Source of the DNA: Terriglobia bacterium
Lineage (GTDB): Bacteria; Acidobacteriota; Terriglobia; Terriglobales; Acidobacteriaceae
Assembly (NCBI GenBank): GCA_963801545.1
Contig: CAWDFF010000042.1
Coordinates: forward strand, 79,964 to 143,963
DNA: 64,000 nucleotides
Direction: 5' to 3'
How positions within the stretch are numbered: the first letter of the stretch is position 1; every line of letters starts with the position of its first letter. Positions 1 to 64,000 of this stretch are shown here, piece after piece. The translations under genes were made by a program, and so were the position numbers. The notes under the pieces were generated by a model. That model saw only the letters and a program-made list of their open reading frames with translations, made no database searches and was not told the DNA's origin.

Positions 1-753
1 TGACGTGGGCAATGTCGCCAGAGTGAAACCCTGGTTGTAGTTGGTGCTGCCATTTACGTCGACGGTGAACTGGTGTCCGAACGGTCCCTGCATGATGAAG
101 GAATTGCTCGCTGTGTTCACGGAGACAATCGTGCCCGTAAGGTCGGTGACCTGGCCTTCGGGATTGGTCGCCTTCACCGCTTCGATGAACATAACCGGGT
201 CAATGACACCCGTGATCTGGCCGGTGTTGTCCACAGCCAGAGACTGGCGGATGTCAAATTCGGTATGCATCCCGGCCAGGCCACTCGCACCCACGACCAT
301 GGGCGTCGGAAAATTCACGGTTACGGAAGTGGTCTGCGGGCTGGTACTGGTCGGGCTGGCAAACGTGCCGTTCAGCGTACTGACCTGCGGAGGATTGACG
401 GCGCTGATGTAATTGATGACCGGACTGGACAACACAAAGGTTGCGCTGCTGTAAGTGTCCGCTGGTACAGCGCTGAAACCCAATGGCGCGCGCAGACCCA
501 CCAGCCGGGCGAAATCGACGGTGAAGGGAGACGTCACCAGTTGCGGAGAATTGTTCATGCCGGTGAGGGTAACGGAGTTGATCGTAAGGTTAAGACTCAC
601 GACGGATGGCAGCGGAGCATCCTCCCCGGTGACAAAAACCGCTCCCGCCTGCGGCGTTGTAGTCAGAGTCGTTGAGCTCGTTCCCCCGCCGCAGCCGACC
701 AGGGTCAGCCCGCACAGTGCCAAAAACATGGAAAGCACCCGAAAGCGTTTCAT
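1..753 (-). CDS. DUF4382-like secreted lipoprotein (C-terminus lies beyond window start)
   Basis: Not in the ORF track because it is truncated. My own minus-strand translation from the ATG (rc at 751-753) gives MKRFRVLSMFLALCGLTLVGCGGGTSSTTL..., a signal peptide plus lipobox LVGC. The frame stays open to position 1. The family call is from memory. Confidence 0.6.
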   Translation of the reverse strand, partial: MKRFRVLSMFLALCGLTLVGCGGGTSSTTLTTTPQAGAVFVTGEDAPLPSVVSLNLTINSVTLTGMNNSPQLVTSPFTVDFARLVGLRAPLGFSAVPADTYSSATFVLSSPVINYISAVNPPQVSTLNGTFASPTSTSPQTTSVTVNFPTPMVVGASGLAGMHTEFDIRQSLAVDNTGQITGVIDPVMFIEAVKATNPEGQVTDLTGTIVSVNTASNSFIMQGPFGHQFTVDVNGSTNYNQGFTLATLPTS

Positions 754-1017
754 GAAAAAACTCCTATATGCTGAAAAAACTACGAGTTCGTGTACCGATA
801 TGAAAACACGCCCACTTTAAGGAAGTTGCGTTACTTTGGGGCAGGGTACGAACGTAATTCCCGCTCTGGGAGCGGACTCTGGCGAGTTTGAATCGTGCGC
901 GTGAACCAGGGAGGAAAACAAACTATCGATTACTTGATGCCGATGAATATGTCGACTTGCGAATCCTGCGGGTAACCGGCTGCGCCGGTCGATGGGCTGA
1001 AGACTGACGACCGACGA

Positions 1018-1608
1018 CTATTTGATCTCCATCACTTCTTTTTCTTTGCCCTTGCTCATCTCTTCCATCTTTTTGATTTCGTCATCGGTCAGCTTCTGGA
1101 TTTCTTCCATGGCCCGCTTCTCGTCATCCTCGGCAATTTTCTTGTCCTTCATTGCCTTCTTGATCGCATCATTGCCATCGCGACGAATGTTGCGCACCGC
1201 TGTCCTGTGCTCTTCCAGCACCTTGTGCAGGTGTTTGACCATGTCCTTGCGACGCTCCTCGGTGAGCGGCGGAACTGGCACGCGGATAATCTTGCCGTCG
1301 TTCATGGGGTTCAGGCCGAGATCGGCCGTCCGGATACTCTTCTCGATCGCCGTCAGCGAGCTGGGATCAAAGGGCTGCACGGTGATGAGCTGTGGCTCGG
1401 GAGCGTGAACCTGGGCGATCTGGTTCAGCGGCATCTGGGAACCGTAGTAATCCACGCTGACGGCATCCAGCATGTGCACCGAGGCGCGCCCGGTACGGGT
1501 CGCCGCCATGGCCTTGCGAAAGTCTTCCACGGCCTTGTCCATGCGGGTTTTGAGCTGAATATAAGTGTCTTTGAGACCGGGTACGGCTGCCATCGTAGGT
1601 TGAGCCAT
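1018..1608 (-). CDS. frr: ribosome recycling factor
   Basis: 196-aa ORF with RTGRASVHMLD, YYG, LGLNP, LTEERRKDMVK and RNIRRD motifs. It sits in the conserved rpsB-tsf-pyrH-frr order. Confidence 0.95.
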   Translation of the reverse strand: MAQPTMAAVPGLKDTYIQLKTRMDKAVEDFRKAMAATRTGRASVHMLDAVSVDYYGSQMPLNQIAQVHAPEPQLITVQPFDPSSLTAIEKSIRTADLGLNPMNDGKIIRVPVPPLTEERRKDMVKHLHKVLEEHRTAVRNIRRDGNDAIKKAMKDKKIAEDDEKRAMEEIQKLTDDEIKKMEEMSKGKEKEVMEIK

Positions 1609-1672
1609 TGTCAGCTCCGTGGAACTTCAGGTATCAAAACGCTGAATTATAAACCTCTTGCAAGATAAAAGC

Positions 1673-1763
1673 GGCCACAGATCGTCACGGATTAGCACGG
1701 ATCAACCAGAGAAAGGTAAATGATTACTAGGGTGATCCGTATAGATTCGCGCAAATCCGTGGC
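1673..1763. repeat. GCCACGGAT-type palindromic MITE-like element, copy 1
   Basis: GCCACAGATCGTCACGGATTAGCACGGATC ... GATCCGTATAGATTCGCGCAAATCCGTGGC with terminal inverted repeats. The same architecture occurs at 5684-5770 and 19933-20015. Confidence 0.8.
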
Positions 1764-1769
1764 TGCGGT

Positions 1770-2567
<798 letters not shown>

Positions 2568-3222
2568 CTATTCGCTTTTCTGTTCCGGCTTGGTGATCGC
2601 GATGGTCTCACCCGGATCGCCCACTTTGAAGCGCGCGAAACGGCGGACCGCGATGTTCTCGCCCAGCTTGCCGATCTTGGTGGCAATGAGCTGGCCGATG
2701 CTGACCGTCTGGTCCCGGATGAAAGGCTGCTCCAGGAGACAGACTTCCTCATAAAACTTGCTCATCTTGCCTTCCACAATCTTCTCCACGACTTGCGGGG
2801 GCTTTCCGGTCGCCGCAGCCTGGGCGCGGTAAATATCCTTTTCGCGCTCGAAGGCCTCGGGCGTGACGTCTTCCTTGCGCACGAACTTCGGGTCGCTGGC
2901 CGCGATGTGCATCGCGATGTCGTGCACCAGTTCCTTGAAATCATCGGTGCGCGCCACAAAGTCACTCTCGCAGTTAACTTCCAGAAGGACGCCGATCTTG
3001 CCGCCAGCGTGAATGTAACTGGCGACTGCGCCTTCGCTGGTCATACGACCCGCCTTCCGTTCCGCGATGCTGGCACCACGCTTGCGCAGCAGAATGACTG
3101 CCTGCTTCATGGTCGCCCTTCGCATCAACCAGGGCCTTCTTGCAGTCCATCATCGGCGCCCCGGTCTTTTCCCGGAGCTCTTTCACTTGCGCGGCAGAAA
3201 TATTCACGGTAGATGTGCTCAT
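2568..3222 (-). pseudogene. tsf: elongation factor Ts, interrupted by a single-base frameshift
   Basis: Track piece 2974..3222 starts [37 protein letters not shown] (EF-Ts N-terminus) and then turns to nonsense. Piece 2568..3128 carries the rest ([34 protein letters not shown]...). The coding strand reads AAG GGC GAC C ATG AAG. Removing one C (plus-strand G near 3111) gives an uninterrupted 217-aa short-form EF-Ts. Confidence 0.85.
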
Positions 3223-3257
3223 TGTCTAGATTATTCCAGATTGTTGTTTCTATTTTA

Positions 3258-3330
3258 CGTCGTTGGTCGGTAGTCGTTGGTCGTTGGCTGTAAAGAAACT
3301 CTGGGCGACTGGCCAACGACGAACGACCAG
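3258..3330. repeat. heptamer-repeat hairpin (GGTCGTT)n / CCAACGAC arms
   Basis: CGTCGTTGGTCGGTAGTCGTTGGTCGTTGGC at 3258-3288 pairs with GGCCAACGACGAACGACCAG at 3311-3330. A further CCAACGACC arm lies at 3405-3437. Confidence 0.8.
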
Positions 3331-3439
3331 CAGAAGCCCTGACAAACGTTGACCCGCGCCGGACGACCCGCGCGGGTCCGATTTCCCTCAGGGGCTAGGG
3401 TCTTGGCCAACGACCAAAGACAAACGACCAACGACGGTG

Positions 3440-4339
<900 letters not shown>

Positions 4340-4448
4340 TTAACCTCCTCATTTGGTCTGCATCCGGCGCTCACCCTAAGGCTGCTCCAGATTGCCATTC
4401 CCGCCCCGCGCCGCGAGGCACAGGAAGAATTGAACACCTCAGTCGCAA

Positions 4449-4495
4449 GTACCGAGTACCCGGTACCCAGAATTTACTGGGTCCTGGGTACTGGC
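4449..4495. repeat. heptamer-repeat hairpin (GTACCGA GTACCCG GTACCCA)
   Basis: GTACCGAGTACCCGGTACCC ... TGGGTCCTGGGTACTGGC, complementary arms between rpsB and rpsI. Confidence 0.7.
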
Positions 4496-4501
4496 AACTT
4501 C

Positions 4502-4897
4502 TTACCGCTTCGAGTACTGGAACCGCTTCCTGGCGCCCTTCTGTCCGTACTTCTTTCGCTCTTTCGAACGCGAGTCGCGGCTGACCATGCCTTCTGCCTT
4601 GAGCTTCTTGCGAAACTCCAGATTGAACAGCATGAGGGCGCGAGCGATCCCCAGTTTGACCGCATCAGCCTGCCCATTGACTCCGCCGCCGGTGACCCGA
4701 ACCACCACGTTGAAGGTGGCCGCAGTTTCAGTGGAGAGCAACGGCTGCTTCGCACTGGAACGCTGTGACTCAGTCACAAAGTACTGTTCAAAAGGACGTC
4801 CGTTAACTTTGAAGTCTCCGCTGCCAGGACGTAAATAGACGCGCGCGATCGCCGACTTGCGGCGTCCCGTTCCGTAATATTGAACTAACTCTGCCAT
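4502..4897 (-). CDS. rpsI: 30S ribosomal protein S9
   Basis: 131-aa ORF with [12 protein letters not shown] and a C-terminal KRFQYSKR. Lies downstream of rplM. Confidence 0.95.
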
Positions 4898-5013
4898 TTA
4901 GCTATCAGCACTCAGCCGTCAGCTTTCAGCCAACCGGTGCTCAACCTTTCGCAAAATTTCAGAACTGTGTCGTACCAATCTAAGAAACCAGAAACTTGAA
5001 ACTGGAAACCGTC

Positions 5014-5454
5014 TTACGCTCTCTCTACCAGCGCCAGCACTTCCGGCTTCTGGGCCGCGTGCGGATGCTTGTCGCCGCGGTAAACCTGCAATTTGCTGAT
5101 CATGTGCCCGCCCAATTTTGTCTTGGGCAGCATGCGCTTGATCGCTTCTTCGACGATCAACTCCGGCTTGCGGTCGAAGCGCTTGCGGAATTCTTCCGTT
5201 CGCAACCCGCCCGGGTATCCAGTGTAATGCTGATACACCTTCTGCTCGGACTTCATTCCGGTCGTCTTCACCTTCTCGGCGTTGATGACGATGACGTGAT
5301 CTCCGGTATCGAGAAACGGCGTGTAGCGCGGATTCTCTTTACCCATGAGGATGAGGGCGACCCTTGAGGCCAGCCGTCCGAGCGTCTGCCCGGATGCATC
5401 CACGACGTACCACTTGCGCACAATTTCCCCCGCTTTGGGGAAATAGGTTGACAT
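5014..5454 (-). CDS. rplM: 50S ribosomal protein L13
   Basis: The track ORF runs to 5511, but L13 homology starts at [20 protein letters not shown] (ATG rc at 5452-5454). The upstream 19 codons are hydrophobic junk. Confidence 0.9.
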
Positions 5455-5604
5455 TACGAATCTCCCAAGAAAATTAAAAAAACAAAGAAGACCGCTGAGT
5501 ACCCACTTCAACGCCGAAGGCGCAGGGCTACCAGGCGGGCAACCGCAGGACTGCTAAAGACTTAAAGATAACGTAGGATGGCTATTATTGTCAACGAAAG
5601 TTGG

Positions 5605-5857
5605 GGGTCGGGCGTCGTCAGACGTCAGACTTCAGGCGTCGTTCGTCGTTGGTCGTTGGTCGTTGGCCACCTCAGAAAATGCTGCCACGGATTTTCGTCG
5701 GATTCCCACGGATCCAAAAGAAGAAAAACAAATTAAGGTTTCGCATCTGTGGATCCGTGACATCCGTGGCTGATTTGGTCTTCGGCCAACGACCAAGGGC
5801 CACGACCAGGGGCCAACGACCAACGACGCCCGAGGTCTGAAGTTTGGGGTCCGACGC
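5605..5857. repeat. nested palindrome: heptamer arms enclosing a GCCACGGAT-type element (5684-5770)
   Basis: Left arm 5605-5668 is (GTCAGAC)2 TTCAGGC GTCGTTC (GTCGTTG)3. Right arm 5784-5857 is GGCCAACGACC...CCAACGACGCCCGAGGTCTGAAG, complementary in the same order. The MITE-like copy 2 sits in the loop. Confidence 0.8.
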
Positions 5858-5864
5858 TGCCCCG

Positions 5865-6974
5865 CTACTCGTACGCCAGCGCGTCAATCGGATCCTTCTG
5901 CGCCGCCTTGTACGCCGGATATAGTGCGCCCAGGATAGCGCCGACAATTGCGATGATGGTCGCCCGCAGGATCCACCCGCCGGTCACGACCACCGGAAGC
6001 GTGGGCAGGCGGTACTTGATTCCCGCACGTGCAGCCAGGCTGAACACTACTCCGACGATAATCCCACCAATGGCCAGCAGTATCGTCTCACGCAGAATCA
6101 CATTCACGATATAGAACTTCGACGCGCCAATCGATTTCAAGATTCCTATCTCGCGAGTGCGTTCCATGACCGCGGTATACATCGCCTGGAAAATCACGAT
6201 GAACCCGATGATGACTGAGATACCGATCACAACCCGGATAAACGTGGAAAGCCCAGGATAGTTACTCGGAGTCATCATGGACAGGTAGTAGGCCATCGAA
6301 CTGGCCACGTACTTCTCCATGCCCGGAACCTGCTTGATTTCATCTACGACTGCGTCGGCGTTGCTGGGATCATCCAGCTTCAGGTAAAACACCGAGGCCT
6401 TGCCCTGCGCCCCGTTCAGATCCTGCAAGGTCTCAATCTGAAGGAACTTTCGCGCGCCCCGGCCTTCCTCCACGATGCCAGCGACATGGAAGTTGTGATT
6501 CAGGATCTCGATCGTATCCCCCACTTTGACATGTTTGGCCTTGGCGAAAAGGCCGTCCACCAGAACGTCGTTTGGACCCTGGAAGGGGCCGCCCTTCTCG
6601 TAATGGAACGGTTGCCCGGAGAGGCTCTCATAACTTTTCAGGTCGATCCCGGCAATCACTTCGAGCGCACCGGCAGTCGAGACCTGCGTGACGACCGGCG
6701 CTACTCCGACCACGTGGGGAAGCTTGGCCAAGACGTTCCCCACTTTGATCGACATGGGCGCGCCGGTTAACCCGACAATAAAGGAAGAACCTGGAGGCAT
6801 GACGATGACGTCTGCCCCAATTCCAGCCTGCCGCCTCCGGGAATCGTTCAGCATCCCCACCGACAGTCCCACAATCAGCAGGATCAGCGTGACTTCGAGC
6901 GCAATCGCCACAATGCTGATCACCGACCGGAGGGGCCGGTGCACAAGATTGGCGACGATCATTTTGTTCATCAT
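5865..6974 (-). CDS. ABC transporter permease, FtsX/MacB-like
   Basis: 369-aa ORF. It has an N-terminal TM, a large periplasmic loop, and a C-terminal 3-TM FtsX-type module (ERTREIGILKSIGAS...). No ATPase gene is adjacent. Confidence 0.8.
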   Translation of the reverse strand: MMNKMIVANLVHRPLRSVISIVAIALEVTLILLIVGLSVGMLNDSRRRQAGIGADVIVMPPGSSFIVGLTGAPMSIKVGNVLAKLPHVVGVAPVVTQVSTAGALEVIAGIDLKSYESLSGQPFHYEKGGPFQGPNDVLVDGLFAKAKHVKVGDTIEILNHNFHVAGIVEEGRGARKFLQIETLQDLNGAQGKASVFYLKLDDPSNADAVVDEIKQVPGMEKYVASSMAYYLSMMTPSNYPGLSTFIRVVIGISVIIGFIVIFQAMYTAVMERTREIGILKSIGASKFYIVNVILRETILLAIGGIIVGVVFSLAARAGIKYRLPTLPVVVTGGWILRATIIAIVGAILGALYPAYKAAQKDPIDALAYE

Positions 6975-7073
6975 GAGAGGCGCTTCTGGCTTCTTGCTGC
7001 TAGCTACTGGCTACTGACAACTGGAAACTGCATTCAGCCAAATTTCTGAGAATAGTGGCTGAATGCTAAGTGC

Positions 7074-7958
7074 TTACTTCCCATCCGTGCCGGTCACCAG
7101 GCTGGATTGGGGCTGGTCCAGATGCACCACCTGGGCGCCCGGAGGTTGTTCGAGCGCGAACTTGTCGTCGGGGAGCGGCTCGTTCAACTGGATCTTCACG
7201 ATGGTCAGCGTGATGTCGTACTCTTCCTGCGGCCTCCAGATTTCAATCTGCGATGGAAAATTCACCCCATCGTAGTCCTTGTAGCCTTCGTAACGCGAGT
7301 CGGTGGCCAGGTTGCCATCCTGATCGTAGACCAGTTGACGATGAGGCAGCAGGTCAGTTCGACTGAAAATGATCTTGCGGGAAAGAAACCAGCCCCGGTC
7401 GGATTTGCGGATTACTTCAATTTCGTAGTCTGCCTGCTGCACCTGGTGCTTCCTGGCGTCGGTGACGATTTCGAAGTTGTTTTCCATGACCGCGATCTCG
7501 CTTTGCGGATCGATCTCCCGCAAAATGAGCGCGTCATAAATGTGCTGCGGACGCAGATTCTCCAGTGGTTGTTCGGCGTTGTGGCTCTCGATGTCGTTGC
7601 GGCCGACCACGAAACGGTTCCTGGGCGGGATCCAGAGCTTGAAGTCGCGCCCATCGCTCACCATGTCAAAGGCGCGGTTGCGCACGATGGGCATCAACCC
7701 GATCATGCGCAGCATGCTGGGCTTGCGCGCCAGTATGTAGCCACGGATCTGCTGATAGTCGGTGACCTTGCCCTTCTTGACCCCGCCCACGGAGGTGTCG
7801 ATATCCACCGTGGCTTGCAGGGTCTTGATTTTGGCGGCCTGGGCGTCGACATAGTCGATCAATTCCGCCTGGGTAGCGGACTTCAGCGGGGCGGCACTGA
7901 ACTGCCTTTCAACCCGGCGCGAGCGGAACAGACATCCCGTCAGAGGGAAGACCGCCAA
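7074..7958 (-). CDS. LolA-like / outer-membrane lipoprotein-sorting family lipoprotein
   Basis: 294-aa ORF with lipobox (FPLTGC). It is beta-rich and sits immediately upstream of the permease. The frame is open further upstream without a canonical start, so the start is uncertain. Family assignment is from memory. Confidence 0.45.
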   Translation of the reverse strand: MAVFPLTGCLFRSRRVERQFSAAPLKSATQAELIDYVDAQAAKIKTLQATVDIDTSVGGVKKGKVTDYQQIRGYILARKPSMLRMIGLMPIVRNRAFDMVSDGRDFKLWIPPRNRFVVGRNDIESHNAEQPLENLRPQHIYDALILREIDPQSEIAVMENNFEIVTDARKHQVQQADYEIEVIRKSDRGWFLSRKIIFSRTDLLPHRQLVYDQDGNLATDSRYEGYKDYDGVNFPSQIEIWRPQEEYDITLTIVKIQLNEPLPDDKFALEQPPGAQVVHLDQPQSSLVTGTDGK

Positions 7959-8132
7959 AAGAACAAGGATGACCCGGAAGCGGGGAAAAGTGCTGCATCT
8001 AGATTGGATTGGATTCCCGAGAAGACAGTTGGGTTCACCAGTAAGGCTAAGTATATGCGAATCAGGGACGATTCGTCCGCGCCGGGGTTATCAGATTAGC
8101 ATCCCGTGGTCCGGCAACAGGTTAGAAGAGTG

Positions 8133-9129
8133 TTACCTTCCCTGCACTGCCTGCCGCAACTTGGCCACGTTCTGGTTGTGCTCCTCGAGGCTGCGCGAGA
8201 AGCGGTGGTGGCCGTTGCCGTCGCTGACAAAGTAATAGTAGTCGGTCTGCGCCGGATGCATAGCCGCTTCGAGAGCGCTGCGACCCGGGTTTCCGATTGG
8301 CCCGGGCGGGAGGCCGGGATGGGTGTAGGTATTGTAGGCAGACTGAAACTGCATGTCCGCGTGATGCAGCGCTCCGCCGTATTTCCCATCCAGCAACTCG
8401 GCATAGATCACGCTGGGATCGGCCTGCAGCGCGATGTTTCGCGCCAGGCGGTTGTAGTAAACGCTGGCCACCACCGGGCGCTCCTCGGGCACCGCCGTTT
8501 CCTTCTCGACGATGGAGGCCATGGTGACCGTCTTCTGCACGTCTGCTTTCTGTGAGATCAGTAGTCAAACCGATCTGCTCCGCGACCTGGCGGAATTGCT
8601 TCACCATCACTGCCACGATGTCTTTCATGCTTTGGGTGCGCGTGAACTCGTAGGTATTGGGGAAGAGATAGCCTTCCAGGGTTTTCGCTTCCGGAGCCAC
8701 ATCAGAGATTAATCCGACGTCGGATTTGGCCACTTCCAGGAATTCCTGGCTTGACCCCAATCCCGCGTCCTGCACCGCCTGCGCGATGTCAAACATGGTA
8801 TAGCCTTCGGGAATCACCACCGTATGCACGTAAATATCGCCGCGCACCAGGCGGCCATGCACGTCCACGGTTCTCGCGGTCCTGTCAAAAAGATATTCGC
8901 CGGCCTTCAACGACTGTTTGCCATGGAACCGATGCCAGAGGACAAAGGCCAGACGACTTCGGATCACGCCCGCAGTTTGCAGTTCAGTGGCAATCCGGCG
9001 AGTAGAGTATCCCGGGCGGAGCATTACGAATTTCTGCCCCTCCGGCGTAACGGGCATCAACAGCGCCCACGCCATCCAGCCGCCAACTCCGATGACGGCA
9101 AGCAGCAGGAGTATCAGGAACGTACGCAA
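8133..9129 (-). pseudogene. mltG: endolytic murein transglycosylase MltG/YceG, frameshifted
   Basis: The frame of 8122..9129 is MltG-like (TM anchor, LEGYLFPNTYEF) to about 8566 and then nonsense. Piece 8133..8540 holds the catalytic end (ASIVEKETAVPEERPVVASVYYNRL, LQADPSVIY, YNTYTHPGLPPGPIGNPG). The frames switch within 8553-8566, consistent with one extra base. Confidence 0.8.
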
Positions 9130-9261
9130 GTTAGAAATAGTTTAGATGAAGACGAGTCGTGGGTCGTTAGTCTTTGGTCGTTGGACCTTGGTCGGCGGGA
9201 GATGGCGTCAGGCGTCGGGCGTCAGGCGTCGAGCGCCGCCCCGGCGCACACCACCCCGACT

Positions 9262-9419
9262 GTCATCCCGAGCGCCGCCCCGAGCCGCGCTTGCGCGGTG
9301 AGGGCAAGCCGAGGGACCTGGGTTCGTGCGCCCATGGAAGCGGCGTTGCGCCGGCAAGAACCCAGGTCCCTCGACAATCTTTCTTCGCGCTCCGCGCGAA
9401 GAAGATCGCTCGGGATGAC
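9262..9419. mobile_element. GTCATCCCGAGCG-type palindromic MITE-like element, copy A
   Basis: 13-bp terminal inverted repeats GTCATCCCGAGCG / CGCTCGGGATGAC. Internal palindromes are CCGCGCTTGCGCGG, GAGGGACCTGGGTT..AACCCAGGTCCCTC and CTTCGCGCTCCGCGCGAAG. Flanked by heptamer arms at 9156-9235 and 9462-9539. Confidence 0.7.
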
Positions 9420-9544
9420 AATGGGATGACAAGATGACAAAGGGTTGGGTTTGGCTGCGTCGCTGAAAGCTGACGGCTGAGTGCTGAGTAGCTGAGTGCT
9501 GAATGCAGTACAGCCGCCAACGACCAACGACAAATGACGCGCGC

Positions 9545-10003
9545 CTACCCTCCCCCTCTCGCGTCCATCCAGCTCTGCAAGATGAGCACTGCCGCCATCT
9601 GGTCTACGACTTCTCCGCGGCGCTTGATCGACATATCGGTTTCCCGCAACAGGCGGTTGGCTTGGGCGGAGGTCAGGCGTTCGTCCCAGAGATGCACCGG
9701 CAACTTGAAGCGGCGGCGGATTTCTTCGGCGAAGGCCTGCATCTTTTCGGCCTGAATGCCTTCGGCGCCGCTCATGCGCAAGGGCAGGCCCATCACGATT
9801 TCGGCGACGCGGTACTCGCGGATCACCCGTTCCAGGTGGGCGAAGTCCAGGCGCTTGTTTTGCCGGTGGAGAGTCTCCAGACCTTGCGCTGTGATGCTCA
9901 GCGGGTCAGAAATGGCCACGCCAATCCTTTTTGACCCTACGTCCAGCCCCAGAATTCGTGGCTGGCGCCCAATTTTGGGGGCAGCGGTTTGGTGAGAAGG
10001 CAC
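9545..10003 (-). CDS. ruvX: Holliday junction resolvase-like RuvX/YqgF
   Basis: 152-aa ORF with ILGLDVGSKRIGVAISD and DERLTS motifs. Shows the conserved ruvX-mltG adjacency. Confidence 0.9.
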   Translation of the reverse strand: MPSHQTAAPKIGRQPRILGLDVGSKRIGVAISDPLSITAQGLETLHRQNKRLDFAHLERVIREYRVAEIVMGLPLRMSGAEGIQAEKMQAFAEEIRRRFKLPVHLWDERLTSAQANRLLRETDMSIKRRGEVVDQMAAVLILQSWMDARGGG

Positions 10004-10014
10004 GTCGCGATTAT

Positions 10015-11136
10015 ATGTCCCGCGCGTACCCCGGTGAGTTAGGCTACGATACCGCTATGGCCATCGACGAAGCAGAGCTTCGCCAACCTCCCCTGCAGGC
10101 GGTGGCACCCCTACAACCCAAGGCGGCGAAGCCTCACTGGGCGTTCACTGCGATTGGAATCGCCACCATCCTGGGCCTTTGCTATTGGGGCGAATTGGTT
10201 CTGGCTGTCGTGCTGGTATCGGTGTTGCTGGCCTTCATTTTGGCTCCGGTAATGGACCTGCTCATCCAACTTCGCCTGCCTCGCGGGGTCGCCGCCGCCG
10301 CGGCTGTGCTTCTGCTACTGGCTCTGATTACCGGACTGGTTTATTACTCCTCGAACCAGGCCATCATTTTCGCCCATGATCTCTCCAAATACACACAAAG
10401 GATTCGGCAGGAAATCTCTCAGGTCTGGCTGCAGGCGGAAAACCTGGGAACGGCGGACACTGGCCCGCAGGCCAAGCCCGCAGAGTCTCGTTCCAGCACC
10501 AATTGGGCGGACGTCCTCACTCGCGGCTTCGGTTCCGTCTCGCAGGCCTTGCTGGCGGCCTCGTTTGTACCTTTCCTTGTGTATTTCATGTTGAGCTGGC
10601 AGCAACATGTCCGCTCGGCAACCGTGATGCTGTTTTCGCTGGAGAACCGCCACGCTGCATACGTCACCCTGGGCCTGATTTCAGCGATGATTCGCAGCTT
10701 CATGGTGGGGAACCTGCTGATTGGTCTTTTCCTGGGAACCGCCGGCACGATCGCGTTCGCGTTTCTGCATGTGCCGTTCTTTTATTTCATTGGCTTCATC
10801 AGCGGATTCCTGAGCCTGGTTCCCTATCTTGGAGTGGTGCTGGCCATGGCGCCTCCGATCTTCGTGAGCGTCGGACACATCAACTCCGGAGATGCCGTGG
10901 TGATTGTGCTAACGGTCCTGGTACTTCACCTGATCGCTCTCAACGTGCTCTATCCCAAGTTTCTGGGCAACCGCCTGCAGTTGAATCCGCTGGCAGTGAC
11001 GATTGCGTTGCTGGTCTGGGGATGGCTATGGGGAGCGATGGGACTGGTTCTCGCCGTCCCTATCACGGCCGCCATGAAAATCGTCTTCGACCACGTGGAG
11101 TCGCTGAAGCCGTACGGGGCGTGGATGGGGGAGTGA
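10015..11136 (+). CDS. AI-2E family transporter (PerM/YhhT-like)
   Basis: Multi-TM ORF. The track start at 9931 overlaps ruvX, so the ATG at 10015 (MSRAYPG) or 10057 is more plausible. C-terminal motif is LLVWGWLWGAMGLVLAVPITA. Confidence 0.8.
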   Translation: MSRAYPGELGYDTAMAIDEAELRQPPLQAVAPLQPKAAKPHWAFTAIGIATILGLCYWGELVLAVVLVSVLLAFILAPVMDLLIQLRLPRGVAAAAAVLLLLALITGLVYYSSNQAIIFAHDLSKYTQRIRQEISQVWLQAENLGTADTGPQAKPAESRSSTNWADVLTRGFGSVSQALLAASFVPFLVYFMLSWQQHVRSATVMLFSLENRHAAYVTLGLISAMIRSFMVGNLLIGLFLGTAGTIAFAFLHVPFFYFIGFISGFLSLVPYLGVVLAMAPPIFVSVGHINSGDAVVIVLTVLVLHLIALNVLYPKFLGNRLQLNPLAVTIALLVWGWLWGAMGLVLAVPITAAMKIVFDHVESLKPYGAWMGE

Positions 11137-11140
11137 GGCG

Positions 11141-11210
11141 GGCGTCGTTGTTAGTCTTTGGTCTTTGGTCTTTGGTCTTTGGTCGTTGGTCGTTGGTCGT
11201 CTGTCCTCCC
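11141..11210. repeat. heptamer repeat arm (GGTCTTT)4(GGTCGTT)2
   Basis: GGCGTCGTTGTTAGTCTTTGGTCTTTGGTCTTTGGTCTTTGGTCGTTGGTCGTTGGTCG. Its complement lies at 11668-11697. Confidence 0.85.
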
Positions 11211-11290
11211 GTCTTGGTCACCCGTCACAGACTTCTTCTTCATTTTTCCAGTAAAGCAGCATCAACCCTTACAGTGAGGAGGATGGAGTG

Positions 11291-11662
11291 ATGGCTGGAT
11301 CCTACAAAGACCTGAGAGCCTGGAAGCAATCGATGGAACTGGCTCTACAGATCTATCGTTACACAGAGAGTTTTCCCAGGGAGGAGAGGTACGGGCTAAC
11401 GAGTCAGCTACGAAGAGCGGCCGTTTCTGTGTCAAGCAACATTGCGGAAGGCAAGGGCCGATCGTCCGACAAAGAACTCGTGCTCTTTCTTCATCATGCT
11501 CGAGGCTCACTTCTTGAGGTTGAGACCCAACTTCTCATTGCGCGGGGATTGAAATATGGGCCCGATGGAGGATTCGACACGGCTCAACTACTTGATCTGG
11601 TCGAAACGTTGGCTAAAACTTTGAATGCGCTAATCAGGTCGCTAAGGCCAATCGCAGCTTGA
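11291..11662 (+). CDS. four-helix-bundle protein (23S rRNA intervening-sequence protein family)
   Basis: SYKDLRAWKQSMELALQIYRYTESFPREERYGLTSQLRRAAVSVSSNIAEGKGR...LLEVETQL is the typical family signature. GAGGAGG lies upstream of the ATG at 11291. Confidence 0.85.
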   Translation: MAGSYKDLRAWKQSMELALQIYRYTESFPREERYGLTSQLRRAAVSVSSNIAEGKGRSSDKELVLFLHHARGSLLEVETQLLIARGLKYGPDGGFDTAQLLDLVETLAKTLNALIRSLRPIAA

Positions 11663-11667
11663 AAGAG

Positions 11668-11697
11668 GCTAACGACTAAAGACCAACGACCAGCGAC
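11668..11697. repeat. heptamer repeat arm complementary to 11141-11210
   Basis: GCTAACGACTAAAGACCAACGACCAGCGAC is the reverse complement of GTCGCTGGTCGTTGGTCTTTAGTCGTTAGC. Confidence 0.8.
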
Positions 11698-12233
11698 TAT
11701 GCCACAAAATCCGAAGCTTCGGGAAAGCGTAGCTTGCTCTTAGCCAAAGCCTTGGAAAGCATTTCCTCGATTTCCACTTCTTCGGTGTTCTTGGCCATGG
11801 CCAGTTCGCTTACCAGGAGATAGCGAGCACGCTCCAGCATCTTTTTTTCGCGGAAGGAGAGGGGCTTGGACTGGTTCAGCAAGAGAAGTCCTTTAAGGAC
11901 AGCGGAAACTTCCAGCAAAGACCCGGTGCGCATCCGCTCCGAGTTTTCCTTGAAACGGTATTTCCAGTCGGCGTTGTTGTCACACTCGCCATCTGTAAGA
12001 AAATCAACGATTTTCTGGATTTCGCCGTTCTTTACCACCCGTCGCAATCCCACCGTGTGCACGTTGTGGAACGGCACCATGACCTTAAGGCTGCTGGACT
12101 TGATTTTCAGGAGGTAGAACTTTTCCACAGTCTCGCCAATCGTCCGGCTGCTGATTTGTTCGATAACTCCAACGCCATGATTGGGATAGACGACTTTGTC
12201 GCCTATGTGAAAATTGCCGTCGACGCTGATCAT
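11697..12233 (-). CDS. carD: CarD/CdnL family transcriptional regulator
   Basis: FHIGDKVVYPNHGVGVIEQI marks the CarD_CdnL_TRCF domain. The likely start is MISVDGNF (ATG rc at 12231-12233) rather than the track start at 12278. Confidence 0.85.
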   Translation of the reverse strand: MISVDGNFHIGDKVVYPNHGVGVIEQISSRTIGETVEKFYLLKIKSSSLKVMVPFHNVHTVGLRRVVKNGEIQKIVDFLTDGECDNNADWKYRFKENSERMRTGSLLEVSAVLKGLLLLNQSKPLSFREKKMLERARYLLVSELAMAKNTEEVEIEEMLSKALAKSKLRFPEASDFVA

Positions 12234-12335
12234 GAGGGAACACCCACGAGCGCAGGGCACTTGAGGAACAACACTCAATCAGTTTATCGCAAACAGACAG
12301 GAAAGGCAATTCAGAGGCGGGCTTCAGGGGTTAGG

Positions 12336-12706
12336 AGTCGGTGTCGGCGGAGGCGTCGGACCTCAGGCGCCGGACCTCAGGCGCCGAGCCTCGGGAGTCA
12401 GGCGTCAGCCGCCCAGTCTCGCCGCCGGAAGGACTTGCTGTTGGCGGACTATCTATCCGACTGCGGATTCAGCCGCCGAGAGCTGGCGAGCTGCGCTCGC
12501 CCTGGACGGGTTCCTTCGACTTCGCTCAGGACAGGCTCCGACCCGTCCCCACACAGGTGTCCTACAGTCGGCCTTTTCGTCATCGTCACGCATAAACCCG
12601 CTCCGTTTCGACGCAGACGGCCATATCAGAGGTCCGACGCCTGAGGTCCGAGGTCCGAGGTCCGACGTCCGAGGTCCGAGCGTCCGACGCCCGACGCCCG
12701 CCGTCC
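12336..12706. repeat. heptamer/14-mer arms enclosing a GGACGGGT..ACCCGTCC-type element
   Basis: Left arm 12336-12410 is GTCGGACCTCAGGCGCC x2 and so on. Right arm 12629-12706 is (GAGGTCC)n (GACGCCC)2, complementary. The loop carries CTGGACGGGTTCCTTCGACTTCGCTCAGGACAGGCTCCGACCCGTCCCC. Confidence 0.75.
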
Positions 12707-12726
12707 GGTTTATAATTCTCAAGCAC

Positions 12727-13206
12727 ATGACAGAGCAGATCAAGCGGAAGCTGCAGGATGAGATGAACGCGCTCGAGCACGAGCTGGTCCACGATCTTCC
12801 GAAGGAAATAAAGAAAGCGGCCGCCCTGGGGGATCTCAGTGAAAATGCTGAGTACCACATGGCGAAACAGCGCCAGGAGTTCGTCAAAGCGCGGCTCCGG
12901 CAGCTGGGGGCTCGCATGGCGGAGCTCGCCCTTATCAACATGGATAATATCCCTCGAGATAAGGTTGGTTTGGGCTCGACCGTCCGGGTGTACGACAATT
13001 CGAAGAACGCCGAAGTTGAATACAAGCTGGTCACCAGTGAGGAGTCCGATGTGACGGCGGGCAAGATTTCTACCAGCTCACCCATCGGCCGGGCCCTGCT
13101 CAACAAGAAAGTAGGGGACACTGCGTCGGTGGTCACGCCCAACGGCAATCGCGAGATGGAAATTCTGACTATGACCACCATCCACGATGCCGAGTCGAAG
13201 GGATGA
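12727..13206 (+). CDS. greA: transcription elongation factor GreA
   Basis: 159-aa ORF with GDLSENAEYHMAKQRQEF and GKISTSSPIGRALLNKKVGD motifs. Confidence 0.95.
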   Translation: MTEQIKRKLQDEMNALEHELVHDLPKEIKKAAALGDLSENAEYHMAKQRQEFVKARLRQLGARMAELALINMDNIPRDKVGLGSTVRVYDNSKNAEVEYKLVTSEESDVTAGKISTSSPIGRALLNKKVGDTASVVTPNGNREMEILTMTTIHDAESKG

Positions 13207-13262
13207 AGCTGGGATGGTGAGAATCTCGTGCTGAAGATTTTCGCAGTCGCGACGGGGACAGC

Positions 13263-13901
13263 ATGACCTGGACCAGCGCCTTTGGGCGCGGCTGCGGCGT
13301 GCTGCTCGATGCCATCGTCCGCTGGCTCGCGCTGTCGCGGATCAATCCCAACGTGCTCACGTTTCTGGGGCTGGTAGTGAATACGATCGCCGCCCTTCTG
13401 TTCGGCTACGCCAACGGTGACAACCAGGCTCGCATGTTCCGCTACGCCGGGCTGGTCATCATCGGCTCCGGGTTCTTCGACCTGGTGGACGGACGCGTGG
13501 CTCGCGCCAGTGGCCAGGTGACGCGCTTTGGCGGTTTCTTCGATTCCGTGATCGACCGTTACAGCGACGCTTCCCAATTTCTCGGATTGCTGGTTTTTTA
13601 CGCTCGCGGAGACCGCTTCTTTTATGTCGTACTGACCGCCTTCGTAATGATCAGTGCCATCATGGTCAGCTACACCCGGGCCCGCGCCGAATCGCTTATC
13701 GGTTCCTGCCGCGTGGGATTCATGGAGCGGCCCGAGCGCCTGGTCCTGGTGATTATCGGAGCCCTGTTCAACCGCATGGCGCCGGTGCTGTGGCTGATTG
13801 CAGTGCTGTCGACGATCACCGTCATCCACCGTATCCGCTACACCTACACCCGCACCGAAGGCGCGGACCCGATTCCAGCCAAAGCCGGGCAGGCGGCGTA
13901 G
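13263..13901 (+). CDS. CDP-alcohol phosphatidyltransferase family protein
   Basis: FDLVDGRVARASGQVTRFGGFFDSVIDRYSD matches D-x2-DG-x2-AR-x8-G-x3-D-x3-D. Multi-TM. Confidence 0.85.
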   Translation: MTWTSAFGRGCGVLLDAIVRWLALSRINPNVLTFLGLVVNTIAALLFGYANGDNQARMFRYAGLVIIGSGFFDLVDGRVARASGQVTRFGGFFDSVIDRYSDASQFLGLLVFYARGDRFFYVVLTAFVMISAIMVSYTRARAESLIGSCRVGFMERPERLVLVIIGALFNRMAPVLWLIAVLSTITVIHRIRYTYTRTEGADPIPAKAGQAA

Positions 13902-13920
13902 CTCATGGCTCTAGCAATGC

Positions 13921-14122
13921 CCGTGTAGGGACGGGTCTCCGACCCGTCCAGGCCGAGCGCAGCTCGGCAGTTTTGCGTAGCCACCATAGATAAATCCGAA
14001 AAAGCAATCCGACGCCATTTGATCCAACCGGAGGCAGACTCTTTTCCGAGACAGTTTGTCCTTCCCGAGAAAACTGCCGAGCTTCGCTCGGCTGGACGGG
14101 TCAGAGACCCGTCCCTACACGG
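13921..14122. repeat. inverted pair of ~55-bp GGACGGGTC..GACCCGTCC-type elements
   Basis: 13921-13977 (CCCGTGTAGGGACGGGTCTCCGACCCGTCCAGGCCGAGCGCAGCTCGGCAGTTTTGC) is the near reverse complement of 14068-14122. The spacer is 90 bp. Confidence 0.75.
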
Positions 14123-14148
14123 TTCTTCCTGGGTCCAACCTGCTATCC

Positions 14149-15090
14149 TTGTCCGTAATTTCTTCCGAGGACTTTCCTTTGCCCGATCCGGTTCTGGTTG
14201 TTCATGGCGGTGCCTGGGCCATTCCTGACGACATGGTCGCAGCCCATCTCAACGGCGTTCGTAACGCCATGGCCGCCGGGTGGCGGGTGCTGGAACGCGG
14301 CGGGCCCGCGCTCGATGCGGTCGAAGAAGCTGTAGTCATCATGGAAGATGACGAGACCTTTGACGCCGGCCGCGGCAGCTTCCTCAACCGTGATGGCAAG
14401 GTTCAGCTCGATGCCTTCATCATGGACGGCGCCACCCTGCGCGGCGGTGGCGTGGGCTGCGTGGAGCGCATCGCCAATCCTGTTCGCGCCGCGCGTAAGA
14501 TTTTGAGCGACAGCCCACACGTCTATTTTGTTGCCGAAGGCGCCGAGCGTTTCGCCGCCGAGCATGGCATCCCGCTATGCCGGAACCAGGATCTGATCAT
14601 TCCGCGCGAGGTTGAACGCCTACAGCAATTCCAGCAGCGCTCCGAGCAAAGCCCGGACCTCTTTGCGCCAGCCATCTCGCACGACACGGTGGGCGCGGTC
14701 GCGCTCGATCGCGAGGGCAACATTGCCGCCGCCACTTCGACCGGCGGCACACTGAACAAAGCTCCGGGCCGTCTGGGTGACTCGTCGCTCATCGGATGCG
14801 GATGCTACGCGGACAACCAGACGGCGGCCGCCTCCACTACCGGGTGGGGCGAACCCATTATGAAGCTGGTGCTCGCCAAGTGGGCAGCGGACCGCGTGGC
14901 TTCGGGCAGCGCACCGGAGTGGGTGGCGGCAGAGGCGATCAACTATTTGAAAGATCGGGTAAACGGCCACGGCGGGATGATTCTTCTCGACACGCGCGGC
15001 CGTTTCGGCATCGCCCACAACACGCCGCGTATGGCGTGGGCGCTGAGAACATCAAAACACGAGAGTTCTGGTATCGAACGGAAAGCTTAA
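14149..15090 (+). CDS. isoaspartyl peptidase / L-asparaginase (Ntn hydrolase)
   Basis: VVHGGAW, DAGRGS and DTVGAVALD...TSTGG motifs. The track start at 14056 lies inside the repeat, so a TTG at 14149 or 14179 is more likely. The start is uncertain. Confidence 0.8.
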   Translation: MSVISSEDFPLPDPVLVVHGGAWAIPDDMVAAHLNGVRNAMAAGWRVLERGGPALDAVEEAVVIMEDDETFDAGRGSFLNRDGKVQLDAFIMDGATLRGGGVGCVERIANPVRAARKILSDSPHVYFVAEGAERFAAEHGIPLCRNQDLIIPREVERLQQFQQRSEQSPDLFAPAISHDTVGAVALDREGNIAAATSTGGTLNKAPGRLGDSSLIGCGCYADNQTAAASTTGWGEPIMKLVLAKWAADRVASGSAPEWVAAEAINYLKDRVNGHGGMILLDTRGRFGIAHNTPRMAWALRTSKHESSGIERKA

Positions 15091-15303
15091 TACCAGTTGT
15101 CTGTTGTCAGTTCTCGGTTCTCAGTTTTTCTCTCGCTAACTAAGCCGATTCTGGTCAGTGATTTAGCTTGATTTCACTGTCCATTCTGATGTACATAACG
15201 ACGGGCATTCACGCGTCGTGCTTTTTCAAATCCTGCCAACGAAGGGCGTTTGCCGCTCGGCGGCGAGACCCCAGAACCCCCAGTGTCGATGGAGAGAACT
15301 TTT

Positions 15304-18300
15304 ATGAAGGTGCGGACACTCGTCTCAGTCGCGTTTCAATTAGTTCTGCTCGCCACACTCGGCTTTGCTCAGGGAGTCGCCACCGGCGATCTTCATGTCA
15401 ACGTCAGGGACCCGAAGGGCAGTGTGCTAACCAATGCCACGGTCACAGCGAGGGATGAAACCAAGGCCCTGGAGCGCATCACCAGTGACAACAGTGACGG
15501 CCAGTACCGCATCCTGCTGCTGCCCCCTGGAACTTATACGGTTACGGTGACGGCGCCCGGCTTCACCAAGGCCACGGTCACCGGAGTGGCGGTCACCGTA
15601 GGAACGATGGCCGAAATCCCCATCAGCCTGTCCGTGGCGGGAACCCAGGAAGTGATCAATGTCAGCTCGGCCGCGGAACTGGTGGAAACGCAACGCACCT
15701 CTTCCACCGATACCATCAACCAGCGCCGCATCGACAATTTGCCCATCAACGGACGTAACTACATCAACTTCGCGCTCACCGATTCGCAGGTGTTGCGCGA
15801 CAACGCTCCCAGCATCGGAGCCGCGCCTACCTCCGGGCTGAACATGAGCGGTCAGCGCGCCCGCGCCAATCTGGTCAATGTGGACGGCGCCGACGCCACC
15901 GACAATTCGACCAATGGAGTCCGCTCCACGGTTTCGCAGGAAGCGGTGCAGGAATTCCAGATCATCACCAACGGTTACGCGCCGGAATATGGACGAGCAT
16001 CGGGCGGCGTGGTGAACATCATCACCCGCTCCGGATCGAATGATTTTCATGGCGACGTCTACGGTTATTTGCGGAACCGCAATTTTCAGGCGGTCAATCC
16101 GTTCAGCACGGTTCCCAATCCCGCTTACACGCGGGTGCAGGCAGGGACGGCGTTCGGCGGACCGATCAAGAAGGACAAGACTTTCTATTACTTCTCTTAC
16201 GAAGTGACGCGGCGGCACGAAACCGGCTTTTCCAGTGTGGGCTCGCCCAACGGAACCTTTGGCATGGTGAACTTCGACGCTTCTCCTGTATTTGGCGCGC
16301 CGCCGGGTTCCGGCTTCAATATTCAGGCCACGCCGGACCAGGCGGCATACTTCCAGCAGACCCTGCCCGCTGCCCTGGCCACCCTGGGAGCAATCAGCCC
16401 AGCTCTGGCCGCAGGCTACGGCCAGGAAGCAGCGCTGTACGCAGCGTTTGTGGGAGGCTCGTCGGGCATTGCGCTCAACGGAACCTATCCGGCCTCATTC
16501 GCGGCGTTGGAGCAGGGTGGGCCCATCGGGCTGATTCCCGGTCCTGCGAGCACACCCACGCCGCTGACCCAGTTCATCACTTCCTGCAACGTCGCGCCTA
16601 CCGCCGCGAACCCCACCGGAAACCGCCTGTGCAATGGCCTGCCGAGTACTTTCCTCGGCCTGGCCCCGCAAGCGGGCAACTACCCGATTTTCGAAGGCAC
16701 CAGCCTGTACTCGCTGCGTTTGGATCACAACGTCAGCAACAGTAATCGCCTGAGCCTTCGCGCCAACGTAAGTCCCAGCACGGTCACCGGCATTCAGGTG
16801 AACGGCGAGAACCAAACCTTCGGACAGAACGCTTTTTCCCGTACGTCTTCACAAACTTATCGCGATGTGGCTGGGGTTGTGCAAGACACAATGACCATCG
16901 GCAATAGCAAGGTAAATGAATTCCGCTTCCAATATGCCCGCCGCGGCCTGCAGTATTTTTATTCGGACGCGCCCGGCGGCTCCAACGTGGCCTCCAATAT
17001 CGCGGGGTTCGGTTTTGTCGGCCGCGAACCCTACTCTTACATTCAGCGGACTGAAGAGCGCTATCAATTCGCCGACAATTTCTCCTGGACGATCGGACGC
17101 CATGACACCAAGTTCGGCGTGGACTTCAACTACATTCCCCTGACCGCGACTTTCACCGTGAACTACGGCGGGGTCTATAACTTCAGTCCTCTGGACGCAG
17201 CCAGCGCGGGCTTTCCGAATGTATGCGCGGCGAATGGCGCGCCGGCGGCGCTGTGCCCGACCTTTCCCGGCTTCACCGGGTTGCAGGCCTTCGGGCTGGG
17301 CGTTCCCAGCACGCTGGTGCAGGGCATCGGAAATCCCAAGGACAGTTTTTCCAACAAACCGCTGGGACTGTTCTGGCAAGATTCCGTCCGGGTGCGGCAC
17401 AATCTGACAATCAACCTGGGCATTCGCTACGACGTCGAGTTTCCACCCCAGTTGAGCCAGCCCAATGCGCTGGCCCTGGCGGCCTACAACCAGCTGGGCC
17501 TGCAGAAGGGCATTCAGACCGACTACAACAACATTCAGCCGCGGGTCGGCCTGGCGTGGAACCCGCGGGGAGACGGCAAGAGCGTGTTGCGCGCCTCGTA
17601 TGGCATCTTCTACGACCACCCGCTGCTCGGCCTGTACTTCCTGGGCGATGCTTCCGACGGTTCGAAGAGCGGGCAACTGCTGTTCGCCGGGGCGGCTCCC
17701 TGCGACCAGAACCCGGCGCATGCCGGAGCGGGGAGCCTCAACGCGACCAACATCTTCCAGGGCATTCTCACCACGGGTGCATGCTTGCCCACGATTCCCG
17801 GATATTTGCCCAACCAGCAGCGCTTCGATCCCTCGAACGCGGATCTGTTCATCAATCAGAATTATCTGAACCCGGCTACCTTTTTTCCGGTCGCGTTTCA
17901 GCCCTTTGGCTATCCCCAGGGGAAGGATTTTGTTTACGCCTATGCCCAGCAGGCCAACCTGACTTTCGAGCAGGACCTGGGACACAATATGTCGTTCAGT
18001 CTGGGCTACAACTTCAATGGCGGCCGCCATCTGAATCGTCCGATCAACGCCAACACCACCCGCGGCGACCTGATGGTGAGAAATTGGCAGGTGGCGCTGA
18101 ACGATCCCACTTCGAACGCATCTGCCGGACCTCTTTTTGTCGGCAACGGCGCGGCCCCTTGCGGATTCGTGGGTGGCGTGCCGTGGGTCTCGACTGCTCT
18201 GACGAACTTCTTCCGGCCGGGCGGCCTGAACCCCGCGATCGCCAGCGCCCTGATCGGCACGCCCGCGCAGGGCTGCATTAACGCGGCACTGGCCATCCTG

Positions 18301-19131
18301 CAGCAAGGAGGGCTTAGCACGGCGTGCAACCCCGCCGCCAACGGACTCACAGGCTGCGTCCCGTTCAGCGACATGGATGCCAACTACTCCAATGGCAGTT
18401 CGGTTTATCACGGGCTTACCGCCAATTTGAAGAAGCGTTTTGGCAATCACTATGAGTTTCTGGCGTCCTACACCTGGTCGCACGCCATCGACGATTCCAC
18501 GGACTTGCAATCGCCGCTGGCGCCCCAGGACAGTTATTTTCCCGGCAACGAGCGTTCAACCTCACTATTTGACCAGCGTCATCGGATGGTGTTCAGCGGC
18601 GTCTACCAGAGCGGCAAGCTCTCCGGCGAGGGCTTTTTCAGCCGCGTCTTCAGCAATTGGACTTTCGCTCCCATCCTGGAAGTCGCGTCCGGCAGGCCCT
18701 TCAACATCATCACGGGCGGCGCGGACAATTTCCAGTTTTCGCCCAGCACCGGTCGCCCCAACGTGGTGGCCGCGGGCACACCGGCCACTCCGTGCGGGCC
18801 GACCGTGGCTTCAAGTTTTTCGCCCACGGGGTTCTTCCAAGAACCCTGCCCTCTCGTGTTTGCCGCGGGCGGCACGCCCACTTTGCTGGCGCTCGACGGC
18901 AACCTGCCCCGTAACGCCGGGCTCAAACCGTGGACGATATTCAATGATGTGCGCATCTCCAAACGCATCAACTTCAGCGAGCGCATGAGCATGGACCTGA
19001 TTACGGACATGTTTAACGTGGCGAACCGGTACAACGTTGCCGACGTGAATCCATTGTTTACCAGCGCAGGACAGACGACCGCGGCGTATGATCCGCGCCA
19101 GTTCCAGTTCGCGCTGAAGCTGAACTGGTAG
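15304..19131 (+). CDS. TonB-dependent-receptor-type outer membrane protein with carboxypeptidase-regulatory-like N-domain
   Basis: Signal peptide MKVRTLVSVAFQLVLLATLGFAQG (GGAGAG upstream of the ATG at 15304). An Ig-like domain (PPGTYTVTVTAPGF) is followed by a plug-like segment (INGRNYINF, NVDGADATD), a long beta-barrel and a terminal aromatic residue (KLNW). Confidence 0.8.
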   Translation: MKVRTLVSVAFQLVLLATLGFAQGVATGDLHVNVRDPKGSVLTNATVTARDETKALERITSDNSDGQYRILLLPPGTYTVTVTAPGFTKATVTGVAVTVGTMAEIPISLSVAGTQEVINVSSAAELVETQRTSSTDTINQRRIDNLPINGRNYINFALTDSQVLRDNAPSIGAAPTSGLNMSGQRARANLVNVDGADATDNSTNGVRSTVSQEAVQEFQIITNGYAPEYGRASGGVVNIITRSGSNDFHGDVYGYLRNRNFQAVNPFSTVPNPAYTRVQAGTAFGGPIKKDKTFYYFSYEVTRRHETGFSSVGSPNGTFGMVNFDASPVFGAPPGSGFNIQATPDQAAYFQQTLPAALATLGAISPALAAGYGQEAALYAAFVGGSSGIALNGTYPASFAALEQGGPIGLIPGPASTPTPLTQFITSCNVAPTAANPTGNRLCNGLPSTFLGLAPQAGNYPIFEGTSLYSLRLDHNVSNSNRLSLRANVSPSTVTGIQVNGENQTFGQNAFSRTSSQTYRDVAGVVQDTMTIGNSKVNEFRFQYARRGLQYFYSDAPGGSNVASNIAGFGFVGREPYSYIQRTEERYQFADNFSWTIGRHDTKFGVDFNYIPLTATFTVNYGGVYNFSPLDAASAGFPNVCAANGAPAALCPTFPGFTGLQAFGLGVPSTLVQGIGNPKDSFSNKPLGLFWQDSVRVRHNLTINLGIRYDVEFPPQLSQPNALALAAYNQLGLQKGIQTDYNNIQPRVGLAWNPRGDGKSVLRASYGIFYDHPLLGLYFLGDASDGSKSGQLLFAGAAPCDQNPAHAGAGSLNATNIFQGILTTGACLPTIPGYLPNQQRFDPSNADLFINQNYLNPATFFPVAFQPFGYPQGKDFVYAYAQQANLTFEQDLGHNMSFSLGYNFNGGRHLNRPINANTTRGDLMVRNWQVALNDPTSNASAGPLFVGNGAAPCGFVGGVPWVSTALTNFFRPGGLNPAIASALIGTPAQGCINAALAILQQGGLSTACNPAANGLTGCVPFSDMDANYSNGSSVYHGLTANLKKRFGNHYEFLASYTWSHAIDDSTDLQSPLAPQDSYFPGNERSTSLFDQRHRMVFSGVYQSGKLSGEGFFSRVFSNWTFAPILEVASGRPFNIITGGADNFQFSPSTGRPNVVAAGTPATPCGPTVASSFSPTGFFQEPCPLVFAAGGTPTLLALDGNLPRNAGLKPWTIFNDVRISKRINFSERMSMDLITDMFNVANRYNVADVNPLFTSAGQTTAAYDPRQFQFALKLNW

Positions 19132-19133
19132 GC

Positions 19134-19231
19134 GCGGACGTCGGACTTCGGGCGTCGGACCTCGGGCAAGGGGTTTCGAGATAAAATGAACTCGGTTAGC
19201 GAATGTCCGACGTCTGAGGTCTGAGGTCCGC
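19134..19231. repeat. heptamer-repeat hairpin after the OM receptor gene
   Basis: GCGGACGTCGGACTTCGGGCGTCGGACCTCGGGC pairs with GTCCGACGTCTGAGGTCTGAGGTCCGC. Confidence 0.8.
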
Positions 19232-19266
19232 TTCTACTCTTCGCGATTGCCGGGAGATTCCTCTAC

Positions 19267-19926
19267 ATGTCCGAAGACCAAGCACCCACTGCGCGGACGC
19301 GTGTGGTCCGCGAGCCTCATCGTGGGGTTTATGATCGCGCTGTGGCTTACCAGATTCTTGATGAAGGCTTCATTTGCCACGTGGGATTTGTGCTGGATGG
19401 GCAACCGTTCGTCATCCCTACCGCGTATGGCCGTGTGGACGACAATCTTTATATGCATGGCTCGGCCGCCAGCCGCATGTTGCGCAATCTTGATAAAGGC
19501 ATTCCCGTGTGCGTGACGGTTACGCTGCTCGAAGGCTTGGTCCTGGCCCGCTCGATTTTCAATCACTCCATGAATTACCGCTCGGTGGTGGTGCTGGGAA
19601 CCGCGACACCAGTGTCAGAGCCGAAAGAAAAACTGGAAGCCCTGAAGTCGCTTTCGGAGCACATCCTGCCCGGACGCTGGGCGGAATCGCGTCAGCCTAA
19701 CGAGAAGGAACTGAAAGCAACGCTGGTGATGCGGCTGCCGATCGAGGAATTTTCGGCGAAGGTCCGGCAAGGTCCGCCGATTGACGACGAAGAAGATTAT
19801 TCGTTCCCCACCTGGGCTGGAGTGATTCCGCTGGAGATGGTCGCAGGCGCACCGGAGAACGATCCGCGGCTGGATCCGAAGACGGCGGTGCCGGCGTATG
19901 TGAGCGGGTATTCACGGAAGAGATAA
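19267..19926 (+). CDS. pyridoxamine 5'-phosphate oxidase family (flavin-binding) protein
   Basis: 219-aa ORF. GFICHVGF...PFVIPTAYGR...LYMHGS has the split-barrel PNPOx-like pattern (from memory). Confidence 0.65.
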   Translation: MSEDQAPTARTRVVREPHRGVYDRAVAYQILDEGFICHVGFVLDGQPFVIPTAYGRVDDNLYMHGSAASRMLRNLDKGIPVCVTVTLLEGLVLARSIFNHSMNYRSVVVLGTATPVSEPKEKLEALKSLSEHILPGRWAESRQPNEKELKATLVMRLPIEEFSAKVRQGPPIDDEEDYSFPTWAGVIPLEMVAGAPENDPRLDPKTAVPAYVSGYSRKR

Positions 19927-19932
19927 AAGTCA

Positions 19933-20015
19933 GCCACGGATTTCACGGATTTTCACGGATCAAAACCCTAATTTCTCTCTTGCCTTATCCGTGTGAACCC
20001 GTGCAAATCCGTGGC
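19933..20015. repeat. GCCACGGAT-type palindromic MITE-like element, copy 3
   Basis: GCCACGGATTTCACGGATTTTCACGGATC ... TTATCCGTGTGAACCCGTGCAAATCCGTGGC. Confidence 0.85.
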
Positions 20016-20020
20016 TGAAA

Positions 20021-22024
20021 TTATTTCCCGTTCAACCAATTCGCATACGCGTCGAACGAATAGGGACGTCCCAGAAAATCGCGTACCAATTCTGCCGCTG
20101 GCTTAGTGCCGCTGGCTCCCAGGACGTCGTTGCGGTACTTCGCCGCGACTTCCGGATTCAGTAGCCCATTTTTCTTGAACTCGGTGAACATGTCCTTCGC
20201 AATCACCAGCGACCACATGTAGGTGTAGTAGACCGCCGAGTAGCCGTTGAGGTGGCCGAAAGCGGTCTGCATGTGCGTGCCTTCAACGAACTTGAAGGGG
20301 GTATAGCGAGTCTGCAACTCGGCTACCAGCTTGTCCTGGTCGAGGCCTTGCGGGTTGCGATTGTAGAAATCGAGGCTGATGGCGGCGTAGAACATTTGCG
20401 TGCGCACGTCCAGCGCCCGGTCGAAATCATCGGCGGCACGTGCTTTTTCGGCCAGGTCCGCGGGCAGCGGTTCGTTGGTCTTGTAGTTTCGAGCAAACAG
20501 CTTCAGGATCGCTGGATCTTTAGGCCACTCTTCGAACATCTGCGACGGCGCTTCGATGAAATCATTCTCCAGATCGCCGGTTGCCCACTTCGTGTTGCCT
20601 CGCAGGATGCCGTGGATGAGGTGTCCATACTCGTGAAAGAAGACGATGACGTCGTCGCGCTCCATCAGCCCCGGCTCGCCGGTAGCGCGGGGGAAATTGC
20701 ACACCAGAACGTATTCGGGGAGCCGGAAGCCCTGCTTGCCGGTCGCCAGATTGAAGGTGGCGTAGTGTTTGAACTTGTTTTCGCGGGGAAACATGTCGAA
20801 GTAGATCCGGCCGATGCGGTTGCCTTTATCGAAAACGTCGTACACGGTCACTTCGGGATGCCAGACTTTCGCGTCGGTCACCGGCTTATAGGTGATGCCG
20901 TACATCTGGCTGGTAATGTCGAGAATTCCCTGCAGCACTCTTGAATATTCGAAATAGGGCCGCATGACCTGTGCGTCGTATCCGAATTTTTCGATCTTGG
21001 CACCGCGCAGCAGATGGGCCACGTCCCAGGGATTCACGCTGTCCGCCTTGGGATCTTCGTGCTTCTTGTAGGCGAGCAGTTCCTGATAATCGTTTTTCGA
21101 ACCCGGCTGCGCCGCCACCGTGATTTTTTCGATGAAGCCGGCGGCGTTCTGTTCGGTCGCGACCATCTTGTCTTCGGTGATGTACGCCGCCCAGTCGGGA
21201 TATCCCAGCACGTTGGCCAGCTCATAGCGCTTTTGCATAAGTTGAGCCAGGACATCGATGTTCTTGGGATAGGCACGCTGCCGGTAGAGCGAATAGAAAG
21301 CTTTGCGGGCGGGCTCGCTGCTGGAGTAATCCATGAATGGAAAGTAGTCGGTGTTGTCGGTGGCCAGCGTAACTTTGCCGGAAGCATCGGGAGGATGCGA
21401 GCGTTTGAAATCTTCCGGCAGTCCATCCAGGTCGGAAGCGTTGACCTGAAGCTTGCGCACGTCGGCGGCAATATTTTCGTCAAACTGCTGGCCGATTTTT
21501 ACCAGCTGGTCCTGCAGGTTTCGGATCTTCTCGCGGGTAGCATCATCGCGGTCGACGCCAGCACGGTGGTAGTCACGCAGCGTGGTTTTGAAAAAATAGG
21601 TGCCCGCAGCGTCGAGCTTGGAGCCATCGAGCGACGCCAGCACGTTGTACATCTCTTTATCCAGCGAGATGTCGGTGAGCACCCGGCTGCCTTCCTGTTC
21701 GCAGACCTGGGCGGCATCGCGAAATGGCTTGGAGGGATGGACTTGCTCCGCCAGTCCGGCGCGGTTTATCGCGTCGCTGCCCACGAGCAGGGCGGTGTCG
21801 AAGGCCTGCAGCGTGGCCACGGCGTCGCGTGGCGGCTGGCTGGCTTTGAGCCCAGCGATCCGCTTCTTGGTGTCCTCGAGATCGCTGCGGCAGGACGCGA
21901 GAAACGAATCCGCCGTGCCCGCAAGGTCGCTCGCAGCGCCCGGCGTCAGGGTTTGAGCCCGGACCGCAGTGGGGATGTACGCAAGTACCAAAATGAACAG
22001 CAGCGCGACGAACCTACGATTCAT
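20021..22024 (-). CDS. M3 family metallopeptidase (Dcp/oligopeptidase-like), secreted
   Basis: HEYGH zinc motif (FFHEYGHLIHG). The signal peptide starts at MNRRFVALLFILVLAYIPTAVRAQ (ATG rc at 22022-22024). Confidence 0.85.
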   Translation of the reverse strand: MNRRFVALLFILVLAYIPTAVRAQTLTPGAASDLAGTADSFLASCRSDLEDTKKRIAGLKASQPPRDAVATLQAFDTALLVGSDAINRAGLAEQVHPSKPFRDAAQVCEQEGSRVLTDISLDKEMYNVLASLDGSKLDAAGTYFFKTTLRDYHRAGVDRDDATREKIRNLQDQLVKIGQQFDENIAADVRKLQVNASDLDGLPEDFKRSHPPDASGKVTLATDNTDYFPFMDYSSSEPARKAFYSLYRQRAYPKNIDVLAQLMQKRYELANVLGYPDWAAYITEDKMVATEQNAAGFIEKITVAAQPGSKNDYQELLAYKKHEDPKADSVNPWDVAHLLRGAKIEKFGYDAQVMRPYFEYSRVLQGILDITSQMYGITYKPVTDAKVWHPEVTVYDVFDKGNRIGRIYFDMFPRENKFKHYATFNLATGKQGFRLPEYVLVCNFPRATGEPGLMERDDVIVFFHEYGHLIHGILRGNTKWATGDLENDFIEAPSQMFEEWPKDPAILKLFARNYKTNEPLPADLAEKARAADDFDRALDVRTQMFYAAISLDFYNRNPQGLDQDKLVAELQTRYTPFKFVEGTHMQTAFGHLNGYSAVYYTYMWSLVIAKDMFTEFKKNGLLNPEVAAKYRNDVLGASGTKPAAELVRDFLGRPYSFDAYANWLNGK

Positions 22025-22230
22025 GAGTTCTCTCCAATCGATTTCCAGAAAAAAGCGAGGTGCGGTCAGTGCAGATTCCTTTACACGCAAACCGGTTAGA
22101 TTAGTGAGCCGTATGCGGCTTCGTCAAGGAAAACACACATCGTGGATGCGGGCGATAGTGGTTTTCCAATATCACAAATAACAATTGTTTCATCGGAGGT
22201 TTAGCCAACTCGCCGAAAGGAATCAGCAGG

Positions 22231-24894
22231 CTAGTCGTGCAACGGAATGCGGTAGATATTCCGCCGCGTGTTTTCGCGCGTGTAGGAGTAATGGTTCGGG
22301 GCCACGGCTGAATCAATTTGTTGCGGAATCACGATCAGCCCTTTCTCCGCCTTCAAGTCCGCCGCTGTATTGAGGCCGCCAGGAGGGAAACCTGGAATGC
22401 CGCGAGCTGGGTTCACTGGCAAGGCATAGGTATTTAAATCACCCGAAGCGCCGAAGAAGAGATAGAAAAACTTCCCACTGATGTCCCAGCGAGGTTCGCA
22501 AAGGGTGTTGCACAGCTCGGAGGGCGGACCACCATCCACGGGGTAGGCGTTGATGACAGCCTGATGTTCGGCGTCCGGTCTGTTGCCCCCGGCCACCACC
22601 CAACGGCCGTCAGGCGAGATCGCGTCCACAATGTGGATCGTGTCGGGAGTGATTTTTCGCCGGTCGGTACCATCCGGACGGGTGCGATACAGGAAATTCT
22701 GTCCATCTTCAGTGGAACGCAACACCAGGTCGCCATTGGGCAGAAAGAGCGGCGAGTCCTGGCTGGTAGCAGACGCTAATGCGCGTGGCGACGACCGGTG
22801 ATCCGTGGGCGAAAGCCACACCCGCGAGAAGCCTTTCTGATCTATCACGGAAAAAGCGACCTGCTTGTCATCTTGAGAGACGCTGTAAAATTCCATAGTG
22901 GATCCGGGCTGGACGGCGGAATCTGATACCACCCGCTCGGTTTTGCCGGAGCTCAGTTCTCGGCGCCAAATTTCGATCCCGCTATGCCCGCTCTGCATCA
23001 GGTAATAAAGCTTGCTTCCGTCGTGGGAGAAAGTAGTCCAGTAAGCGCTTCCTTCCGACGAGAGTTGACGATCCCCGCCAGCATCGTGGATCCAGATCGT
23101 GTCATCCCGGGCGCCCACCGAGGTGAGCAGCGATTTTCCGTCGGGGCTCATGGCGATGCCTTCTTCTTCCGTGGTCCCAAAGGTCACTTGTTGCGGGGAT
23201 CCGTCGGGAAACTTTTGCCGCCATATGTGGAAACGCCCTCCCTCGTTGGAAGCGACGTAGACCCATTTGCTATCGGGCGACCAGGCTCCAGCAGTACAAG
23301 TCGCCTGGGGAGGTCCCACGACCCGCGCGCCTCCGCTGCCGTCGAACGGAACCACCTGGCACGCCGCCAACTCGCCCCGATTGTCCATGGCCACCACCAG
23401 GACCCAGCGGCCATCAGGAGAAAGGTAAGAGTGATGAACCATGCTGCGTTCCCCAGGAGGAACGTAGACGTCACGGCTTTGCCCACGCGCCTCGTCGGTG
23501 GTGACCACCGCCATGTGCAGCCCTTGCTTGATCTCCGAAAAAAGAAGGTGTTTGCCACCATCGATCCAGGTAAGCGACGACGCATTTCGCAGGAGAATCT
23601 CAGGCTGCCCACCTAGGACCGGGACTACCCACGTGTCCCACGGACCAACCGTCCCGTAAGAAATGCGCGAGCCATCGGGAGAGAACACGGGACTTAGTTT
23701 AGCCACCGAATCATGCGTCAGTTGAACCGCATCCCCGGTAGGAAGCAGCTTGACGTAAATATCCCCTCGGCCAAAAAAAGGGTCGTCCCCTCGAATAAAC
23801 GCGAGCATGCGCCCGTCGGGAGAAAGCGCAGGGTACACGACGGAGTCGGTAAAAAATGTCAGCTGCTCCCAGTTGGTGGAAGTGGGCGGGGCCGCGTTCC
23901 GTCCCAGGTAGCGATAGAATCCGATGGCCGCAGCGACCAAGACCAGGACTACGAACCCTGCAACCATGCCCAACCGTAAAGAACTTCTGCGGATTGGGGG
24001 CGGCGGTGCGACGATGCCTGACTCGGTGTCACGCTTCAGCCGCTTGAGGTCGGCACGCAACTCAGCGGCGGATTGATAGCGGACCTCGCGGTCTTTCTCC
24101 AGCGCCTTGTTGATGATCTCGTCCAGCCTGAGCGGCACGTCGGGATTCACGCGTAAGGGCGGCAGCGGGGTGCGGTTCATGATGCCGTCGAAAATCACCG
24201 CCGTACTGTCCCCACGAAAAGGCAGCGCACCGGTCGCCATCTCGTACAAGACGACTCCGAACGAAAACAAATCGGTTCGTGCGTCCAGTTCTTTGGCCCG
24301 CACTTGTTCCGGGGACATATACGCGACCGTACCAAGAGTCGCACCCGGGCTGGTCAAGTGCTCCTCGGTCATGGCCGTCTCCAGGGCGATGGTTGCAGCC
24401 GATCCTGAGCCTCTGCGATCTGCCGGTGTTACTTTCGCCAGGCCGAAGTCGAGAATCTTGGCGTGACCGCGCTTAGTGACAAAAATGTTGCCGGGCTTGA
24501 TGTCGCGATGCACGATGCCTTCGGAATGCGCGGCATCCAGCGCGTCCGCAATCTCGATCGCCAGACCCAATAAAATTTCTATCTCGACCGGCCTCCCGGC
24601 GATGCGATGTTTCAGGGTCACGCCATCCAGAAATTCCATGGCAATGAACGCGTGACCGCCTTCCTCTCCGATGTCGTGAATGGTGCAGATGTTGGGATGG
24701 TTCAGCGCGGAAGCGGCCTGGGCCTCTCGCTGGAAACGGCTGAGAGCTTGGGGATCGCGGGCAACTTCATCGGGCAGAAACTTCAGAGCTACGAAGCGAT
24801 GCAGGCGAGTGTCCTCGGCCTTGTAGACAACGCCCATTCCGCCGCCGCCGAGTTTCTCGACGATGCGGTAGTGAGAAATAGTTCGCCCGATCAC
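22231..24894 (-). CDS. Ser/Thr protein kinase fused to TM segment and TolB-like PD40 beta-propeller region
   Basis: [27 protein letters not shown] and SPEQ kinase motifs. A single TM ([16 protein letters not shown]) is followed by repeated SPDG..(I/V)(A/Y) PD40-type blades. Confidence 0.9.
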
Positions 24895-25010
24895 TGCAAA
24901 AAATGGTACGTCCGCGAAACGGGCAAGTCAACGCAGGCCGGGGATGGGTAGTGGGAAGTTTTGATTCGGCTGTCAGCTGTCAGCTCTCAGCAATGCGCCT
25001 CAAACTTAGT

Positions 25011-25172
25011 GTCATCCCGAGCAATCTTTTCTTCGCGCTGCGCGCGAAGAAAGATTGTCGAGGGACCTGGGTTTTTGCCGGGGCGAGGCTGGTGCCGATT
25101 GGGCGCAAGAACCCAGGTCCCTCGACTTGCCCTCACCGCGCAAGCGCGGCTCGGGACGGCGCTCGGGATGAC
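25011..25172. mobile_element. GTCATCCCGAGCG-type palindromic MITE-like element, copy B (inverted relative to copy A)
   Basis: Same TIRs and the same three internal palindromic modules as 9262-9419, in reverse order. Confidence 0.7.
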
Positions 25173-25228
25173 AGGAGCTTTGCTGCACTCGGACTATCTG
25201 AAGCGCTGGGATGGAGATTCTCTAGATC

Positions 25229-25744
25229 CTAATTTGCCGGACGGGTTTCGAATCCTGAAGAGTATCTTTCGGGAACGCCGCTATCGTCACATTGGCGAAT
25301 TTCCAGAATGCGCGAAGTCACGATCGGCGTGCGATACGCGGGATGGCGGAATTCGAGATGCATGCCGCGGCCCACGAAACGAATCTTCAGCATGGAGCCG
25401 CCCCAGGACGAACCTTCAATTCTGACCAGCACCGGCTCGGGACAGAATGAGGGATGGCCCCAGATCCAGGCCTCGCCTTGCCCGCAATGCACCACCGTGT
25501 ACCAGCGGTGTTGGGTCTGGATCTGCAGCGTAGTCTTGGCAGGGAGATCGTCGAGAAATGCGCCACCTTCGATTTCCGACTCGACGATATTGCGGTTCAC
25601 TCCGTCGTCGAGATTGGGATGACAGCGAAACAGCTGCGGGCAGGTGTGCACCGAGAATCCCCTTAATCTGTTTTGAGTATAAACCCGTTGTCCACGTGTG
25701 GAAACGTACCATTGGTACCAGCAACCCGGGGCGGTCAATTTCAC
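25229..25744 (-). CDS. hypothetical protein (Cys/Trp/His-rich, no recognisable family)
   Basis: 171-aa ORF with coding-like composition, divergent from the LysM transglycosylase gene. I recognise no motif. Confidence 0.45.
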
Positions 25745-25928
25745 GTCAAAACTCTTGCCTGCCGGGAGCGCTCGCGAGTATCATGCCCGGCCTGTCCCTT
25801 AAGTAACGGGACGTATCCAGGTTACGCATTGACCCTTCAAATTGAAGGAGATACGATTCATAAGCCCGGTTGCCGGCACACACTCCTCGGAAGCCAAAAG
25901 GGGAAGGTAGTGTAAGTCATAGATAAAA

Positions 25929-27842
25929 ATGGGAATTAAGAAGCTCAACCTGCTGACTCTGCTGGTGACGGCTCTGGCTCTGGCCACAACGGCCTGCCAC
26001 ACCACCACGCCACGGCAGGCGAAAATCCCGGCGCCGCAAGCTAACGCGCCAGCCATAGCTCCGGTCCTGGCTCCCCTTCCCCAAGCCATAGCGGGTCCCG
26101 CGGTCGCGGATGCCCAACCTGCCCCTCAGTCCAGCCGAGATATGGTCGCCGATCTGATTATGCAGGTTGAGCGGGAATATCAGAAGGGTGAGGAACGATT
26201 CAAAGCCGGGGACCTGGAAGAGTCCAAGCAAAGTTTTGACAAGGCGGCTGACCTGCTGCTGCAAAGCCCCCCCGAAATCCGGTCGGACGAGCGGTTGCAG
26301 CATGAGCTGGAACGAGTCCTCGAAAGCGTGAACCGTCCGGAACTGGCGGCGTTGCAGGTAGACAGCGCGGGGGCCAAACAGAAGTCTGAACCCGCACCCA
26401 TTGATGAAACCAACGAAGTCACGCCGCCGGTCGATCCCAACGTCAAGGCCCAGGCAGAAGCCGAGATCCAGGGCACCCACTCAGAGTTGCCGCTCATGCT
26501 TACTGATCCGGTGGCCGCCTATATCAATTATTTTTCCAATCGGGGACACGACGTCCTGCAACATGGGCTCGAACGTGGTGGCCGTTACCGCGAAATGATC
26601 GAGAGCACGTTGCGGGAAGAGGGCGTGCCCCAGGAATTGATCTACCTGGCACAGGCCGAGTCTGGCTTCCATCCCCTGGCGCTGTCACGCGTGGGCGCAC
26701 GGGGTATGTGGCAATTCATGTCGAGCCGGGCCCGAGGTTATGGTTTGCAGCACAACTTGTGGGTGGACGAACGCCAGGATCCGGAGAAAGCAACCCGCGC
26801 CGCGGCCCACCACCTGAAAGATCTCTACAACCAGTTCGGTGACTGGTACCTGGCGATGGCCGCATACAATTCCGGACCCGGTTCGGTGCAGAGCGCGGTC
26901 AAGCGAACCGGATATGCCGACTTCTGGGAACTCTACAAGCGCAACGTGTTGCCCAAGGAGACGCGCAACTATGTGCCCATCATTCTGGCCGTTACGATCA
27001 TGGCCAAGAATCCAGCGCAATACGGGCTGGCCGACATTTCTCCCGAGCAGCCGGTTCCGTACGACACAGTGAAGATCGACTACTCGGTGGACCTGCGCCT
27101 GGTCGCCCAGTGCTTGGATATTTCACCGGCAACCCTGCAGGACCTGAATCCCAGTTTGCTGCGCTTGGCTACTCCTAAGGACGTGCCCTTCGAACTTCAC
27201 CTCCCGGTCGGAACCAGGGAGCGCTATCAGGCGGCGATCGAGCCCATCCCGTCGCCAATGCGAGTGTGGTGGCGGTATCACGAGGTGGCACAGGGGGACA
27301 CGTTAGCCTCGATTGCTCGCACCTATCGCACCAGCCAGCAGTCCATAGAGCAGGAAAATCATGTGCAGAGCGATGACCAGCTTCAGCCCGACAGCAAACT
27401 CATTATTCCGATCCCGCCGGGCAAACACGCAGCCACTGAAGACGGCGCCAGCTACGCCCGGCATGCCACTCGCTACAAGGTGCGTCACGGAGATACCGTG
27501 CAGTCGGTGGCGGACAATTTCAGCCTTCCTCCGTTAATGATTCGCCGCTGGAATCACCTGAAGGGCGACAGCTTGCGCGGACGCCGTATCGTATACGTAC
27601 ACCTGCCAGTGACCCCAAACGCCCTGACAAGTGATCAGCCGGCTGCCACTAAGTCCAAACCCAAGAATAGCTTACGCTCTTCGGATGGAAATCCGGTGCA
27701 GCATCACAAAGTGCAGCCGGGCGAGACCCTGGTATCAATTGCCACCACTCATCACACCACGGTGGCCGCCTTGAAGCGGGACAATGGCAACCTGGCCATG
27801 CTGCGGCCGGGCATGATTCTGGTGATCCGGGACGTGCGGTAG
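25929..27842 (+). CDS. lytic transglycosylase (SLT domain) with three LysM domains, lipoprotein (MltD-like)
   Basis: Lipobox LALATTAC. SLT motifs AQAESGFHP, GMWQF and AAYNSGPG. Three LysM repeats (YHEVAQGDTLASIA, YKVRHGDTVQSVA, HKVQPGETLVSIA). Confidence 0.9.
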   Translation: MGIKKLNLLTLLVTALALATTACHTTTPRQAKIPAPQANAPAIAPVLAPLPQAIAGPAVADAQPAPQSSRDMVADLIMQVEREYQKGEERFKAGDLEESKQSFDKAADLLLQSPPEIRSDERLQHELERVLESVNRPELAALQVDSAGAKQKSEPAPIDETNEVTPPVDPNVKAQAEAEIQGTHSELPLMLTDPVAAYINYFSNRGHDVLQHGLERGGRYREMIESTLREEGVPQELIYLAQAESGFHPLALSRVGARGMWQFMSSRARGYGLQHNLWVDERQDPEKATRAAAHHLKDLYNQFGDWYLAMAAYNSGPGSVQSAVKRTGYADFWELYKRNVLPKETRNYVPIILAVTIMAKNPAQYGLADISPEQPVPYDTVKIDYSVDLRLVAQCLDISPATLQDLNPSLLRLATPKDVPFELHLPVGTRERYQAAIEPIPSPMRVWWRYHEVAQGDTLASIARTYRTSQQSIEQENHVQSDDQLQPDSKLIIPIPPGKHAATEDGASYARHATRYKVRHGDTVQSVADNFSLPPLMIRRWNHLKGDSLRGRRIVYVHLPVTPNALTSDQPAATKSKPKNSLRSSDGNPVQHHKVQPGETLVSIATTHHTTVAALKRDNGNLAMLRPGMILVIRDVR

Positions 27843-27926
27843 AAGCGCTGGCTGTTGGCTTCTAGCTTCTGGTTTCTCTTCTCAATCTTCTAACCTGCAT
27901 TAGTCTCGAACAAGAAAAGGAATTTG

Positions 27927-27995
27927 GGAGGGCACGGGTTCAGCCGTGCCACCAGGAACAGGCGTATATTGGGCGGCTTCAGCCGCTGAGGGTTG
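27927..27995. repeat. double-hairpin element (GGCACGGGTTCAGCCGTGCC ... GGGCGGCTTCAGCCGCTGAGGG)
   Basis: Two GC stems with TTCAGCC loops and a CTGAGGG tail. A sibling with the same architecture lies inside mutS2 at 50845-50915. Confidence 0.65.
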
Positions 27996-28113
27996 GGCTT
28001 TGGGCGAACGAAACCGTATCATTCCCATACCGCGTTCGGCTTTCACAAAATACTTTTTGCCTCCTACTCGACATTGCCCGCTCAGTGTAATATGCAACCT
28101 GCGCACGGTCGAT

Positions 28114-28142
28114 GTGGTCCTGCGAAATCGCTGTGCTATAAT
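28114..28142 (+). promoter_or_regulatory. candidate promoter with extended -10 (TGTGCTATAAT)
   Basis: TATAAT at 28137-28142 preceded by TGn. The -35 is weak. It lies about 115 nt upstream of the H1-like gene. Confidence 0.3.
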
Positions 28143-28258
28143 CGCGCCCCGTTCGGCCAACGGATCAGTCTTTAAGTTTTCTTTTTATTTCCCTAGTACC
28201 CGCAGCGCTTGCGCAGCGGCATAGCGTCCAGTGCAGCCCAAAACCAGCAGGAGGAGAA

Positions 28259-28645
28259 ATGACTTTTGACGAAACCCTCTACGCACGTGATGACGAAACC
28301 GATGAATTTGGCGACAGCGGCGCCTACGGCGATACGCTAGAAGAAGACTACGAGGAAGAAGAGGAAGAAGAAGCCGAAGTGCCGGGCTTGATTGAGCCGC
28401 AACCGGAGCCGGCTGCACCCGCGCCAGCGGCGCCACGGCCCTCGGGTGGCGGAGATTCGCCAAAACCCGCGGCGCGTAAACCGGCGAAAAAGAAGCCGGC
28501 TGCCAAGGCTGCAAAGAAGAAGCCGGCCAAAAAGAAGAAGCCAGCGAAAAAGCCGGCAAAGAAAAAACCGGCTAAGTCCGTCAAGAAGAAGAAGCCAGCG
28601 GGCAAGGCAAAGAAATCAGCCCGCAAGGGCGGACGCCGGCGTTAG
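28259..28645 (+). CDS. histone H1-like / AlgP-like basic protein with acidic N-terminal half
   Basis: AGGAGG lies 6 nt upstream of the ATG. The N-terminus is DDETDEFGD...EEDYEEEEEEEAE and the C-terminus is KPAKKKPAAKAAKKKPAKKKKPAKKPAKKKPAK repeats. Confidence 0.75.
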   Translation: MTFDETLYARDDETDEFGDSGAYGDTLEEDYEEEEEEEAEVPGLIEPQPEPAAPAPAAPRPSGGGDSPKPAARKPAKKKPAAKAAKKKPAKKKKPAKKPAKKKPAKSVKKKKPAGKAKKSARKGGRRR

Positions 28646-28774
28646 CCGGGCCTCAGCAGCAATCGCGCCGGGCGAAAGGCAGACCGCAGAAGAGCGTGGA
28701 CTGTCTTCGCCTCCCCGCCGGGCACGAAGGCATGAACCCGGCGCGATTTCCAGCCCTGGAACAAAGCAATACCG

Positions 28775-29347
28775 CTACGCTGCCTTGGGTAGCGTCGCCG
28801 TTGCGGTGAGTCTGCGTGCAGCCACGGACATCATGATTCGAGCAACCCCGCTCATGATCAGGCTCACACCCACCAGTGTGCCGATGGCCCAAGCCGAGCT
28901 TGATGGCCATTGAACTCCGATCAGCAACGCCAGCAGCAAGGTCACCACTCCATCCAAGAGCAGCCAGGCCGATCCATGAGCCTGGCGGGCTCTGAAGTAC
29001 AGCACGATATCGAGGACGCCCTCGATCAGGAACAGCGACGCCAGCAGCAGGGTCAATGACGCCACTCCCAGCAGCGGATGCATGAGCAAGTACCCGCCGA
29101 AGAAAATGTAAGCCAGACCTACCAGCAGCTTCCAGATCAGGTTACCGGCGCCACGGGCGTGAAACGCCAGCACCAGGTGCACTACGCCGCCGAGAACGAT
29201 GAGCCACGCAATCAGTGCGCTGACGGCCACCGCCGCCAGCAGCGGTGCGCCGATCGCCAACACTCCGAAGACGACCAGCAGAACACCCCAGGCAATGGAC
29301 CACCCGGTCGCCTGCCGCAAGAGCGAGGCCGGTGATTGTAGAGCCAT
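28775..29347 (-). CDS. HdeD family acid-resistance membrane protein (DUF308 repeats)
   Basis: 190-aa ORF with six TM segments and repeated GxxxIxxG / GW-type DUF308 pattern. Confidence 0.75.
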   Translation of the reverse strand: MALQSPASLLRQATGWSIAWGVLLVVFGVLAIGAPLLAAVAVSALIAWLIVLGGVVHLVLAFHARGAGNLIWKLLVGLAYIFFGGYLLMHPLLGVASLTLLLASLFLIEGVLDIVLYFRARQAHGSAWLLLDGVVTLLLALLIGVQWPSSSAWAIGTLVGVSLIMSGVARIMMSVAARRLTATATLPKAA

Positions 29348-29485
29348 AATGTGCCTCCTTACAGTAGTCGAATCTCAGGACGGCACATTTTGCGCCTTGG
29401 ACTGGATTTGCGCAAGACGGAGGATTTGTGTGGCAAATGAAGAAAGGGACCGGCGAGCGCCGAATCGACCCGTCAGCCGTGGTCG

Positions 29486-29704
29486 CTACTTTTTGCCCGC
29501 GACTGCCTGCAGGCATTTCCCGTAAAGCTCGAGCAGGTGCGCGGCATATTCTTCCGGCTTGGCCGCGGCGCCGCTGCCCTGAAATCCCACGCCCGACGAA
29601 CTGGTCCGGCCGTAGCCCGTGGTCATGGCGACGAACTTCATGAGATCCAATGCGATGTCTTCGTTGCGGCGCGAACCGGATACTGCCGCGGGTACTTCCT
29701 CCAT
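29486..29704 (-). CDS. hypothetical small protein
   Basis: 72-aa ORF with balanced composition and no recognised motif. Confidence 0.4.
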   Translation of the reverse strand: MEEVPAAVSGSRRNEDIALDLMKFVAMTTGYGRTSSSGVGFQGSGAAAKPEEYAAHLLELYGKCLQAVAGKK

Positions 29705-29922
29705 GCTTGCCTCCTGGGGACTGGTAATCCTCGCGATTGGAGAAAAATTAATTCACTAAAAGCTGATGATAACAGAACACTTCAGCGTCGGGAGTCGGTC
29801 GGCATCGTCTCTTGGGGTGGTTCCGTGATTGAGACTTTACGTGGCACAGATCTTCTAAAGCTCCTTCTTTTCTAAAGCTCCGTCCTGAACCGCCGATGTA
29901 ATTGTGTGAGGAGAACTTTTCC

Positions 29923-30117
29923 ATGGTCAGCGCAGTGCATCACCCTGTAACACCCCATCAGGCAGAGAATGTATCGACCCAACCATTAGTCCAGTCCTCA
30001 GCGAACCGCGCCCAGGTGAAAGCAACGCAGCCGCCAGCCGCCAAGTCGCAACCGGTGCAGGATTCAGTCAAATTAAGCAGCAGCGGCGACGCCGATCGCG
30101 ACGGCGATTCGAAGTAA
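29923..30117 (+). CDS. hypothetical small secreted/unstructured protein
   Basis: GAGGAG lies upstream of the ATG at 29923 (the track start at 29902 is less likely). Gln/Pro/Ser-rich, ending SSSGDADRDGDSK. Confidence 0.4.
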   Translation: MVSAVHHPVTPHQAENVSTQPLVQSSANRAQVKATQPPAAKSQPVQDSVKLSSSGDADRDGDSK

Positions 30118-30221
30118 GCCCGGACGACAGACTTTACCTGGCCGACGCCCCCGAGGGCGCAAGCGGAGGAGGTGGATCGAGAGATCCACTTCCTTCCTTT
30201 TTCTTTTCCTTCTTCCTTCGC

Positions 30222-30912
30222 CTAATTCAGATCTGAAAGCACGGCGTAGGAAAAACCACCCGACGGGTTGTTCAGGCCCACGAAAGGTCCGAACCTGGCC
30301 CGCGCTGAAGGTGAGCGAACCGGTGTCAATGGCCACAATTTTCTGGCCAGCGAGGGTCAGGATAATGTCGTAGGAGCCGGCGGTTATGGACTGGTAACTG
30401 GTAGATGAATTAAAAGCCAGATTGCTCACCGTAGGGCTCGCCACCGTGTTGATGTCTGTTCCCGGAGCAACGATGTAAACGTCGGTCGCTCCCAGACCCG
30501 GGGAGACGTTCACCAATCGAAGATTGAAATCGCCCGAGGGCGGCGTGGAGTTGTTGTCGTTGAGGACCAGGGCGGAGATGTTGGAAGAAAAATTGGAAGC
30601 AATAACGGTGGTGTCGGAACCGGAAGCAAAAGTGACGGACTGCTGCAGCAGTGCGTTGCTCGTTCCGGAAAGCTCAATCTGAATATTGTGAGAACCGGAT
30701 TGCGTGTTTTGATATCCCGTAGTGGTGCCGTAGGCGACGTTGCTAGCCACGGCGGTACTGTCGATCAGTAAATCCAGGTTGGTGCGGTCCGGCACTGCGT
30801 TGACAAACTGGAAGCGGGTTTTTCCGCCACCGCCGCATCCTACAATCAGCAGGCTAAAGCCCAGACAGAGAATTCCGGCACACAACGGCATTACCCGCAA
30901 CAGTCGCCCCAC
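30222..30912 (-). pseudogene. DUF4397 domain lipoprotein, frameshifted near the 3' end
   Basis: Lipobox LLIVGCGGGG. After ...SAGQVRTF the track frame turns to Arg/Lys nonsense, while the adjacent frame continues VGLNNPSGGFSYAVLSDLN* (stop rc at 30222-30224). The coding strand reads ACC TTT C GTG GGC, with one extra base near 30282. Confidence 0.75.
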
Positions 30913-31035
30913 AATTCACCTCTTCTGATTAAAAAGTTGGAGTTCCTTACTGCAAACACGAAGTGATGCGCGCGGCTCGATGCGAGGTTGCCGGATCAGC
31001 GTAAAGAGTGCGTCAAGACAGGTAAAGAGTTGTAA

Positions 31036-31148
31036 TGGTCGTCGGTCGTTGGTCGTCGGTCGTCAGCCGTTGGCCGTTGGTCCTTAGCCCTGCGAGCATG
31101 GACCGACGTCGCGGACCGAACGACGAACGACCAATGACCAACGACCAT
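31036..31148. repeat. heptamer-repeat hairpin (GGTCGTC/GGTCGTT ... GAACGAC/CAACGAC)
   Basis: The left arm at 31036-31085 is complementary to the right arm at 31101-31148. Confidence 0.8.
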
Positions 31149-31304
31149 GCTGGCTTTACGAACTTTTACGTGACTTTACCAAGTCTTTACTCTGTTGCTG
31201 ATCGTGACGTGTTCTAACTAGGGAGGGATTTTCCAGCCGTAGCAATATGGCTCCCGAATGTCGAACGAAAATGAATTAACCGAAATGAATTGGAGAGCAA
31301 ACAA

Positions 31305-31841
31305 ATGTTGAATTCAAAATTCCCCCGCGGATCGTCTTTCGGGCGAAGCGGAAGCAAACCTTTCATGGCCACGGCGTTTCTGGTGGCGTTGCTTAGCCTT
31401 TGCTTCGGCACTGCCTTTGGGCAGGACCAGGACCAGGCAGCGCCGCCGCCACCACCCCCGTCCGGCCAGCAATCCGAACAAGGGATGGGACATCGTATGG
31501 GCCATGGCCCGATGATGCCGAGTGTAGACGATCAGATCAAGCACCTGACCAAGAAGCTGAACTTGAGCGACGACCAGCAGGCGAAGCTGAAGCCCATCCT
31601 TGAGGACCAACGCAAGCAGATGGAAACGGTTCACAACGACTCGTCACTTTCCCGCGAGGACCGCTTCAGCAAGATGCAGGCGCTGCGACAAAGCTCCGAC
31701 ACTCAGATCAAGAGCGTCCTGAACGAAGACCAGCAGAAGAATTTCGACAAGATGCGCGAAGAGCAACACGGCCGGATGGGTAAATGGAAGGGTGGAGACA
31801 ACGCTCCTCCCTCCAGTGGCGCTCCGAATAACCAGCAGTAA
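31305..31841 (+). CDS. periplasmic LTXXQ-motif protein (Spy/CpxP family-like)
   Basis: Signal peptide. LNLSDDQQAKLKPIL and LNEDQQKNFDKM repeats. GGAGAG lies upstream of the ATG at 31305. Confidence 0.7.
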   Translation: MLNSKFPRGSSFGRSGSKPFMATAFLVALLSLCFGTAFGQDQDQAAPPPPPPSGQQSEQGMGHRMGHGPMMPSVDDQIKHLTKKLNLSDDQQAKLKPILEDQRKQMETVHNDSSLSREDRFSKMQALRQSSDTQIKSVLNEDQQKNFDKMREEQHGRMGKWKGGDNAPPSSGAPNNQQ

Positions 31842-31844
31842 GCC

Positions 31845-31966
31845 GGCGTCAGACGTCAGACTTCGGGCGTCGGCCCACCAGGAACAGGGCTTGAGGTCTG
31901 AGGTCTGAGGTCTGAGGTCTGAAGTCCGAGGTCTGAAGTCCGAGGTCTGAAGTCCGAGGTCTGAAA
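31845..31966. repeat. heptamer/14-mer tandem array (GAGGTCT)4 (GAAGTCCGAGGTCT)3 with complementary left arm
   Basis: The left arm is GGCGTCAGACGTCAGACTTCGGGCGTCGGCC at 31845-31875. The right array spans 31890-31966. Confidence 0.85.
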
Positions 31967-32062
31967 TACGGTTTTCTCCCCAGCCTCTGAACTGCGGTAA
32001 CTCTTTGCGTCGCCCGCAAGAGTGCCTGGTTCAGGGGCCCCTTTTTTGGTTTCGCTCGTCAT

Positions 32063-32229
32063 GGGTCGTTGGTCGTTGGCAAAATCAACTAGCTTGGCTT
32101 CTTGCTGTTAAGTTTGAAGCAATCGGTGTAATGCCGCGGGGGAGAAGCCTACCGATTGCGGGACTCAAAAACGGCTGAGAAGCGAGTCGCCGCTTGGCGG
32201 TGGCCAACGACCAAAGGCCAAGGACGACC
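32063..32229. repeat. GGTCGTTGG / CCAACGACC arms enclosing a 120-nt segment with a perfect 9-bp hairpin
   Basis: Arms at 32063-32080 and 32203-32229. The inner hairpin is GCAATCGGT (32119-32127) paired with ACCGATTGC (32151-32159). Confidence 0.65.
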
Positions 32230-32263
32230 AGGCGCCGGCTCAGAAAACGTTCCGTCCCCCACC

Positions 32264-32980
32264 CTAGGTCTCGATGCCCACATAGCAAACCCGTCCGATC
32301 AAGTAGTCGTGGACCTTCTTGCCCGAATCCATTGGCATCACTTCGACGGGATACGCGTGGTTGTGGGGACGCAGCACCAGGTTGCTCCCGGCCACTTCGA
32401 CATACTTTACGGTACAGGCGTTGTTTTTGGCCACCGCGTACATGTTGGATTCGCCTTTGCGATAGGGCTTGAGCGAATTGTAGTGGCGGTCGATCAGCAG
32501 GGTCGCACCGGGCAGCAATCGAGGGTACATGCTCATGCCTTCGCGCCCGTCGGCGCGAATGATCACGAAGCGCTCCCACGCTTCGCGATCGCCTTCCATT
32601 TCCGGCCGCAGCTTGCGGAGGAAGCTTTTCTTGAACTTCACAACGTCCTTGACCCGCATGCTCATGATCGCGGGCTGGCGGGCGGCAACCACGCCATCCA
32701 CCAAGAGCACGTTATGGAACTCGTCCTCACTGGGAGGAATGATGCTGGCGCGCTTGTTAATCTCTTTAGGATCGAGGAGGTCCAGGACCGACAGGCGCTG
32801 CACGTTCAACACTTTATCCATGCCCTCGACACTCAGACCGCGCTTGCGGTTGAGGAAGTTGGAAATATGGGCCTGCTTGAAACCGGTTTCCCGGGCCAGG
32901 CCCAGGCCGGTCAACTCGCCCTCGCCGATGCGCTGCCAAAGCGCTTTGCGGAGGTTTTCCTGTAACGCGCGGAATTTCAT
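32264..32980 (-). CDS. XRE-HTH / S24 LexA-like peptidase repressor (CI/LexA type)
   Basis: N-terminal HTH (LARETGFKQAHISNFLNRKRG). The C-terminal S24 fold has Ser in GMSMYP and Lys in TVKYV, with LLPGATLLID and GRVCYV strands. Confidence 0.8.
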   Translation of the reverse strand: MKFRALQENLRKALWQRIGEGELTGLGLARETGFKQAHISNFLNRKRGLSVEGMDKVLNVQRLSVLDLLDPKEINKRASIIPPSEDEFHNVLLVDGVVAARQPAIMSMRVKDVVKFKKSFLRKLRPEMEGDREAWERFVIIRADGREGMSMYPRLLPGATLLIDRHYNSLKPYRKGESNMYAVAKNNACTVKYVEVAGSNLVLRPHNHAYPVEVMPMDSGKKVHDYLIGRVCYVGIET

Positions 32981-32988
32981 CCACCCGA

Positions 32989-33106
32989 GTATAGCATTGC
33001 AGATATAGCGTGCTGCTATTCACAAGCCGAGCAAAAACATCTGCAAGCAAATATATTTCTTGACTTTGGTAAATCAGGAGCTATACGATCAGCGACCTGT
33101 ATAGCT
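32989..33106. promoter_or_regulatory. divergent promoter/operator region with repeated TATAGC half-sites
   Basis: TATAGC at 32990 and 33004. ATAGC-N5-GCTAT at 33005-33019. AGCTATAC-N12-GTATAGCT at 33079-33106, overlapping a TTGACT(33060)-N16-TATACG promoter-like pair. Confidence 0.45.
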
Positions 33107-33151
33107 ATTTGTCTCTGAGGGGGAATTCATAACCAAGAGCCACATAAAACG

Positions 33152-33361
33152 ATGCCAAGCAATTCACAATCCGAGGGAGAGGAAACCAGTTTCGTGGAAT
33201 TCCGTCGCAAGGTACAAGCCGCGGAAATGCTTTCCTCCGCTATGGAGCGGCTGTTGCAGCAACTCCGGTTTACTGGCCGGCTCAGCGTCGTGGTGCAGAA
33301 TGGCCGCGTGCTGAAATCCGGCTACGAGGAGGGCTATTTCCGCCAGCCGACAGTTTCCTAG
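33152..33361 (+). CDS. DUF2292 (YezD-like) small protein
   Basis: 69-aa ORF. GRLSVVVQNGRVLKSGYEE resembles the YezD/DUF2292 core (from memory). Confidence 0.5.
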   Translation: MPSNSQSEGEETSFVEFRRKVQAAEMLSSAMERLLQQLRFTGRLSVVVQNGRVLKSGYEEGYFRQPTVS

Positions 33362-33445
33362 GTCGTGTCCGGCCGATAGTTCCCCATCCGAACGCTTACC
33401 AGCACTTATAACTAAATAATCCAACAGGTCATCGTAAGAGAAACG

Positions 33446-33481
33446 AGCCCTGTGACCGAGCAATCGGCACAGGGCTTTTTT
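33446..33481 (+). terminator. intrinsic terminator
   Basis: AGCCCTGTGACCGA-GCAA-TCGGCACAGGGCT followed by TTTTTT. Confidence 0.75.
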
Positions 33482-33486
33482 AATTC

Positions 33487-33643
33487 GCTCTCAGCTCTCA
33501 GCCGTCAGCCGTCAGGAAAAACATTTGGATCGCATACGCCAGCGCGGGCACCTTGGCCGACTTGCCCAACTACGGCCAGAGTCCCCCAATCGTCCACGGC
33601 GTGGCGAGCGTGTCCTGAGGGCTGATAGCTGAAAGCTGAGAGC
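33487..33643. repeat. heptamer arms (CAGCTCT CAGCCGT CAGCCGT / GCTGAAAGCTGAGAGC) around a 97-nt loop
   Basis: GCTCTCAGCTCTCAGCCGTCAGCCGTCAGG at 33487-33516 pairs with CCTGAGGGCTGATAGCTGAAAGCTGAGAGC at 33614-33643. Confidence 0.8.
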
Positions 33644-33656
33644 TACGGAGGCAATC

Positions 33657-33908
33657 ATGAAAATCGAAGATGAAGATCCGGAAATAATTCAGCTGGAACT
33701 TAAGTATTGCGAACGTTGCGGAGCGCTGTGGTTGCGATTGCGCGGGGCGCAAGATGTGTATTGCGGTCCGTGCGATCTGGAGGTGCTGGACCTGCCGTCA
33801 CCCCGCAGGGTGCCCAGCAAGCCGCGCTTACCAGGGAACCACAAGGTCGAGGGCAGGACACAGCAGGCAAACGGGTCTGCGTTTTGTGGACAAGGGGGAA
33901 CGGCATGA
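33657..33908 (+). CDS. small zinc-ribbon protein (CxxC...CxxC)
   Basis: 83-aa ORF with YCERCG ... YCGPCD. Its stop overlaps the next ATG (ATGA). Confidence 0.55.
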   Translation: MKIEDEDPEIIQLELKYCERCGALWLRLRGAQDVYCGPCDLEVLDLPSPRRVPSKPRLPGNHKVEGRTQQANGSAFCGQGGTA

Positions 33909-34501
33909 CCGTCCTTCCCTGCCTGACCCCGAAAATGTCGACGCATGGCGACGCCGATGTAGCCGGGGATGAACCGCAGCGCTGCCGCCTGAGCACAAGG
34001 TCAGGGCCGCGATCGCATGGGGGCGAGGCTGCTCCCGTTCCTGACCGCGACCCCGACTTATGGCTGTATCGAGACCGAACCTTGGGCTTGCTGAGACGGT
34101 ATCTGCAGTTGTCGGTGGAGGTGGGACGCCTGCCGTCCCTGCTGGGACGGGAGTTTTTCCGGACCGGAGTTACCTCGTATCGCGCAACAACGTTCGAAGA
34201 TGCGGTGATTTTCGTACACGATGTGGCGCGCGGCCTGGAAAGACTGAAGGGGTTTGAACACAAGTTGATCGCGAGGATAGTGCTGCAGGACTACACGCAA
34301 AACGAAACCGCGCGTCTGCTGGGGTGCGGGCGGCGCACAGTGGGACGGCGCTTTCCGGAAGCTGTAGATCAACTGACGGAAGTTTTCCTGGAAGCCGGTT
34401 TGCTAGTTCGGCTGCCAAGCAACGACGTGGCCCGGGCGCAAAGCTGTCAAGCGGGGAGAATCGAAGAAACCTCGGCAAGTGTCTGTGACGATGGGAAATA
34501 A
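33905..34501 (+). CDS. sigma-70 region-4-like HTH protein
   Basis: LIARIVLQDYTQNETARLLGCGRRTVGRRFPEAVDQL resembles sigma region 4.2 or a LuxR-type HTH. No clear region 2 is visible. The ATG at 33905 is coupled to the upstream stop. Confidence 0.55.
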   Translation: MTVLPCLTPKMSTHGDADVAGDEPQRCRLSTRSGPRSHGGEAAPVPDRDPDLWLYRDRTLGLLRRYLQLSVEVGRLPSLLGREFFRTGVTSYRATTFEDAVIFVHDVARGLERLKGFEHKLIARIVLQDYTQNETARLLGCGRRTVGRRFPEAVDQLTEVFLEAGLLVRLPSNDVARAQSCQAGRIEETSASVCDDGK

Positions 34502-34577
34502 ATTCTTGGTGGGCATGTCCCATTGGTCACGGCGGATTTGATATTCTTAATTTAGAGATTGAGAAAAGAAAGTTTGA

Positions 34578-34606
34578 GGGCGCGCTAAGGCGCGCCCATA
34601 TTTTTT
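34578..34606 (+). terminator. intrinsic terminator
   Basis: GGGCGCGC-TAAG-GCGCGCCC followed by ATATTTTTT. Confidence 0.8.
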
Positions 34607-34618
34607 GGCGGTCAGCGA

Positions 34619-35008
34619 ATGCGGCGAGTACCAGGCATGAAGACGGCGAAAGAGAGAACCGGCAAGCCAGGCCCCAAGAAGCATTCAGCGGTAAACAAGA
34701 GTTCGCGTGATCCCGTGGATCTAGCCGAGATCCGGCAGCAGATTACCAATCTGGTTGGAAACGGCGCCCTGGGCATGGTGGAGACCATGATCGAAGAAGT
34801 AGGCAAGGGCCACTACCTGGGAATGAAGTACCTGTTTGAACTGATCGGGCTTTATCCTGCGACGGTTGCGGATGAGTCGCCGGCCGAGGATTCGATGGCA
34901 GCGACGCTGCTGCGTCGTCTGGGACTTCCGGAATCGCCGATGCAGGAACAAAAAGTTACCAAGGATATCGAAATGCCCAATACAGTTTCAGATGATGGCT
35001 TAGAATGA
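34619..35008 (+). CDS. hypothetical protein
   Basis: 129-aa ORF (alternative ATG at 34637). Basic N-terminus and helical core. Its stop overlaps the phosphatase ATG (ATGA). Confidence 0.5.
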   Translation: MRRVPGMKTAKERTGKPGPKKHSAVNKSSRDPVDLAEIRQQITNLVGNGALGMVETMIEEVGKGHYLGMKYLFELIGLYPATVADESPAEDSMAATLLRRLGLPESPMQEQKVTKDIEMPNTVSDDGLE

Positions 35009-35562
35009 AGGCCACGAGTTGGACGACGGCGGCCAAACGGTTGGCTGCCAGCCATCGGTCATTGGCGGGACCACGTTTGTCGGCGGCCTTACTGCACGGG
35101 ACTTTCAGAATGGATATGACTTGGATGACCGGCCGAATTGCGGTCGGGGGTGGCATCTGGACAGCAGAAAACATGGCGGCGGTGGCACGAGCGGGCGTAA
35201 CGCACATCATCGACATGCAAATCGAGTTCGACGACACCAAGCTGGCGGAGCCGCATGGAATCGAAGTGCTGTGGAATCCGATAGACGATGATTTTCAGCC
35301 CAAGCCGCCAGAGATTTTCCAGCGAGGAGTGGATTTCGCGACCCAGGCACTGGAGCAGGAGGGTACGAAGCTGTTTATCCACTGCGCGGCGGGTGTGCAC
35401 CGGGCGCCGATGATGGGATTGGCCGTCTTATGCTGGTTTGGCTGGACCCCGGAAGCGGCCCAGGAGTTGATCGAGATGAAACGTCCAGTGGTAGATTTTG
35501 CGGACGTTTACGTTCGCAGCGTAGAGAGGTTTCTGGATCAGCAAGTAAAGACCGGGAAGTAA
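35005..35562 (+). CDS. dual-specificity (Cys-based) protein phosphatase
   Basis: C-x5-R signature FIHCAAGVHRAP. The size and helices fit the DSP/PTP-like fold. An alternative start lies at 35110 (MDMTW). Confidence 0.8.
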   Translation: MKATSWTTAAKRLAASHRSLAGPRLSAALLHGTFRMDMTWMTGRIAVGGGIWTAENMAAVARAGVTHIIDMQIEFDDTKLAEPHGIEVLWNPIDDDFQPKPPEIFQRGVDFATQALEQEGTKLFIHCAAGVHRAPMMGLAVLCWFGWTPEAAQELIEMKRPVVDFADVYVRSVERFLDQQVKTGK

Positions 35563-35708
35563 AAAAACAGTTCTCTGTTTCTGGTTCCCGGTTGTCAGTT
35601 TCTGCTGCCAGGACGCCTGGGTTTGCAGCGTGGAGAGCTTCCTGGATCAGCAGGTAAAGACCGGGAAGTAAGAAACCAGTTCTCTGTTTCTGGTTCGCGG
35701 TTGTCAGT
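35521..35708. repeat. ~80-bp direct duplication of the phosphatase 3' end plus its heptamer hairpin arm
   Basis: 35521-35599 (GTAGAGAGGTTTCTGGATCAGCAAGTAAAGACCGGGAAGTAA...CAGTTCTCTGTTTCTGGTTCCCGGTTGTCAGT) is repeated at 35630-35708 with a few substitutions. Confidence 0.85.
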
Positions 35709-35723
35709 CTTACGGAGGAAAAT

Positions 35724-38700
35724 ATGTTGGACGCGTGCCGCCCCCTAGGGCGGCTTTTTTATTTGGTGCTCTCCGTAGTGGTGTTGTTGGGGACGTCGCT
35801 GGGACAGACACCGACGACAACCACGATCAGTGACGTCGTGTACCGCGCCGACGGCACGCTCGCGGGAGGAACGCTGCTGATTTCCTGGCCGACGTTCAGC
35901 ACCTCTGCCGGGCAGTCGGTGGCCGCGGGGAAGAAGAGCGTGACGCTCGGACCGGGCGGAACGTTGTCGGTAGCCCTGGTTCCGAACACAGGGGCGAACC
36001 CGGCTGGCACGTTTTACACGGTGGTGTACCAACTGGACGACGGAACCGTAAAGACCGAGTTCTGGGTTGTGGCATCAACTTCTCCGACCACTATCGCAGC
36101 GGTACGAACCGTTTTGGGGTCGGGAAATTCGGCGACGCCTCCAGCAACCCAGCAGTACGTGGACTCATTGATCGCCGGCAAAGCCAACGATGCTGTCGTC
36201 GTACATAAGACCGGAAGTGAAACCATCGCCGGAGTCAAACAGTTCTCCGTTTCCCCCAACGTGCCCACGCCAGTGCTGGCGGCAGACGCGGTGAACAAAG
36301 CGTACGTGGATGCGGCGGTGACAATATCAGGCGGTGGTTCGTTCGTGAGCAAAGCCGGGGACACGATGACCGGCCCACTGCAGTTGCCGGCGGATCCCTC
36401 GGCCGCCAATCAAGCGACCACCAAGCACTACGTCGATAGCGGGCTCGCGGTGAAAGCGGACCTGATTGGCGGAGTTGTCCCAGCCGCAGAACTGGCGAAT
36501 GGCACGGCTAACAACAGTCTGTGCCTGCACGGAGACTCGAGTTGGGGGGCCTGCGGCGCCAGCAGCAATGCCGCCTCGATCCAGGGTGTTCCGGTCGACA
36601 CGACCGCGCCGACCGACAACCAGGTCATCACCTACGTTGCGTCATCGGGAAAATATCAACCGCGAGCAGGCAGTGGGGTCACGGCGGGCATGGCTACGGT
36701 GAAATATGCGCCGGACTTCAACTGGTCCCTGTCGCCATCGACGAATCTCAGCACGCCCGGGGCCCAGACGGTGAACCTGACGGCATGCCCGGCGGGGGTG
36801 ACCGGAACGGAACAGCAATATTACGTCTACGTTTCTGCTACCGGGACGGCGGAGGCAGTCCTGGTGACGGGGGGCACGTGCAGCGGAAATGGGCAGCCGG
36901 GGACGCTGCAATTCACCACGGTAAATGCCCATTCCGCGGGATACACGATCGGCAGCGCGTCGGGCGGGTTACAGGAGAGCTTGATTGTCGTGCGCTTCAC
37001 GCCGACGAATCCGACAGGGTCTTCGCAATCAGGAAAAGTGATTGTGCCGCCGGGGGAGTACAAGGCCTTTGCCCGGGTTTCGGTCCGCGCCTCCAACATC
37101 ACAGTGGACTTCTCCGGATCCATCATCGAGTGCTGGATGGATGACACGTGCCTCTTTTTGGGCGATCCGTCGAGCTCTACAAATTATCAGGATATTACGC
37201 TCATCAATCCGCGCGGGCGGCCGACGATCGCTAACGGCCAGAAGCCATTCATTGAGGTAAACGCACAGAAAACCAGGCTGTTCAATGTAGCGACGCGGGT
37301 TGCGTTCTCCGGTGGGACATTTGGAAGTTATGTGCAGGTAGACGACGATGAAGCGTTTCTCCTGGATGGACTGGATACGACCCTGGGCGGCGCGGGGGGG
37401 AACTTCGGGGTGCGATGCGACGCAACCGTGTGCAATCCGATCATCTCCGCGCCAGGGCCATTTGCCACCTTTCCCGGAGTGGGCTGGCTGAAGCACCTGA
37501 ATATCGCCTTGCAATGCGGGGGCAACGGAATCGACTGGCAGAGCGGCAACACGGTGCGAATCTCCGACAGCGTGATCGAGGGATACGCGCAGTACGGGGT
37601 GCGGGCGGGCGTACGCCGTGGCGGGTTCGGCGGGTTTGAACTGGACAACGTGTACGAAGAGGTGGGAGCGTGCGCCAACCCGCAGGGGGCCATCGGGCAG
37701 GCGGGTGTAATCGCGCAAGGGGCCACGGTGAAGATTCACGGGGGAGAGTCGCCGGTGGGAGCGGTGCCACAATTCGCGAACACGGGAACCACGGACTACC
37801 GCTATTACATAGTTGCGCACCACGCCTCGAATGGTCCATCGAACCCGCTCTATGCTGGAAGCGCCTTGAGCAACGGAGTGGGAAGCATTACGGTGACGAC
37901 GCCAGACATCGCGGGGGCCAGCACGTTTGATTTGTTGCGCGCCACTCCGGTGCTGGACTTCCGGGAGCAGGCGCCTTTTGGAACTGGGAACTATGCGGTG
38001 GCGACGAATGTCTCCCGCACCTCGGCCTGCGTGAACGGGGTGTGCACGTTTACCGACACGCAGGCCGCGCTTCAGTCCTATACCGTGGCAGTCCCGACGT
38101 ACTATCCGTTGCTGACATTCTGGCCGGGAAGCCTGGTGCTGGCCGCGAATCAGGATTCCAACAGCGTTCTGGATGCGGCCCGAGCCTGGATGGATAGCGC
38201 AACTTCGAGCGTGGTCGCGGTGCAAGGCATGGTCGCACCCGCCCTGATCGCCACCAGTTGCGACGCACTCGCAGCCTGGACACCGCTCTGGGTGAGCTGC
38301 TATTCCGCCGAGGCACCCTCCTCGTTTTACGAGCAGGGTGCGTTCCTGATGGCGGTCAAACCCGGAGGCGACGGCGGGCTGCGGACGAATCTCAAAGGCC
38401 GGATGAATTTTTCTACGGTGGGGACGGCGCCCGGGCACATCATTACGCTCTCCGATTCCAATTTCCAGAAGACGATTGCCACCGCGAACAATCGCCCAAC
38501 CAACGACGCGAACGATTCCTTTATCGGATACGACCAGAGCAATGGGGACGCGCAGAATGTCGGGATCAGCATGGGGGCACCGCAATCGCTTTCCAACTAC
38601 ATCGGGAACGTGGGGGACGGGGTAAATTGGCTGGAGCGTTTGACCAGCAGCCTCAAGGAATTCAAAACCGACGTTCAGATGGATGGCACGCTTACGGTGC

Positions 38701-39176
38701 TGGGCACGGTGCAAGCGGGTTCGTTTGTGTTTTCCCAGACCCCGACACAGTGCACTGGCAGCTTTGCCACTGGCATTCAGGCGAATGGGAACGCCAATTG
38801 CAGTACCGCAGATGTCATCCAAATCGCGGAGACGACCGCTCCCGCCGGCGTTGCGAACTTCGGCCTGTTCTGGTTCGACTCGACTTGCCATTGCCCAAAG
38901 GTGATCAGCAACAACGGGCAAGCGGTGCAACTGGGTCTGCTAAATGTTTTCAACTCCGATGCGAACACGCTGGAGGGTTTATTTGGAAATCGTTCCGGGG
39001 CGCAAAAGAAAGACGCGGCCATGTCTTTTGTTTCGGCCGCGCTGCAAGTCAGCGACGCTGTCACTTCGCGCCACATCGTTGACGAAGAGAAATTCAAACT
39101 TGGACTGAGCAATGTGATCGATGGCGTGGTTTTGTGTTTGAACGCCTCGACCTGGTCAAAGCCGGCCCAGCCCTGA
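35724..39176 (+). CDS. secreted 1150-aa phage tail-fibre / tailspike-like protein
   Basis: GGAGGA SD and a signal peptide. An N-terminal Ig-like sandwich (TISDVVYRADGTLAGGTLLISWP...YTVVYQLDDG) is followed by tail-fibre motifs HKTGSETIAGVKQF and KAGDTMTGPLQLP...ATTKHYVD. The Gly/Asn/Thr-rich centre is compatible with a beta-helix (inference). Confidence 0.7.
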   Translation: MLDACRPLGRLFYLVLSVVVLLGTSLGQTPTTTTISDVVYRADGTLAGGTLLISWPTFSTSAGQSVAAGKKSVTLGPGGTLSVALVPNTGANPAGTFYTVVYQLDDGTVKTEFWVVASTSPTTIAAVRTVLGSGNSATPPATQQYVDSLIAGKANDAVVVHKTGSETIAGVKQFSVSPNVPTPVLAADAVNKAYVDAAVTISGGGSFVSKAGDTMTGPLQLPADPSAANQATTKHYVDSGLAVKADLIGGVVPAAELANGTANNSLCLHGDSSWGACGASSNAASIQGVPVDTTAPTDNQVITYVASSGKYQPRAGSGVTAGMATVKYAPDFNWSLSPSTNLSTPGAQTVNLTACPAGVTGTEQQYYVYVSATGTAEAVLVTGGTCSGNGQPGTLQFTTVNAHSAGYTIGSASGGLQESLIVVRFTPTNPTGSSQSGKVIVPPGEYKAFARVSVRASNITVDFSGSIIECWMDDTCLFLGDPSSSTNYQDITLINPRGRPTIANGQKPFIEVNAQKTRLFNVATRVAFSGGTFGSYVQVDDDEAFLLDGLDTTLGGAGGNFGVRCDATVCNPIISAPGPFATFPGVGWLKHLNIALQCGGNGIDWQSGNTVRISDSVIEGYAQYGVRAGVRRGGFGGFELDNVYEEVGACANPQGAIGQAGVIAQGATVKIHGGESPVGAVPQFANTGTTDYRYYIVAHHASNGPSNPLYAGSALSNGVGSITVTTPDIAGASTFDLLRATPVLDFREQAPFGTGNYAVATNVSRTSACVNGVCTFTDTQAALQSYTVAVPTYYPLLTFWPGSLVLAANQDSNSVLDAARAWMDSATSSVVAVQGMVAPALIATSCDALAAWTPLWVSCYSAEAPSSFYEQGAFLMAVKPGGDGGLRTNLKGRMNFSTVGTAPGHIITLSDSNFQKTIATANNRPTNDANDSFIGYDQSNGDAQNVGISMGAPQSLSNYIGNVGDGVNWLERLTSSLKEFKTDVQMDGTLTVLGTVQAGSFVFSQTPTQCTGSFATGIQANGNANCSTADVIQIAETTAPAGVANFGLFWFDSTCHCPKVISNNGQAVQLGLLNVFNSDANTLEGLFGNRSGAQKKDAAMSFVSAALQVSDAVTSRHIVDEEKFKLGLSNVIDGVVLCLNASTWSKPAQP

Positions 39177-39178
39177 AG

Positions 39179-40489
39179 TCATCCGACCTCTTCACTCCAG
39201 TTTTCGAGCGTCTTCTTGACCTGGGCCATGAACTGGTCGGCGACAGCGCCGTCAATGATGCGGTGGTCATAGCCAAGGGTCAAATGAACCAGCGAGCGGA
39301 TGGCGATGGAGTCATTGCCATCATCGTCGGTGACCACGACCGGCGCCTTGGTAATTCCGCCCACACCCATAATGGCCGAGTTCGGCTGGTTGATGATGGG
39401 CAGCCCAAAGACCGCGCCGAACTGACCCGGATTAGTGATGGTGAAGGTGGAGCCTTCCACTTCGTCGGGTTTGAGTTTCTTGGTGCGGGCACGCTCGCCC
39501 AGATCGCTGATGCCGCGCTGAAGACCTAGAAAATTGAGTTCATCGGCATTCTTCAGTACCGGAACGATGAGGCCCCAGTCGAGCGCAACCGCGATGCCGA
39601 GGTTGATGTGGCGATGGTAGCGGATGCTCTCACCTTCGATCGAAGCGTTGACGATAGGAAACTGCTGGAGCGTAATCATGGCGGCGCGTGCGAAAAAGGG
39701 CATGAAGGTCAGACGCGCGCCGTGCCGTTTTTCGAACCCCGACTTGGTCTTATTGCGCAGGTTGACGATACGCGTGAGATCCACCTCGAACATGCAGTGG
39801 ACGTGAGCGCTGGTACGGCGCGATTCGATCATGCGGTGCGCAATGATTTTGCGCATTTGCGTCATCGGCACCAGATCGCCGGGAATGGAAGCGGGGGCAG
39901 GCGTGGCGGCGCTACCGGACTTCGCCGCAGGAGCGGGCGCAGAAGGCGTCGTCGAGGCGGCCGGAGAGGCCTGACTGCGATCGAGAAACGCTGTGATGTC
40001 CTGCTTGGTGATGCGTCCGCCGAGCCCGGTGCCGGGCACTTGTGCAAGGTTAATGTTGTGTTCGCGCGCGATCTTACGGACCAGCGGCGACGAGCGGGCG
40101 TGATCCTCTTCTTCTTCCGGTTGTGAAATCTGCGCCACTGGCTTGGATTCAACGGCCTGGGCAGGCGGTTTGGCCGAGAGCGCTTCCTTTTTCGGCGGGG
40201 CTGACGGCGCCGGCGCGGCCGCGGGCGCGGATTTGGGGGCAGGACTCTCGCCATCCCCGGAAATGGTACCCACCACGGTATTTACCTGAACGGTTGAGCC
40301 TTCGGCTACCTTAATGTCCTGCAGGATGCCGGCGGCTGGAGCGGGAATTTCAGCATCCACTTTATCGGTGGAAATTTCAAAGAGCGGCTCGTCGCGCTGC
40401 ACCTTGTCACCGGGCTTCTTCAGCCATTTGGTGATTGTGCCCTCAAAGATCGATTCCCCCATCTGGGGCATGACGATATCAGTCGGCAT
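39179..40489 (-). CDS. 2-oxoacid dehydrogenase E2 (dihydrolipoamide acyltransferase)
   Basis: Lipoyl domain (EISTDKVDAEIPAP), E3-binding domain (SPLVRKIAREHNINL) and catalytic DHRIIDGA. Confidence 0.95.
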   Translation of the reverse strand: MPTDIVMPQMGESIFEGTITKWLKKPGDKVQRDEPLFEISTDKVDAEIPAPAAGILQDIKVAEGSTVQVNTVVGTISGDGESPAPKSAPAAAPAPSAPPKKEALSAKPPAQAVESKPVAQISQPEEEEDHARSSPLVRKIAREHNINLAQVPGTGLGGRITKQDITAFLDRSQASPAASTTPSAPAPAAKSGSAATPAPASIPGDLVPMTQMRKIIAHRMIESRRTSAHVHCMFEVDLTRIVNLRNKTKSGFEKRHGARLTFMPFFARAAMITLQQFPIVNASIEGESIRYHRHINLGIAVALDWGLIVPVLKNADELNFLGLQRGISDLGERARTKKLKPDEVEGSTFTITNPGQFGAVFGLPIINQPNSAIMGVGGITKAPVVVTDDDGNDSIAIRSLVHLTLGYDHRIIDGAVADQFMAQVKKTLENWSEEVG

Positions 40490-40568
40490 AATTCCCTTCC
40501 ACGCGCTCAGGCACGCAAACTCATATTATATATATCCGGCTGTGGCTCACCCCTTTTCAAGTCCATCT

Positions 40569-41132
40569 CTAATCGTGATGTGGACCGTGCTCAGCCCCTT
40601 CCGGGGCGGGGGCGGGTGGCGCCGCGCCAATGGACTTCTTCCAGTAATCCTGCACGGCGGGAGGCAGCTTTTCGATGCGCGATAGGAAAGCGGTGACCTT
40701 CCACATCTCCTCATCGCTCAAGGCCTTGTTCCAGGCGGGCATGCCAGTGTAGCGAATACCGGTACGAACGGCATAGTAGATGTGCCACTCGGGATCATCC
40801 AGCGGATGCATAATCAGCTGCGGAGGCGGAGGATAGAATGATTTCTGCAGCACACTGGGTTTACTGTCCAGCCCACCATGACAGGAGGCGCAGTTCATGG
40901 TGTAAATTTTCATTCCGTCGATCAGGTTGTCGTCGGTTGGCGGCACCGGGTTGGTCACGCGGGGGGCGTGGCGCTCCATAGAGGCATCCATGGCGGTCAT
41001 GGCGATGCGGCGCTCGATTCGGGGCGGACTGGAATCAGCGTTGGTGGGCAACAGGCCGAGCATGGCAATGGCCAGTCCTCCCAAACCAAGCAGAAGCAAG
41101 GTAACGATGACGCCGACAATGAAATTGCGCAT
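40569..41132 (-). CDS. membrane-anchored monohaem c-type cytochrome
   Basis: N-terminal TM, CASCH haem motif and distal YTGMPAW Met ligand. Confidence 0.8.
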   Translation of the reverse strand: MRNFIVGVIVTLLLLGLGGLAIAMLGLLPTNADSSPPRIERRIAMTAMDASMERHAPRVTNPVPPTDDNLIDGMKIYTMNCASCHGGLDSKPSVLQKSFYPPPPQLIMHPLDDPEWHIYYAVRTGIRYTGMPAWNKALSDEEMWKVTAFLSRIEKLPPAVQDYWKKSIGAAPPAPAPEGAEHGPHHD

Positions 41133-41173
41133 TTTCTGCCTCCTATCGACCCTAAAGTTTTTAGAAGACGCGG

Positions 41174-41416
41174 CTATGGATTGTCCAGCGGAACGGTGTG
41201 ACGCAGCACGGCGAGAGCATCCTGCGCTTCCGATTCACGCACCTGCAGCTTGATCCCGCCAAAAACATGCGAATGCCAACCACCGATACGGAGCATATTT
41301 TCATCATACGCGAAGCATTCGATATCGGCCGACTCAAGACGCGTGCGGGCCAGAAGAAATTCTGGCTGGTTGTGAAACACAGCGATGGTGACGAGGGTTT
41401 CGTGCATGTTGTTCAC
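41174..41416 (-). CDS. DUF2007 (putative signal-transducing) small protein
   Basis: 80-aa ORF with the pattern LARTRLESADIECF...LQVRESEAQDALAVL (from memory). Confidence 0.6.
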   Translation of the reverse strand: MNNMHETLVTIAVFHNQPEFLLARTRLESADIECFAYDENMLRIGGWHSHVFGGIKLQVRESEAQDALAVLRHTVPLDNP

Positions 41417-41468
41417 TGCCTAGCTTTGCTCGGCCGGATGGGCCGGGGGCGGTTGTCCCTACGTGGCC

Positions 41469-42443
41469 TCAGTATGCCTTCAGCCGTCGCGCCTCCCGCA
41501 ACACGTCGCTCACTTTAGGCAAGAAGTACTCCTCTTGCGGCGGCGAGAACGGTACCGGGGAATCCTGTGCGGCGATGCGGACGATCGGTCCGTCGAGATC
41601 GTCGAACGCCTCTTCGTTTATGATGGCCGCGATTTCTCCAGCCATGCCTCCGGTGCGCGAGTGCTCGTGCAAAATAATCACCTTGTTGGTCTTGCGAACC
41701 GTGTGAGCGATGGCTTCACGATCCAGCGGAGAGAGGGTGCGCAAGTCCAGAACTTCGACTTCAATTCCTTCCCTGCTTAGGGTTTCGGCTGCTTCCAGCG
41801 CGGTATAAACCATGGCGGCATAAGTAATGATGCTGAGATCACTGCCTTCACGGGCGATGCGAGCCTTGCCCAGCGGCACCGTATAGTCTTCGACGGGAAC
41901 CTCTTCTTTGATACGGCGGTAAAGATATTTGTGCTCGAAGAAGATGACGGGGTTGTTGTCGCGAATGGCGGATTTTATCAGGCCCTTGGCGTCGTAAGCA
42001 CTAGCCGGGCAAACCACTTTCATGCCGGGCGCATGCACGAACCACATCTCCGGATTCTGGGAGTGGAATGGACCGCCGTGAACGTTGCCGCCGCTGGGCC
42101 CGCGGATGACCAGCGGCGCGGGTGCGCCCCAGCGGTAGTGGGATTTAGCCGCCATGTTGACGATCTGATTGAAAGCGCAGCCGATGAAATCCATGAACTG
42201 GAACTCCGCGACCGGACGCAGCCCGGTGAGCGAAGCTCCGAAAGCCGCACCTACGATTGCCGATTCCGCGATGGGCGTGTCAATGACTCGCTCGGGGCCG
42301 AAGCGGTCAATGAAGCCATCCGTGACTTTGAATGCTCCACCGTAAATGCCGATGTCTTCGCCGATGCAGAAGACCGTGGGATCGCGTTCCATTTCTTCCC
42401 AGATGCCCTGGCGGATGGCTTCGAGATAGGTGAGTTGGGGCAT
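41469..42443 (-). CDS. 2-oxoacid dehydrogenase E1 beta subunit
   Basis: 324-aa ORF with the transketolase-like pyrimidine-binding pattern (GEDIGIYGGAFKVT, DTPIAESAIVG). Confidence 0.95.
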   Translation of the reverse strand: MPQLTYLEAIRQGIWEEMERDPTVFCIGEDIGIYGGAFKVTDGFIDRFGPERVIDTPIAESAIVGAAFGASLTGLRPVAEFQFMDFIGCAFNQIVNMAAKSHYRWGAPAPLVIRGPSGGNVHGGPFHSQNPEMWFVHAPGMKVVCPASAYDAKGLIKSAIRDNNPVIFFEHKYLYRRIKEEVPVEDYTVPLGKARIAREGSDLSIITYAAMVYTALEAAETLSREGIEVEVLDLRTLSPLDREAIAHTVRKTNKVIILHEHSRTGGMAGEIAAIINEEAFDDLDGPIVRIAAQDSPVPFSPPQEEYFLPKVSDVLREARRLKAY

Positions 42444-42462
42444 AGCGTTTTTCTGACGGCGA

Positions 42463-43743
42463 TCACTTCAAATGCACGGCTGCTTCGGTGTGTCGAAGAA
42501 CCGCAGAATTTCCCCGTTTTGCTTTTGGTGTTCCGTACTTCGGTTTAATCGTGTGGCATCCGTTATCGCAATAGACACCCCCAGCTGCGGACTCGGGGGT
42601 GGGCATGGGGCTGGCGACTGCAAATTCGCGGTCAGCCTCCAATTGCTGATCGACACCAGATATCAGTTCTCTGTTCTCAGTTGAAGTGAGCCACTTCTTT
42701 ACGTTCAGTAAATAGTTTTCGAAACGGGCGATCGGGTCGCGTCGGGTCCAGTATTCGAAAAGCGGCTTGGGGACATAGTCGGCCGCGTCGTGGATGGCGT
42801 GGCCTTTCATGCGCATCATTTTGGCTTCGATGAGAGTCGGGCCTTCGCCGCGGCGAGCGCGTTCGCAGGCTTCGTGCGCGGCGTCGTAGACCTGGCAGGC
42901 ATCGGTGCCGTCCACGATCACACCGGGAATGCCGTAGGCGATCGCCCGCTCGGCCAGATCTTTCACCCGGAACTGCATATCAGCCGGCGTCGAGTAGGCC
43001 CATAGATTGTTTTCGACGAAGAGGACCAGGCCGAGATCCTGGACGGCCGCGAAGTTCAAACCCTCGTAGGTGACGCCGGTGGACTGGCCGCCATCGCCAA
43101 TGTACGTCATCACGGCGATGTTACGGCCCTGGAGGCGCGCACCCAGAGCCACGCCGGCTAGAACAGGAATCAGATCACCCAGAGTTGAAATGGGTGCGAC
43201 CACATTGCGGTCCTGAATATCACCGAAGTGCGACGACGCGTCGCGACCACCAGTGGGCGACCCGGCCTTGGCCATGTACTGCATCATGATGTCGCGAGGG
43301 GAGAAGCCACGGACCAGCGTCGCTCCCTGATTGCGGATCAGGGGTCCCAGCCAGTCTTCCTTATGCAGGGCGTAAGCCGAGGCACAGGAGCAGGCTTCCT
43401 GACCAAGTCCGAAATACACGCCACCAACAACCTTGCCCTGCTTGTAGAGATTTTCGAGCGCGATCTCCATCTTGCGATTGAGCAGCATCCAGCGGTAGAT
43501 CTCGATGCACTGTTTCCGGCTGAGATATTTCGATTCGCGAATGGGTGGGACAGGAGCGCTGAAGTCGCCGCTGACCTGGTAGCTGACGGCACCGCCTTTG
43601 CGAACCTGGCGGATAGTGAAGGCGGGTTTTTCCAGGCGGTAGTCGGGGATCGTATACGTGCGCCGATTGGCGCTAGCGAGGTCAGTGCCAGGGCGGCTTC
43701 CACTGGCCTTCACGGTGATTTGCTTTTTTTTCTTCTTCGCCAT
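42463..43743 (-). CDS. 2-oxoacid dehydrogenase E1 alpha subunit (TPP-binding), with Lys-rich N-terminal extension
   Basis: TPP motif GDGGQSTGVTYEGLNFAAV. The likely start is MAKKKKKQ (ATG rc at 43741-43743), since the track start overlaps lipB. Confidence 0.9.
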   Translation of the reverse strand: MAKKKKKQITVKASGSRPGTDLASANRRTYTIPDYRLEKPAFTIRQVRKGGAVSYQVSGDFSAPVPPIRESKYLSRKQCIEIYRWMLLNRKMEIALENLYKQGKVVGGVYFGLGQEACSCASAYALHKEDWLGPLIRNQGATLVRGFSPRDIMMQYMAKAGSPTGGRDASSHFGDIQDRNVVAPISTLGDLIPVLAGVALGARLQGRNIAVMTYIGDGGQSTGVTYEGLNFAAVQDLGLVLFVENNLWAYSTPADMQFRVKDLAERAIAYGIPGVIVDGTDACQVYDAAHEACERARRGEGPTLIEAKMMRMKGHAIHDAADYVPKPLFEYWTRRDPIARFENYLLNVKKWLTSTENRELISGVDQQLEADREFAVASPMPTPESAAGGVYCDNGCHTIKPKYGTPKAKRGNSAVLRHTEAAVHLK

Positions 43744-43748
43744 AGCGG

Positions 43749-44630
43749 CTAGGCCCAGAACGTATCTTCCTTTTGTTCCTGCTTTTGTTCCTGGTGCAGC
43801 TGGCGCAATTCTTCCGGCGTTTTTAGCGGTACGCCGACCGAGTGTCCGAGGACTGCGTCCAGATTCTCCAGCCAAAGCATTGGGCTGCTGAAAATCAAGC
43901 CAAAGTTGCGAGAGATTGAGTGCGCGACATCCTGCAATGAGACTTGTTTGCCCAGCTCTTTCGTCATGGACGTGACCGGCTTTGCGGTAATGCCACAGGG
44001 GACGATGAGATCGAAGAAACTGAGGTCGGGGTTCACGTTCAAGGCGAAGCCGTGGGAAGTCACACTGCGGGAAATGTGGACACCGATGGCGGCGATCTTG
44101 GCTTCGTCTTTTTTGTCCCCATCTTTTTCATCTTTGATAAGGCCCAGGCGAGTCTCCGACTCGCCCTGCCCGGGTCGAAGACCCGGGCCCACACGGTCTG
44201 GGTCGGTCCAGACGCCGGTGAGGCCGCAGATCCGCTTGGCTGGAAGTCCGAAATCCGCACAGGTGCGGATGAGGGCTTCTTCCAGGCGGCGCACATATTC
44301 GATCGCGCCCAGTGTTTTGCGCTTGCCATCAGGAGTGTCGAATCCGCGAAGGTCGAAGATGGGGTAGCCGACGAGCTGTCCGGGGCCGTGGAAAGTGACA
44401 TCCCCCCCACGGTCGCATTCGAACACTTCTACTCCACGCTGGGCAAGGAACGCCGGCGAAGCAAGAATGTTTTCCCGGTTTGCGTTGCGGCCCAGGGTAA
44501 TGACTGCCGAATGTTCGAGGAGGAGAAGAACGTCGCCGATGCGGCCTTCCTTGCGCAGTTCCACCAGGCGCTGTTGCAGGCGCAGGCCGGTAGAGTAGTC
44601 AATCGTGCCGAGTTGGAGGACAGAAATCAA
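43749..44630 (-). CDS. lipB: octanoyltransferase LipB (with internal repeat-derived insertion and C-terminal extension)
   Basis: LLLEHSAVITLGR, RGGDVTFHGPGQLVGYP and KIAAIGVHISRSVTSHGFALNV motifs. TTG start. Confidence 0.9.
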   Translation of the reverse strand: MISVLQLGTIDYSTGLRLQQRLVELRKEGRIGDVLLLLEHSAVITLGRNANRENILASPAFLAQRGVEVFECDRGGDVTFHGPGQLVGYPIFDLRGFDTPDGKRKTLGAIEYVRRLEEALIRTCADFGLPAKRICGLTGVWTDPDRVGPGLRPGQGESETRLGLIKDEKDGDKKDEAKIAAIGVHISRSVTSHGFALNVNPDLSFFDLIVPCGITAKPVTSMTKELGKQVSLQDVAHSISRNFGLIFSSPMLWLENLDAVLGHSVGVPLKTPEELRQLHQEQKQEQKEDTFWA

Positions 44631-44635
44631 GGGGC

Positions 44636-44718
44636 GATTGGGTAATTGAGTAATTTGGTAATTTGTAATTTAAGACCACATAGTTTTTCAAATTACCCAA
44701 TTATCAAATTACTCAATT
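44636..44718. repeat. AT-rich heptamer-repeat hairpin between lpdA and lipB
   Basis: GGTAATT GAGTAAT TTGGTAA TTTGTAA arm at 44636-44671. Its complement CAAATTACCCAATTATCAAATTACTCAATT lies at 44689-44718. Confidence 0.8.
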
Positions 44719-44720
44719 TG

Positions 44721-46136
44721 TTAGGCGTTAATTGCCATTCCGTACACGCTGTTCGAGGCATCGAGCATGGCTTCAGCCAGCGTGGGATGGGCATGAATTG
44801 TCCACATCAAATCCTCGACCGTAGCTTCGAGTTCGATTGCGACCACCGCTTCGGCGATCAACTCAGTCGCCTGCGGGCCAATGATGTGCACTCCCAGAAT
44901 CTCGCCGTAGTCGGCGTCGGAGACGATCTTAATGAAGCCCTCATGCTGGCCCACGATGGAAGCGCGCGAGTTCGCACTGAATGGGAACTTGCCAACTTTG
45001 ATGTTGTAACCGGCCTCTTCCGCCTTGACCTCGGTCAAGCCCACGCTGCCAATCTCAGGATGGCAGTAGGTCGCGTTGGGAATGTGCTCCGGGTTGATCG
45101 GCTTGCCGGGCTTGCCCGCGATTTTAGTAACGGCGACAATGCCTTCCATCGCGCCAACGTGCGCCAGTTGCGGAGTGCCGAGCACAATGTCGCCGATGGC
45201 ATAGACGCCAGGCTCGCTGGTCTGCATCCAGCTATCGGTCTTGATGAATCCGCGGTCGGGCTTGATTTTCGTTTTCTCCAGACCGATATTCTCTGTCCGC
45301 GGCTTGCGGCCAACCGCGATCAGGATTCTCTCGGTTTCGAGTTTCTGCGGTTTGCCATCCACACTAAACGTGACCGAGACGCCCGCCTTGGTCTTTTCAA
45401 TTTTGTCCACTTTGGCGCCGGTGTGGAAGTTGATGCCGCGCTTGCGGTAGACGCGTGCCAACTCCTTGGAGATTTCATCGTCTTCGATGGGAACGAGCCG
45501 GGGCAGCATTTCAATGATGGTGACCTCCGCGCCGAAAGAGCGAAAGATGGACGCGAACTCCACGCCCACAGCCCCGGCACCAACAATCACCAGCGACTTG
45601 GGAATGTCCTTGAGCGAGAGAATTTCGATGTTGGTTAGTATGCGGTCGCCGGGCTCGAGGCCGGGCAGCATGCGGGCTTCAGAACCGGTGCAGAGAATCA
45701 CATTTTTCGCTCTGATCTGCTTAGTCTTGCTGTCGGCACTGACTTCGACGGTCAGCACGCCGGTTTGCGCCGGGCCGGTTAGTTTGCCGTAGCCTCGGAT
45801 CGTCTCCACCTTGTTCTTCTTCATCAGGAAGTCGAGACCCTTGGTGTGCTTGGCTACGATCTTCGATTTGCGCTCCTGGACTGCCGCCCAATTCAGCTTG
45901 CGTTCGTCAACGCCTTCGATGCCGAATTCCTTAGCATCTTTCAGGTGGTCCCAGAGTTCGGCATTGAACAACAGAGCCTTGGTCGGAATGCAGCCCACGT
46001 GCAGGCAGGTACCGCCGAGGACGTTGTCTTTTTCGATGAGAGCGGTTTTCAGGCCGTATTGGCCGGCGCGGATCGCGGCCGTGTATCCCGCCGGACCGCT
46101 GCCGATGATCGCAATGTCGTAGATAGTTTCAGACAA
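44721..46136 (-). CDS. lpdA: dihydrolipoyl dehydrogenase (E3)
   Basis: GSGPAGYTAAIRA FAD motif, redox disulfide GGTCLHVGCIPTK and C-terminal HAHPTLAE. Confidence 0.95.
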   Translation of the reverse strand: MSETIYDIAIIGSGPAGYTAAIRAGQYGLKTALIEKDNVLGGTCLHVGCIPTKALLFNAELWDHLKDAKEFGIEGVDERKLNWAAVQERKSKIVAKHTKGLDFLMKKNKVETIRGYGKLTGPAQTGVLTVEVSADSKTKQIRAKNVILCTGSEARMLPGLEPGDRILTNIEILSLKDIPKSLVIVGAGAVGVEFASIFRSFGAEVTIIEMLPRLVPIEDDEISKELARVYRKRGINFHTGAKVDKIEKTKAGVSVTFSVDGKPQKLETERILIAVGRKPRTENIGLEKTKIKPDRGFIKTDSWMQTSEPGVYAIGDIVLGTPQLAHVGAMEGIVAVTKIAGKPGKPINPEHIPNATYCHPEIGSVGLTEVKAEEAGYNIKVGKFPFSANSRASIVGQHEGFIKIVSDADYGEILGVHIIGPQATELIAEAVVAIELEATVEDLMWTIHAHPTLAEAMLDASNSVYGMAINA

Positions 46137-46145
46137 GTTACAGAC

Positions 46146-46200
46146 CTCTGTATGAAAGAGATGATGTTGAGCAAACGTTTGATTCTAGATCAGCGAGAGG
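46146..46200. repeat. 55-bp leader-region repeat, copy 1 (upstream of lpdA)
   Basis: CTCTGTATGAAAGAGATGATGTTGAGCAAACGTTTGATTCTAGATCAGCGAGAGG, about 90 percent identical to 46507-46561. Confidence 0.8.
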
Positions 46201-46220
46201 GAATGACCAAACTCCAGTGA

Positions 46221-46535
46221 TTACTTTGCTTTGGTCCGGCGGAATTCCCAGATGAATCCAATCAGGAATATTAGAGTGCCGGCCGCCCATGCCACTGGCC
46301 ACCTTGCAAGGCCGATGGGATCCCACCCGGCCACCTCGTTCCCGAAAGGCTTGTAGACGATCCGGAGGTATATGGCCATAACAAAGGGGAGCAGCATGAT
46401 TGCGAGGAGGACGGCTGCGAGTCCGGCTACAAGGCTCTTGGCGTAGATCACAAGGTATCTTCTGGAACCAGCGTTCCCGGAACCGCCGAACTTCGCTCGG
46501 CCTGGACTCTGTATGAAAGAAATGACGTTGAGCAA
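46221..46535 (-). CDS. hypothetical small membrane protein
   Basis: 104-aa ORF with two predicted TM helices. Its first ~9 codons lie in the 55-bp repeat, so the true start may be an internal GTG. Confidence 0.45.
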   Translation of the reverse strand: MLNVISFIQSPGRAKFGGSGNAGSRRYLVIYAKSLVAGLAAVLLAIMLLPFVMAIYLRIVYKPFGNEVAGWDPIGLARWPVAWAAGTLIFLIGFIWEFRRTKAK

Positions 46536-46561
46536 ACGTCTGATTCTAGAACAGGGAGAGG
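46507..46561. repeat. 55-bp leader-region repeat, copy 2
   Basis: CTCTGTATGAAAGAAATGACGTTGAGCAAACGTCTGATTCTAGAACAGGGAGAGG. Confidence 0.8.
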
Positions 46562-46671
46562 CAAAGTTGCGACAGCGGCAATGCAGCTTGACTTGTTTCT
46601 CGGCATAAGGCGCATAATTAACGGGAACTTCCAGCCTGCGTTGGACGTAACATTGGCTGGAGGAGGTCTCT

Positions 46672-46893
46672 ATGCACGTCTTTGGGTTCTTCCTTTTCCC
46701 GGTCTTTGGATTTGGGTTTGTCTTCTATTTCCTGCCCAGCATTGTGGCCCTGCTACGCGAAAGGCACGACAGACTTTCCATCTTTCTTCTCAATCTCTTC
46801 TTAGGATGGAGTTTGATTGGATGGATCGTCGCCCTGGTTTGGGCATGCAAGAATGATCGGGTTGTGTATATCCAGAATCCGCAGCGCTACTAG
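46672..46893 (+). CDS. superinfection immunity (Imm)-family small membrane protein
   Basis: [40 protein letters not shown] matches the Imm_superinfect pattern (from memory). Confidence 0.7.
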
Positions 46894-47921
46894 CCCAGCA
46901 ACCGCGCAGCTTCCTTGGCGTAGTAGGTAACGATGATGCTGGCGCCGGCGCGGCGAATGGAGACCAGCGACTCCATCATGACGCGCTCGCGGTCGATCCA
47001 GTTATTGCGGGCCGCGGCTTCGATCATGGCGTACTCCCCTGAAACCTGGTACGCGGCCAATGGCAGATCGAAGCGCTCCCGGGCGGCGGCGATTACATCC
47101 AGATACGGCATCGCGGGCTTGACCATGATCATGTCCGCGCCCTCTTCAATGTCTTGCTCAATCTCCCGCATGGCCTCGCGCAGGTTTGCCCCATCCATCT
47201 GATAGGAACGGCGATCCCCGAACTGGGGCGCAGAGTCGGCAGCCTCGCGAAACGGTCCGTAGAAGCCAGACGCGAATTTGGCTGCATAAGAGAGGATAGG
47301 GGCGTTGGGGAAACCCGCCTCGTCGAGCGCCTTGCGAATGGCCCCAACGCGGCCGTCCATCATGTCCGACGGAGCAACAATGTCCACTCCGGCGCGGACC
47401 AGGGAAACGGAAGTGCGGGCCAGCACCTCCAGGGTTGCGTCATTGAGAATTTCGTAGTCGCCTGTGATCGCAGGAGTGGTGGCCACGGCAGCGCCCAGCG
47501 ATTGCGCGCCGCTACCGGCGCGGACAATGCCGCAGTGTCCGTGAGACATGTACTCGCACAGGCAAACATCACCCAGGATGATGAGGTTGGGAACCTCGCG
47601 CTTGATGGCACGGGCGGCCTGCTGCACAATCCCGTTTTCCGCCCAGGCGCCGGTGGCGACTTCATCTTTGGTCTCCGGTAGGCCAAAGAGGATGATGGCG
47701 GGAACCCCCAACGAGTGGGCCTGATTTGCTTCCCTGACTGCCTCGTCCACCGAAAGATTGAATACGCCCGGCATGGACCGTACTTCCTTCCGCACGCCTT
47801 CGCCGGGACAGACAAATAGTGGATAAACAAAGGCTTCGGGAGTCAGGCGGGTTTCACGCACCAGCCCGCGCAGCTGGTCGTTCTGGCGCAAGCGGCGGAG
47901 GCGTGTGACCGGAAAGGCCAT
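46890..47921 (-). CDS. hemB: porphobilinogen synthase (delta-aminolevulinate dehydratase)
   Basis: 343-aa ORF with [31 protein letters not shown] and IMVKPA motifs. Confidence 0.95.
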
Positions 47922-48047
47922 GGGCCGATTCTAGCAGAGGCGCTTGCTGCGGCTGCCTCAGCTAATACTGCGGGGTACTAAAGTAACGCATTGTCTCTCC
48001 TGAAAGCCCATCGACTGCAAACTCAGCCTCTAGAATGCGGAATATCG

Positions 48048-49799
48048 ATGAACTCATGGCGTAAATGGCGGCTAGCCTGCATTGTGGGCATCACTGTGGC
48101 CTATGCAATTGTGGCGCTCAGTTCGTCCGCCGGATTCGCCATGCTCGCCTTTGGTGACATCACCCAGTTTTTATTGTTGTTTTTGGCCTTCGTGCTGATG
48201 GTTGCCAACGCGGTTTCCAATCGCGGACAAATTCGCTTGTTCTGGAGTCTGATGGCTCTGGGCTGCCTGTTGTGGTCCGGCAGCCTGGCCTTATGGACGC
48301 TTTACGAGGTGGTGCTACGCAGCCCATTACCCGAACCGTTTATGGGGGATTTGATCCTCTTTATCCATGTGGTGCCGTTCATGGCGGCGGTGGCTCTGCG
48401 TCCCCACCAGTCCGAGGAAAGGAAGCTTTACCTCAGCACGTTGAACTTCCTCATGTTGCTGGCCTGGTGGGTGTTCCTTTATGCGTTTATTGTTTTCCCC
48501 GACGAGTATGTAGTCCTCAACGTCGCGCTTTATAGTCCCCATTTCGACTTGCTCTATCTGGTGGAGAATCTGGCCATGCTGGGTGTGCTCGGCATGTTGG
48601 CGTGGAAGGCGCGCGATGTGTGGAAAGAGATTTACTGGAATCTCTTCATCGCTTCGGGACTCTACACGACAAGTTCGATGGTCACGAATGCTGCTATTGC
48701 TCGCGGTCAATACCACACCGGCAGCGTTTATGACATTCCGTTCGTCGCTTCCATCTGCTGGATGATCTGGGCCGCTTTGCTGGCGCGAAAATCGAAACCG
48801 GCTTGTGAGTCTGCCGCGGCGGAGCAATCGCCCTGGCAGATGCTTGCCCCGCGACTCGCCATGCTCGCCATGCTTTCTCTTCCCGTGATGGGTTATTGGG
48901 CGTGGTTTCGCGACCCGGTTGCGGCGACCAGGCAGTTCCGGCTGCTGGTCACGCTCGCAGCCATGCTGGTGCTCGGCTTGTTCGTATTTCTTCGCCAATA
49001 TCTGATGGACCGCGAACTGGTACGTCTGCTGGAAGAGTCGCGTTTGAGCCTGGAAAATCTGAAGCGCCTGCAGACCGAACTGGTGCAACGGGAAAAGCTG
49101 GCATCGCTGGCGCAACTGGTGTCCGGAGCTGCTCATGAGATCAATAATCCCCTGGCTGCGATTCTGGGATATTCCGAGTTGCTGACGTCCGACCCTGCTC
49201 TGGCGACGGACCAGGTCAACATGGCGCGCAAGATCGGCCAGCAGGCGCGGCGTACCCGGGAACTAGTCTCCAGCCTCCTCAGCTTCGCGCAACAATCACC
49301 GGGGGAAAAGACGCTGCTCGACATGGGATCACTGTTGCAGCGCGCCCTGCAAATGAAAATGCTTCGCATCGACAACAAGAACATCCGGCTCGAAAGTCGG
49401 ATTGCAACCGATCTTCCGCACATCCTCGGAAACATTAACCAGCTTTTCCAGTGCTGTGTCGAAATTATCGGGAACGCGACCGACGCTCTGGAAGAGGTGG
49501 GCGGCGGCACCTTGTCAGTGAGCGCCGTGCGGGAAGGCGACGAACTGGTACTGGAATTTTACGACTCCGGCCCCGGCGTTCGCGACCCGCAGCGCATCTT
49601 CGATCCCTTCTACACCACCAAGCCTGTGGGCAAAGGCATGGGACTTGGGCTCAGCGTCACGTACGGTATCGTTCAGGACCACAAAGGCCGGATCACTTGC
49701 CGGAATCTGCCTGAAGGCGGAGCCGCCTTTGAGCTTCGCTTTCCCGCAGCCAAACAGGTTGTGCCCAAGCTTGCTGAGACTGCGAAGGCGGCTGGCTGA
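48048..49799 (+). CDS. sensor histidine kinase with polytopic membrane N-domain
   Basis: About 8 TM helices. H-box SGAAHEINNPLAAILGYSELL and ATPase boxes DSGPGV and GKGMGLGLS. The ATG at 48048 is preferred over the TTG at 47991. No response regulator is adjacent. Confidence 0.85.
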   Translation: MNSWRKWRLACIVGITVAYAIVALSSSAGFAMLAFGDITQFLLLFLAFVLMVANAVSNRGQIRLFWSLMALGCLLWSGSLALWTLYEVVLRSPLPEPFMGDLILFIHVVPFMAAVALRPHQSEERKLYLSTLNFLMLLAWWVFLYAFIVFPDEYVVLNVALYSPHFDLLYLVENLAMLGVLGMLAWKARDVWKEIYWNLFIASGLYTTSSMVTNAAIARGQYHTGSVYDIPFVASICWMIWAALLARKSKPACESAAAEQSPWQMLAPRLAMLAMLSLPVMGYWAWFRDPVAATRQFRLLVTLAAMLVLGLFVFLRQYLMDRELVRLLEESRLSLENLKRLQTELVQREKLASLAQLVSGAAHEINNPLAAILGYSELLTSDPALATDQVNMARKIGQQARRTRELVSSLLSFAQQSPGEKTLLDMGSLLQRALQMKMLRIDNKNIRLESRIATDLPHILGNINQLFQCCVEIIGNATDALEEVGGGTLSVSAVREGDELVLEFYDSGPGVRDPQRIFDPFYTTKPVGKGMGLGLSVTYGIVQDHKGRITCRNLPEGGAAFELRFPAAKQVVPKLAETAKAAG

Positions 49800-49873
49800 G
49801 TGGTTGAAATGTCCCGTGGCCGTTCGCGCCAGATGTCAACACCTCTGTAGCTCATCGGGCGGCTTCTTGTAAC

Positions 49874-52435
49874 ATGAAGGCGATGCCGCCCCGCCCACTC
49901 ACTCACACTAGCGCCCGGGTACTGGAATTCGAGCCCCTGCGCGAGTTGATCCAGGGATACGCCTCTTCGCCTCTCGGGCAGGAGAGGATTGCCGCTCTTT
50001 CTCCATCTGTCGATCCCGATTGGATACGAGAACAACATCAGCTCACCACTGAAATTCGCGAGTTTCGCCGGGTTGGAGGCCGCTTCGAGTTCTCCGGACT
50101 GATGGACATCTCAAGATTTGTAGAAGAGTCTCGAATTTCCGGCGCGCTTCTTGAAACTACCGAGATTCGCGATGTGGTGCTGGTCGTTGACCGGGCGGCG
50201 GAGTGGCGGGAAATTGCCCTCAGCCCGCCCGCGGCCATGAAGGTGGAGTGGAACGCGGTGGCCCAACTTTCCTCCGGCATCACCGACTTCACCGATTTCC
50301 TGCGCACCTTTCGCAACAAGATCCAGCCGGACGGCACACTGGAAGACCGGGCCTCGCCGGAGCTGGCTCGGATCCGCCGGGAGATCGAACGACAAAGGCG
50401 AACGATCCAGGAATCGCTGCGCGGCTACCTTCGCCGGCTGGCCGAAGGCGGCGCGGTGCAGGATGAACTGGTCACGATCCGGGGCGAGCGCTTCGTTATA
50501 CCGATCAAGATCGAACAGAAACGCCGGGTGCAAGGAGTCGTACACGGCGCCAGCTCCAGCGGACAGACCGTCTTCGTAGAACCACTGGAGACTATCGAAC
50601 AGAACAACGAACTGGTGCGTCTGCTGGATGAAGAACAAGCCGAAGTCCATCGCATTCTGCTGGAGATGACACGGCGCATCGGGGAAAATGCGGGCGCAAT
50701 CTTGCTCGCGGTGGAGACATTGGCTGACCTGGAACTGCAGTTTGCCAAGGCTCGCTTCGCTGAAGACTACAGCTGCGTGCCTGTGAAGTTTCCTGAAGAA
50801 CAGCTCGCGACAGTGCACAACTCGAGCACAGAGCGAGACTCCAGGGTGGAGCAGGGCTTTAGCCCTGCATATGAGCGGCCCAAAACAGCCGGGGCTTCAG
50901 CCCCTGAGGGACCCGAGCGAGCGGGGCTCATTCTTCACAACGCGCGCCACCCGCTGCTCGAGCGAAACCTCAAGGCGAAGGGCGGCCGCGTCGTCCCCAT
51001 CAGCATCGAGATGGAGGCGGAACGTCTCGAACTGGTCATCACCGGCCCCAACACCGGCGGCAAAACGGTAGCCTTGAAAACTGTGGGCTTGCTGGCCTTG
51101 ATGGCACAGGCCGGCATACCCGTTCCCGCGGATCGAGCCGAGCTGCCGGTTTTCGACGCGGTGCTGGCCGATATCGGTGACTACCAGTCGATTGAGCAGA
51201 ACCTGTCGACCTTCTCGGCGCACGTCACCAACATCGACTTCGTCTCACGCACTGCGACATCGCGATCGCTTGTACTCCTGGACGAGCTCGGCTCGGCCAC
51301 CGACCCCGAAGAAGGAGCGGCTCTGGCAGTTGCCATCGCGGACTATTTCCGCCGGATCGGATGCATCACGATAATCTCCACGCACCACACTTCGCTCAAG
51401 GTATATGGCGCGAACACTCCGGGAGTGGTGAACTCCTCGGTCGGATTCGACGAAGCCACGCTGCAACCCACGTATGAACTGAAAATCGGCGTGCCGGGCG
51501 CGTCCGCAGGTCTCAACATCGCGCAGCGCCTGGGACTGAACGCGACCATCATTGACGCCGCGCGGTCGCGCCTGGGGACGCAGGCCAGAGATGTTGGTCA
51601 ATTTCTGGACCGACTGCATGAGCAACTGCGCGAAGCGGAGGCCGATCGCTTACGGCTGAAAACCCGCGAAGAAGACCTGGAACGGGACAAGACGCGCCTC
51701 GCCGCGGAAGGCCGGAAAGAGCAACAGGCCCGGATCAAAGAAATGGAGAAAAAGCTCGACACCGTGCTGCGCGATTTCGAGTACCAGGCACGAGAGACGG
51801 TCAATGCCATCCAGGACCGGGCTGCGTCACAGAAGCTCTCGAAAGACGTCGAGCGGCGTATCTCCAAACTGCGGCGCGAATTTCGCGAGCAGTTCGATTC
51901 CACCGTGGTCGCGCATACCACAGGCGCTGATCAGGGCGACCCCAATGCCCAGCCGAAAGTGGTAAAGCACGTGTCCGAGGGCGACACAGTCAAACTCAAA
52001 TCCGTGGGACGCCCGGCGGTGGTCAGCCGGCGGCTCGACGACAATCACTTCGAAGTCGAAATCGGCGTCATGAAAATGAAGATTGCGCGCGACGACATCG
52101 CCGAAGTGCTGGTACGCGCCGCCGACTCGCCGGTGAAGGCCGCCCGCGCGCGCGGGGTTTCGGTGTCGCTGGAGAAAGAAGACGCGAACGTGCCCTCGGA
52201 AATCAACGTGATCGGGCGCACAGTGGACGACGCCACCCGCGAGGTAGAAAAATTCGTCGACCGCGCCTTTCTGGCAGGTTTACCGCGGGTACGGGTGGTT
52301 CATGGCAGCGGCATGGGGATTTTGCGGAAAGCGCTGCGGCAGTATCTGCAGAAGCATCCACACGTGGAATCGGTAAGCGAGCCTCCGCAGAATGAAGGTG
52401 GGGGCGGGGCAACGGTGGTGGAGCTGCGAGTGTAG
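49874..52435 (+). CDS. mutS2: endonuclease MutS2 (with repeat-derived in-frame insertion)
   Basis: Walker A GPNTGGKT, DELGSATDP and C-terminal Smr domain (VVHGSGMGILRKAL). Confidence 0.95.
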   Translation: MKAMPPRPLTHTSARVLEFEPLRELIQGYASSPLGQERIAALSPSVDPDWIREQHQLTTEIREFRRVGGRFEFSGLMDISRFVEESRISGALLETTEIRDVVLVVDRAAEWREIALSPPAAMKVEWNAVAQLSSGITDFTDFLRTFRNKIQPDGTLEDRASPELARIRREIERQRRTIQESLRGYLRRLAEGGAVQDELVTIRGERFVIPIKIEQKRRVQGVVHGASSSGQTVFVEPLETIEQNNELVRLLDEEQAEVHRILLEMTRRIGENAGAILLAVETLADLELQFAKARFAEDYSCVPVKFPEEQLATVHNSSTERDSRVEQGFSPAYERPKTAGASAPEGPERAGLILHNARHPLLERNLKAKGGRVVPISIEMEAERLELVITGPNTGGKTVALKTVGLLALMAQAGIPVPADRAELPVFDAVLADIGDYQSIEQNLSTFSAHVTNIDFVSRTATSRSLVLLDELGSATDPEEGAALAVAIADYFRRIGCITIISTHHTSLKVYGANTPGVVNSSVGFDEATLQPTYELKIGVPGASAGLNIAQRLGLNATIIDAARSRLGTQARDVGQFLDRLHEQLREAEADRLRLKTREEDLERDKTRLAAEGRKEQQARIKEMEKKLDTVLRDFEYQARETVNAIQDRAASQKLSKDVERRISKLRREFREQFDSTVVAHTTGADQGDPNAQPKVVKHVSEGDTVKLKSVGRPAVVSRRLDDNHFEVEIGVMKMKIARDDIAEVLVRAADSPVKAARARGVSVSLEKEDANVPSEINVIGRTVDDATREVEKFVDRAFLAGLPRVRVVHGSGMGILRKALRQYLQKHPHVESVSEPPQNEGGGGATVVELRV

Positions 52436-52442
52436 CGCCGTT

Positions 52443-52514
52443 CTGAGGGTAGGGGTGCTTCGACTGCGAATGAGCGGTCGCGAGCGACCGCTCTTCCTAC
52501 GCTCAGCATGACAG
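52443..52514. repeat. solo right-end copy of the GIY-YIG-carrying element
   Basis: 70 of 72 nt are identical to 52982-53053 (counted by eye). It starts 8 nt after the mutS2 stop. Confidence 0.85.
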
Positions 52515-52548
52515 AAAGGAGAGTACCGAATCGGTCCTGTCGGCAACT

Positions 52549-52576
52549 GCTTTGTGACGCCCGTCACAGCTTTTTC
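52549..52576 (+). terminator. weak terminator-like hairpin
   Basis: TGTGAC-GCCC-GTCACA followed by GCTTTTT. Confidence 0.35.
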
Positions 52577-52595
52577 TGAGCTTCAAACCTACCTT

Positions 52596-53053
52596 GTCAT
52601 CCTGAGCGAGGCCGCTTCTTCGCTTGCGAAGAAGCGGAGAGTCGAAGGACCCCTACTCCCTCATGCGATCTCGACGAGAGCGACGAAGCTACTACGTTTA
52701 CGTCATGGCGAGCCTCTCAGGCACACTCTACATCGGCTTGACGAGCAATCTGCACAAGCGAGCGTTCGAGCACAAGTTTCACCGGATCGAAGGTTTCACC
52801 GATGATTACGACGTCGAGCGCCTTCTCTACTGGGAGTCGTACGATGATGTTCACAAAGCTATCGGGCGCGAGAAGCAACTGAAGGGCTGGCGGCGGGACA
52901 AGAAGATTGTATTGATCAAGTCCATGAATCCGCAGTGGCTGGACTTGAGTAAAGACTGGTATCCGGGAATGGACGATCGTTCCGAGGGTAGGGGTGCTTC
53001 GACTGCGAATGAGCGGTCGCCAGCGACCGCTCTTCCTACGCTCAGCATGACAG
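52596..53053 (+). mobile_element. palindromic-end element carrying a GIY-YIG nuclease gene (candidate autonomous MITE parent)
   Basis: The left end is GTCATCCTGAGCG + palindrome + GTCGAAGGACCCCTAC (52596-52656). The right end is GTAGGGGTGCTTCGAC + palindrome + CGCTCAGCATGAC (to 53051). Both the outer 13-mers and the inner 16-mers are inverted repeats. Confidence 0.6.
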
Positions 53054-53070
53054 CGAAAAAGTGTGGGTGA
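52663..53070 (+). CDS. GIY-YIG nuclease family protein (small, stand-alone)
   Basis: YYVYVMASLSGTLYIGLTSNLHKRAFEH...REKQLKGWRRDKK is the GIY-YIG core. The ATG at 52663 is preferred over the track start at 52624. The C-terminal ~30 codons read through the right-end repeat. Confidence 0.85.
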   Translation: MRSRRERRSYYVYVMASLSGTLYIGLTSNLHKRAFEHKFHRIEGFTDDYDVERLLYWESYDDVHKAIGREKQLKGWRRDKKIVLIKSMNPQWLDLSKDWYPGMDDRSEGRGASTANERSPATALPTLSMTAKKCG

Positions 53071-53202
53071 AGAGCAGGTTTTTCCTCGCGATCAACGGGA
53101 TAAGCTTGTATTCCACAGCTTCTCCACAGCAATCTGATTCCGGTATATTCAAATCAGCGGCTTCCAGCCTCACAATTCCTGCGGATAGCTGTGCCTCCAG
53201 CC

Positions 53203-55260
53203 ATGACCGACTCCGGCGACTTCAAGGAAACCGTCAAGCAGCAGGCGGACATCGTTCGCATTGTGGGCGACTACGTCAAGCTGAAGAAGGCGGGGGCGCA
53301 AAACTACTCCGGCCTCTGTCCCTTTCATAACGAGAAGACGCCATCTTTTTCAGTGCACGCCACACGGCAGTTCTATCACTGCTTCGGGTGCGGCGTGTCC
53401 GGCGATGTTTTCAGCTTCGTGCAGAAAATCGAGAACATTACCTTCCCGGAAGCGGTGCGGGCCGTGGCGCAGAAGCTGGGCATTGCCCTGCCCAAAGTGA
53501 ATTTTTCGAGTCCAGCAGAGGCCAAAGAAGCAAAGTTGCGCACGGTGCTGCTTGAGGTCCATGAGAAGGCCTGCGCCTTCTTTCAGGAGTATCTCAAGCG
53601 ACCGGAAGGCGCTCACGCCCGCGAATATCTGGCCGGGCGCGGGCTGAATGAGGAGATGATCAAAGCCTTCCGGATCGGCTTTGCGCCTGACTCGGGGTTT
53701 GTGTTGCGCGACCGGATGAAGGGCGAGTTCCAGGAGGAAGTACTGCGGGAAAGCGGTCTGTTCTCGTGGAAAGTGGCAAACAGCCCTCAGCCCTCAGCCC
53801 TCAGCCCTCAGCCAAACACCAGGTCCCTCGACTCCGCCCGGGATGACGGGGAAGGGGTGGGGACGCGAAGCGATCTCGCGTCCAACGATGGTGAGCCAAC
53901 GAGCGGATTGGGTTCGCAGGTTGGGTCTCAAACCACCAGTTCTCAGATACCAGTTCTCGGTTCTCGGCCAGAGTCCGCGTCCGACGCCCGAGGTCCGGTT
54001 TTCTACTCCAAGTTCCGCAACCGGGTGCTGTTCCCCATCACCAACGAGGCCGGGCGTGTGATTGCGTTTACCGGGCGCACGCTCTCCACTGACGAAAAGG
54101 CTGGTCCTAAATATTTGAATTCGCCTGAGACCGCGATCTATTCCAAGTCGAAGGTACTGTTCAATCTCGACCGGGCAAAGGAATCGATTCGCAAGCTGGA
54201 CTATGCCATCCTGGTCGAAGGCCAGATGGACTGCATCTCGGTGTTTGCCGCCGGCTTTCACAACGTAATCGCCAGCTCGGGCACGGCGTTCACCGAGCTC
54301 CAGGCCCGTCTTCTGGGGCGCTTCAGCAAGAACGTAGTGGTCAATTTTGATCCGGATACGGCGGGCGCCAAGGCTACGGAGCGGACCCTGGGTCTGCTGG
54401 TGGAAGAAGAATTCCAGGTCAAGGTCCTTACGCTGGAGGCAGGCTTCGACCCTGATCTGTTCATCCGCAGGAAGGGTAAAGACGCCTATGCCAGCGCCCT
54501 GAGAAATTCGCAGAAGTACTTCGACTATCTGATCGAACGCGCCCGCTCCCAGTTCCCTGTCCGCAGTGCCGAGGGCAAGGTCAAGGCGGTGAACTATCTG
54601 CTGCCGCACATTCAGCGCGTGCCCAGCCGCATTGTTCGCGACGAACTAGCCCGCGAGATGGCGCAAAAGCTGGGCATCGACTCGTCCGTGCTGCGCCAGG
54701 AGCTGAAGCATGCCGCTGCCAACCGGTCCATGGCCAGCGTGAAAGCGCTCGCCGTGGTTCAGGTCACCGATGCGGAAAGGATACTGATCCGGGCCCTGGC
54801 CTCGGCCACCGAGATGCAGACTTCCGAAGAGCATCTTTCCGCCCGCGACGGCGCGGAAGAGGAATTCGATCCCGCGCGCCAGGCGCAATTTGTCCTCAAG
54901 AGCGAGAGCCTTCACCATGGGCTGGCAACCGAGTCGCTGATCGAAGTCCTGCTCGGCGCGTGGGCGGAAACCATGCACGTCACGGATCTACCGTTGCCGG
55001 ACGCCGACCGCGGATTGCTGGCCTCCATCCTCATGAAGGAGGACGAAGAGCTTACTGCCGAACGCATCGAGGGGGCGGTGCGCGGGCTGCGGCGCATTCA
55101 GCTCAGGCGCAAGTTGGAGAGGGTACAGAGGGAGCTGCAGGCCACGCGAGGACAGGGGGGCGGTCAGATGCAAGCCCTGCTGGAGGAAAAAGTCCGGCTC
55201 AAGCGGGCCCTTATGGACGCCAGTCTGGCCGATGAGGGCCCTGCCGCCCGGCCCGCGTAG
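53203..55260 (+). CDS. dnaG: DNA primase (with ~75-codon repeat-derived insertion)
   Basis: Zinc finger CPFHNEKTPSFSV..HCFGCGVSGD, RNA-pol core FRNRVLFPI..GRVIAFTGR..KYLNSPET and TOPRIM ILVEGQMDCI. Confidence 0.95.
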   Translation: MTDSGDFKETVKQQADIVRIVGDYVKLKKAGAQNYSGLCPFHNEKTPSFSVHATRQFYHCFGCGVSGDVFSFVQKIENITFPEAVRAVAQKLGIALPKVNFSSPAEAKEAKLRTVLLEVHEKACAFFQEYLKRPEGAHAREYLAGRGLNEEMIKAFRIGFAPDSGFVLRDRMKGEFQEEVLRESGLFSWKVANSPQPSALSPQPNTRSLDSARDDGEGVGTRSDLASNDGEPTSGLGSQVGSQTTSSQIPVLGSRPESASDARGPVFYSKFRNRVLFPITNEAGRVIAFTGRTLSTDEKAGPKYLNSPETAIYSKSKVLFNLDRAKESIRKLDYAILVEGQMDCISVFAAGFHNVIASSGTAFTELQARLLGRFSKNVVVNFDPDTAGAKATERTLGLLVEEEFQVKVLTLEAGFDPDLFIRRKGKDAYASALRNSQKYFDYLIERARSQFPVRSAEGKVKAVNYLLPHIQRVPSRIVRDELAREMAQKLGIDSSVLRQELKHAAANRSMASVKALAVVQVTDAERILIRALASATEMQTSEEHLSARDGAEEEFDPARQAQFVLKSESLHHGLATESLIEVLLGAWAETMHVTDLPLPDADRGLLASILMKEDEELTAERIEGAVRGLRRIQLRRKLERVQRELQATRGQGGGQMQALLEEKVRLKRALMDASLADEGPAARPA

Positions 55261-55360
55261 TTAAAGGAAACTCTATGAAACTAAATGAGGTTTGGTGCCA
55301 TCTAAGTTAATAGTTGACGGGAGCATGGACGGAGTGCGTCGAAATCAGGCAAGCGCCGGG

Positions 55361-55389
55361 TGTGCAACAGGCAAAGCGGGTGCTATAAT
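55361..55389 (+). promoter_or_regulatory. candidate rpoD promoter (TGTGCA-N17-TGcTATAAT)
   Basis: Extended -10 GGTGCTATAAT, with TATAAT at 55384-55389, about 100 nt upstream of rpoD. Confidence 0.4.
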
Positions 55390-55489
55390 CTGAAAGTTTG
55401 TGCCCGGTGCGCAGCTCCGCCGCTCCACGTTCCCACCGCTAAAAAACGTTACAGGTCCTTTCCGTAGGACGAGAAGAGGGTAATCCGTC

Positions 55490-57184
55490 TTGGCTCTAGA
55501 CGACAAGTACGACGATATCAAAAAGCTGATCGACACAGGTAAAGAGAAGGGATATCTGACCTACGATCAGGTCAACGACCTTATCCCGCACGACGTGCAT
55601 TCTCCCGAGGACCTGGACGATCTGCTGACCACCATTGGTACGCAAGGCATCGATGTGCTGGAGGGACCCAAGCTTCCCTCCTCCGCGCTCGATAAGAAAT
55701 TCGAAGAAGAAGGAGAGGTCGGCGAAGATGTCGAGCTCGACCTGACTCCTGGCGCTCTCGAAAAAACCAACGACCCCGTCCGCATGTATCTCCGCGAGAT
55801 GGGGACTGTACCGCTGCTGACGCGCGAAGGCGAAGTGGAAATCGCCAAGCGCATTGAGCGCGGGCAACTGCGAGTCTTAAAGGCTCTGTCCCGTTCTCCG
55901 ATCGTCATCAACGAACTTCTGGCGATGGGGGAAGACCTCAAGAAAGGCGTCCGCTCCATCAAGGAAGTGGTCACCTTCGACGAGGAGGAGATCACCGATG
56001 AAATCCTCCAAAATCGGCTAAAGGAGTTCACCGGAAAGATCGACGACCTGGCCAAGGCTTATAAGAAGGCCGGGGTGTTGATCGAGAAGTTCGCCGCAGT
56101 TTCACAAAAGAAGCGCCCCAAGGACTATCGCCGCTATCGCCTGAATCTGGCGCGTGCGGTGGTGGCCGTTTCTCTTTGTGTCCGGAAACTGGGTTTCACC
56201 AACGCTGAGCGCAAGCGGCTGATCGACCGGGTAAACAAGACGGTCGACACCATGCGGTCCCTTGACCGGCAATCCCAGAACCTGGAACGCAAAGCGGACG
56301 CGACCCGCAGTGAGGAGCAGAAGAAGGAGTACCGGCGGCAATCGCGCTCGGTCCGGTCTGAACTGGAGAAACTGGAGGGCGAAGCTGGAGTTTCCTTTCA
56401 GGAGCTCAAGCGGACCCAACGAGAAATCATCCAGGGTGACATGGATGCGGAGCAGGCCAAGCGGGAACTGATCGAGGCCAACCTCCGCCTGGTGGTTTCC
56501 ATCGCCAAGAAGTACACCAACCGCGGTTTGCAGTTCCTGGATCTCATCCAGGAAGGCAACATCGGTTTAATGAAGGCAGTGGACAAGTTCGAATACCGCC
56601 GCGGGTATAAGTTTTCGACGTATGCCACGTGGTGGATTCGGCAGGCGATTACTCGTGCAATTGCTGATCAGGCGCGTACGATTCGTATCCCTGTTCACAT
56701 GATCGAGACGATCAACAAGCTGATCCGCACTTCGCGGCAGCTGGTGCAGGAACTGGGACGCGAACCTACGTCGGAAGAAATCGCCAAGCGCATGGACATT
56801 CCGGTCGCCAAAGTGCGCAAGGTGCTGAAGATCGCGCAGGAGCCGATCTCTCTCGAAACGCCCATCGGCGAAGAGGAAGATTCGCACCTGGGCGACTTCA
56901 TTGAAGACCGCGCCGTGGTCTCGCCCGCCGAGGCCGTGATCAACGTCAACTTGAAAGACCAGACTTCGCAGGTGCTGCGTACTCTCACGCCGCGCGAGGA
57001 AAAAGTTATCAAGATGCGATTTGGTCTGGAAGACGGTTCGGAGCACACGCTGGAGGAAGTAGGCCAGTCGTTCGCAGTAACCCGCGAGCGCATTCGCCAA
57101 ATCGAGGCAAAGGCGTTGCGGAAATTGCGGCATCCCTCGCGTTCGCGGAAGTTGCGAGCGTTTCTGGATGGGGTCAGGGACTGA
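55490..57184 (+). CDS. rpoD: RNA polymerase sigma factor RpoD
   Basis: Regions 1.1-4.2 are present ([62 protein letters not shown]). TTG start. Confidence 0.95.
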
Positions 57185-57191
57185 AATTCTT

Positions 57192-57215
57192 GCCACGGTT
57201 TACGCGGATCAACAC
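57192..57215. repeat. left half of a GCCACGGAT-type element
   Basis: GCCACGGTTTACGCGGATCAACAC resembles the left arms of copies 1-3. This is a weaker match than the right half. Confidence 0.5.
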
Positions 57216-57220
57216 AGATA

Positions 57221-57254
57221 GGGCACGGCTTCAAGTCGGTGCCCTTTTGTTTTC
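57221..57254 (+). terminator. intrinsic terminator after rpoD
   Basis: GGGCACGGC-TTCAAGT-CGGTGCCC followed by TTTTGTTTTC. Confidence 0.7.
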
Positions 57255-57269
57255 TTTGCCGGCCGCGCT

Positions 57270-57566
57270 TCAGCTTGTTTCCTGGAGAGTTGCCGCTTGT
57301 CCAAGCCGGCGCACTGCCGGCTGCTTGCTTCGACTTGCCTGCCAGAGATCATATTGGCTCTGCATGTTCATCCAAAGTTCGGGAGTTGTGCCCAAGGCAG
57401 CGGCGAGACGAAGAGCCATGCTCGCCGAAATGCCGGCCTTGCCATTCAGGACCCGCGACAAGGTCACGCGAGTGACTCTCAAGTGGGCGGCGGCGACCGA
57501 CACCGCCGTCTTCCCCAAATATTCCCTGAGCACCAGTCCGGGGTGCGGCGGGTTGTGCATTCTCAT
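57270..57566 (-). CDS. higA: HigA-family antitoxin (XRE HTH)
   Basis: [13 protein letters not shown]...[45 protein letters not shown] is the canonical HigA pattern. Confidence 0.9.
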
Positions 57567-57574
57567 AACGGCTC

Positions 57575-57853
57575 CTAGTGATAGTCCTGATAGTCGACGA
57601 GGATCGCGTCCTCATCTTCCAACCGAAACGTCAGACGCCAGTTTCCGCTCACGCTGACTGCCCGGTGATCGGCCAGTGTTCCAGCGAGCCGGTGAAGCTT
57701 CCATCCCGAGGCATTCATGTCTGCCGGAGTTCGTGCGCTATCCAGCGCAAACAGCTGAAGACGCAGCCGGGCTGCATGCTTGGGCTGGATTCCGGCCTTT
57801 GATCCGGTCCGAAAGAACTTCTCCAGGCCACGATGGCGGAAGCTCTGAATCAC
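57575..57853 (-). CDS. higB: HigB toxin (RelE/ParE superfamily, plasmid maintenance system killer)
   Basis: (V)IQSFRHRGLEKFF...GWKLHRLAGTLADHRAVSVSGNWRLTF. The GTG start (rc at 57851-57853) gives 92 aa. The 204-aa track ORF is an upstream run-on. Confidence 0.85.
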   Translation of the reverse strand: MIQSFRHRGLEKFFRTGSKAGIQPKHAARLRLQLFALDSARTPADMNASGWKLHRLAGTLADHRAVSVSGNWRLTFRLEDEDAILVDYQDYH

Positions 57854-57860
57854 TACGTAT

Positions 57861-57889
57861 AGTGTAACGATACGCTTTACGATAGTCAA
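57861..57889 (-). promoter_or_regulatory. candidate higBA promoter TTGACT-N17-TACACT
   Basis: The minus strand reads cTTGACTatcgtaaagcgtatcgtTACACTatacgtaGTG. The -10 lies only 7 nt from the start codon, so the mRNA may be leaderless. TATCGT direct repeats sit in the spacer. Confidence 0.5.
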
Positions 57890-58093
57890 GAGCCATTCGC
57901 CGCGAGTCGGCCACATTCTTCGAGGTCGAAGAGGTTGCGCGTGGCCTAGATTGGAGAGCAGAAAGCAGACCCGGCCAGGGACACAGACGGAATCACCACC
58001 ATTGGAGGGCACTACTTCGGTCGCGCCTTTTGTTTTCTGTGACGTAGCAGCACGACAGATAAATACGCCTGTGGACAAAGCGGAAGAAGATTT

Positions 58094-58122
58094 ATCCGTG
58101 TTCATCCGCGTAAATCCGTGGC
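58094..58122. repeat. right half of a GCCACGGAT-type element
   Basis: ATCCGTGTTCATCCGCGTAAATCCGTGGC closely matches the right arm of copy 3 (ATCCGTGTGAACCCGTGCAAATCCGTGGC). Confidence 0.75.
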
Positions 58123-58588
58123 CCGAATTTCCTCCGCGTTTTCCTTGCCTTTCCACAAGGAAGTTCTTTCCTCCACAGTTTTCGCACAACTCAACTCAAG
58201 TTTTCCATTGCGGTTGATTCGGGGTTCACGCAAAGTGTTCACAGTGCAAGCGTGAGATGCATTGAGCCTGCTGGCGACTGCAGCAGAGCTGGCGGTAACC
58301 GGCGGTTCTCGAGGGTGAACCGGCGGGAGGGTTTTCAAGAGTGCGCTTCGGCGCTTTTCAGGAAAACTCGGGCGATGCGGCCTCCTCAGAAGAGTCCTTC
58401 CTAAACAGCAGGACTTCAGCCGTCCGCTTACGCAGTCACTGCGGGTCACGATCTGCGAATCTCGTATTTGCGGATTGATCGCCTGCAGCGTGTGCAGAGA
58501 ACGTGCGTTCCTTTGGGAATGCGGTTTTTGCGCACACACCTCGCCGCCTGGTGTGGCGAAACGACAGGCACAGCGCTCACGAGCAATG

Positions 58589-58624
58589 CGGCCCAGGTGG
58601 CTGGCCTGGGCCGTATTTATTTTT
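58589..58624 (+). terminator. orphan intrinsic terminator upstream of dnaB
   Basis: CGGCCCAGG-TGGCTGG-CCTGGGCCG (9 perfect bp) followed by TATTTATTTTT. No annotated plus-strand gene ends here. Confidence 0.6.
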
Positions 58625-58716
58625 GGATGCTCTGGTTTCCGCGCGGTCCAGCTGGAGTGGGCGGGACGCCCACCCGACAGCCGGCGGGACGCCGGCGCTA
58701 CGTTGCAGCGTTTCTC

Positions 58717-58744
58717 TTGAGTTTCGCTTTTTATTCACTATAAT
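58717..58744 (+). promoter_or_regulatory. candidate dnaB promoter TTGAGT-N16-TATAAT
   Basis: TATAAT at 58739-58744, 14 nt before the proposed TTG start. Confidence 0.4.
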
Positions 58745-58757
58745 ATTTTCCATTCCC

Positions 58758-60125
58758 TTGGCTACTACTGACTACAGTCTCGCGCACAGCCTTCCGGCGA
58801 ATGTGGAAGCCGAACGCTCCATTCTCGGCGCCATCCTGCTGGACAATTTTTCCTACAATCAGGCTGCTGAACATCTCAAGCCGGAAGACTTCTCTCTCGA
58901 CTCTCACCGCCGAATTTATTCGCGCATGATGGACCTGGCCGAGTCCTCCCGGCCGATCGACATGATCACGCTGGTCGAAGAACTCGACCGGCGCAAGGAG
59001 CTCGAAGCGATCGGCGATGTGGGCTACATCTCCGGCCTGCTGGATGGCGTCCCCGACCGGCCCAGCATCGAGCACTACATCAAAATTGTCCGCGACAAAG
59101 CGCTGTTGCGCGGCCTGATTCACGCTGCTAATTCCGCCATCGCGCGCGCCTCCGACCAGAGCGACCCCGCCGAAGAAGTGCTCAACGACGCCGAAGCTGC
59201 CATCATGCAGCTCTCCGAGAAGCGCATCGGCCGTGGCTTCATGGGTGTGCAGGAGATCGTCAAGGAGTCGTTCGGATCAGTGGACGCGCTGCTGCAGCGC
59301 GGCCAGCGCATTACCGGACTGGCCACGCATTACCCCGATCTAGACGAGATGACCAGCGGGCTGCAGCGCTCCGACCTCATCATCATCGCCGCCCGGCCTT
59401 CCATGGGAAAAACCGCCTTCGCCATGAACATCGCGGAAAATGCGTCCATCGAGGACCAGAAGGTGGTCGGCATGTTCTCCCTGGAAATGTCCCGCGAGGC
59501 CCTGCTGCTTCGCCTGCTCTGTTCCAAGGCCGGCGTGGACTCGCACAAGATGCGTACCGGTTCGCTATGGCGGGATGACATGGACAAAGTGGTTCATGCC
59601 ATGGAGCAACTGGCGCACGCGCCGATTTTCATCGATGACACTCCGGGCATCAGCCTCAGCGAAATGCGCGCCAAGGCGCGGCGTCTGCAGCAGTCGCAAA
59701 GCAGGCTCGACCTGATCATCGTGGACTACCTGCAACTGATGTCAGGGGGCGGCAGGCGGTACGAAAACCGCACCCAGGAAGTGTCCGCCATCTCCCGCGG
59801 GCTGAAGGGACTGGCCAAGGAACTCAAGGTACCAGTGATTGCCCTGTCCCAGTTAAGCCGCGCCCCGGAGAGCCGTGGTGGCGACCACCGTCCGCAACTC
59901 GCCGACCTGCGCGAATCGGGATCTATCGAGCAGGACGCCGACGTGGTGGCCTTCATCTTCCGCGAGGAAGTCTACAAGCCCGACGAGCCCGAACTGGATG
60001 GGCGCGCCGAACTCATCATCGCCAAGCAGCGTAACGGCCCCACCGGCAAGGTCAAGCTGGCTTTCGTCAAGCGATCAACGCGGTTCGAGTCGTTGGCTCA
60101 GGACGGCTTGGGGCCGCCGGAATAG
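58758..60125 (+). CDS. dnaB: replicative DNA helicase DnaB
   Basis: Homology begins at LPANVEAERSILGAILLD. Walker A is ARPSMGKTAFAMN, with further motifs LIIVDYLQLM, SQLSRAPE and IIAKQRNGPTG. The TTG at 58758 gives 455 aa. The track start at 58503 runs through non-coding sequence. Confidence 0.9.
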   Translation: MATTDYSLAHSLPANVEAERSILGAILLDNFSYNQAAEHLKPEDFSLDSHRRIYSRMMDLAESSRPIDMITLVEELDRRKELEAIGDVGYISGLLDGVPDRPSIEHYIKIVRDKALLRGLIHAANSAIARASDQSDPAEEVLNDAEAAIMQLSEKRIGRGFMGVQEIVKESFGSVDALLQRGQRITGLATHYPDLDEMTSGLQRSDLIIIAARPSMGKTAFAMNIAENASIEDQKVVGMFSLEMSREALLLRLLCSKAGVDSHKMRTGSLWRDDMDKVVHAMEQLAHAPIFIDDTPGISLSEMRAKARRLQQSQSRLDLIIVDYLQLMSGGGRRYENRTQEVSAISRGLKGLAKELKVPVIALSQLSRAPESRGGDHRPQLADLRESGSIEQDADVVAFIFREEVYKPDEPELDGRAELIIAKQRNGPTGKVKLAFVKRSTRFESLAQDGLGPPE

Positions 60126-60401
60126 GCGATTTCCCCCCTCATTTTCTGACTACAACTCTGTTACCACATTCTGTGGAAAGCTTGTGGAACGGCGGGCTCT
60201 GCGCCTTCAGCCGTCCGCCGTCGGCCGCCAATTAGATTTCTCCATAAACGGCGGCGCTCCCGTAACCCGTATGAATGCCGATATTTAGTCACAAATCTGG
60301 TTGGAGTTTCGGACCTGGCCAAGTTTCGCCAAAACACGTACAACGTTTGGGATTTGCACATCTGGAAGGACAGTGCCCTTATGTTTTCCGGCATTTGCCC
60401 C

Positions 60402-60446
60402 AAAAAAACGAAAGCGCCCAAGACCCAGGTTTGAGTCTTGCGCGCC
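60402..60446 (-). terminator. intrinsic terminator on minus strand
   Basis: The minus strand reads GCGCGCAAGAC-TCAAACCTGG-GTCTTGGGCGC followed by TTTCGTTTTTTT. It lies about 460 nt downstream of the Mo-hydroxylase gene stop. Confidence 0.5.
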
Positions 60447-60907
60447 CGTCGAACAGCCCTCCCCCAGAACTGCTCAAACACAGATTAGATTCCGGGCGGG
60501 TCAACGTAAATGGCCCTGTCGTGCCAGCGGACAGCACCACCGGGCTATGCAGACTATTCAGTGACGGGCGGTTCGGGAAGGAGACTCTAGGACTCGGAAA
60601 TCAGGATAGAAAACGTGCGCATGCGGCGTGAAATAGCTGGGGCCCCGCATCTCCCAGCTTCTTTCATGCGGAGCCCCAGAGAACCACTGGAAGCATTTTG
60701 TCACTGTAAGAAATGTCGCTTGGAAAAAGAGACTTTTGGTCGGTTTACCGACGCGGGCTTGGGTTCTGGCTAAAGGTCAAGCCCTCACCTACCCCAGCCG
60801 GGCAAAGCGGGGCGTCTTTCTCGGCCGGCACCAGCACTGGCGAGCTTCGCTCGCTCGCCCGGACGAGGACGTCCGGGCCTACGTGGTTCGTGGTGGGGAC
60901 TGGCCCG

Positions 60908-63170
60908 TTATGCGCTTTTCGAAAGCGGCAATTCGCGAATCCGTTTTCCTGTCGCCGCAAAAATTGCGTTGCAGACCGCGGGCGCAAACGGCGGCACGCC
61001 CGGCTCACCCACTCCCGCCGGAGGGGCGTCGCTCTCCACAATGTAGACATTCGTCTTGTAGGGAGCGTCGTTCATTCGGGCCACCGGATAATTGTCGAAA
61101 TTTGACTGTTCGATCACTCCGTCCTTGGCCGTAATTCTCCCGCTCCGCAAAATGCTGGTCCCGAAGACGGCCGCACCCTCAAACTGAGATCTCGTGGCCT
61201 CGGGATTCACCACCAAGCCTGCGTCCACGGCGGTGTATACCGCCGGAATCTTTACCTCACCCTTGTCGTCCACCTCGACTTCGACCACCGTGGCCACGTA
61301 GGTCAAGAAACTCCGATGCACAGCGATACCCATTCCTGATCCCTTACCCAGCTTGCGTTTTCCCCAACCCGATTTTTCCGCCGCCAGTTCAACCACCCGG
61401 CGCATGCGGGCCGTGTCCAGTGGATAGGCTTGAGGCGATGCACCGTAATTCTCGTATTTTGGCGCGGTGGCCTTCACGTCCACGATCCGCGGGGGCCCGA
61501 TCAGTTCCAGCAAATAATCCACAGAATCCCGACCTGCGGTATGCGCCAGTTCGTCGGCAAAAGACTGCGCGGCGAAGCCGTGATAAATATTCGCCACCGA
61601 GCGGAACCATCCGATGCGTACATGGTTCACTGCCGGCCCGTTCTCGGCGCGATGATTGGGAATGTCGAAAGGCAGATCGGTCCATCCGAGTCCCAGTTCA
61701 CCGTCACTGCCGTATGTGTCATTCAGGGCGAAGGTCGACCCGATGGACGGAAACACCGAGCGCTGCAGCCACGCCGTGGGCTTCCCTTTATCATCCAACG
61801 CTGCCTTCATGTACATGGCCGCCACGGAGTGGTAGTAGCCGAACTTGATGTCGTCTTCCCGGCTCCATACCACCTTCACCGGCCGTCCCACTGCCTTCGA
61901 CAGGATGGCTGCCTCGGCCGCGTAGTCCGGTTTCGACTTGCGCCCAAAGCCGCCCCCCAGCAGGGGCACGTGGCAAATCACGTTTTCTTTGGGAATGCCC
62001 AGTTCTCCAGCGACGGTCTCCTGCACCGCCTGCGGATTCTGCGTAGGAACCCAGACGTGTGACCTTTCCGTCCCGGTAATCGGCCAGAGCGACGGGCGGC
62101 TCCATGGTGGCATGCGCCTGATGCGGGACGTAGTAATCCGCCTCCACGATCTTTCCGCCCTTCGCAAACGCGGCATCGACATCGCCGATGTTCCGCGCCA
62201 CCTTGCCTGGCTTGCGAGCTGTCTCCTGTAACTCTTTCTTGTACGCGTCCGAGTTGTAGCTGGCGTTAGCGCCGTTGTCCCATGACACATTCAGCTTCTT
62301 GCGTCCCTGAAATGCGGCCCAGGTATTGTCGGCAATCACTGCCACCCCGCCGAGCGGCTGGAAATGATGCGGCGGGGTAAAAGGCTTGATGGGAATCGTC
62401 TGTTTCACTCCCTTCACTTGCAGCGGGGCTTTTTCGTCATACGACTTGACCTTGCCGCCCAGCACGGGAGGATGTTCGATCGAAGCGTAGACCATGCCGT
62501 CGAGGCGGGCGTCCATGCCGTAACCGGCTTTGCCGGTGCAGATATCCGCCAGGTCGTAGCTGGAAGTTCCTTTGCCGACGTATCGCCACGCGCTCTTCGG
62601 CTTGAATTGCAGTTCTTCTTTTTTGGGAACCGGCAACGCGGCAGCAGCAGCGGCCAACTCTCCGTAGCCGGCTTTGCGATTGCTCGCCCTGTGAACGATC
62701 ACATGAAGATCGGATTGACACTCCGACGCCGGAACTCCCCACTGCTGGGCCGCAGCCCGGATCAACATCAGCCGAGCCGTGGCTCCGGCCTCCCGCATCG
62801 TGTCATAAAAACCGCGCACGGAATGCGATCCGTCAGTGTCCTGACTGCCGTAGCGCGGATCGCCGATCGCCTGTTCCAGTTTCACCCGCTTCCAGTCCGC
62901 GTCCAGTTCATCGGCGAGAATGAGCGGGACCGAAGTGCGGCTGCTGGTGCCCATCTCGGACCGGTGCGCTACAAGATGTACGGTTCCGTCGGTGTCGATT
63001 CCAACAAACACGCTGGGGTGCAGGACGGCGCGATCCGCGTGACTCGCGGGCAGGGTCTCGTCTGCCCACAAGGATTCCGGAACCAGGCGCACACTCAGGA
63101 TCAGGGCGCCGGTGGAAACTATCCCCTGCAGAAAACCGCGACGGCTGACGTTCAGGATGTTGTCGCTCAT
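60908..63170 (-). pseudogene. molybdopterin-binding large subunit of xanthine dehydrogenase/aldehyde oxidase family (IorB-like), frameshifted
   Basis: 61791..63170 carries the TAT signal SRRGFLQG and the N-terminal part up to ...ADYRDGKVT. 60908..62290 carries VWVPTQNPQAVQETVAGELGIP... through to the C-terminus. The coding strand reads AAG GTC ACA C GTC TGG, with one extra base near 62057. Confidence 0.8.
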
Positions 63171-63622
63171 ACGCTCTCTCCCGCGGCCGCCTTGATCGCC
63201 GCCCGAATTCGCTGGTAGGTGCCGCAGCGGCAGATGTTCCCCGACATGCTGTTCTCGATGTCAGCGTCGCTGGGCCTGGGTTTTTCCTTCAGCAGGGAGA
63301 TGGCCTGCATGATCTGTCCCGCCTGGCAGTAGCCGCATTGCGGCACGTTGAACTCGATCCACTTCTGCTGCACCGGATGCAGCCCGTTTTTGGAAATCGC
63401 CTCGATCGTGATGATTTCCTTTCCGGCTGCCGCGCTCATGCGTGTGGTGCACGAGCGGATCGCTCTTCCGTCCTGGTGCACGGTGCAGGTTCCACATAGC
63501 GCCATGCCGCAGCCAAATTTGGTTCCGGTCAGACCCAGAACATCCCGCAGATACCACAGCAGCGGCAGGTCGGGATCGCCATCGAAGGAACGTTCCACTC
63601 CATTCACTTTGAGCTGGATCAT
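63167..63622 (-). CDS. (2Fe-2S)-binding small subunit of the Mo-hydroxylase (IorA-like)
   Basis: [11 protein letters not shown] and [10 protein letters not shown]...CRCGTY cluster motifs. The start is MIQLKVNG (ATG rc at 63620-63622). There is a 4-nt overlap with the large-subunit start. Confidence 0.9.
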
Positions 63623-63799
63623 GTTTGTCCCTCGCACTTGGTTATTCCGCAATATTCTTCCAGAGACAGTGCCGCGTGTCCAATGGTTCCGAACCCGAAG
63701 CGTCCGGGCGCAGGCGATTGCCGCATGGAACGGGTGTACAATTGCCGCCGTTTCAGCGTCAGGACATGAAGGTGGAGCAGTGTCCTAATTTGCAGATTT

Positions 63800-63865
63800 C
63801 TTTGCGTCCTTTGCGCCCTTTGCGGTTAAAGATTTTGACCGCAAAGTTCGCAAAGAGCGCAAAGG
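63800..63865. repeat. 9-mer-repeat palindromic element (CTTTGCGTC CTTTGCGCC CTTTGCGG ... CCGCAAAG TTCGCAAAG AGCGCAAAGG)
   Basis: Complementary arms at 63800-63826 and 63838-63865. The period is 9, not 7. Confidence 0.75.
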
Positions 63866-63928
63866 AAAGCGTTCACCACGACAATCAGGGAGTCGCGGCC
63901 AATTCCAAAGGGACAACAGGCCTTAGCC

Positions 63929-64000
63929 ATGGACAAGCGAACCTTTATAAAACTTCTCTCGGCGCTGCTTGCCAGCCCCGTCATATCGCCGCTGCTTGCC
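63929..64000 (+). CDS. start of an unidentified ORF (runs off window end)
   Basis: My own reading gives ATG at 63929 and MDKRTFIKLLSALLASPVISPLLA..., which is signal-peptide-like. Only 24 codons are visible. Confidence 0.3.
   Translation, partial: MDKRTFIKLLSALLASPVISPLLA

Follow-up and report, generated by a model that had tools for sequence, protein, structure and literature searches.

Gene content and repeats of the mutS2-dnaG interval

Within the 64-kb stretch of DNA analysed here, referred to as a whole as the window, the interval between mutS2 and dnaG contains a GIY-YIG open reading frame of 135 codons (52663-53070, plus strand) placed between two inverted repeat halves. The upstream neighbour mutS2 (49874-52435, plus strand; 853 aa) and the downstream neighbour dnaG (53191-55260, plus strand) are identified by the list of open reading frames and by the annotation of an identical ENA contig, which for mutS2 is a Pfam MutS_V/Smr annotation. 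The reading frame between them, designated ssn after the nuclease family discussed below, has its ATG at 52663, 6 nt past the left repeat half, and runs on through the right half to a stop codon at 53068-53070. Its core comprises residues 1-100 (52663-52962): conservation stops around residue 100, translated right-half repeat fills the final ~30 codons, and the C-terminal tails of homologues vary in frame or are absent. Pfam GIY-YIG (PF01541) matches residues 23-94 (E=1.2e-11) and is the sole domain, neither Pfam nor the alignment of homologues revealing a second or separate DNA-binding domain. NCBIfam and PADLOC provided no informative family for the product; the NCBIfam model for group I intron endonucleases, which has a cut-off of 56, gives it 14.5 bits. 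A sigma-70 promoter scan of positions 52380-53250 found no promoter.

The left half (52595-52656, plus strand) consists of an outer end, T followed by GTCATCCTGAGCG (52595-52608), a perfect nested hairpin of 12 bp (52612-52623 / 52626-52637) and an inner end, AGTCGAAGGACCCCTAC (52640-52656), so that its elements read TGTCA, the arm TCCT, GAGCG, the nested hairpin, GTCGA, the arm AGGA and CCCCTAC. The downstream right half (52978-53053, minus strand) has the inner end GTAGGGGTGCTTCGACT (52988-53004), a nested hairpin of 10 bp (53011-53032) and the outer end CGCTCAGCATGACA (53039-53052). An additional right-half copy (52439-52514, minus strand) lies only 3 nt after the mutS2 stop codon and comprises GTCATGCTGAGCG, a hairpin, GTCGAAGCACCCC and ~10 nt matching the 3' terminus of ssn. 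With 52978-53053 it makes up a direct repeat of 76 nt and 97% identity. Both the split inverted repeat around the GIY-YIG frame and the extra right half were described in an earlier note made from the sequence, and all the features that it listed are present.

The spacer that separates the upstream right half from the left half (52515-52594, plus strand) contains, according to a terminator scan, a terminator-like hairpin formed by TTGTGACGCCCGTCACAG and followed by CTTTTTC (52552-52569), possibly the terminator of mutS2. Orthologous loci have a recurrent GTGAC-N4-6-GTCAC palindrome at the corresponding place in the spacer. On the other side of ssn, dnaG is preceded by a conserved leader (CCACAGCTTCTCCACAGCAATC...), of which a 20-mer is found in more than 120 metagenome contigs.

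Probable membership of the Ssn/SRM system and structure of the long-form repeat

The Ssn nucleases, which consist of a single GIY-YIG domain, cleave single-stranded DNA (ssDNA) exclusively and are encoded next to a hairpin repeat, termed SRM, which typically flanks their gene (Chenal et al. 2025, Nat Commun 16:2388, PMC11893778). The family corresponds to cd10448 (GIY-YIG_unchar_3), with E < 1e-10 as the criterion of homology; its proteins have about 90-100 residues, and the four characterised members bind and cut ssDNA only, on the forward strand and a few nucleotides 5' of the repeat (PMC11893778). GTCA, the stem and the trailing C are critical for both cutting and binding, while the loop may be replaced or extended with retention of cleavage, and SsnA does not bind RNA (PMC11893778). 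Ssn enzymes have been characterised only in Neisseria and Wolbachia, and Acidobacteriota are not mentioned in the main text of that study (PMC11893778).

The product of the window gene aligns with the N. gonorrhoeae orthologue of Neisseria SsnA at 49% identity over 76 aa (pairwise E=8e-24; E=1e-14 in a tblastn search against the N. gonorrhoeae record). This orthologue has 94 aa, carries Y17 and E64 where published and is flanked by canonical NTS motifs. Among 32 homologues, Y13, Y23, R33, H37, E70 and N89 either do not vary or reach at least 90% conservation, and Y13, Y23 and E70 are the counterparts of the catalytic SsnA residues Y6, Y17 and E64. Homology to SsnA thus places the protein, by inference, in cd10448/Ssn, and the mutS2-dnaG locus as a whole is very probably a member of the Ssn/SRM system. 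The earlier note had held that such a nuclease bracketed by repeat ends was not an established element class, a statement superseded by the publication of the gene-plus-repeat system in 2025. Literature searches pairing GIY-YIG with REP, MITE, RAYT, REPIN, COG2827 or Acidobacteria had returned nothing relevant; it was a neisserial repeat recognised beside the N. gonorrhoeae homologue that led to the literature on dRS3 and GIY-YIG proteins and from there to the Ssn paper.

On comparative sequence grounds, the repeat halves at ssn are long-form SRMs, the putative cognate hairpin motifs of this nuclease. In the long form, 5'-TGTCA comes first; next are one arm of the 4-bp stem, the box GAGCG, a variable nested hairpin, the box GTCGA, the second arm, complementary to the first, and C, giving a length of ~58-61 nt with a loop expanded to about 45 nt. 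The left half contains one such module at 52596-52653 (stem TCCT/AGGA), the downstream right half another at 52991-53051 (TGCT/AGCA) and the upstream copy a third at 52452-52512, in which 4/4 closing pairs are formed; all three were recovered by the SRM scan. Further closing-stem variants are TCCC/GGGA, CCCT/AGGG, TGTT/AACA, TCTT/AAGA and TTCT/AGAA. Across 169 modules this stem covaries, with 31 double-change cells against 8.6 +/- 2.1 after shuffling, a value that 0/500 shuffles reached; double changes occur at 4/4 closing-stem pairs, and controls with a slid frame are far lower. The nested hairpins, on the other hand, are distinct in sequence in 146/155 cases and are still hairpins: their perfect stems have a median length of 7 bp, compared with 3 bp after shuffling. 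Folded as ssDNA, the left half has a z of -3.5, and minimum-free-energy folding of the three SRMs around ssn recovers the nested hairpins and not the 4-bp closing stem.

The two halves differ from each other (C/G in the 13-mer of the outer end, GG/GC in the 16-mer of the inner end), and these differences are compensated inside each half, as TCCT...AGGA and TGCT...AGCA. The relevant pairing is therefore within each half, and a selected pairing of the left with the right half was rejected. The published SRM pattern, HGTCWYN(0-2)YYVSBRHN(0-5)WNVSBRGN(0-2)RNCYNB, has 0 matches in the window (0.4 expected), although the same script recovers the canonical SRMs beside Azospirillum, Neisseria and Sinorhizobium genes, so the assignment rests on covariation together with the determinants shared by the published NTS and the ssn repeats, namely the stem, the GTCA that directly precedes it on the 5' side and the C that comes after it. 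Since the long modular form escapes the published pattern, current censuses probably undercount the system, which the locus and its relatives extend to soil Acidobacteriota. At the gathering score, Rfam assigns no family anywhere in the window. At permissive E-values whalefall-1 appears weakly on the left half, at 20.6 bits where the gathering cut-off is 37, which was judged a generic hairpin resemblance, and a hammerhead or other self-cleaving ribozyme suggested by CUGAG/GUCGAA boxes was dropped by eye, as its core does not fit and Rfam is silent.

Several features set this locus beside the published Ssn/SRM loci: a single-domain GIY-YIG protein of about 94-100 aa, inverted hairpin repeats on both sides that start with (C/T)GTCAT and continue with a stem and a C, and the occurrence of repeats without the gene elsewhere in the genome, observed here for the 64 kb of the window and also described for SRMs (PMC11893778). 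They differ in the length of the repeat, its 4-bp closing stem, GAGCG/GTCGA boxes and hypervariable nested hairpin, in the third repeat copy, which creates a direct repeat around ssn, and in the host, here Acidobacteriota (Terriglobia). The neisserial dRS3 repeats and NIMEs are related through the NTS, a long form of dRS3 that has in common with the ssn repeats the GTCAT-stem-C core, and they too form arrays and doublets in intergenic DNA; however, stem sequence and length differ, and dRS3 is a target of filamentous prophage integration, of which the present repeats show no sign. GIY-YIG homing endonucleases (I-TevI, Seg) have the same catalytic fold and residues and may be small free-standing genes between conserved genes, but they carry a separate DNA-binding domain and cut double-stranded DNA (dsDNA) at a long asymmetric site, whereas the ssn product is a bare catalytic domain from a family that cuts ssDNA only. 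The closest solved structures belong to the UPF0213/YhbQ group (PDB 1zg2, 1ywl), which are bare GIY-YIG proteins of about 100 aa, although the sequence match is marginal (E = 0.03). No repeat association is known for this group.

Distribution, gene-less elements and inheritance

The same ends accompany homologous genes in about 80 genomes of Acidobacteriota, where the arrangement recurs in at least 40 genomic contexts, and in 6 records of other phyla (Planktothrix, Azospirillum, Neisseria, Spirosoma, Sinorhizobium and Novosphingobium). In the 300 nt upstream of homologous genes, the outer 13-mer (up to 3 mismatches) is present in 82/87 cases, and in the 300 nt downstream its complement is present in 73/87, with the inverted layout on both sides in 69/87, against a background of 0.09 occurrences per 300 nt per strand; with up to 1 mismatch, the background is 0.010 per 300 nt per strand, as counted over 716 kb of related DNA that is not close to GIY-YIG genes. 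In one genome with three paralogues, homology spans exactly from TGTCATCC to GGATGACA. The recurrence in many contexts and the exact boundaries support the view, put forward in the earlier note, that the gene and its inverted ends constitute one discrete unit.

In the window, the 13-mer occurs 14 times with up to 2 mismatches, while 5.1 occurrences are expected and 0/100 shuffles reach 14, and 5 of the 8 SRMs found in its 64 kb are not beside ssn. Two elements are gene-less doublets. The first (9261-9420) consists of SRMs at 9262-9320 (plus strand) and 9363-9419 (minus strand), with a TCCC/GGGA stem and an inner CCTGGGTT pair around a ~35-nt centre, and the second (25010-25173; SRMs at 25011-25069, plus strand, and 25114-25172, minus strand) is a copy of the same element in the opposite orientation. 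The ends, two hairpins and inner CGAGGGACCTGGGTT pair previously reported for both are indeed there. Nevertheless, the doublets differ from the ssn repeats in stem type and inner sequence, and the best matches outside the window for one of their arms are the flanks of ssn genes in other genomes (L071 and L051), genes that are only 61-63% identical to the window ssn. Judged by these alignments, the doublet arms are members of a repeat lineage that flanks a different ssn clade and, since they match the flanks of that clade, are not derived from the window ssn, which argues against the proposal that the latter is the parent of a MITE-like family in the window. The associated idea that short palindromes are deletion derivatives holds in part: short elements with ssn remnants do exist in relatives (L019:6628-6917, L016:5653-5874 and L112), while the doublets of the window do not stem from this ssn.

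The order mutS2-ssn-dnaG is present in 17-20/80 genome loci and 19/67 metagenome junctions and is kept across a clade within Terriglobia. In this clade ssn has a dN/dS of about 0.09 with dS above 1, that is, with saturated synonymous divergence, and Ssn identity tracks the identities of MutS2 and DnaG (rho about 0.8). Low Ssn identities in some syntenic loci (54% in L168, 83% in L082-L091) were considered as lineage replacement, and this was discarded when the copies proved to be, respectively, internally deleted and decaying. These comparisons indicate that the ssn unit at mutS2-dnaG has resided there for long, passed on vertically and kept under purifying selection. The footprint of repeated insertion or recombination that the earlier note saw at the site does not agree with a copy that is syntenic across the clade, and the extra right half is one copy of a direct repeat. 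Empty sites, solo right halves and decayed ssn genes do occur in close relatives; they are explained by deletion and decay, and because two of them (L195 and L172) carry exactly one right-half copy, the loss apparently took place through recombination between the two direct copies. The ssn locus is, in sum, a real, well-bounded unit and an old resident of its site, not a new kind of jumping gene.

Mobility, possible function and rival readings

By inference from the four published members, the Ssn protein of this locus would bind the hairpin of the TGTCA strand, in ssDNA only. Nicks are predicted a few nucleotides 5' of the motif, which would place one on the top strand just outside the left end and one on the bottom strand just outside each right-half copy. 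Were the unit mobile through such nicks, which is rather doubtful, the two right-half SRMs, on the same strand, would delimit a single-stranded segment of 539 nt made up of the spacer, ssn with its left SRM and one of the right SRMs, and this segment could be excised and subsequently re-annealed at another right-half site. On that reading, the hypervariable nested hairpins of the acidobacterial long-form SRMs might act as address tags by which every clade of the nuclease is matched to a repeat lineage of its own.

This layout recalls that of REPIN-RAYT systems, in which a mostly vertically inherited nuclease gene also lies between inverted hairpin repeats, doublets are intergenic, target-site duplications are lacking and single-stranded hairpins are recognised. 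The gene-less doublets at 9262 and 25011 are comparable to REPINs or to neisserial NIMEs. RAYT proteins, however, are HUH/Y1 transposases of the IS200/IS605 type, whereas ssn encodes a hydrolytic nuclease with GIY-YIG as its sole domain, which cannot reseal DNA by itself because it lacks covalent-intermediate chemistry, and the resemblance concerns layout and inheritance and not the enzyme family. With MITEs and DDE insertion sequences the units have in common terminal inverted repeats of the type TG...CA and short gene-less derivatives, but here there is no target-site duplication, no DDE transposase and no set of near-identical dispersed copies. Both the IS-like layout and the REP/RAYT analogy were raised by the authors of the Ssn/SRM study (PMC11893778). 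It is conceivable, though rather doubtful, that Ssn-SRM units represent a present or past mobile system operating via ssDNA, a GIY-YIG counterpart of RAYT/REPIN in which nicks outside the ends would release or copy the unit and the doublets. Two ideas lead for the role in the cell: by analogy with RAYT and REP, the nuclease might maintain or spread the repeats, or it might restrict or modulate the recombination of repeat-bearing ssDNA.

Three other readings compete with an old, vertically inherited Ssn/SRM unit. According to one of them, the unit is an active autonomous element, whose GIY-YIG nuclease excises or copies the segment bounded by terminal inverted repeats or homes into empty repeats, with the palindromes as non-autonomous derivatives. 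The end-to-end homology of the three paralogues and the variety of contexts, which includes insertions of ssn into operon-internal spacers such as sufB|sufC, would fit such activity, as would the gene-less elements with ssn remnants, the doublet arm that matches ssn flanks in other genomes and the likeness to IS and RAYT. Beside the ends, direct repeats of 2-10 nt were present in no more than 6 of 94-95 elements, whatever the offset, so the target-site duplications that the earlier note proposed to look for are absent, as would suit a mechanism other than that of DDE enzymes. Against this reading, no pair among 118 ssn copies combines cores at least 88% identical with different flanks, that is, flanks unalignable on both sides, one exact protein found on 16 contigs has the same context in 16/16, the window copy is syntenic with saturated dS, and absence from close relatives reflects direct-repeat deletion and decay and not fresh insertion. 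The characterised Ssn members do not cut dsDNA, which argues against classical homing, and the homing-like behaviour once suggested for this gene finds no support, given both their restriction to ssDNA and the lack of a separate DNA-binding domain in its product. With the doublets of the window not derived from this copy either, an active element is unlikely. For the question of mobility, the locus and its relatives offer sharp boundaries, gene-less derivatives with remnants, solo-repeat and empty alleles and no target duplications, and the comparisons show no sign of recent movement of the ssn unit.

A further possibility, that the gene is ancestral and that unrelated repeats accreted next to it, whether at random or owing to a spacer tolerant of insertions, may draw on the fact that the mutS2-dnaG spacer is a hot spot for cargo, with unrelated small genes in relatives, and on the abundance of the repeats in these genomes, where related loci have roughly one end per 15 kb. 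Accretion of this kind, named in the earlier note as one of the outcomes that would overturn its own proposal, is effectively refuted and may be regarded as extremely improbable: the ends keep a fixed orientation and distance from the homologues in at least 40 contexts and several phyla, they are enriched 10- to 100-fold over background, the homology of paralogues stops exactly at them, and the association of gene and repeat has been documented independently (PMC11893778). The flanking hairpins might also act mainly at the level of RNA or transcription, by terminating transcripts, stabilising mRNA or regulating ssn, mutS2 and dnaG in the way proposed for REP, the link to the nuclease being secondary. 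The position of elements directly after stop codons, the terminator-like hairpin of the spacer and the stability of the nested hairpins would be in line with this. Such a role is nonetheless very unlikely to be the main one, given that the conserved, orientation-specific GTCA and stem-plus-C match the ssDNA determinants of the nuclease, that SsnA does not bind RNA (PMC11893778), that the right-half SRMs lie on the strand opposite to transcription and that Rfam yields no match at the gathering score.

For the old resident Ssn/SRM unit that is preferred here, the covarying 4-bp stem and the free nested hairpin amount to a concrete prediction of what the enzyme reads. The predicted recognition of the stem is relevant to Ssn enzymes as programmable single-strand DNA cutters, a use already proposed for them. 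Finally, an SRM of a short form (CGTCATCCCGGGCGGAGTCGAGGGACCTGG; 53820-53847, minus strand) was detected by the SRM scan inside dnaG, in the variable linker, where it is read in frame as ..RSLDSARDD.. and is preceded by 4.7 copies of CAGCCCT (53781-53813); among orthologous DnaG proteins, this SRM is present in some and absent from others.

The ssn locus and its family

The ssn gene, whose open reading frame (ORF) runs from an ATG at 52663 to a stop at 53070, lies between mutS2, ending at 52435, and dnaG, which starts at 53191 and is followed by rpoD. Its product contains a single Pfam domain, GIY-YIG (E=1.2e-11, residues 23-94), and the gene is flanked by two hairpin repeat modules. The left half comprises an outer end TGTCATCCTGAGCG (52595-52608), a perfect 12-bp hairpin (52612-52637) and an inner end AGTCGAAGGACCCCTAC (52640-52656), while the right half, through which the ORF reads, comprises an inner end GTAGGGGTGCTTCGACT (52988-53004), a 10-bp hairpin (53011-53032) and an outer end CGCTCAGCATGACA (53039-53052). 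A further 76-nt copy of the right half (52439-52514, 97% identical to 52978-53053) is found upstream, separated from the left half by an 80-nt spacer. This layout is as an earlier note on the sequence had described it, as are the ends, hairpins and inner pair of the gene-less elements at 9262-9419 and 25011-25172. The end 13-mer is enriched in the window (14 matches vs 5.1 expected, a count reached by no shuffle).

The association between gene and repeat is general. Among 80 loci from Acidobacteriota genomes (designated by L-numbers, as are other loci below), which contain 87 gene matches, the end 13-mer, scored at up to 3 mismatches within 300 nt of the gene, is present upstream at 82, its complement downstream at 73, and both at 69; the background in the same loci (716 kb) is 0.09 per 300 nt per strand at ≤3 mismatches and 0.01 at ≤1. 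Inverted hairpin repeats also bracket homologues on large replicons of Planktothrix, Azospirillum (where the gene sits between sufB and sufC), Neisseria gonorrhoeae, Spirosoma, Sinorhizobium meliloti and Novosphingobium, and all of these repeats except those of Novosphingobium start with (C/T)GTCAT.

The flanks of the N. gonorrhoeae homologue, CGTCATTCCCGCGCAGGCGGGAATCC, are the dRS3 repeat. The Ssn family (CDD cd10448) has been defined as single-domain GIY-YIG proteins of ~94 aa (Chenal et al. 2025, PMC11893778). The window protein is 49% identical over 76 residues (E=8e-24) to the N. gonorrhoeae SsnA orthologue, which has 94 aa, carries canonical motifs of the neisserial repeat (NTS) on its flanks and agrees with the published positions of Y17 and E64. 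Its Y13, Y23 and E70, equivalents of the SsnA catalytic positions, are conserved across homologues together with R33, H37 and N89. Judged by sequence, the window locus is thus a member of the family described in 2025, so that the gene-plus-repeat system, which the earlier note did not know as an established element class, was already published (PMC11893778); the main text of that paper does not mention Acidobacteriota. Thousands of relatives occur in Terriglobales, most of them ending in ...GRGAST..RSQAT..PPLSMT, the translated right-half repeat. Since some have this tail in another frame, or lack it, it represents DNA read-through and not a conserved protein extension.

Several features adjoin the locus. 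A GTGAC-N4-GTCAC hairpin with a T run at 52552-52569 is terminator-like, and a similar palindrome lies 35-45 nt upstream of the left repeat at many ssn loci, including those in other gene contexts (L009, L012, L018, L077). A strongly conserved non-coding sequence precedes dnaG (53090-53190, CCACAGCTTCTCCACAGCAATC..GGTATATTCAAATCAG..CTCACAATTCC), its first 20-mer occurring in >120 metagenome contigs, and could serve the dnaG-rpoD operon as promoter or leader element. Downstream of rpoD, at about 57271-57917 (minus strand), the annotation of the identical ENA contig, which is 1.07 Mb long and comes from a Terriglobia metagenome-assembled genome, places a HigB-like toxin and HTH antitoxin pair. 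The plasmid collection lists two chromosome-sized replicons as plasmids, namely L094 (NZ_CP119142.1, 2.17 Mb, N. gonorrhoeae), whose ssnA orthologue has an apparent frameshift near its 5' end, and L096 (CP090106.1, 3.72 Mb, S. meliloti "pSymB").

A long-form repeat module

The repeat cognate to Ssn nucleases, the SRM, lies near 71% of homologues and on both sides of 42% (PMC11893778). For N. meningitidis SsnA, binding to the 28-nt NTS hairpin is restricted to single-stranded DNA and to one orientation; cutting is governed by the nucleotides immediately 5' of the palindrome, the most important base for binding is the cytosine right after it, and cleavage is kept when the loop is removed or extended (PMC11893778). 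The published degenerate SRM pattern detects the flanks of the Azospirillum, Neisseria and Sinorhizobium genes and has 0 matches in the window, because the module architecture differs. The 169 acidobacterial modules share TGTCA and GAGCG, four variable bases apart, then a spacer whose modal length is 32-36 nt, and GTCGA, again separated by four variable bases from a final C; this long form is missed by current search patterns.

The two four-base sets covary as a helix (TCCT/AGGA, TGCT/AGCA, TCCC/GGGA, CCCT/AGGG, TGTT/AACA, TCTT/AAGA, TTCT/AGAA), being 96% paired vs 83% with shuffled partners. Across 57 distinct rows, double changes affect all four pairs (31 such cells vs 8.6 ± 2.1 in shuffles, none of which comes up to the observed value), and the signal collapses when the register is slid. 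The spacer forms a hairpin whose perfect stem has a median length of 7 bp (3 bp in shuffles), and its sequence is rarely repeated (146 of 155 distinct). The module therefore retains the determinants that the enzyme is known to read, common to both forms of the repeat, with the loop expanded and nested in the acidobacterial one. Energy-based folding recovers the nested hairpins (z from -2.3 to -3.5) and misses the short closing stem of the three modules around ssn. In the window the left module carries TCCT/AGGA and both right modules TGCT/AGCA, which accounts for the apparent mismatches between the halves.

By analogy with the published enzymology, Ssn would bind each module in single-stranded DNA, for example during replication, repair or foreign-DNA uptake, and would nick just 5' of TGTCA; the top strand would then be cut beyond the left end, and the bottom strand beyond each of the right-half copies. 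Such nicks may serve repeat spreading, the trimming of incoming single strands as in Neisseria, or something else.

Mobility and residence at the mutS2-dnaG site

The authors who described the family likened NTS-ssnA-NTS to an insertion sequence and to REP/RAYT, with domestication put forward as a hypothesis (PMC11893778). A mobile past is plausible for the ssn unit: it occupies at least 40 different gene neighbourhoods among the 80 loci, homologues also occur at positions inside operons, and its boundaries are sharp, the alignment of three paralogues from one genome (L039, L041, L072) with one from another (L070) spanning (GC)TGTCATCC to GGATGACA and no base beyond. Target-site duplications, which the earlier note had proposed to look for, were not found in 95 elements. 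Gene-less elements of 83-290 bp are composed of the same two modules, and some retain ssn codons (L019:6628-6917, L016:5653-5874, L112). Current activity, however, is argued against by the finding that, among 118 ssn copies, all pairs with ≥88% identical cores share at least one flank, and that one exact protein occurs on 16 contigs, always in the same place. The mobile-element reading is partly supported, in that the unit exists, is associated with a nuclease and plausibly moved in the past, but the window copy is an old resident of its site, and the family has been known since 2025.

The order mutS2-ssn-dnaG is found in 17-20 of the 80 genome loci, at MutS2 identities of 74-86%. For 11 syntenic orthologues, the median dN is 0.16, the median dS 1.7 where finite and dN/dS about 0.09; ssn is therefore under purifying selection and long resident at the site. 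Ssn identity follows that of MutS2 and DnaG (rho about 0.8, indicative only, 10 of 30 points being near-duplicates). The dnaG-leader 20-mer retrieved 120 metagenome contigs, 67 of which span the mutS2-dnaG junction, 19 of these with ssn. Close relatives form an allelic series in which every stage of ssn loss is visible: the window's layout (L098, L167), decaying ssn in surrounding DNA that is 90-97% identical (L082-L091), an internally deleted gene (L168), a remnant between both halves (L112), just one right-half copy separating the mutS2 stop from the dnaG leader (L195, L172), eroded right halves (L178, L102, L139) and a bare spacer of 148-163 nt (L185, L196, L201, L129), the last being empty sites of the kind that the earlier note had proposed to look for. 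The upstream right half includes ~10 nt matching the 3' end of ssn, and within several genomes the two right halves are 97-100% identical (window, L003, L007, L167), vs a median of 79% between orthologous copies. Rather than the footprint of repeated insertion suggested earlier, the extra right half is read as one of two direct repeats, homogenised and occasionally recombining the gene out, a loss comparable to solo LTR formation.

Unrelated small genes occupy the mutS2-dnaG spacer in relatives without ssn (L100, L109, L110, L125, L126, L133, L144, L156, L171, L175, L180, L186, L197, L214), which makes it a general cargo hot spot; examples encode a MazF/PemK-like protein (PRRGEIWTAYLGDAPKRHWV), a zinc-ribbon protein (YKCxxCGKxHEGLPLSFAADSPD) and a protein with FNNxCPYCS.

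Gene-less doublets and other repeats

The elements at 9262-9419 and 25011-25172 are copies of one doublet (two SRMs without a gene) in opposite orientations. Their modules carry TCCC/GGGA and the inner motif CCTGGGTT, whereas those flanking ssn carry TCCT/AGGA or TGCT/AGCA and CCCCTAC, and neither inner motif is found elsewhere in the window. Outside the window, the doublets match only the flanks of ssn genes in L051 and L071, where one arm aligns through the nested segment and Ssn is 61-63% identical to the window protein. The doublets therefore belong to another repeat lineage and are not offspring of the window ssn, which had been proposed as parent of a MITE-like family; any cognate nuclease in this genome would be encoded outside the window.

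Many other gene-less elements, of 210-260 nt (e.g. L066:5717-5975, L073:5734-5967, L078:5699-5950), form a doublet subfamily whose conserved centre is internally palindromic (GGCGTTCTCACGATGC ... GGGAGAACTCCCTG). One ssn clade has a layout unlike the window's, in which a complete doublet of this type ends ~40 nt upstream of the gene, which is followed by a half-centre and the right SRM. The terminal 8-11 nt of SRMs are locally reiterated at 9412-9440 of the window (GGGATGACAAT GGGATGACAA GATGACAA) and about 5915-5945 of L007 (tgtcatcctgactctGTCATCCTGAGCG), a pattern that might reflect DNA being cut and repaired immediately beyond the ends.

Inside dnaG, the part encoding the variable linker (53781-53847) holds CAGCCCT x4.7 and, after it, a minus-strand short-form SRM that is read in frame as ..PQPSALSPQPNTRSLDSARDDG.... 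Its RSLDSARDD segment occurs in the window, L002, L004 and L007, is reduced in L015 and L019, and is missing from L003, L005 and L013. Here an essential gene tolerates a repeat fragment, which recalls the palindromic elements of Rickettsia. Finally, the window holds dozens of period-7 tandem arrays (GTTTCCA, GTCGTTG/CCAACGA, GAGGTCC, TGAGGTC and others), among them those at 2489-2567, 3259-3435, 5638-5827, 9156-9235, 9463-9531, 12351-12707, 24969-24991, 31037-31147 and 31892-31965. They are a repeat phenomenon of the source genome separate from SRMs, often form inverted pairs a few hundred nt apart, and in several cases adjoin the doublets at 9262 and 25011.
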